A stretch of 28,488 nt of DNA, taken from an uncultured virus (IMG/VR IMGVR_UViG_3300026549_002462) (lineage: Duplodnaviria; Heunggongvirae; Uroviricota; Caudoviricetes). Every line of letters starts with the position of its first letter. Within the stretch, counting starts at the first letter, position 1. The notes below the pieces were generated by a model that saw only the letters and a program-made list of their open reading frames with translations, did not search any database and was not told the origin of the DNA. This document shows positions 1 to 28,488 of this stretch, piece by piece. The translations under genes and the position numbers were made by a program. Location of the stretch: the IMG/VR virus record IMGVR_UViG_3300026549_002462; one strand, given 5' to 3'.

Positions 1-64
1 GAGCTGTGCTTGGGATATATGCTGAAACGCAGCGGGAGGCCTGACGAGGCGTATGCAATCAAAC

Positions 65-108
65 ATGTAATCTCTACTAAGTCTTGCGCACGCGCGTATG
101 ATGTAGAT
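65..108 (+). repeat. Degenerate Cas12a-like repeat with 20-nt loop insertion; shares 15 bp exactly with 2544-2558
   Basis: TAATCTCTACTAAGT (68-82) + 20 nt + GTAGAT (103-108); ATGTAATCTCTACTA is identical at 65-79 and 2544-2558. Confidence 0.4.
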
Positions 109-255
109 ATAGTCGTAAAAAGTTGTATGTAACGGGCTGGACTCGTGCATGCGCAAGTATGGTTTGTAAATGCGTATTTATCGAGACCGTCAATCGTGCA
201 TAGTTCGCGCTCAAGCACGCACTGATAGCAGATCGTCTTAAGAGGAGGAACCTTC

Positions 256-2523
256 TTGATGGGGAAAAAGCTGATAATAGCTGAAAAACCCAGTCTGATG
301 CGGACCATAATCCACGCCCTTGAGTCAATGGGCGAAAGGTTCAGCGAATCAGAAGATAAAGAGTATTATGAGAGCCCGAGCTATGTGGCGACAGCCCAGT
401 TCGGACATCTTCTGGAGCTTAAAATGTCGGAGGAATATGAAGGCAGGGAAGGTCTTTCGTGGAACCTTGCCTACCTACCTTTCTTCCCACAAAGATATGA
501 ATATAACATCAGAAGTGACGCAAAGAAGCGATACAGCACTATAGGAAAGCTTCTTAAACGCGGCGACATAGACGTTGTGATCCATTGCGGGGACCCTGAT
601 CGCGAAGGGCAGATCCTCGTTGATCTTGTGCTCCGTAATCTAGGCAATAAAAAGCCTGTTATAAGGCCTCAGCTCAAGGCACTTACAGACGAAGCGATCC
701 TTGACGCTTTCAGGGCCGCAAAACCAAACGCGGAATACAAAGACGTTTTCAACGAGGGAATGACCCGCATGTGTTTTGACTGGGATTTCGGTATAAATCT
801 CAGCCAGTATGCGACGCTCAAGACAAATGCAAGGCCAGCTCTCAATGTAGGAAGGGTCATAGGTGCTATCGTCACCGAGATATATAACAGGGATGTCTCT
901 ATAGAGAGGTTCGTCCCTGAAGAGTATTTCAAGGTCGTATCTGACGTCGATGGCGGTTTTAAGCTCACATCCAAGCTGAAATTTCCGGGAGACAAGTTTA
1001 ATGAGGCAGAAGACTATGCCCGGAAGCTGCAGGCAGGCGATTCTGTGGTCTCCGACATCCAGAAGAAACGCATAACAAAGAAGCCGCCGAAGCTGTTTTC
1101 ACAGACGTCACTTCAGGCGGCTATGTCGAAGAAGTTTAATTATAAGCCTGAGCAGACTCTTGATCTTGCTCAGAAACTATACGAAAAGGGTTTTACTTCA
1201 TATCCCCGGACCAACACCGAATATATAGCAGAGGACGAGAAGGAGAACATAAAAGGAGTAATAAATAAGATAAACAGGGATGGTCATCTGGCATTCAGAG
1301 ACAGCAAGTCCATATTTGACGACAGCAAGATAGACGGGCATTCGGCTATCACTGTCACTGGGAAAAGGCCGTCAGGGTTGTCTGATGCGGAAAAGAACTG
1401 TTATCTCACTATCCTTTACCGCTTTATGGCCGTGTTCTGTAAGGATCCTTGTCTTTATGATAAGACAACTGTTGTTATAGATAATCCGCTTGAGCAGTTC
1501 AAGGTCAGCGGTGAGGTAATGGTGCAGCAGGGATGGCAAAGGTTTGAGCCGCCTGCAGGGAAAAGGGACAAAGATTCTGATGATGACAAGGATCAGGACG
1601 AAAGCCGCGTCCTGCCTCCTGTGAATATAGGCGACAAAGTGGAGACGGATTTCAAGGCGGTTTCTGCGGAGACGAAGCCTCCGAAGCATTACACTGTTGA
1701 AACTCTCGGCAAATGGATGCAGAATCCGTTCAGAAAGGAAGACTCTACTGACGAGGAAGATTACAAGAACATATTAGCAGGATTGGAGATCGGGACGGAG
1801 GCCACAAGAGCCGGGATCTTAGCCAAGGCCACCGACAAGGGATACATAAGCCTTAAGAAAAAAGCGTATCACATAGAGCCGAGAGGGAGGTTCCTTGTAG
1901 AGAGCTGCAAGGGCCTCGGCATAGACTTTTCTGCGCAGATGACCGCGGACATGGGCAGAAAGCTCAAGTCTGTCGGCAGGGGCGAGATTGGTATTATGGA
2001 AGTGCTGAACACCAACAGGAAAGAGGTGTCACGTGTGATTCATGAGGACCGGAATGTAAAGCGTGACTCCAAATCGTTCGGGGGAGAAGGCGAATATGTG
2101 AAGAAAGAGAAGACCGAAGCGCAGATCTATGCTCCTACAGGTAAGGAGATCAGCTTCAGCAAGATGTGGGGCTCACATACGTTCACCGAACTTGAGATAG
2201 CGACGCTCCTTGCGGGGGAACCTATCACTTTCACGATGAAGTCGGCAAAGTCAAAGAAAGATGTTGAGATAACCGGAAGATTGGCCGAGCAGAAATATAA
2301 AGGGAAGAAGTTCTGGGGCTTCAAGATGGATGAAAGAGAACTCTCGGATAGTTTCCTCGGGCACACATTCACCGCAGAGGAGCGAGACATACTCCTTAAC
2401 GGCAAGCGCGGGCATGACAAGATAACGGTCGATGATCTCTGGTCTCAGAAGAAGCAAAAGAGGTTTTCTGCAGTGCTTCAGTATAAAGATGGGCAGATCA
2501 AGATGAAATTTCCGAAGAAATAG
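256..2523 (+). CDS. topB: DNA topoisomerase III (type IA), mobile-element type, with C-terminal repeats
   Basis: TOPRIM motifs IAEKPS and GDPDREG, GRV, catalytic SYPRT, H-SAI, IGTEATRA; two GHTFT..E..LL.G repeats at the C-terminus; GGAGG at 244-248 (start TTG 256 or ATG 259). Confidence 0.93.
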   Translation: MMGKKLIIAEKPSLMRTIIHALESMGERFSESEDKEYYESPSYVATAQFGHLLELKMSEEYEGREGLSWNLAYLPFFPQRYEYNIRSDAKKRYSTIGKLLKRGDIDVVIHCGDPDREGQILVDLVLRNLGNKKPVIRPQLKALTDEAILDAFRAAKPNAEYKDVFNEGMTRMCFDWDFGINLSQYATLKTNARPALNVGRVIGAIVTEIYNRDVSIERFVPEEYFKVVSDVDGGFKLTSKLKFPGDKFNEAEDYARKLQAGDSVVSDIQKKRITKKPPKLFSQTSLQAAMSKKFNYKPEQTLDLAQKLYEKGFTSYPRTNTEYIAEDEKENIKGVINKINRDGHLAFRDSKSIFDDSKIDGHSAITVTGKRPSGLSDAEKNCYLTILYRFMAVFCKDPCLYDKTTVVIDNPLEQFKVSGEVMVQQGWQRFEPPAGKRDKDSDDDKDQDESRVLPPVNIGDKVETDFKAVSAETKPPKHYTVETLGKWMQNPFRKEDSTDEEDYKNILAGLEIGTEATRAGILAKATDKGYISLKKKAYHIEPRGRFLVESCKGLGIDFSAQMTADMGRKLKSVGRGEIGIMEVLNTNRKEVSRVIHEDRNVKRDSKSFGGEGEYVKKEKTEAQIYAPTGKEISFSKMWGSHTFTELEIATLLAGEPITFTMKSAKSKKDVEITGRLAEQKYKGKKFWGFKMDERELSDSFLGHTFTAEERDILLNGKRGHDKITVDDLWSQKKQKRFSAVLQYKDGQIKMKFPKK

Positions 2524-2531
2524 TGATTTGA

Positions 2532-2567
2532 CCCTTTGGAACTATGTAATCTCTACTATGTGTAGAT
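2532..2567 (+). CRISPR. Solitary type V-A (Cas12a)-like direct repeat, no array
   Basis: CCCTTTGGAACTATGTAATCTCTACTATGTGTAGAT; the last 21 nt differ at 2 positions from the LbCas12a handle TAATTTCTACTAAGTGTAGAT; TCTAC/GTAGA stem intact; intergenic. Confidence 0.6.
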
Positions 2568-2582
2568 TTCATCAAGCAGCGA

Positions 2583-5500
2583 ATGATGAAGACAAAGGTG
2601 ATCAATAGGCGTTATGAAGCTACCTGGAGATCTGTATTCTCAAGAGACGGAGATTTCGCGACATACACAAAGGCAGCAGCTGAAAACGACTCCGATTTCG
2701 TGGAAATGGCAAAGGCCTTTGTCTCCGAGACATTTATCAAAGAGGGAATGCCTGTCTCTGCAGATAATATCGATATGAGAAAGATCGATGAGCTGATGGA
2801 CACGGAGTGGAACTCTGTAGATATCTCAGACAAGGTCGCACTCGTTATGAAGTCCACAAACCTTATGGGCGGGATGCGAAACAACTTCCGTCAGCATATT
2901 CTCAAGTCGGCGTCTGTCATTGCTTCATGGGTCGAAATCCACGAGACTCTCGGCAACGGGAAAGACGCGGGAAGCGAAGCCTATGCTTCCATTAAGGCAA
3001 GACTGATATCTCTGTGTGACGCTGCGGCAGCGACGGCGGAGAAGGGCCTCAAGAGCGGAGACCTTTTCGCAAAATCAGGCATTCTTGTTCTCTGCAAAGC
3101 AATCCGCGAAATCAGGGCGAAGGTTGACGGATCATATAATGTTGATGAACAGAAGAACTTCTATCTTGGATTCCTCGAACACAATTATGTGATACTCGGA
3201 GAGGACAAGCTTCCGGACTTTGAGTGTACGGTGCCGGCCGTGGAAGAGATGCGCATGACAAGACTCATTGAGAAGCACGCAGAAGCAGCGCCATCTACTA
3301 TCGAGGCTAATCTAGAGGACTACTGCCACGACAACTTCGGCACTTCAAGACTCATCGCAGACCATATCATTCTTGCTACTGGCAAAGCACCGGAGATAGT
3401 GGAAACGCTGGCTGAGGCTGAGAAATATGCTGAAGGGCAGCTTGAATTCGTGCACAGCGATTTTGTCAGCGACCTCGAGCTTGCGCAGAGCTACGGACAG
3501 CTTGATGCTGATGAAAACACCGACAGAAAAGATAATCTCCTGAGACTTGCAGACAGATGGTACGAGTGGGCGATGGATACCCATAACTACGGCTTTTACA
3601 AGGACCTTCTCTCAGAGATGAGGGCACAGATTAGGACGGATGCCGAAGGAAGAGGCGTTGCGATGAACATAGAGCTCTCGTCGCTTCTTGTAGCCAACCC
3701 TGAACTCGAGAGAGATCATGCTGAATATGTCGGCAGGATCAGATCGATGATTGAGAAGCAGAATTACCTTGTTTCCGAGGATATGATAAACCATCTGCTC
3801 GCCGGAGATATCCCGTCTGATGTGGATCTCTTCGAAGAAGATTATCTCGCAGACTTCCACAGAAGTTACGATTACTACTACAGGCTGGCGGGCAAGAGCG
3901 GACAGGCTCTTTCCAATCTTGTAAAGACCAATGACCTCAGAGGACTTACAAGTAAGGAGCAGAAGGGCGCGCTCAACCTCAAGAACAGCTGGCCTAATCC
4001 GGGCAGATCGGTTACTACCGAGGCTCTCAAGACTATCCTAACAACGCTCGGTATCGGTGCAGACAAGGTGGCAGCCACAGACATAGCCAACAGTGTATAC
4101 AGCGTAAAGGTAAGAAAACCGCTGCACGAGGATGAGCAGTCATACGGGCATCCTATATACGGCTTCGGATCAAGAGCCGCGAGAGACGGATTCAGAGTAC
4201 TCTGGCTGTCCGGCTCATACAGCGCGGACGCGCTCCTTACAAAGCAGAGGGAGCTTGCAAGAGGGAAGCATACCATAGCGTTCCTCGATTATTCGATGAC
4301 AGAGAGCGAGAGAAGGCGTCTTGCAAGAAAGATAAAGGAAGACGGCCTGTCGAATATTTTCATGGTCATCGACAGAGTCCTGTATATGTATCTGATCCAT
4401 AACTACTCTGAGGATGCGACAGTCCGCATGCTTATGGAGACGGCTATGCCGTACAGCTACTGGCAGCCTTATATCAGTGATTCTGCAAGTGTTATGCCGC
4501 CTGAGCTCTTCATCGGACGAAAGGCGGAGCTTGAGAAGATAAAAGACCCTGCGGGTGTGAACATCCTGTACGGTGGAAGGCAGCTCGGCAAGTCCGCACT
4601 TCTCAGAAAGGCAAAAGCGGACATAGATAAGGACCCGGAAGGAGACAGAGCGCTCCTCATCGACATAAAGGACCTTGACTATGAGAAGACTGCAGTCAAG
4701 ATTTCACAGGCGCTTCTCGATGAGGGCATCATAAAAGAGCCTATAGATGACGAGACAAGCTGGGATGAAATAGCGAGAGTTATCAGAAAGACGCTGAACG
4801 GATCACATAAGATCCACTATCTTCTTCTCATGCTTGATGAGGCGGATTCATTCCTCGCGAGCTGCGAAGAGGTGGGCTACAGTCCGTTCAATGCCCTCAA
4901 GGACATCCAGCAGAATGTAGAGCCCGGCAGATTCAAATTCGTGGTAGCGGGACTCAGAAACGTAGTCAGGTTCACGAAGGCAGCGACGAGCGGGAATAGC
5001 GTTCTTCCGCATCTTGAGAGCCTCACGATAAAGCCGTTCACCACGGTAGAAGGAAGGATGCTCCTCGAGCAGCCGCTCTACTACCTCGGATTCAGATTCC
5101 CGGAGGAAAATATGGACCTCGTACCGATGATCCTCGCTACGACCAATTACTTCCCGGGACTCATACAGCTTTACTGCGGCAAGCTCATAACTGCGCTCCG
5201 CAGCAATTACGGCGGATATAACGAGGCGGAAACACCGCCATACGTCGTATCCGAAGAACTTATCAAGAAGGTGCTTGCTGAGTCAGACTTCAGAGCGCAG
5301 ATCAGGGAGAAGTTCATGATCACTCTTATGCTCGGCGATGATGACTACTATTACATCCTGGCATTGATCCTTGCATACCTGTACAGGAACTACAGCAGTG
5401 AGGACGGATATACAGCAGCAGAGATCCTCAATGTGGCAAAGGAACTTGAGATCAGCCGCATCGCTGATATGAGCGTAGAGCAGGTGCAGGCCCTCATGAC

Positions 5501-5627
5501 AGAACTCCGTGAGCTCAACGTAGTCAAGGAGGCCGGCCACAAGTATCTGTTCGCAAGATACAACTTCAGCTCCATGCTCGGAAACGCTGAGGAAGTCGAT
5601 GATAAGCTCCTCAGCTATGCGGAGTAG
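2583..5627 (+). CDS. Large STAND-like P-loop NTPase (helical N-terminus, NTPase, probable C-terminal winged helix); start uncertain
   Basis: LFIGR..EL, Walker A GGRQLGKS, Walker B LLMLDEAD, FVVAG, TNYFPGLIQ (GxP-like); no clear SD before 2583. Confidence 0.8.
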   Translation: MMKTKVINRRYEATWRSVFSRDGDFATYTKAAAENDSDFVEMAKAFVSETFIKEGMPVSADNIDMRKIDELMDTEWNSVDISDKVALVMKSTNLMGGMRNNFRQHILKSASVIASWVEIHETLGNGKDAGSEAYASIKARLISLCDAAAATAEKGLKSGDLFAKSGILVLCKAIREIRAKVDGSYNVDEQKNFYLGFLEHNYVILGEDKLPDFECTVPAVEEMRMTRLIEKHAEAAPSTIEANLEDYCHDNFGTSRLIADHIILATGKAPEIVETLAEAEKYAEGQLEFVHSDFVSDLELAQSYGQLDADENTDRKDNLLRLADRWYEWAMDTHNYGFYKDLLSEMRAQIRTDAEGRGVAMNIELSSLLVANPELERDHAEYVGRIRSMIEKQNYLVSEDMINHLLAGDIPSDVDLFEEDYLADFHRSYDYYYRLAGKSGQALSNLVKTNDLRGLTSKEQKGALNLKNSWPNPGRSVTTEALKTILTTLGIGADKVAATDIANSVYSVKVRKPLHEDEQSYGHPIYGFGSRAARDGFRVLWLSGSYSADALLTKQRELARGKHTIAFLDYSMTESERRRLARKIKEDGLSNIFMVIDRVLYMYLIHNYSEDATVRMLMETAMPYSYWQPYISDSASVMPPELFIGRKAELEKIKDPAGVNILYGGRQLGKSALLRKAKADIDKDPEGDRALLIDIKDLDYEKTAVKISQALLDEGIIKEPIDDETSWDEIARVIRKTLNGSHKIHYLLLMLDEADSFLASCEEVGYSPFNALKDIQQNVEPGRFKFVVAGLRNVVRFTKAATSGNSVLPHLESLTIKPFTTVEGRMLLEQPLYYLGFRFPEENMDLVPMILATTNYFPGLIQLYCGKLITALRSNYGGYNEAETPPYVVSEELIKKVLAESDFRAQIREKFMITLMLGDDDYYYILALILAYLYRNYSSEDGYTAAEILNVAKELEISRIADMSVEQVQALMTELRELNVVKEAGHKYLFARYNFSSMLGNAEEVDDKLLSYAE

Positions 5628-5641
5628 GAGGTGGATAAATC

Positions 5642-6670
5642 ATGGCAGGTAGTTCATGGTGGAAAGAAGTTTCCGGGCCTAACAGATTCATAGGAGCGGT
5701 AGCAGATTCGGCAATGGCACAGAAGAGCGTGATTCTCTCTGTGCCGGGCGAATTGCCGTTTGAGGACGAGTTCTTCATCCGGCTGACAGAGCAGCTCCAG
5801 GAGAGCTTTTCAGGGCATCAGGTAGCAATTCTTAAGGGCATAACGGGATCGCCGGCGCAGTATTTTCTCAGTAAATGCTGCAAGCCGGAGGTTCGTGCAA
5901 CCTTCAGGCCAAAACCAAACTTTACGGCTGCGGACTTTCTGGCGGTCACTAAGAGCGCTACTCTTCACGGTGCGTGTTATATAGTGGATCCGGGTGACGC
6001 GTCAGAGATACCTGAATGGATAGATTTCATATCCTCATACATAAAAGCTCTGAGGAGCCCAATGCAGCCCGCGGTATTCGTCCTGCTTTCAAGAAGCAGG
6101 AAACCGAAGGCATTTAAGGGCATTTGGCATATTGATTACGGCGATTATACGACGCATTTTGATACTTATGCATACTGTGCGATAAAGGCTTCTGATGTGA
6201 AGGAGCCGGAAATCATTAAGACGTATCTGGCTGAACTTGCTGCGGCTGTCTCCGGAGGGAATACCGAAGAGGCGGAAAAGGCCATATATATCTACAGGGA
6301 GTTTCTTTCGGATCCTATAGGTTTTGCTGCAAGGCATTTCAGGAATGACAGGCAGGTACCGGATGAAAAGATGGTGTGGGAAGCACAGCTCAAGTGTATT
6401 TTCCCATTTCTTGAGAGGTATAGGTGCGATTTTGTGGAGAGGCACGCAAGGGAGATCGAACCGCATCTTCCTCTCCCGAATCCGGTGGGAAATGATTTTG
6501 AAAAGGCATCTGACGTGGAACTTGGGGCACTATTGTTCATGGCCTCAAGCGGGATGATACAAATCCCGACCGAGGAGTATATGGAACTTAAAAGATTCGC
6601 ATACGCTAGGAATGATCTCGCCCATCTTGAGAGCCTTTCCTATGACGATATCCGATTGCTGATAGCATAG
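5642..6670 (+). CDS. STAND-associated protein with C-terminal HEPN-like RxxxxH motif
   Basis: AGGAGG RBS overlapping the STAND stop codon; RNDLAH near the C-terminus in helical context. Confidence 0.65.
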   Translation: MAGSSWWKEVSGPNRFIGAVADSAMAQKSVILSVPGELPFEDEFFIRLTEQLQESFSGHQVAILKGITGSPAQYFLSKCCKPEVRATFRPKPNFTAADFLAVTKSATLHGACYIVDPGDASEIPEWIDFISSYIKALRSPMQPAVFVLLSRSRKPKAFKGIWHIDYGDYTTHFDTYAYCAIKASDVKEPEIIKTYLAELAAAVSGGNTEEAEKAIYIYREFLSDPIGFAARHFRNDRQVPDEKMVWEAQLKCIFPFLERYRCDFVERHAREIEPHLPLPNPVGNDFEKASDVELGALLFMASSGMIQIPTEEYMELKRFAYARNDLAHLESLSYDDIRLLIA

Positions 6671-6750
6671 CTTCAGCGGATGTCTGGGAACCTATGAGCA
6701 GCCTTTGCGGGCTGCTTTTTGGTTGTCTTCCCTGCGATGAGTCCTACTTT

Positions 6751-6778
6751 TTGGACGTTATTTGCGTTATGCTACAAT
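6751..6778 (+). promoter_or_regulatory. Putative sigma-A promoter (extended -10)
   Basis: TGcTACAAT at 6770-6778; weak -35. Confidence 0.35.
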
Positions 6779-6913
6779 TTACTGGGCAAATGTGCGTCCT
6801 GGGATCGCTACATACAAGACCGTTTGAATGCCGCAGGTTGTGGACTGGAGCGGTAAAAAGTCAATTGCTATCATTGGGGGGCATAATACGAAAGGAAACG
6901 TTACTTAATCATT

Positions 6914-7405
6914 ATGAACAATGGAATGATTTGGATCGGCTCGATCTGTGCCGAAGATAACTCCGGCAAAATTGAGTCGCTGGAAGAGCTATGTGAGTAT
7001 AACAGCAGGGCATATATATCCGGAGGTCCGGAGATGATGCCGATCTGCGCAGGAGAGAGGCGGGACATCGTGCAGCAGAAGATGGATATGGTCAGGGAGC
7101 GCCGCAGAAAAGAGATCGCAGATTTCGAGATGGCGATAACCGAATGTTTGTCAGAAACTATGCAGGATGCCTGCATTTTTGTATGTCCGGTCGCAGAAAC
7201 GGCTGACGCAGGATCTCGAGAAAAAGACCTCCTTAAAATCGTATCGCGTAGGTGCGGCAACGGCATCTCTCTGGTTGTGGATGTGTCGCATTACTATGCG
7301 AGATATAAGGCGTTATCAAATTCCAGCAAGGAGGAGGCTCTGGCCGGAGTGGCGGATGAGATACAAATAGATATCTCATCTTTCTGCACAGATGTAGACG
7401 GCTAA
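6914..7405 (+). CDS. Hypothetical protein
   Basis: 163-aa ORF ending just before a terminator hairpin; weak RBS. Confidence 0.55.
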   Translation: MNNGMIWIGSICAEDNSGKIESLEELCEYNSRAYISGGPEMMPICAGERRDIVQQKMDMVRERRRKEIADFEMAITECLSETMQDACIFVCPVAETADAGSREKDLLKIVSRRCGNGISLVVDVSHYYARYKALSNSSKEEALAGVADEIQIDISSFCTDVDG

Positions 7406-7416
7406 AATCACTTAGG

Positions 7417-7460
7417 AAAAAAGCAGCACGGCCCATATTTGGAATGTGCTGCTTGTTTTT
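7417..7460. terminator. Bidirectional intrinsic terminator between convergent blocks
   Basis: AAGCAGCAC (7421-7429) / GTGCTGCTT (7446-7454) flanked by A and T runs. Confidence 0.7.
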
Positions 7461-7461
7461 G

Positions 7462-8577
7462 CTACTTCATGGTCTCCATGACCTTTCTTTTATCTTCTTC
7501 GTTGACCTTGATATAGCGCTTAGTTGTGGTAAGCGAGTCGTGATCGAGAAGGGAGGCGACTAGGCTGATGTCATTTCCGCGGTGTATCGCTGTGGTGGCT
7601 GTGGTCGCTCTAAGTTTGTGGGGCGAGTACCCGGCTCCGCCTATGACTACGGCTGTGTATTTGTGTACCAGAGCCTGAATCTGGCGTTCTGACAGTCTTT
7701 TTCTGCCTGCTGGGACAACGTTGCCTTCTGCATCTTTTTTCTCCGTAGAAAGGCAAAGAAACAGCGCGTCTTCGTGTCCGGGTGCAACATCTGTGCAGCG
7801 TTTGCGGTCCATCTCCATGTATTCGTTATAGATGTTTATGAGAGTGTTGTTGAGCGGCATGACCGACTCTTTTCCGCGCTTTCTGTACACTGTGAAGCTC
7901 TCTCTTTTGAGATTGAAAGAGGAGATGTTCAGCTGCTGCAGCTCAGCGAGTCGGAGGCCGGCAATAGTAAAGAGGGCGATTATCAGCTTGTCTCTGTACC
8001 TCGTCTGCTCCCAGTATGCCCGCTGGCGCTTCGTTAGGCCTTCTCCGGTCGATACAACGTCAAGAAGTTCGATTGCTTCATTCTCCTCGAGAGCCTTAAC
8101 GATGCGGGATGACGCCTTGACTTTTATAGACATTATCTTGCCCGTCACGTCATACTCTATCATGTCGTGCTTATACAGATACTTCAGGAGTCCGACGATG
8201 GAAGATCTCTTTCTTGCTCGTGCATCCGGGCCGTTCTCCACGGTGTCTCCGTCTGTTTCATACTTCTTGATATATGTCAGGTATTCGTCTATATCCTTTG
8301 CCTTGAGGTTTTCTATATCCTTTAAGGTGATATCTTTCGGATCCTTCGCCTCAGTAAGACCGGTGTCTGACACCATGTAAGTGAGAAAGTAGGCGATATC
8401 ATTCATATATGCCCATCTGGTCTTTACAGATCTTTCCTCGCCGTCAAGATATCTGTCATAGTCTGCAACGAAAGCGGGGAGAGCAGGCAGCAGCTCGTCT
8501 GTGATCTTGTGCCCAATGGTCTGCTCCTTCGCAAGAACGTTTTTTGGTTTTCTCTGATTTCTGACTCTGTTGGCCAT
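7462..8577 (-). CDS. Tyrosine recombinase (XerC/XerS-like)
   Basis: GLRLAEL, RKRGK, HKLRAT, LLDH, TKRY catalytic residues; SAM-like N-terminal domain. Confidence 0.92.
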   Translation of the reverse strand: MANRVRNQRKPKNVLAKEQTIGHKITDELLPALPAFVADYDRYLDGEERSVKTRWAYMNDIAYFLTYMVSDTGLTEAKDPKDITLKDIENLKAKDIDEYLTYIKKYETDGDTVENGPDARARKRSSIVGLLKYLYKHDMIEYDVTGKIMSIKVKASSRIVKALEENEAIELLDVVSTGEGLTKRQRAYWEQTRYRDKLIIALFTIAGLRLAELQQLNISSFNLKRESFTVYRKRGKESVMPLNNTLINIYNEYMEMDRKRCTDVAPGHEDALFLCLSTEKKDAEGNVVPAGRKRLSERQIQALVHKYTAVVIGGAGYSPHKLRATTATTAIHRGNDISLVASLLDHDSLTTTKRYIKVNEEDKRKVMETMK

Positions 8578-8578
8578 T

Positions 8579-9034
8579 TTAATCTTCCTTTATATAGTAT
8601 AGCTCCCGCTCACTCAGAGATTCTTCCGGCAGATCCTCGAGTACTGCGTCGTGCTCTTTGAGGATGCGTTCATATTGCTCGGCAGCGATATCGTTACACG
8701 GTACTCTGTCAGCTCCGGCAGGGGAGATGATCAGATAGTGCAGCTTACCATTTATTCTCTGCAGTGCGATATCTCCTATGATAGCCTGCTCTCCATCGCA
8801 GTAGATGCCGTCTCTGATATGCGATACGGTATCTTCTTCCGTGTCATTCAGAAATTCGGGGCTTCTCATATATTTTTCCAGCTGAGAGCTTCTTCGTCTG
8901 AGCCACTTGTACAGGAGCCAATCGTAGAAAATCTCATTGGCGTACTCCTCCGTGTTCTGGAAAGGGGAGTCCGCGCAGAGGATCTCGAGTTTCTCATATT
9001 GATCATTATTTAGATATATGGACAGTTTGTGCAT
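8579..9034 (-). CDS. Hypothetical protein, possible N-terminal ribbon-helix-helix
   Basis: KLSIYLNNDQYEKLEILC pattern; tightly packed in operon. Confidence 0.6.
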   Translation of the reverse strand: MHKLSIYLNNDQYEKLEILCADSPFQNTEEYANEIFYDWLLYKWLRRRSSQLEKYMRSPEFLNDTEEDTVSHIRDGIYCDGEQAIIGDIALQRINGKLHYLIISPAGADRVPCNDIAAEQYERILKEHDAVLEDLPEESLSERELYYIKED

Positions 9035-9055
9035 ACGGTTTTTTCTTTCTCCTGT

Positions 9056-9502
9056 TTATCTGTATACTGCGTCTATCGCGGCATTCGCTTCGTCTGCTGT
9101 GTATTGCTCGTAATCACCAGTCAGTTCCTGAAAAGCTTCATCCGCAGTGAGATCATCCATATACTGTGCGCGTTGGATGGCCTGATCAACCCAGTCTACT
9201 TCGCCGTTCGCTTCCAGTTTAGATACAGCTGCTTCAGCTATTTCTTCCGGATATTCTCCTTTGTAAACAAGTTCGTCTATGAGGCTTTGCTTTGAGTAAG
9301 GCAGCAAAGAAAGGTATTCCTTTGCTGCTTCATATGCAGCATCTTCGCTTTTGGTGGGCTCGGCATCAGCGTCTATTGACTGTTCATATTCCTCTTGGTC
9401 GTTCTCTGAATAGGCATCGTCCTTTGGGGAGCTACATGCCGACAACGACAATAGTATCAGCAGAAATGTCAGGGTTAACGATAATATTCTTTTGCTCATC
9501 AT
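9056..9502 (-). CDS. Ltp-family lipoprotein (superinfection-exclusion-like)
   Basis: Signal peptide with lipobox LSAC, acidic linker, two Ltp-like repeats (AKEYL..YSKQSLIDEL; YTADEANAAID). Confidence 0.8.
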   Translation of the reverse strand: MMSKRILSLTLTFLLILLSLSACSSPKDDAYSENDQEEYEQSIDADAEPTKSEDAAYEAAKEYLSLLPYSKQSLIDELVYKGEYPEEIAEAAVSKLEANGEVDWVDQAIQRAQYMDDLTADEAFQELTGDYEQYTADEANAAIDAVYR

Positions 9503-9530
9503 GAACTCCTTTCCTGTTATTAGCTTTCTT

Positions 9531-9818
9531 TCACAGGTCTGTTTCCTCGTAGGAAAGACACTTGATGCTGCCTATGCTGAGGTTGATCTCAAGGGCGGCC
9601 AAGTCTTTTCCTGTCAGCTTGCCGCTGCGGTATTTTTCAAGAAAGGCAGCAAGCTTGTCGAGTTCTTTTCTGCCGCGCTTTCCTTCCTCCTCATATCCCA
9701 TGCGCAGAAGACAGTCAAGATCCTGCACTTTCTCTACTTCGCGGACGATATCTTCAGGAGTTTCGCCCTGAAAATCATCTTCTATCCAGCCAATTTCAAT
9801 TCTTGCCTTGCAGCTCAT
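9531..9818 (-). CDS. Hypothetical protein
   Basis: 95 aa; ATGA-coupled to upstream RHH gene; AAAGGA RBS. Confidence 0.7.
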   Translation of the reverse strand: MSCKARIEIGWIEDDFQGETPEDIVREVEKVQDLDCLLRMGYEEEGKRGRKELDKLAAFLEKYRSGKLTGKDLAALEINLSIGSIKCLSYEETDL

Positions 9819-9991
9819 TGCTGTTGTCCTTTCCCGATCTCTGTTTCCTTATCTATCATCATGCGAAGCGCTTTTTCTATGGCAGCTGTTTTTGTGAGAT
9901 AGGTTTCATCGCAGTATGCTTCAAGTTTATCATACAGGTCCTTTTCCATTATCAGGCTTACTGTCTTTCCGTCTTTTTTCGGTCTTGCCAT
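9815..9991 (-). CDS. Ribbon-helix-helix (CopG-like) regulator, 58 aa, not in ORF track
   Basis: MARPKKDGKTVSLIMEKDLYDKLEAYCDETYLTKTAAIEKALRMMID...; AAGGAG RBS. Confidence 0.8.
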   Translation of the reverse strand: MARPKKDGKTVSLIMEKDLYDKLEAYCDETYLTKTAAIEKALRMMIDKETEIGKGQQQ

Positions 9992-9994
9992 GAC

Positions 9995-12900
9995 TTACTC
10001 CTTCCCGTCATACAGATCATTCAGCAGTTCATCCAGTTTACCTTCTTTCACATAAGGAACTGCATCAGCCTGTCTGAAGTTATGCCTTTCGATGTTAACG
10101 TCTTCATCAAAGCCCAGAATGTAATTCGTGGCTATCTTGTAAATAATCTCTGTAGGCGCAAGTCCGTAGACCTGGTTGGCGAAGATATGTTTAAGGCGCT
10201 CCTTCCCATCAGGGAAGAGACGTTTCATCTCATCGCTCTGGTACAGTCTTTTTACGATTTCTGTGATGTAGAGCCCGGATTTCATATAGAGATCTATGAA
10301 CGTCTTATCCGGTGCATCGAAGCAACCGGGGTTTTCCTCTTCGAGCATATCTACCATGCGCTTGACGACATCCTTAGGTGTGAAGATCTGGTTCGTCTTC
10401 TGTGGTGGGATATAGTCGAAGATGTCCTCGATGGCTTTTTCATCGAAGTAGTCAGCGAGCTTCTTCTTGAGTCTCAGGAACTCTTTGACTGAGTCATCGA
10501 ATACGACAGGATCGAACAGGTTGCCCGCGAAGTGCTTCTCTTCGCCAGTCTCTTCATCGGTGTAATTGCCGCCATCACGGAGGAACCTGAACTGATCGAG
10601 AGTGATGCTGGTAACCTCAACGAATACCTTGTTCGGAACCTTCTCGTCGAAGGTAGCAAGCGTGACCGTATCGTCGCCATATGCCATCAGGAAAGACGGG
10701 ATAGTGCGGGAAAAGCCTCTGAGGTGGTCTCTTACTGCATCTTCGATAGTTTCCTTCTCACGCTCTTTTTTCTTCGTCTCAACGTGTTTTACGACGTCTT
10801 TGGAAGCTTCTTCAGCAAACTCCGTAATAGAGGCAGAGAGGGTTTCTTTCAGCTTTTCTACGGCTTCCTTCTGCTTCTTATCGAATTCTTCATTAACGGC
10901 AGCGGATTCTTTTCCCCAATTTTCGAGGTTCTTGAGAGCATTCTGTCTTTCAGTTTCGATCTCCTGCTTTTCAAACTCATAATCGGTGGCGATCCTGTCG
11001 ACCATCCTGTCTGACTTGGCCTTCAGGCTGCGCTCAAGGAACTTCTTGTCCGAAGTGCGCATGTCGTCACCATAGTTATCCTTTGCCTTGCCGACAATCA
11101 CGTCAACAGCCTTTTCCTTGAAGGACTCCTTGAGCTTTTCAAGAAACTCATCTTCGTTCCCCGGCTGTTCCATAACCTGATCGATGACATGCTCAATCTC
11201 CTCAGTGTCATATATCTTGTCACCGAAGACATCATCAGCAACGCCGATCACATAGTCGTCAGTAAGTTCTACTTCGCCTTCATTATTGATTGAAAGGCCA
11301 TCTTTTGTTCCTTCATCCATTGGAATCGTTGACTTCGGCTCCTTAAGCGGCTGGAAGTTTTCGATGATCTCGATGACTTCCTTCGGCGCACTAAAGATGT
11401 TCGAAATGTTCTGAAAGAGGAAGTTCGACATAAAGCCGCGTCTTACAACTTCAACAGACTTGATCTTTCTTGGTATCGAAAGGACCTTTGCTGCATCGAG
11501 CTCGATCATCTCGCCTTCATCGTCTTCTGCTAATACAGGGAAGAAATTAAGAAGACGCTTGATATTCTTTTCTCTCTGTTCGATGTCGCCTCTGCCGGCA
11601 GCCGTATCTGAGCACAGGTCGTTTGCAAACTCTTCGTAAACAGTCAGGGTTCTGGCCGGATCGAAATCGAATACGTAGGCGCGCTCTTTTCTGTAGTGCT
11701 TGCCGTTCTCGTGGAAGAGGCAAGGGTTCTGAGCTCTGAAGGCTGCCTGCATGTAAAGTGCAGGGCTCTTCATATTCGAGAGCATCAGTACTGCTGTCCA
11801 TTCAGGGATAGTAACGCCTGTCGTGAGCTGTCCGACAGAAAGTGTTATGGTCTTGTCGTTATGTGCGATAGCATCTCTAACAGCGTCGAACGATTTCTGG
11901 TTTTCTGCTTCATCGTCGAGTTTGCCGTCTCCGGCTGCAAGGACGACTTTATATTCTGAGAATACAGGGTGTGTTTCAAGCTTCCTGGCAAGAGCCTTTG
12001 CACTGTCTACTCTGTTCAGCAGCCAGAAGGAGTGCTTGATCTCGGATCTGAGCTCAGGCGTCGAGAACGGGAATTTTGTCTGCGAGGCAAGTGCATCGAG
12101 GAACCTGTTCACGGCACTGTCATATTTGAATGCGCCCGTTCCTGTAGTAATGAAGAATTCGTTGAGGTCGAAGGCATACTCTTCGGTCTCTCCGTTTATT
12201 TCTACGCCTCTGTCAAGCTCTTCTCTGATGATCTCGGACATCTGGTAGGTGAGCATAGACAGCTGCGGAAGGGTACCGTATGGGTTTTCTCCTTCGCCAT
12301 CCCACTGTTCTTTCTTAGCCTGCTCGTCTGCGTATGTCCAGTTGAATATAGCATCTGAATTGAACTTGTCGTTAGCAAGAGCCTTGAACGGTGTGCCTGA
12401 CAAGTGCAGCGTGAATTTTCTGCTGATCCTGTTGAACGCTACATCCGTCTTATAGGTATCAACGCCTTCGTGGGCTTCATCGATAACGAGGATGTCCCAG
12501 GTGATATTCTTGACTTCCTCGAGTTTGTCCACTAGGCTATGAGGATTGAAATACTTTGAACCTTTCAGATCCTGCAGGCTTACGAATTCTATGCAGCCAT
12601 AGCCTTCCAGCAGTGGACCGTCGACATATTCTTTTCGGGATAAGCAGTATGGTTTGCCTTTAAGAGCGTCAACACGGCTGACGAACTTAAGGCCGGACTC
12701 GTCACCCACGAACCTTACATAGTCATCGTACCATGAGTTGGCTATAGCAGGCCTGTTGGTGACTATGAGAATCGTCTGTGCTCCGAGCCTCTTGCAGAGA
12801 TCATAAACGGATAAGGTCTTGCCGAAACGAGGTTTACAGTTAAACAGGTATTCAGCGTTTTTATGTGTATTCGCGTAATCAAGTGCGCTACTGACAGCCT

Positions 12901-13303
12901 GTTCCTGCTCGTCTCTCAGCTTATATGGGATCACAGTGTCTATGGCGCTGAGTATTCCGCGGTTCTGTCTGAAATCGTAGAAATGATTCCTTCCGGTCGG
13001 ACCATCCACATGGAACCACTCATTCTCTTTGCCGTCCATCTCTTCGATGTTGTTCTTGCGAAGGTAGGCGTGGAAGTCTTTATCGCTGAAGGTATCGTTT
13101 GAGCCCTCGAAAACCGCATTTCCGGACCATTCAAGCTTGTATTCGACATCTGCGGTGTGTGTCTGCTGTCCGAGCCTTGCGCCGACATCCTGTTCCGTGT
13201 ATCCAATCTTGGTCCAGCCATCATGTCTTGCGATCTCAGGAGTAGAATAGCTGTAGATGGTTGGGACGGTCTCTTTAGTTGTCTTGATGTCTATCTTTGC
13301 CAT
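9995..13303 (-). CDS. Restriction endonuclease/SF2 helicase (GIY-YIG-like N-terminus, ResIII-type helicase, C-terminal MTase-like fragment)
   Basis: IYSY..KIGYT..R..EWF; KPRFGKT; IDEAH; SGTP; QAAFRAQ; C-terminal QIFTP..FIDLYMKSG. Confidence 0.88.
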   Translation of the reverse strand: MAKIDIKTTKETVPTIYSYSTPEIARHDGWTKIGYTEQDVGARLGQQTHTADVEYKLEWSGNAVFEGSNDTFSDKDFHAYLRKNNIEEMDGKENEWFHVDGPTGRNHFYDFRQNRGILSAIDTVIPYKLRDEQEQAVSSALDYANTHKNAEYLFNCKPRFGKTLSVYDLCKRLGAQTILIVTNRPAIANSWYDDYVRFVGDESGLKFVSRVDALKGKPYCLSRKEYVDGPLLEGYGCIEFVSLQDLKGSKYFNPHSLVDKLEEVKNITWDILVIDEAHEGVDTYKTDVAFNRISRKFTLHLSGTPFKALANDKFNSDAIFNWTYADEQAKKEQWDGEGENPYGTLPQLSMLTYQMSEIIREELDRGVEINGETEEYAFDLNEFFITTGTGAFKYDSAVNRFLDALASQTKFPFSTPELRSEIKHSFWLLNRVDSAKALARKLETHPVFSEYKVVLAAGDGKLDDEAENQKSFDAVRDAIAHNDKTITLSVGQLTTGVTIPEWTAVLMLSNMKSPALYMQAAFRAQNPCLFHENGKHYRKERAYVFDFDPARTLTVYEEFANDLCSDTAAGRGDIEQREKNIKRLLNFFPVLAEDDEGEMIELDAAKVLSIPRKIKSVEVVRRGFMSNFLFQNISNIFSAPKEVIEIIENFQPLKEPKSTIPMDEGTKDGLSINNEGEVELTDDYVIGVADDVFGDKIYDTEEIEHVIDQVMEQPGNEDEFLEKLKESFKEKAVDVIVGKAKDNYGDDMRTSDKKFLERSLKAKSDRMVDRIATDYEFEKQEIETERQNALKNLENWGKESAAVNEEFDKKQKEAVEKLKETLSASITEFAEEASKDVVKHVETKKKEREKETIEDAVRDHLRGFSRTIPSFLMAYGDDTVTLATFDEKVPNKVFVEVTSITLDQFRFLRDGGNYTDEETGEEKHFAGNLFDPVVFDDSVKEFLRLKKKLADYFDEKAIEDIFDYIPPQKTNQIFTPKDVVKRMVDMLEEENPGCFDAPDKTFIDLYMKSGLYITEIVKRLYQSDEMKRLFPDGKERLKHIFANQVYGLAPTEIIYKIATNYILGFDEDVNIERHNFRQADAVPYVKEGKLDELLNDLYDGKE

Positions 13304-14353
13304 TACTCCATCTCCTTGACGTGAGTCTCAATGAATTCAATTTCTTCGTCTGCGAGGTTGTATTTCTTGTAAAGCTGTCTGTCTATGTTCTGGACGGAGG
13401 TGTTCCAGTTGATGTCTGAGCTGCTAGTAAAGTCTTGTTTAGGAACGTGCTGCCATTTATTTGGGGTGATATGCTGGGTTACTTTGAGAATGCTCAGAAG
13501 GGTTCTTGCAAATTTACTCTTAAGGTATTTTTGACAGTTGATCGCTTCCTCTGCTGTTTCAAAATTCCCTATGCTTATGAATGTTATAGTCGCGCCATCT
13601 CCTTTTTCTGCTATAATCGGCGCGCCCATTATGCGGGCAGGGACAGGGTTGCCTATAGTTCCAGCTGCTCCATCTGACATTGATATGAAAACCTTATGTT
13701 TATCAAGGTTGGTGACATCATTTAAGTATTTTCTTTTTATGAACCTCCAGCAGCGTTTCGCCCCAATTCTACCAAGTATTCGAATATAGTCATCATCTTC
13801 GGGTTTTGTTTCGAAGAACACTTCAGGGTATGTTTCGAAGGCGTTGGACTGCAGATCGTATTCGTGCCCTTTGCTCGCTCTTCCCACAAACATAGGATTT
13901 TCCTGATAGAAATTGTCTGTATAGTGATATGCGAAGCTTGTCACGACAATGTCGATAATGCTTTCAAATCCAGCGCTGCTCGTCACTTTCTTAAAAATAT
14001 TATTGAGCGACGGAAAGCTCGTAAATGTACCTATCGCGCCAAAGACCGAGTCTGCATCGTGGTAGGTTATAGCTACGCCGCCGGTTATATCCACTCCGTT
14101 GAAGATGTTGGCTGAATTTGCTTCATAAGACAGTACCTTTAAATGCTCGTCATTAAGCATTTTTTTATTCCAGTCTTTTGGTGTATAGCCTGCATTGAAG
14201 AGAAATCTTGCAGGTGTAATGAGCATCGTTTTATCCGAGACATCGTATGCTGCATCCATAAAGGTATGGTAAACCGGCACCGCTGTATTACTGTCTCCTT
14301 GCCGTTCTTCTTGATATGGGGGGATTGCCGACGCAGAAATCAAACTTCTTCAT
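13303..14353 (-). pseudogene. Eco57I-like adenine MTase catalytic/TRD subunit with +1 frameshift in a C6 tract (phase-variable, pseudogene or sequencing error)
   Basis: ATG 14353 reads MKKFDFCVGNPP then leaves frame; removing one C from 14318-14323 restores NPPYQEE and joins the 346-aa ORF. Confidence 0.8.
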
Positions 14354-14395
14354 CTCTCCTGACCTTTCTTTAATTCTTTCAGTTGGTGATAGTTT

Positions 14396-15334
14396 CTATC
14401 TTAAATCGTTAAACTTTATCGATTCGTTGCTCCTCCAGTCGAAGATTCTGCTAACTGGAGCCTCTTGTTCAGGCTGATTCTCATGAGCGCCCATATCGGT
14501 TGATCCATATGCATCCGGGAGCTCGATCCCGAAGTCGAAAATGGTATAGTTTGCGTGTTCTTCTTCGGCTTTACTGAACGGGATCGTTCCGGTAAGACCG
14601 TCCATCTGCCATATGTTCCAGGCGATTATGTTGGCAATCTTTCGAAGCTCTTTGTCCGAAGGTTCTATGCCAATGCGCTCCTTATAATAGTCATTGTAGG
14701 TATTCAGCAGATTGATCCTTGCTATCAGAAGGTTGTCACCCTGAAATTCATAGCCATATACACTCTGGAAGGCTCTTTCTGCCCATTTCAGCCATTCTTC
14801 ATTGTCAGCAGCGTTCTCATTGACGACGCGAAGCTTTCGATCCAGAATGCCGATTCTGTCTTTTATGGGGATTATGTCCCCAGTCGTCGTATCGTACCTA
14901 GATACCAGATACGGTGCTTCACCGCATGTTATTTCTATTCGGCGGGAGTCAACGTATTCTTTCCACGACATTTCGCCGAATTCGATCGGGAGGGGATTTG
15001 TGCTCCAGGATTCGCCAGACTCTTTGTTGAAAACATCAGGCCTGCCGAACCACTCTTCGTCGCAGTGGTTGTTCATTTTGTTGCATATCCAGGAAGGAGT
15101 AAAGACTTCAGCTTTAGCTTTAGTCCGTGCCTGCTGGTGTATCAGTTCTTTCTCCACCCTTGGAAGCAGCTGCATATTTGCGATGCGTTCCGGCAAGATC
15201 TCGTTCATAGCAGAATAGCCTATGCTTTCATAGGCGTCTGTTGCGAAGATTATGTTTTTCTTTGTGGTCTTGTCCTGCAGAAGTATCTTCAGAGCAGGCT
15301 TAACCGGATTCGTGGTTACTGATATCAATGACAT
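14396..15334 (-). CDS. RM methyltransferase N-terminal (SAM-binding) subunit
   Basis: KAEVFTPSWIC, EITCGEAPYL (motif I-like), YGYEFQGDN, WQMDGL. Confidence 0.85.
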   Translation of the reverse strand: MSLISVTTNPVKPALKILLQDKTTKKNIIFATDAYESIGYSAMNEILPERIANMQLLPRVEKELIHQQARTKAKAEVFTPSWICNKMNNHCDEEWFGRPDVFNKESGESWSTNPLPIEFGEMSWKEYVDSRRIEITCGEAPYLVSRYDTTTGDIIPIKDRIGILDRKLRVVNENAADNEEWLKWAERAFQSVYGYEFQGDNLLIARINLLNTYNDYYKERIGIEPSDKELRKIANIIAWNIWQMDGLTGTIPFSKAEEEHANYTIFDFGIELPDAYGSTDMGAHENQPEQEAPVSRIFDWRSNESIKFNDLR

Positions 15335-15356
15335 GCGAGAGATCTCCCTAAGGGAT

Positions 15357-15385
15357 ATTGTACCATATTTCCTAATTATTCTTAA
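15357..15385 (-). promoter_or_regulatory. Putative promoter of RM operon
   Basis: TTAAGA-17-TACAAT with TG extension on the - strand. Confidence 0.45.
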
Positions 15386-15449
15386 TTGGTTTTAGTGTTT
15401 TGTATATATGATTGGGATGCAGCCAGGCTCCCACGGTAGGGAATTGTGC

Positions 15450-15848
15450 CTACGCTTCTGGATCAACATAGATCCAGTGGTATCCGCCCGCAGTTGTAAG
15501 CTTGCCGTGCAGTGCCTGGTGGAGATTGCCGGAGTTGACCCCGGTATCTCTGCGCGCTTCGGCAGCAGAAGGGTAGGTCTTTCCAAGCTCCACACAGTGC
15601 ACATGCTTTCTTCTCCCGTCTTTTGTATGTGGGTTGTGATCCTCGGAAGTATCTCCGAAGGTCGCGGCGTGACCTGTGATCATGAACGCGCTCTTCGTCA
15701 GCGAAAGTGCACTGTCTATCTCTTTCAAGGCGTCTGACGCGGCGTTTGCGTCGCAATCAGGGGATTCCATGACGCTCCGTATCTCGAGGAGCAGGGAAAG
15801 GATCATGTCCTTAGCCGCGTTGATCTGCTCAGCACTTCCTGTTGTCAT
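15450..15848 (-). CDS. Protein with C-terminal NUMOD1/IENR1-like HTH domain
   Basis: VHCVELGKTYPSAAEARRDTG...AGGYHWIY; AAGGAGG RBS before ATG 15848. Confidence 0.7.
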   Translation of the reverse strand: MTTGSAEQINAAKDMILSLLLEIRSVMESPDCDANAASDALKEIDSALSLTKSAFMITGHAATFGDTSEDHNPHTKDGRRKHVHCVELGKTYPSAAEARRDTGVNSGNLHQALHGKLTTAGGYHWIYVDPEA

Positions 15849-15868
15849 TGTGTCCTCCTTACGATCAA

Positions 15869-16627
15869 TCAATATACTACGGAGCCGCGAATCAGATCGC
15901 ACAGCCACTCATCGAACCATGCGGAGATCTCGGCGTCGGTTTCCGGATTCCTTTCCTTTATATATGTGTCTCCCACAGCCTTAGCCCGATTTGCCATTTC
16001 GGCAGCTATTTTGGCTGCTTTCGGGGCAGGGAAGACGGATGTCCTGATCTGTGCGTATTTACTGCAGTCAAGGACGTCTTCATACTTGTCCCCGGCAACA
16101 TACTTGTCGAGCATAGCAGCTGCCTTGAATGTATTCATAAGGCTCTTTCTGTGATAGCCGTACTTCTCTATGTCTGCAGCGGTCTTCTCCGTCTTCGTCA
16201 GCATCCTTCTGAACGACTGCTCGGTCAGACCTGCCATACAGTTGACGGCATTACGCTCGTCCATGTGCGCAATGCGCTCTCTCTTGGCAATCAGATCGTC
16301 AAAGGCGAATTTGAAGCCCGGGGAGATGTAGTGATAGTCGGTGAAAAGCGTCTCTACGAAATTCACGTTCTGCTTTTTCACGTTTTTCACCATTTCTCTG
16401 ACATCTTTGACATCACACTCCCCGCAGTCGAACCTGATCGTCCTGCTGACAGGGGAGGCGAGTATCAGGTCGTTGAGAGAAGGCACGATGACGGCCTTTG
16501 TATCGACATCGCTGTCTTCTGCAGCAAGTCCGTAGTTCTGGCTTCCGCAGAGGAATACGCCAAGGACGGTGTACTGCTTTGAAAGCACTTCATATTCCTG
16601 TTTCAGTATCTTTTTAATGTCTGTCAT
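15869..16627 (-). CDS. Pol-beta superfamily nucleotidyltransferase, phage type
   Basis: GSQNYGL..DSDVD signature; third Asp region ECDVKD; NFVETLFT. Confidence 0.85.
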   Translation of the reverse strand: MTDIKKILKQEYEVLSKQYTVLGVFLCGSQNYGLAAEDSDVDTKAVIVPSLNDLILASPVSRTIRFDCGECDVKDVREMVKNVKKQNVNFVETLFTDYHYISPGFKFAFDDLIAKRERIAHMDERNAVNCMAGLTEQSFRRMLTKTEKTAADIEKYGYHRKSLMNTFKAAAMLDKYVAGDKYEDVLDCSKYAQIRTSVFPAPKAAKIAAEMANRAKAVGDTYIKERNPETDAEISAWFDEWLCDLIRGSVVY

Positions 16628-16649
16628 TCGAATCAGCTTCTTTCTGTCA

Positions 16650-17078
16650 TTATTTAGCTACTTTGGTTGGGATATAGGGTATGACTAATATCATTCCTGT
16701 ATCTGCATCTTCGACGAATCTTTCCGCCGGTCCGAACATCTGCAACGCGATATGTTCCTGAGCAGGAGAGAGCGAACAGAAATCTCCGCTTTCCCTGTTG
16801 AGCGCACAGATGATTATCGTGCCATGAACGACATCATACACGAGGCCCTCGTCGTCCATGAGCGCTCTGTTGCGTGGCAGATTCAGGAATTTGCCGTCCT
16901 CGTTACAGAGGATGTACAGGTCTGCAGTTTCTCTGGTCTTCTCCGGCCAGAAAGGGTGGTGTGGCTCTATGAGACCGCCGAGGATCTCACGGAGGGTGTC
17001 CCCATTATTATTGATTTCTTTTGTATATGCGGCCTTATCCGGCTCGCAGAGGATTACTTTGATATTTTTTTCTTTCAC
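16650..17078 (-). CDS. DUF3846-like protein
   Basis: LGGLIE, LCNEDGK..LPRNR, GDFCSL; GTG start with GAGG RBS. Confidence 0.75.
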   Translation of the reverse strand: MKEKNIKVILCEPDKAAYTKEINNNGDTLREILGGLIEPHHPFWPEKTRETADLYILCNEDGKFLNLPRNRALMDDEGLVYDVVHGTIIICALNRESGDFCSLSPAQEHIALQMFGPAERFVEDADTGMILVIPYIPTKVAK

Positions 17079-17091
17079 AGTTTATCCCTCG

Positions 17092-17874
17092 CTAATCGAA
17101 TGTAATCAGGCTGTCTTTGCCCAAAACGACGATTTCATTGAGCGGCGGCACAATGCCGTTGATATAGTTTGCAAGTATGACCGAGAGATTGAAAGGTGCA
17201 TCTGTTCGTCTGGCAGGGAGAAGGCGAACTGTTGAGTCTGCCTTTTTATCATCTTGCTTTGTGTCTTCGCTAACGAAAACAAGATAGTAATGTTCGTTTT
17301 GGCTTGGCCGTGCAGAATGCATTATCCTCCCTGTGAATTGGTACAATTCCTCTATGGTGATCGTATCAAGCGATTTGTTGATAATACGAAAGTAGCAATA
17401 TTCCTCAAAAGGAATGTGGCTTGAGGATTGCTCCTGAGATGAAATTCCGACCTTAAGAGAGAGAGCGAAGTATGTATCCTTGCCATTGTCGCGAGATAAA
17501 AGGGCTATATTTGGATGAATGCAGCGGCTTATTGTAGAGTTGGGAGTATGTAGGGCTTTATCTACAAGCGCACCGATCGTCGCCTGTGTTATACTCATTT
17601 TTTCTTCGGGGCGCTTTCGCGCTGTAATGCGCTGCATTGCTTCGTAAAGCATTTCGTAAGTAACCCCGCTTTCAGGTGCGGCGTTGTCAGCCAAAGCCTG
17701 CAATCGTTCTTCTGAAAGAGGTCTGGAGAAGTTTTCGTTTGCGAGCCTATATAGGGCGGCGGGAGAAATCTTGCTGTCCGCTGCGTATTGCGACATAGTG
17801 CGTTTTTTCCCTTTCGCAAGATAAATAAGCGTCTTCAGAGTGTGTGCGGTAGGAGTGTTTGCTTCTTTATTCAT
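17092..17874 (-). CDS. HTH-containing hypothetical regulator
   Basis: TMSQYAADSKISPAALYRL XRE-like HTH; GGAGG RBS. Confidence 0.65.
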   Translation of the reverse strand: MNKEANTPTAHTLKTLIYLAKGKKRTMSQYAADSKISPAALYRLANENFSRPLSEERLQALADNAAPESGVTYEMLYEAMQRITARKRPEEKMSITQATIGALVDKALHTPNSTISRCIHPNIALLSRDNGKDTYFALSLKVGISSQEQSSSHIPFEEYCYFRIINKSLDTITIEELYQFTGRIMHSARPSQNEHYYLVFVSEDTKQDDKKADSTVRLLPARRTDAPFNLSVILANYINGIVPPLNEIVVLGKDSLITFD

Positions 17875-17886
17875 TAATAACCTCCA

Positions 17887-18039
17887 TTAATCATCACTTT
17901 CGTCCTCAAACTCAATACCTGCATATTCGCAGATGTACTTAAGGTCCGTCTCATTCTCGAGCATGTTCTTGACGCTTTCTCCAATTGCGGTACCGTCATA
18001 TACCTCGATGAATCTCTCGATGTTGCTCAGATTGCTCAC
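17887..18039 (-). CDS. Small acidic hypothetical protein (50 aa), not in ORF track
   Basis: GTG start overlapping the upstream stop; MSNLSNIERFIEVYDG...EDESDD. Confidence 0.6.
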   Translation of the reverse strand: MSNLSNIERFIEVYDGTAIGESVKNMLENETDLKYICEYAGIEFEDESDD

Positions 18040-18299
18040 AGTGATATCCTTTCCGGCAGATCTTCCGGGTGTTCAATCAGTCCGAACTCTGCCTGGCTGC
18101 TGATGGTGAATAGCGTATAGCACTCGCCTCCGGAATAAGGCGCGACCTGCAGGTAATCTTCTGTGCTGTCTATAGCACGCCACAGCTTTCCCGCACCGAT
18201 TCCCAGAAGTACACTTCCGGGCACTATGTCCTTGTAGTTCGCCGGCTTGTAAAATGTCGTAATTGGTACGACTTTTCTCTTAAGCTTTTCTGTTCCCAT
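18036..18299 (-). CDS. Hypothetical protein
   Basis: GAGGAGG RBS; operon packing. Confidence 0.65.
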   Translation of the reverse strand: MGTEKLKRKVVPITTFYKPANYKDIVPGSVLLGIGAGKLWRAIDSTEDYLQVAPYSGGECYTLFTISSQAEFGLIEHPEDLPERISL

Positions 18300-18867
18300 C
18301 ATACCTCCTCATTGCGTCACCGATCTGATCTACGTGCGCAGAGTGGATGTAGCTGTCTACGCCGTAGATGTGCATAGCCCAGAGAACAGAGTGTCTCGGG
18401 GCTGCCGCTACGCTCTGTGCCCAGGAGCGGACTTCATCGCTGATCCTGCCATCGCTCAGGCTCACACAGTTGACAAGCGTCGCCACACAGGTCTGTGCTG
18501 TATCAAGGCCCAAGGCTGTTACAAGGGTATCAATGGCCTCATTCGGGCTTTTACTGCACCTGTATGCGAGCAGGACCATGTCTATCCGGTTTCGGATGTA
18601 GTCGCGCTCTTTAGAATTTGAGGTAGTATTAAATTCTATATAATCATTGATCTCGTTACAGAACTTGATCACATTGGCAACACCGTATGTAGCAGCAGCC
18701 TGCTCCATTGTAAGTTCGGACCTCGCACTCTGATCGATCCAGGGGTTGGATATCGACTGTCCTTTAAAGTCAAAGCTGATATCTACTCCTCTTGCAGCTT
18801 CCTCCGGAGCTTCAGAGCAGAGGAGGCCGTAGTTGTGTTCTGCGAATCTTTTGATCTGTTCAAGCAT
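18280..18867 (-). CDS. Hypothetical protein
   Basis: 195 aa; AAGGAG RBS. Confidence 0.75.
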   Translation of the reverse strand: MLEQIKRFAEHNYGLLCSEAPEEAARGVDISFDFKGQSISNPWIDQSARSELTMEQAAATYGVANVIKFCNEINDYIEFNTTSNSKERDYIRNRIDMVLLAYRCSKSPNEAIDTLVTALGLDTAQTCVATLVNCVSLSDGRISDEVRSWAQSVAAAPRHSVLWAMHIYGVDSYIHSAHVDQIGDAMRRYDGNRKA

Positions 18868-18882
18868 TTTTTCTCCTTGTGT

Positions 18883-19302
18883 TTACAGTATTATATTATC
18901 GTTTTCTTTGAGCGCCTTCTTGCTGATGCAGTGTAGGTAGAGATTGTAGTCTCTTGGTATGAGGCGGATCCTCAGCCAGTAGTAGCCGGGACCGCCAAGG
19001 TCGAGCCACACATCGAATTCGATAGGGCTGGAATGAGGCAGCAGGTTCTTGTGGCAGTATTCCTTGAGATCATCCAGAGTAGGGAAGGTCTCTTTGAAGG
19101 CTTCGAGGACTGAGTCGAACTCTTCTGTCAGCTCCGGCGTTTCCACTTCCGGATTGATCGGCCACACTGTGTCCCACCATCTGTAGCCGTCATAGTCGCA
19201 GCGGAAATATCCGAGTTCTGCTGCGGAGTAGCCTCTTTCGTTTTTTCGGTCCCAGGCAGAAGGGCAGGGACAGGTTTTTTTCATTTTGTCTCTAATGTCC
19301 AT
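18883..19302 (-). CDS. Hypothetical protein (aromatic-rich)
   Basis: AGAAAGG RBS before ATG 19302. Confidence 0.7.
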   Translation of the reverse strand: MDIRDKMKKTCPCPSAWDRKNERGYSAAELGYFRCDYDGYRWWDTVWPINPEVETPELTEEFDSVLEAFKETFPTLDDLKEYCHKNLLPHSSPIEFDVWLDLGGPGYYWLRIRLIPRDYNLYLHCISKKALKENDNIIL

Positions 19303-19313
19303 AGGATGCCTTT

Positions 19314-19604
19314 CTACCAATGAATCGCATCGTGCAGAAGCTTGATGACCTCGTCTCTGCTGTACTCAAGCTTCAGAAGCTGAGAGCACTGCCAGTCGCA
19401 GTTCCTTGTGCGTCTGTCGATATCCTGCTGGCGCTGGTTCTTTGCGTCTATCCTTGCCTGGATGCATTCTGCGATCATACCGCACTCCTCATATTGCCTG
19501 TAATACTTTTCTTCTCCGGAGTCCTGGAAGTTCCAGTAGGCTTTATCTGCCTTTGCCTGATACCTTTCAAGCCACTCGTGGAGAGTTTCCGGTCTTCTTG
19601 ACAT
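19314..19604 (-). CDS. Hypothetical protein
   Basis: 96 aa; operon packing. Confidence 0.7.
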   Translation of the reverse strand: MSRRPETLHEWLERYQAKADKAYWNFQDSGEEKYYRQYEECGMIAECIQARIDAKNQRQQDIDRRTRNCDWQCSQLLKLEYSRDEVIKLLHDAIHW

Positions 19605-19631
19605 TGTTGTTCTCTCTTTCTGTTTTAGCTT

Positions 19632-19913
19632 TTAGGTGTGAGCAGGGAAGAAGCTGATCTGTCCGCCTCCTCCTGCAGCACTGTCGAGATGCATGAACTC
19701 TGCGGTATCGAGCCCGCGCGTTTCAAGCTGCTCTTTGAGCTGCTTCACAAGAGCCCATCCCTTTGCAGCATCTGCTTCGCTCATACCGTCGACATTTGAT
19801 CCGAACCAGCGGAGGAATTCATCGATCTCGTCTTTGAGCCTGCGGTTGGTCATATATTCCCATTTCTCCGGGTCGATCTTGAAGGTCATGCTGTTGGCTC
19901 TGAATGTGATCAT
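19632..19913 (-). CDS. Hypothetical protein
   Basis: GGAGGG RBS 7 nt before ATG 19913. Confidence 0.7.
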   Translation of the reverse strand: MITFRANSMTFKIDPEKWEYMTNRRLKDEIDEFLRWFGSNVDGMSEADAAKGWALVKQLKEQLETRGLDTAEFMHLDSAAGGGGQISFFPAHT

Positions 19914-19975
19914 GATAAACCCCTCCAATCATATTTTAGCTTTGTTTGCGTCCCGAAAAGGGGACAAGACGGTTT

Positions 19976-20110
19976 CTACAGGTCATAGTCATCCGCGCTG
20001 TAGTCCGGATTCGTGTCATAGTCTGCGCATCTGCAGGCTGTGGCTTCATCGAGACCGTATTCGGTCATGTACATCTCGATGAGTTCGAGGTAATTGCGGT
20101 TATCTTCCAT
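19976..20110 (-). CDS. Small acidic hypothetical protein (44 aa), not in ORF track
   Basis: MEDNRNYLELIEMYMTEYGLDEATACRCADYDTNPDYSADDYDL; GGAGGA RBS. Confidence 0.6.
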   Translation of the reverse strand: MEDNRNYLELIEMYMTEYGLDEATACRCADYDTNPDYSADDYDL

Positions 20111-20112
20111 TG

Positions 20113-20274
20113 CTATTCTTCCTCCAGCTTGAATATTTCGGTTTTCTTGATGCTGATGTGGTCGGATGAATCAAGCTTGTCCGCTACGAGCGGGAGAACG
20201 TCTTCTTTATCCACAAGCTTGTACTGCCGTCTGCCGTACTCGTCATACCATCCGATCTTGTATCCTTCTTTCAT
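20113..20274 (-). CDS. Small hypothetical protein (53 aa), not in ORF track
   Basis: MKEGYKIGWYDEYGRRQYK...; AAGGAGG RBS. Confidence 0.65.
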   Translation of the reverse strand: MKEGYKIGWYDEYGRRQYKLVDKEDVLPLVADKLDSSDHISIKKTEIFKLEEE

Positions 20275-20286
20275 GTAAAGCCTCCT

Positions 20287-20502
20287 TTACATCCAGGGTG
20301 TCCAATTGGGCCTTCCTTTCCAGTCCCGTTCGGACACACCGTTCTTATCGAGGCGAACGCTTCTGGACTGGATCGTGTATTTGACCCTCGGGTGCTTTTC
20401 CTTAAGCTCTGCAAGCTTCTGCTGTATAAGGTCATAGGAGTCTGAGCGGAAGCATTCAGCGCCGTCTTTGTTTATCCTGTATTCGCTTCTGTGCTTGACC
20501 AT
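20287..20502 (-). CDS. Hypothetical protein
   Basis: 71 aa; AAGGAGGA RBS. Confidence 0.7.
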   Translation of the reverse strand: MVKHRSEYRINKDGAECFRSDSYDLIQQKLAELKEKHPRVKYTIQSRSVRLDKNGVSERDWKGRPNWTPWM

Positions 20503-21166
20503 TCTTCAGATCCTCCTTTGATGCAGCGTCTGTGTAGAATCTTGAGATATATCTGTATGCAGTTTCATAGAAGTCATTGTCCTTTACCCTGTGCTTGATC
20601 CAGATGATCTCCCGCAGACGTCTTCTAACATCTATCTCGCTCGCTGTAGTGGTATTGCACTTCTGCATGTCTGATGCTAGGGATTCAACATCTTCGATAA
20701 ATCTGCTGACCGGCATCGGGATATGCAGCTTCTCTTTCAGTTCGTCATGCAGTGATGAGAGGGTAGGGGAAGCTGTATCAGCTGCCTCACAAAGCAGACA
20801 TTCAAGAAATTCAAGAGAGGACATCTGCCCGCTCTGGTATGCCTCTGCGATCTGGGCGGTCTTGCTCCTGCAAAGGCTGACCGGGCGGTATGTAGCAAAG
20901 TAGTAGCCTGAAGCTCGCTCTACGCGTATAAGAACGCGGTCATCCTTGACGGTGATAGCGAAGCCCTTTTGCTTGGCCTGTCTGATGTGGTTCAGAAGGT
21001 CTTCTTCTGTAATAAAGAACTGAGACCTTCCGACGAGCATTTCTTCAGCCGAGTATTCTTCTACGACCTCCTCGATCATATAGTCTTCGTCTCTTGACCT
21101 TGCCTTCAGTATCCCTACTATCTCGGGGATCTTTTCCAATGCTTTTCTGTATGCATATTCGCTCAT
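20456..21166 (-). CDS. Hypothetical protein
   Basis: 236 aa; AAGGA RBS. Confidence 0.7.
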   Translation of the reverse strand: MSEYAYRKALEKIPEIVGILKARSRDEDYMIEEVVEEYSAEEMLVGRSQFFITEEDLLNHIRQAKQKGFAITVKDDRVLIRVERASGYYFATYRPVSLCRSKTAQIAEAYQSGQMSSLEFLECLLCEAADTASPTLSSLHDELKEKLHIPMPVSRFIEDVESLASDMQKCNTTTASEIDVRRRLREIIWIKHRVKDNDFYETAYRYISRFYTDAASKEDLKNGQAQKRIQDKQRRR

Positions 21167-21220
21167 ATTGTCCTTTTGTTTCTCCTGATCAAATGAATTG
21201 CCGTGGTATAACTCCGGTCG

Positions 21221-21814
21221 CTACTTGCTGATTGGCCTTGCGATGAGCTCGCCTGTGGTGTAGTTCTTGAGAAACTGCGCTTTGATGAGCCTGTAGTGTT
21301 CGCCGTACTCTTTTATCTCGGCAATCATCGCTTTGGCTGTGTCGACATCTCTGGCCCAGAGAAGGGCATCGTCCCTGTATACGTTAGCCCACTTGTCGCC
21401 GACGCGCTGCTGTATGACATAGCCGGTCAGATCTGACAGGATTTCTTTCTGCGCTTGCCTTAACGCGTTCCTTTTGCGGTTCATCTCGTGGCGTTCCCGG
21501 TTTTCTTTGTCGACCTGTTTTCTAAGGAGCTTCTCCTCAAGACGCGGATCGGGAATCCTTTCGAGGACCACATTGACAGCGGTAGGGGTTGCACCGGTCT
21601 GTTCTTCTGTGATCTCGAACTGAACCTTTGCCCCGGTAAACGCACATGCGTCCCACAGAGTCATCCACTGGCCTGAGTAGTAGCCGCCTTCATTGGCGTT
21701 TGTGACGTATTTCTTATCTGACCAATAGCGGACACCGTTGTCGCCCTTGATGAAGAAATAGCTGCCGTTCCACTTCTTGATGTGGTCTATCGTACCTGTG
21801 ATAACGTCCTTCAT
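21221..21814 (-). CDS. Hypothetical protein, possible cold-shock/OB-like N-terminus
   Basis: TGTI..KKWNGSYFFIKGDNG..Y, and GAKVQFEI...AVNV. Confidence 0.65.
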   Translation of the reverse strand: MKDVITGTIDHIKKWNGSYFFIKGDNGVRYWSDKKYVTNANEGGYYSGQWMTLWDACAFTGAKVQFEITEEQTGATPTAVNVVLERIPDPRLEEKLLRKQVDKENRERHEMNRKRNALRQAQKEILSDLTGYVIQQRVGDKWANVYRDDALLWARDVDTAKAMIAEIKEYGEHYRLIKAQFLKNYTTGELIARPISK

Positions 21815-21981
21815 GACTCCTTTCCCTCCCAGTCTTCGCAGCTGTCGCCGTAAAGGGTAGGACAGCCGCAGTTCTCGCTTCTGTCGTTCACGCAGTAGAA
21901 GCCGCTGTGCTGTCTCACGCCGCTGCCGTCTCTGTCATAGCAGTTGTGCCTGCAGGTTCCGCATACTTCTTTGGTGTTCAT
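21811..21981 (-). CDS. Small Cys-rich protein (56 aa), not in ORF track
   Basis: CGTCRHNC...C..C.C...SCEDWE; AAGGAG RBS; ATGA coupling to the next gene. Confidence 0.7.
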   Translation of the reverse strand: MNTKEVCGTCRHNCYDRDGSGVRQHSGFYCVNDRSENCGCPTLYGDSCEDWEGKES

Positions 21982-22068
21982 GGTGTTTTATTGCTCCTTT
22001 TGTTCTTTTAAAGTAGTTTACATGTGGCCCTGGGATATGAAGCCTCTCGGGTGGGCTAGGGGAGATGC

Positions 22069-22494
22069 TTAGTCGTTAGGCTCTGTAAGTGAGAAGCCGT
22101 GCTGCTTGGCATGTTCTACGGCAGCTTTGCTCATGTCGGCTTCAAGCTGTGCCTCCCAGTCATCCGCTGTGAAGTCCACTTCGCAGTCTTTGTCTGCGTG
22201 CTCGTCAGAGTACCAGGTGCCATCGCTTGCCTTTAAACAGACGAAGTAGGCGAGACTTACGTCGCAGTCATCCTCGGTAGCATCGAGGACATCTCCGCCG
22301 GATGCTGTCCACATCTCAAGTTCGATGTCGATAGACGGATACTCGAGGACTGCGAGTACACGCTCAGCGTTGCAGGTCTCTTCAAGAAATTGGTCCCATG
22401 CCTGCGGATCAGAAACCGGATACTTGCCGGATCTGAGCGCAGCCAGAACAGAAGGTGTTAGATTGGCTATTTCGAAGCTGTAATCTTTACTCAT
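22069..22494 (-). CDS. Acidic hypothetical protein
   Basis: AGAAAGGA RBS before ATG 22494; first gene after a strong promoter. Confidence 0.75.
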   Translation of the reverse strand: MSKDYSFEIANLTPSVLAALRSGKYPVSDPQAWDQFLEETCNAERVLAVLEYPSIDIELEMWTASGGDVLDATEDDCDVSLAYFVCLKASDGTWYSDEHADKDCEVDFTADDWEAQLEADMSKAAVEHAKQHGFSLTEPND

Positions 22495-22689
22495 GGCGTG
22501 TTGTATTCCTTTCTGTCTCATGAGTCGGTCCTGTCACCATAGAACCGGGCCCAGGCGTTGATTGAATTATGTATGTATGAGTTCCGGCGAAAGTGGCGTA
22601 AATCGCCACTTAGCGCCGAGAGAGGAGGGTAATTATGTAGTTTTTTGACTGGACAAGGGTCAAACGGTCATTTCGGTTACCCTGTGGAT

Positions 22690-22733
22690 AGTATACCAAA
22701 CTATGCAGTAAATGTCAATTTAACGCATAGTTT
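22690..22733 (-). promoter_or_regulatory. Near-consensus sigma-A promoter with flanking inverted repeat
   Basis: TTGACA (22718-22713)-17-TATACT (22695-22690) with TG extension; AAACTATGC/GCATAGTTT at 22698-22706 and 22725-22733. Confidence 0.8.
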
Positions 22734-22797
22734 AGCCGCTTTTAAATAGGCGCCCGCATCCGTGGCAAAACCGTTACAAATGCGTAACACCCGACTG

Positions 22798-23124
22798 TTA
22801 TGACGCTCTTCCTGAGCGCTTTCTTCTATTTTTATTTACTGTTCGGAATATTTCTGCCGGAAGCTGCAGCACTGTCACTAGGACCAGATCATCGAGGTCT
22901 TCTGTATAGATAAATGCTTTGTCTCCGTACAAATATATTACTCTATTTTCATCGTAGTACTGTTGATCAAGCCAGCGTCTTACGGTTCCTTTGGTTTCTT
23001 CTGCGTTTGTTCCTCTTTCAATTGCAAGGCTGCAGATCCTTTCTGCTGTTGCTTTCTTTCCTGTGCCGCAGCGATCTTTGATTCGCTGTCTTGCGTGATT
23101 GCTGATGTAGATATTGCCGTTCAT
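22798..23124 (-). CDS. Small basic protein, RelE/BECR-like fold suspected
   Basis: ISNHARQRIKDR ... LVTVL pattern; AGAAAGGAG RBS. Confidence 0.6.
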   Translation of the reverse strand: MNGNIYISNHARQRIKDRCGTGKKATAERICSLAIERGTNAEETKGTVRRWLDQQYYDENRVIYLYGDKAFIYTEDLDDLVLVTVLQLPAEIFRTVNKNRRKRSGRAS

Positions 23125-23279
23125 GATGTTCTCCTTTCTTTAGGTACTCTGATACCTTTTAATGTGTTTTCTCGCCTTAGAGGGCGAATTTTGGTCTTGG
23201 CTTCTGAGAGATTTGCGGTCACCATTCACATATCTCTCAGATGTGTCCTGTTTTGCGCTATTTCTGCTTAACTGAACTG

Positions 23280-23915
23280 TCATTCATCTAACAGAAAATA
23301 CTCGTTATAGCCTAAGCGTGATATTGTGATGCCGTCTGGGGTATTAAGGGCTACGTAATCGTTGATATAATCCTTGATGTAGGCTTCGATATCACCATCG
23401 TATCCATCCTGAACCATCTCCCACGCATCCTGACCTTTTTCAACCTCCTGTTTGAGGAATCTTTCGACAGCCAGCCTGCATTCTTCCGTCGATAGCGATT
23501 TTGGCCATACTGGTGTGTATTCGCTCAGGGATGGAACGAATTTTTCTTCAATCGAGTCCCACTCTACATCCATCTCAGCAACGCAGTATTCACCTGCGGG
23601 ATCGTTTAGGTAGCTTTTCTGGTCATATTCCGTCATGCTGTCCCAGAGGTCTTTTGCGTAAGCTATCGCTGCGTCTTTATCAGTAAAAAGCTCATATGAG
23701 CCGAAACCGCTGCGGTCCCTGTATTCGTAGAACACCCACGCCTTATGGTTTACGTTCTCACTGGCCACGATATAGGTCAGCATGTCGAGCACGTAATCCG
23801 GCGGAGTTCTCTTCTCTGTCTCCCAGTCTTCGATCGTGCGCTTTGGGATGCTGTATTTTTCTGAAAAATTAGCCTGGGAAAGCCCGGTGCGGGTTCTGAT
23901 TTCCTTGATTTGCAT
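23280..23915 (-). CDS. XRE-family HTH regulator with acidic C-terminal domain
   Basis: IKEIRTRTGLSQANFSEKYSIPKRTIEDWE..R.PPDY. Confidence 0.85.
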   Translation of the reverse strand: MQIKEIRTRTGLSQANFSEKYSIPKRTIEDWETEKRTPPDYVLDMLTYIVASENVNHKAWVFYEYRDRSGFGSYELFTDKDAAIAYAKDLWDSMTEYDQKSYLNDPAGEYCVAEMDVEWDSIEEKFVPSLSEYTPVWPKSLSTEECRLAVERFLKQEVEKGQDAWEMVQDGYDGDIEAYIKDYINDYVALNTPDGITISRLGYNEYFLLDE

Positions 23916-23930
23916 TTTCAGCCCCCCTTT

Positions 23931-24179
23931 CTACTGATCCAGGAACCAATCGGCGTAGTACCCAAATTTTCCAAAGTCGATCGGAGCCTCTTCCGGAATC
24001 TCGGGGTCGTATGCGACACCATACCAGCGCCGGATAGCGACTTGTGTGCCGTTGTCGTCCTCAACGGTTATATCCTGCTGTGTATATGCAGCTGCTTCAT
24101 CTGCGCGTGTCATAGCTTCCTCCAGCGTATCTGCTGTGAAATTGCCTGCTCCGGTGTGAAAATTAACTAAATAGCTCAT
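23931..24179 (-). CDS. Small acidic hypothetical protein
   Basis: 82 aa; its AGGAG RBS is the IS110 insertion site. Confidence 0.75.
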   Translation of the reverse strand: MSYLVNFHTGAGNFTADTLEEAMTRADEAAAYTQQDITVEDDNGTQVAIRRWYGVAYDPEIPEEAPIDFGKFGYYADWFLDQ

Positions 24180-24202
24180 TTAATCTCCTTGTATTATTAT
24201 CT

Positions 24203-24376
24203 TCGAGCATTAACGTATTAGTTTGCGCTTAATGCTACACTGTTAGGGACACTGTGGATTGGTGCGAATCTCCTACCACTTGATGGTTCAAGAAAGGCTC
24301 CAACCACAGCTCTCTGTATAGTTGTTGATCAGTTAGATACCGCATGACGGTTTATGTAGAACAAGGTTACGCTATC
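24203..24376 (+). ncRNA. IS110 bridge RNA (5' hairpin, target-binding loop, donor-binding loop); ends approximate
   Basis: Hairpin AGCATTAA/TTAATGCT; loop 1 guides GAATCTCCT (24266-24274) and AGAAAG (24291-24296); loop 2 guides AGTTAG (24331-24336) and ACAAG (24361-24365). Confidence 0.8.
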
Positions 24377-24429
24377 AGTGAGTACGTGGTCCTAAACAGT
24401 GTTAAATACATAATGCAAGGAGATTTTTT

Positions 24430-25605
24430 ATGATCTATGTTGGTATCGATGTCGCCAAAGACAAGCATGACTGCTATGTCAGCGACTCTGATGGTGTAGA
24501 GCTTTATGCCCCATTCATCATCCAGAACACCAGAGAGGGATTTGAGGATCTTTTCGAGAAAGTACGAGCTGTGGCTCCAGATTTGTCCAAAGTAAAAATA
24601 GGGCTGGAAGCCACCGGACATTACGGCTACAACATACTTGGTTACTTGCTCGAAAAGGAATTCCGCATATTCCTCATCAATCCGCTTCACACGAATCTGT
24701 TCCGAAAAAGTCTAAGCCTTAGACAGACCAAAACGGACAAGGTCGATGCTCGTACCATTTGTATGATGCTTCATTCCGGTATGGCTCTTACGCCCTACTC
24801 GAAAACATCATACCATATGGAGGAGCTCAAATCATTAACCAGATACCGTTTTGACAAGGTCCATGAAAGGGGTAAGTTGAAACAGTCGGTTTCCCGTCTT
24901 GTTACTATCTTGTTCCCTGAGTTGGAAAAGCTCGTCCCGAGCCTTCATATGAAGTCTGTATACGCTCTCCTGTATGAGTTTCCTGGAGCTGAGCAGGTTG
25001 CAGCCTGTCATATGACCCATCTTAAGAAGCTGCTTTATGATGCCTCCGGCGGTCGTTATGGCAAGGATGTTGCTGAAACGATCCGTAACGCTGCTCGCAG
25101 TTCTATCGGTTCTCATATACCTGCAAAGTCGCTTGAGCTCAAACATACTATTGACCTTATCCGAAAGATTGATGATGAGATCAACGAAACTGAGAGCGCC
25201 ATCAAAGTCATCATGGATGACATTGGTTCTCCAATACTCACTATCCCAGGCATAAGCTACCGAATGGGTGCGATGATCATTGCTGAGCTTGGCGACATAA
25301 GCAGATTCAACTCACCTGACAAGATACTAGCCTATGCCGGTATGTCACCATCGACATACCAATCGGGGCAGCTTACCTCGTCATACGCGCATATGGAGAA
25401 GCGAGGATCCCGCTACTTGCGTTATGCATTATTCAATGCAACGAAGTTTGTCTGCATATGGGATGAGTCATTTGCGAAATACCTCGCAAAAAAGCAATCC
25501 GAAGGCAAGCATTACAACGTCGCAGTTTCACATGCTGCGAAGAAGCTCGTCAGACTCATGTTTCACCTAATAAATACAGGCGAAGCATACATTCCAGCCG
25601 CTTAG
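24430..25605 (+). CDS. IS110-family recombinase/transposase
   Basis: DEDD RuvC-like motifs GIDVAK, LEATG, KTDKVDA; IPGI; AYAGMSP..QSG; KRGSRYLR. Confidence 0.96.
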   Translation: MIYVGIDVAKDKHDCYVSDSDGVELYAPFIIQNTREGFEDLFEKVRAVAPDLSKVKIGLEATGHYGYNILGYLLEKEFRIFLINPLHTNLFRKSLSLRQTKTDKVDARTICMMLHSGMALTPYSKTSYHMEELKSLTRYRFDKVHERGKLKQSVSRLVTILFPELEKLVPSLHMKSVYALLYEFPGAEQVAACHMTHLKKLLYDASGGRYGKDVAETIRNAARSSIGSHIPAKSLELKHTIDLIRKIDDEINETESAIKVIMDDIGSPILTIPGISYRMGAMIIAELGDISRFNSPDKILAYAGMSPSTYQSGQLTSSYAHMEKRGSRYLRYALFNATKFVCIWDESFAKYLAKKQSEGKHYNVAVSHAAKKLVRLMFHLINTGEAYIPAA

Positions 25606-25625
25606 CTTTTTCTAATATCTCCTGC

Positions 25626-25648
25626 AGCATCCATATGGATGCTCTTTT
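25626..25648 (+). terminator. Hairpin terminator in IS110 right end
   Basis: Perfect palindrome AGCATCCATATGGATGCT followed by CTTTT. Confidence 0.55.
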
Positions 25649-25785
25649 GTCATGCAGTTTTCAAAGTGCTGATCTGATCTTTTCCGCTTATTCGACTAAC
25701 CTTACAGCAGCGGCGGGTGCCAGCGCATTTACCCTTGACTTTTAATAGTTAGTCTTTCTGATACGCAGTGTTATTCTATGGTGTT

Positions 25786-25814
25786 AGTATACCACGCTTT
25801 GCGTGGTGCGTCAA
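25786..25814 (-). promoter_or_regulatory. Sigma-A promoter with palindromic operator in the spacer
   Basis: TTGACG-17-TATACT with TG extension; ACCACGC-TTT-GCGTGGT at 25791-25807. Confidence 0.78.
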
Positions 25815-25881
25815 TATAAAGGCTGCATAAAACATTCAATATATGCCGTAAAAACCATAAGATATGAAAAGAAACTGCAAT

Positions 25882-25911
25882 ATAAAACGCCCCGGACAAA
25901 AGTCCGAGGCG
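25882..25911 (-). terminator. Intrinsic terminator after the PcfJ gene
   Basis: GC-rich stem (CGCC..CGGAC / GTCCG..GGCG) followed by TTTTAT on the - strand. Confidence 0.7.
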
Positions 25912-25940
25912 CTCTTCGTTAAAGCGGTGTTTGTTGTGTC

Positions 25941-27656
25941 CTAAAACGGGATCGCGTCGAAAGCGAAGCGAAAACCACCGAAATCATCAAAGGCCGGAAC
26001 AACATTCTCGAAGTGATTTGCTCTCGGGTATTGTTGTCCGTCAAATTTGATGTTGTGCTTCTTTGTCCACGCATTGAACGAATCTGAAGCAACTCCTTCC
26101 AGAGGCTTGTTGCACGCAGCAAAGGCCTGTCTGCAGCTGCTGCCTGATGGATCAAGCTCAATGCACCCAGCAGGCTTGTTGCCAATCGTCATTTCGACGA
26201 TCACCGATTGCTTACGCTTGACGTCTTCCATGTATGAGCCAACGCAGTTGTGGAATCTGCGGCCAAGAGCGCGAAGCTCAAGAGGCTGCTTGATAACGGT
26301 GAACTCAGCACCGCCATACTCCCCTTCAAGTGCATAGATCGTCTCATCATACGAAACTTCTGTACCGTACTGTTTGTAGATTAGTTTGTCTTTATTCAGC
26401 AGCTCGATTTCAACTAAGACATTATGCAGCTCAGTCATAGTTCTGCATGCTTTCAGTTCTTCGGCTGTGATTGGGCATAAATCATACATTCTGGCAGTAT
26501 CACGAAGTATGTAAAATGAGACTTCCCTGCTGATGAAGAGCTCAGCGATCTTCCTGTCACTCATACCGGCATTTCTGCAGGCAGTCGCCAGGTTTGCGAC
26601 CATGTGCTCCCTGTCTGCAAACTGCTGCCATTCATATATAAGGTTATCAATGTAATCTGTTTCATCCGTCAAATACTCTCTGATGATATCCACATTGCTG
26701 ATTCCCAGTGTTTTATGAAGAAAACGCAGCCTCCATTTGAGGACAGGGCGCGCATAAAGGATTTTTCTGATCGACTTGGTCGCTACCTTTCCACATCCGT
26801 AGTAAAGATACTTCGGGAAGGTATATGGATCCTTTCTGTATCTTGCCCTGAGTTTCTTGTAGGAGTCACTGTAAATGTAGCCTACAGGAGGCTCACCGTA
26901 AAACCTGTCGTGATCCTCTTTAGGGCGCAGATCATACAGTTCTTTCAGAAAATTGGCATATGCTACTTCCATGAGGGACCCGAGTTCTGATTTTACGGCA
27001 GGAGTAAGACGTTTGAAAGCCTTCTCCAGTGCGTTCATAGCCTCCGGGTCAGCTTCAAGGAATGTCTTGCTAATGCGCATAATAATCGGGTTGTATGAAA
27101 AAGATGCCCTCCTTATGGCCTGTATATCGGCGAAAACCTTCTTCCCTCTGTTCTGTGCCGGCATGATATATGTCTGGCCGGAAGATACATTGATTACCAC
27201 GGTTATCTGAAATACCGTGCTGTAAGGCTTCATTGCCTTAGGGTTAAGGTAATAGTTTCTTCCAACTACAGAAAGGTGGATGCTGTCGCCGTGCTCGGTA
27301 ATTTCGAGCTTTACAGGGAACGCGTCATGGATCCGAGCACTTGTCCTGCGTGTTAGAGCAGAGCAGTTTACATTGAAACAGTTGCGTTCAGAAAACGGAT
27401 CACCGCAACCACAAGTAAGGACGCTGCGATTTTCTCTTTCTGCTTTAACGAGAACATCTTCAGAGTATTCGTGGAATTCCCCGCACTTCGTGCAGAAAAC
27501 GCCTGTCATCATCTCTGTTTCTGCCTCTTCGGGACGCCTATATGCTTCCGCTACATAGAGCGGTGTCCGTTCGTCCGTATCCTTGCGCATCAGATAACGC
27601 ATCGAAAGTCGGACGTCCGGATAGCCATATTCTTTTTTATATAGCAGTTTTCCCAT
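25941..27656 (-). CDS. PcfJ-like domain protein with N-terminal Cys cluster
   Basis: ELHN.L, and C-terminal LGRRFHNCVGSY..IEL..QAF..CN; CTKC..CGC; AAGGAGG RBS. Confidence 0.8.
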   Translation of the reverse strand: MGKLLYKKEYGYPDVRLSMRYLMRKDTDERTPLYVAEAYRRPEEAETEMMTGVFCTKCGEFHEYSEDVLVKAERENRSVLTCGCGDPFSERNCFNVNCSALTRRTSARIHDAFPVKLEITEHGDSIHLSVVGRNYYLNPKAMKPYSTVFQITVVINVSSGQTYIMPAQNRGKKVFADIQAIRRASFSYNPIIMRISKTFLEADPEAMNALEKAFKRLTPAVKSELGSLMEVAYANFLKELYDLRPKEDHDRFYGEPPVGYIYSDSYKKLRARYRKDPYTFPKYLYYGCGKVATKSIRKILYARPVLKWRLRFLHKTLGISNVDIIREYLTDETDYIDNLIYEWQQFADREHMVANLATACRNAGMSDRKIAELFISREVSFYILRDTARMYDLCPITAEELKACRTMTELHNVLVEIELLNKDKLIYKQYGTEVSYDETIYALEGEYGGAEFTVIKQPLELRALGRRFHNCVGSYMEDVKRKQSVIVEMTIGNKPAGCIELDPSGSSCRQAFAACNKPLEGVASDSFNAWTKKHNIKFDGQQYPRANHFENVVPAFDDFGGFRFAFDAIPF

Positions 27657-27691
27657 TGTGTTCCTCCTTTAATTTATTATCTGAAGAGTTT

Positions 27692-28276
27692 TTAGAGAGG
27701 CATCTCAATGTATGAGATGTTGTATCTCTCGTAAATATCATCGTCTGTCTCCCATACCTTCATAAGCGCTGCCGGAGTGCCGAACGGAGAGCCCTTTGGA
27801 TCATATGTGATGCCAAACAGCTCGTATTCATCTGCTTCTTCCGGCGGATACGTATAGCTGCCCGTGCTTTCAAGCCATGCCAGGATGACTTTGGTCGGGG
27901 CTGCATTTCCAGGTCGATGTTCTTCGATGTCCGCAGCGAGGCTGTCCATCAGATCCTGATTATAAAGCTTGGCCGCAGAGGTGTTGTTTTCGGTAGACGC
28001 TACAGTGATCAGTGTACGATAACCTCCGTCACGTTCTCTGTGCGCTATCCATACATTCGGAAGCTCATTGTCATCGATGTGGATCGATGTGACTTCTTCT
28101 ACACCTATAGCAGCAGCAAGCTTTTCATGCAGGTCTTCTACCGGGATGTCTTCTTCTCCCAGTCCAACGTAAAGGCCATCGGCTGAGAAGTCCGCGTAGA
28201 TATCTGCTCCGTATATGGAACAGAGAAGCTGCCTGAATTCGACAGCGGTGTATACTTTGCATTTCGTATCGCTCAT
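27692..28276 (-). CDS. Acidic hypothetical protein
   Basis: 194 aa; AAGGAGG RBS. Confidence 0.75.
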   Translation of the reverse strand: MSDTKCKVYTAVEFRQLLCSIYGADIYADFSADGLYVGLGEEDIPVEDLHEKLAAAIGVEEVTSIHIDDNELPNVWIAHRERDGGYRTLITVASTENNTSAAKLYNQDLMDSLAADIEEHRPGNAAPTKVILAWLESTGSYTYPPEEADEYELFGITYDPKGSPFGTPAALMKVWETDDDIYERYNISYIEMPL

Positions 28277-28311
28277 TGTGTTGTTTCCTCCTTCTAATCT
28301 TTTGCACTTGT

Positions 28312-28488
28312 TTAATTTGCATCAGAAGCAGATGATTCGGCTTCCTTGAGCAGAAGACGCTCAAAGCGTGCCGTCACGACTCTGCTGTTGCAGTTATCGC
28401 AGCAGCGTCCGCTGTCTGCCAGTGGCCACGGGCTGTTCCCGTATCCAATGATCTGCTTTCCGCAAATAACACATATTGTTTTTTCCAT
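28312..28488 (-). CDS. Small zinc-finger-like protein (58 aa), not in ORF track
   Basis: CVICG..GYGNSPWP...RCCDNCN; ATG at the window edge. Confidence 0.7.
   Translation of the reverse strand: MEKTICVICGKQIIGYGNSPWPLADSGRCCDNCNSRVVTARFERLLLKEAESSASDAN

What the first reader, a model, noticed from the sequence alone, without database searches (positions are those of the whole stretch)
24181..25760. IS110 bridge RNA programmed to target Shine-Dalgarno sequences
Seen: the empty target reconstructs as TAATCTC-CT-TTCTG, which on the - strand reads CAGAAAGGAGATTAaATG, the RBS of gene 23931-24179. In the left end, an internal loop within the CTGTGG/CCACAG stem carries GAATCTCCT (8/9 match to the left target) and AGAAAG (reverse complement of CTTTCT, 6/6). 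A second loop carries AGTTAG (left donor AGTTAGTCT, first 6 nt only) and ACAAG (reverse complement of CTTGT). The circle junction gives TTGACT-17-TATTAT. Known: this is the IS621-type bridge RNA architecture with a CT core. Inference: the guide specifies the Bacillota AGAAAGGAG RBS, an abundant intergenic target that avoids breaking ORFs; this is a ready recombinase/RNA pair for reprogramming.
Basis: partly seen in the sequence, partly recalled or inferred. Interest (0 to 1): 0.75.

Follow-up and report, generated by a model that had tools for sequence, protein, structure and literature searches.

The report
RNA-guided jumping gene targeting ribosome-binding sites
This is an intact IS110-type insertion sequence whose own guide ("bridge") RNA spells out a ribosome-binding site, so it and its many gut-bacterial relatives land just upstream of gene start codons; the machinery is a known kind, and the target choice has an older precedent in IS900.

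Summary
The element proper is window 24190-25755 (1566 bp). A 97%-identical metagenome contig (L086) carries the uninterrupted site CATTGAATCTCCTTTCTGATACG. This fixes the ends and the single CT core. Its left half, GAATCTCCT, matches the guide at 24266-24274 in 9 of 9 positions. CTTTCT matches the guide at 24291-24296 in 6 of 6.

The protein is an IS110-family DEDD recombinase (Pfam, NCBIfam, IS621 structure match). The left end encodes a two-loop RNA. Its stems show compensatory changes in 61 relatives.

Across about 80 independent insertions of the family, from genomes and viral contigs, both guides covary with their flanks (0 of 2000 permutations reach the observed match). In 59 of 80 sites, GAAAGGAG lies 7-18 nt before an ATG-initiated ORF on the opposite strand, against 6% at random positions. 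Shine-Dalgarno targeting is therefore a family trait written in the guide.

It is a new member of a known kind. The architecture is IS621-like. IS900 has the published target motif CATGNNNNNNTCTCCTT. ORFs are spared, but genes are cut off from their promoters. RNA expression, circle formation and reprogrammability were not tested.

The parts
23931..24179 (-). Target gene (82 aa, no Pfam family) whose ribosome-binding site received the insertion
   Evidence: ORF list; Pfam none; ATG 10 nt after core on minus strand
24181..24189 (.). Left target half-site TAATCTC + core CT (24188-24189); minus strand AGGAGATTA = SD retained next to the gene
   Evidence: empty allele L086 reads GAATCTCCT here
24190..25755 (+). 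IS110-family insertion sequence, 1566 bp (includes the right-hand CT core 25754-25755)
   Evidence: Precisely absent from L086; homology with independent copies L001/L002 ends at these points
24192..24197 (+). TATTAT, -10 half of the promoter formed only at the RE-LE circle junction
   Evidence: [CT]GTATTAT starts the LE in family members
24206..24236 (+). 5' stem-loop (AGCATTAA ... TTAATGCT)
   Evidence: the family has a different hairpin (AGTCC...GGACT) at the same place
24252..24309 (+). Target-binding stem-loop of the bridge RNA: outer stem 24252-24262/24300-24309, inner stem-loop 24275-24287
   Evidence: Helix 2: 10 pairs, 3 with compensatory changes (7, 6 and 14 sequences)
24266..24274 (+). 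Left target guide GAATCTCCT (same sense as target top strand, includes core CT)
   Evidence: 9/9 to empty allele L086, 8/9 to window flank; family covariation
24291..24296 (+). Right target guide AGAAAG (reverse complement of core + TTCT)
   Evidence: 6/6; family covariation
24312..24380 (+). Donor-binding stem-loop: outer helix 24312-24317/24375-24380, inner stem-loop 24339-24351, AGTTAG 24331-24336, ACAAG 24361-24365
   Evidence: helices 4-6; ACAAG vs ACGAG tracks LE first base T vs C
24417..24423 (+). AAGGAGA, ribosome-binding site of the recombinase gene
24430..25605 (+). Recombinase gene, 391 aa, DEDD_Tnp_IS110 + Transposase_20
25626..25643 (+). Terminator-like palindrome after the recombinase gene
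   Evidence: I8
25735..25755 (+). Conserved right-end 21-mer TTGACTTTTAATAGTTAGTCT: -35 TTGACT (25735-25740), left donor AGTTAGT and core CT
   Evidence: Found with at most 2 mismatches in 78 of 80 family loci; exact in 112+ viral contig stretches
25756..25760 (.). Right target half-site TTCTG
25786..25814 (-). Promoter-like site TTGACG-17-TATACT (TG-extended) that would have driven the target gene before insertion
   Evidence: consensus match only

Best explanation
Window 24190-25755 is an intact, recently mobile IS110-family (IS110-group, IS621-type) insertion sequence.

**How it works.**
- Its 240-nt left end encodes a bridge RNA with a 5' hairpin, a variable target-binding loop and a conserved donor-binding loop.
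- The target loop carries GAAUCUCCU and AGAAAG. Together they specify the DNA site GAATCTC-CT-TTCT. Read on the other strand, this is AGAAAGGAGATTC, a Shine-Dalgarno sequence plus the first bases of the spacer before a start codon.
- The recombinase, guided by this RNA, joins the CT core of the circularised element to the CT inside the ribosome-binding site. The junction RE...AGTTAGT-CT-TGTATT...LE also rebuilds a TTGACT-17-TATTAT promoter.
- The element therefore always lands antisense to the target gene, between the gene's promoter and its AGGAG.
- AGGAG and the ATG stay intact beside the left end, and the ORF is not broken.

**The family.** The same logic holds for a large family in gut Clostridia and their phage and mobile-element contigs. 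The core-proximal guide bases (CUCCU / GAAAG) are near-constant and amount to an anti-SD mimic. The distal guide bases change quickly and track the gene-specific spacer.

**Shown and inferred.**
- Shown: ends, empty site, protein family, RNA stem covariation, guide-target and guide-donor covariation, enrichment at start codons.
- Inferred from IS621 biochemistry: RNA expression from the junction promoter, circle formation, and RNA-dependence of the specificity.
For: **Empty allele.**
- L086 reads ...CTCATTGAATCTCCTTTCTGATACG...
- Both flanks align at 96-97% identity, overlapping by CTT.

**Protein.**
- PF01548, E 2.2e-39, and PF02371, E 1.2e-20.
- NF033542 'IS110 family RNA-guided transposase', 213 bits against a cutoff of 140.
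- IS621 transposase 8wt6, E 5.4e-18, aligning over the GID..., EATG, KTD.VDAR and Y.SG motifs.

**RNA structure** (61 sequences).
- 99.4% of 1891 cells are paired.
- 6 pairs and 44 cells have changes on both sides.
- 0 of 500 shuffles reach the covariation score.
- Slid controls pair at most 52%.

**Guide-flank match.**

| Set | Guide | n | Observed | Permuted | Source |
|---|---|---|---|---|---|
| Genome | LTG | 57 | 5.74 of 8 | 3.81, sd 0.16 | |
| Genome | RTG | 58 | 4.12 of 6 | 2.83, sd 0.105 | |
| Viral (replicate) | LTG | 27 | 4.89 | 3.30 | |
| Viral (replicate) | RTG | 23 | 4.52 | 2.65 | |

In every set, 0 of 2000 permutations reach the observed value.

**Donor guide.**
- The guide reads ACAAG where the LE starts with T (WIN, L001, L002, L030, L037, L041, L066).
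- It reads ACGAG where the LE starts with C.

**SD enrichment**.
- 59 of 80 sites have ATG plus an ORF of at least 50 aa at 7-18 nt, mostly at 10-15.
- The split is 40 of 55 genome sites and 19 of 25 viral sites.
- The control gives 680 of 11120 (6.1%).

**Independent insertions of near-identical copies.**
- G001, G002 and G003 all sit at xCTCCT|TTCx just 3' of CAT.
- Contigs of other runs diverge from the window at the left junction (2) and at the right junction (5: 4 after TT, TTC or TTCT; 1 directly at the RE end, 25755).

**Agreement with the IS621 description** (PMC11208160, passages seen).
- The first loop is variable and the second conserved.
- The core is included in each guide.
- A promoter is rebuilt across RE-LE.
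Against: - The single-sequence fold of the window RNA is no more stable than shuffles (-48.4 kcal/mol, z -1.04). The structure rests on covariation, not energy.
- The left donor guide matches only 6 nt (AGTTAG) and does not visibly cover the core. One variant in that loop (L041, G for T) has no matching change in its RE.
- In three of the four close copies, the distal guide bases fit their own flanks poorly. LTG against LT is 7/9 (L001), 6/9 (L002) and 7/9 (G003), and only CTCCT is always matched. Either several mismatches are tolerated or the guides changed after insertion.
- 21 of 80 sites have no ATG-ORF by my criteria.
- The constant CUCCU/GAAAG bases cannot covary, so RNA-fold or protein constraints on them are not excluded.
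- Rfam 15 has no matching family.
- There is no direct evidence here for the RNA, the circle or activity.
Confidence: 0.87

Rival explanations
1. The element is a normal bridge-RNA IS, but the Shine-Dalgarno likeness is incidental. The guides simply drift among A/T- and purine-rich intergenic words, and insertions next to start codons survive because they are least harmful. On this view selection after insertion, not programming, explains the pattern.
For: Distal guide bases are poorly matched to the flank in three of the four close copies. 21 of 80 sites lack an ATG-ORF. Only surviving insertions can be seen in genomes.
Against: The SD word is in the guides themselves, not only in the flanks. 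LTGs end in CTCCT, CACCT or TTCCT, and RTGs are mostly GAAAG, in nearly all of 83 members. A second subfamily with different guides still encodes an SD in another register (xxAC-CT-CC = GGAGGTGA). Orientation relative to the gene is fixed.
Confidence: 0.07
2. The protein, not the RNA, reads the constant CTCCT-TTC part of the site. The RNA loops add only minor discrimination, or serve another role such as masking the recombinase's own ribosome-binding site.
For: The constant bases cannot covary. In the window clade, the left junction 24182-24197 is 15/16 complementary to the recombinase RBS 24410-24425, with a predicted duplex of -20.5 kcal/mol. Anti-SD-like sequence could therefore have a regulatory use.
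Against: Variable guide positions covary with the flanks on both sides of the core. In IS621 every position including the core is RNA-read and reprogrammable (PMC11208160, passages seen). The RBS-masking complementarity is absent from the wider family: mean -7.9 against a permuted mean of -7.7 kcal/mol.
Confidence: 0.04
3. The copy in the window is a dead relic that no longer moves.
For: No circle-junction contig was seen. No expression data could be interpreted.
Against: The 391-aa ORF is intact, and both ends and both loops are present. A copy with an identical protein (99.7% DNA identity) sits at a different site in G001. Empty and filled alleles coexist at 97% flank identity. The IS is present in 20 runs of 12 studies, with several different junctions.
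Confidence: 0.02

Closest known systems
IS621 / IS622 (ISCro4) bridge-RNA recombinases of E. coli and Citrobacter (IS110 family, IS110 group)
   Same: Two-domain DEDD + Tnp recombinase (PDB 8wt6 and 9t56 matched at E 5e-18 and 2e-17). ncRNA in the left end, with a 5' hairpin, a variable target loop and a conserved donor loop. CT core present in donor and target and included in the guides. 9-nt left target guide. Promoter rebuilt across the RE-LE junction. Scarless empty site.
   Different: Only distant protein similarity: two aligned stretches, and a 391-aa protein against a 328-aa chain. The right target guide reads core + 4-5 nt, against a four-base RTG in IS621. Per-position match is above permuted through position 5. 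The natural target is a ribosome-binding site in Bacillota rather than REP elements. The left donor guide visibly matches only 6 nt.
IS900 of Mycobacterium avium subsp. paratuberculosis (IS110 family) and, from memory, IS901/IS902/IS116
   Same: Orientation-specific insertion at CATGNNNNNNTCTCCTT (PMC8141618, passage seen). That is the complement of AAGGAGA-N6-CATG, an SD plus start codon. The word TCTCCTT is nearly the one used here (TCTCC-T|TTC).
   Different: Actinobacterial host. Relatedness of the proteins and the RNA was not tested here. No paper in the searched library holds both 'IS900' and 'bridge RNA', so the guide explanation has not been written down for it there. That IS900 sits 'between RBS and start codon' is my recollection of older papers that I did not see.
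IS1111-group elements with seekRNA (ISEc11, IS4321/IS5075, IS1111-attC)
   Same: Same recombinase superfamily and RNA-guided site choice (PMC11187229, abstract and one passage seen).
   Different: As I recall it from the seekRNA paper, the guide RNA of that group lies downstream of the recombinase gene, and the elements have subterminal inverted repeats. One search's abstract states the inverted repeats; the RNA position was not read here. In this element the RNA is upstream, in the LE. The repeat scan shows no terminal or subterminal inverted repeat pairing the two ends.

Membership tests
IS110 family, IS110 group (IS621-type bridge-RNA insertion sequence) | Recombinase with N-terminal DEDD RuvC-like domain and C-terminal Tnp domain | tested here: met
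   PF01548 (res. 4-163) and PF02371 (res. 269-351); NF033542 213 bits vs cutoff 140; IS621 transposase 8wt6 E 5.4e-18. Catalytic residue identities are inferred from the alignment; the residue numbers are recalled, not tested.
IS110 family, IS110 group (IS621-type bridge-RNA insertion sequence) | No target duplication; the same core dinucleotide at both junctions and once in the empty site | tested here: met
   CT at 24188-24189 and 25754-25755; single CT in L086 TGAATCTC-CT-TTCTGAT
IS110 family, IS110 group (IS621-type bridge-RNA insertion sequence) | Long non-coding left end encoding an RNA with a 5' stem-loop and two stem-loops with internal loops, the first variable and the second conserved | tested here: met
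   240-nt LE. Structure count on 61 sequences: 31 pairs, 99.4% paired, 6 compensatory pairs, 0/500 shuffles. Loop 1 columns are variable and loop 2 columns nearly invariant. Expression of the RNA was not tested.
IS110 family, IS110 group (IS621-type bridge-RNA insertion sequence) | Target-binding loop: left guide equals the target top strand incl. core; right guide is complementary to core + right target | tested here: met
   9/9 and 6/6 against the empty allele; family covariation with 0/2000 permutations in two independent sets
IS110 family, IS110 group (IS621-type bridge-RNA insertion sequence) | Donor-binding loop guides matching the element's own ends | tested here: inconclusive
   Right donor guide: ACAAG/ACGAG tracks the LE first base T/C. 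Left donor guide: only AGTTAG (6 nt) matches AGTTAGTCT. The donor is almost invariant, so covariation is nearly untestable.
IS110 family, IS110 group (IS621-type bridge-RNA insertion sequence) | Sigma-70-type promoter reconstituted across the RE-LE junction of the circle | tested here: met
   TTGACT (25735-25740)-17 nt-TATTAT (24192-24197) by sequence. Both halves are conserved in the family. Function is not testable with these tools.
IS110 family, IS110 group (IS621-type bridge-RNA insertion sequence) | RNA-dependent recombination activity | not testable with these tools
   Only indirect evidence: filled and empty alleles and near-identical copies at different sites
RBS-targeting IS110 elements (IS900-like behaviour) | Orientation-specific insertion beside an SD a few nt from a start codon | tested here: met
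   59 of 80 sites vs 6.1% control; logo GAAAGGAG; IS900 motif from PMC8141618
RBS-targeting IS110 elements (IS900-like behaviour) | Close sequence relationship to IS900 itself | not tested
   No IS900 sequence was fetched or compared
IS1111 group (seekRNA) | Guide RNA downstream of the recombinase gene and subterminal inverted repeats | tested here: not met
   The guide loops lie upstream, at 24252-24380. No inverted repeat pairs the two ends.

The most novel reading that the evidence does not exclude
A large clade of gut-Clostridia IS110 elements uses its bridge RNA as an anti-Shine-Dalgarno mimic. A constant CUCCU/GAAAG part recognises the ribosome-binding site shared by thousands of genes. 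A fast-evolving distal part (7 of 13 positions changed between 95%-identical copies, against 72 of 1553 elsewhere) retargets the element to the spacer of particular genes. Insertion is orientation-fixed and leaves AGGAG, the ATG and the ORF intact, and the empty allele shows no scar. The elements could therefore act as reversible, gene-specific off-switches for genes of bacteria, phages and conjugative elements. In the window clade, the captured anti-SD at the left junction could also silence the recombinase in read-through transcripts by pairing with its RBS.
Probability: 0.2. Interest if true: 0.65.

Novelty: new member of a known kind. Interest (0 to 1): 0.48.

Why it matters
- It gives a clean natural example, with filled and empty alleles and about 80 related insertions, of what a bridge RNA is programmed for in the wild. 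Here that is the translation-initiation signal itself.
- It offers an RNA-level explanation for the long-known preference of IS900 for SD-plus-ATG sites.
- These elements are common in ruminant and human gut Clostridia and on their phage-like and conjugative contigs. For annotation, they mark ribosome-binding sites and silence or uncouple the gene behind them without breaking it.
- For tool builders, the family offers a second, Gram-positive set of recombinase/RNA pairs. It has a longer right target guide and many natural guide variants.

Tried and rejected
- **Own genome:** none is held for the window, so copy number in the host could not be counted.
- **Plasmid collection:** no match.
- **Phage collection:** one 75%-identical partial hit, not followed.
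- **Rfam 15:** only a sub-threshold PrrB/RsmZ match inside the recombinase gene on the opposite strand (20 bits against 44). Rejected as chance. There is no bridge-RNA family to match.
- **Promoter scan:** no internal promoter in the LE and no outward-facing promoter at the left end. A TG-extended TACACT at 24233-24241 was seen by eye only.
- **Viral contigs:** the scan for the window's right flank found nothing.
- **Sequencing runs:** all 24 listed runs are kept as contigs. No contig joins 25755 back to 24190 and none skips the element. The RNA-library contigs that hold the IS cannot show transcription, starts or ends. X1 carries the window's own junctions without a difference and may be its source, so it is not independent.
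- **First ORF control:** the control was too lenient (19.6%) because internal GTG/TTG codons counted. It was replaced by the ATG-only test.
- **RBS masking across the family:** I tested whether the left-junction/recombinase-RBS complementarity is a family trait. It is not: -7.89 against a permuted -7.71, sd 0.16.
- **hed-like ORF:** I looked for an ORF on the opposite strand entering from the right end. The ORF list shows none starting there.
- **Earlier scan notes:** nothing bears on this finding.
- **Literature:** searches and preprints 58 and 60 found no statement linking bridge RNAs to ribosome-binding sites. bioRxiv supplements are closed, and three supplementary files of PMC11208160 could not be read.
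Full report
**1. What is in the sequence**

Window 24430-25605 (+) encodes a 391-aa protein.
- Pfam: DEDD_Tnp_IS110 (E 2.2e-39) and Transposase_20 (E 1.2e-20).
- NCBIfam: NF033542 'IS110 family RNA-guided transposase', 213 bits against a cutoff of 140.
- PDB: it aligns in two stretches to the IS621 transposase 8wt6 (E 5.4e-18) and to the ISCro4 transposase 9t56 (E 1.9e-17).

- The left junction reads TTAATCTC-CT|TGTATTATT, with the LE starting at 24190.
- The right junction reads AATAGTTAGT-CT|TTCTGATAC, with the RE ending at 25755.

**2. Ends and empty site**

- An exact-word scan of metagenome contigs with 31 bases of the right flank returned one contig, L086.
- L086 aligns to window 22025-24190 (97.0%) and to 25754-27673 (96.4%). 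The two alignments overlap by three bases.
- Across the site it reads ...AAAAAGCTCATTGAATCTCCTTTCTGATACGCAG....
- The element is thus precisely absent, with a single CT.
With it, the guide GAATCTCCT (24266-24274) matches 9 of 9 and AGAAAG (24291-24296) matches CTTTCT 6 of 6.
- On the minus strand the site is CAGAAAGGAGATTCAATG, the ribosome-binding site and start of the 82-aa ORF 23931-24179.
- A promoter-like TTGACG-17-TATACT with an upstream TG lies at 25814-25786 on the minus strand. It is now separated from that gene by the element.

**3. Relatives**

- A protein-guided scan of one genome per species found 285 relatives, of which the best 80 were kept.
  - Three are the same IS: L001 with 100%, L002 with 98% and L003 with 96% amino-acid identity, in Mogibacterium/Anaerovoracaceae MAGs.
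  - The rest are 66-74% identical, mostly in Lachnospiraceae.
- DNA homology with L001 and L002 stops at window 24181-24183 and 25757-25758. That is inside the target half-sites, because the targets resemble each other.
- The right-end 21-mer TTGACTTTTAATAGTTAGTCT occurs with at most 2 mismatches in 78 of 80 loci.
- The left end starts [CT]GTATTAT.
- The same 21-mer occurs exactly in at least 112 stretches of viral contigs.

**4. The RNA**

- I aligned 61 distinct left-end regions. L055 was left out because its donor loop is deleted, and identical rows were collapsed.
- RNAalifold predicted 34 pairs.
- I then counted a named structure of 31 pairs: a long-range closing helix, the target stem-loop and the donor stem-loop.
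  - 99.4% of 1891 cells are paired.
  - 6 pairs and 44 cells change on both sides.
  - 0 of 500 shuffles reach the covariation score.
  - Partners slid by 1-3 columns pair at 29-52%.
- The target stem has compensatory changes at three pairs, in 7, 6 and 14 sequences.
- The viral set adds ACCA/TGGT against ACCG/CGGT in the inner stem.
- The columns of the first internal loop vary. Those of the second are nearly invariant.
- All this matches the description of IS110 ncRNAs in Durrant et al. (PMC11208160, passages seen):
  - the first loop poorly conserved;
  - guides that include the core;
  - a promoter rebuilt across RE-LE.
- Against: the window RNA alone folds no better than shuffles (z -1.04).

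**5. Guides against flanks**

For every locus where my patterns found the loop and a flank, I compared the 8 guide bases 5' of the core with the left flank. I also compared the reverse complement of the 6 bases next to the core in the 3' loop with the right flank.

| Set | Guide | n | Observed mean matches | Permuted mean (sd) | Permutations reaching observed |
|---|---|---|---|---|---|
| Genome | Left | 57 | 5.74 | 3.81 (0.16; highest 4.39) | 0 of 2000 |
| Genome | Right | 58 | 4.12 | 2.83 (0.105; highest 3.19) | 0 of 2000 |
| Viral | Left | 27 | 4.89 | 3.30 | 0 of 2000 |
| Viral | Right | 23 | 4.52 | 2.65 | 0 of 2000 |

- Per-position match stays above permuted out to about 10 nt on the left and 5 nt on the right. 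The right guide is therefore longer than the four-base RTG of IS621.
- Loci where the regular expressions failed are not in these counts. These are truncated contigs, L004, L048, and some viral loci without enough upstream sequence.
- Relatedness among elements can inflate such statistics. The two sets come from different collections but are not guaranteed to be disjoint.
- For the donor, the 3' loop reads ACAAG in the seven aligned elements whose LE starts with T. It reads ACGAG where the LE starts with C.
- The 5' loop shares only AGTTAG with the right end.

**6. Shine-Dalgarno targeting**

I rebuilt the empty site from the flanks of 80 non-redundant insertions with at least 200 nt of left flank (55 genome, 25 viral).

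- The minus-strand logo is G(47) A(54) A(61) A(80) G(80) G(70) A(60) G(48) of 80.
- 77 of 80 contain an SD core word.
- 59 of 80 have an ATG opening an ORF of at least 50 codons 7-18 nt after the core A, mostly at 10-15. The split is 40/55 genome and 19/25 viral.
- With GTG and TTG allowed, the count is 62 of 80.
- The same test at random positions and strands of the same flanks gives 680 of 11120 (6.1%) for ATG and 13.1% for any start.
- All insertions have the recombinase gene antisense to the target gene.
- A separate subfamily (1655 bp; loops GAGGCGTTACT / TTTGGGAG) has five sites of the form xxxAC-CT-CC(C/T). That is GG-AG-GTGA, an SD in another register.

**7. Close copies**

| Copy | Left flank | Left guide match | Right flank |
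|---|---|---|---|
| G001 | ...GTTTCATAAGTATCTCCT | 7/9 | TTCTCTTATT, from a contig end that may be the other side |
| G002 | ...TTCATATAACCTATTCTCCT | 6/9 | TTCATTTTGG |
| G003 | ...CATATTGCATTCTCCT | 7/9 | TTCTATAT, on another contig |

- Each lies just 3' of CAT.
- Only CTCCT and TTC are always matched.
- Substitutions between these copies pile up in the distal loop positions:
  - 7 of 13 against 72 of 1553 for L002 (Fisher p 8.6e-7);
  - 4 of 13 against 21 of 464 for G003;
  - 1 of 13 against 4 of 1553 for L001.
- Contigs from other runs also vary at 24265-24269.
- These contigs diverge from the window at the junctions. On the left, two further flanks precede CTCCT or TCCT; one of them has CAT 8 nt upstream. 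Of five further right flanks, four follow TT, TTC or TTCT and one diverges directly at the RE end (25755).

**8. Consequences of the insertion**

- AGGAG, the ATG and the ORF stay intact beside the left end (ACA-AG-GAGATTAAATG).
- The gene is nevertheless cut from its upstream transcription unit.
- In 46 of 77 sites a co-directional frame, open for at least 50 codons, ends within 150 nt upstream. In 22 of these it ends within 33 nt (a crude measure). Many insertions therefore sit inside operons.
- No outward promoter was detected at the left end.

**9. Comparison with the literature**

- The machinery is that of IS621.
- SD-plus-start-codon targeting is documented for IS900 as the motif CATGNNNNNNTCTCCTT (PMC8141618, passage seen). 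Its older description as 'between RBS and start codon' is my recollection.
- In the searched library:
  - no paper holds both 'IS900' and 'bridge RNA';
  - the Durrant paper contains no 'ribosome binding site' and was not among the papers holding 'Shine-Dalgarno';
  - two recent IS110 preprints contain none of the RBS terms.
- The Durrant supplementary target list does contain a few SD-like targets, such as sequences with CAT...CCTCCTTTCC. Such elements were in that dataset but were not discussed.
- Three of its supplementary files, and all bioRxiv supplements, could not be read.

**10. Verdict**

- The element is a new member of a known kind: a canonical bridge-RNA IS whose natural program is the ribosome-binding site.
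- Not shown here: the RNA, the circle, and the RNA-dependence of the specificity.
- Context: the window looks like an integrative or conjugative mobile region, with topoisomerase, tyrosine integrase, PcfJ-like, helicase and methylase genes.

Noticed in passing
window 24182-24197 and 24410-24425: The left junction (target AATCTCCT + first 8 nt of the element) is 15/16 complementary to the recombinase's own ribosome-binding region (ATAATGCAAGGAGATT), with a predicted duplex of -20.5 kcal/mol. Transcripts reading in from the left flank could mask the recombinase RBS, whereas transcripts from the circle-junction promoter would lack the 5' arm. The pairing is present in WIN, L001 and L002 but not in the wider family (mean -7.9 against a permuted -7.7 kcal/mol).
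   Followed up: partly
L087, L132, L152, L162, L164 (viral contigs; 1655-bp elements): A sister subfamily with the same right end but loops GAGGCGTTACT / TTTGGGAG sits at five different sites of the form xxxAC-CT-CC(C/T), an SD in another register (GGAGGTGA). The best-matching site (L164, GGCGTTAC-CT) fits the guide only if one base is bulged.
   Followed up: partly
window 24263-24270 and 24288-24292 vs L002, L001, L084: Differences between 90-99.7%-identical copies concentrate in the distal guide positions (7 of 13 against 72 of 1553 for L002). Guides turn over much faster than the rest of the element.
   Followed up: yes
window 24237-24255 and 24389-24403: ACACTGT occurs twice just before the target stem. 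It can pair either locally (CTGTGG/CCACAG) or with ACAGTGT about 150 nt downstream. The long-range helix has compensatory changes at two pairs (11 and 3 sequences), so the 5' and 3' ends of the RNA may close on each other.
   Followed up: partly
window 256-23915 and 25941-28276: The surroundings look like an integrative/conjugative or phage-like mobile region. Genes include a topoisomerase (256-2523), a tyrosine integrase (7462-8577, -), a ResIII helicase-like 1102-aa protein (9995-13303, -), an Eco57I-type methylase fragment (13303-14343, -), an HTH protein (23280-23915, -) and a PcfJ-like 571-aa protein (25941-27656, -).
   Followed up: partly
L055 (genome contig locus): A family member of only 1443 bp keeps the target loop directly in front of the recombinase start and lacks the donor loop. 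It is a natural deletion variant.
   Followed up: no
L051, L058, L060, L068, L038, L026 (whole contigs of 1572-1640 bp): Several assemblies hold the element as a stand-alone contig of element length, ending in a few bases of target (CCT ... TT/TTC). This is typical of a collapsed multi-copy repeat and hints at several copies per genome.
   Followed up: no
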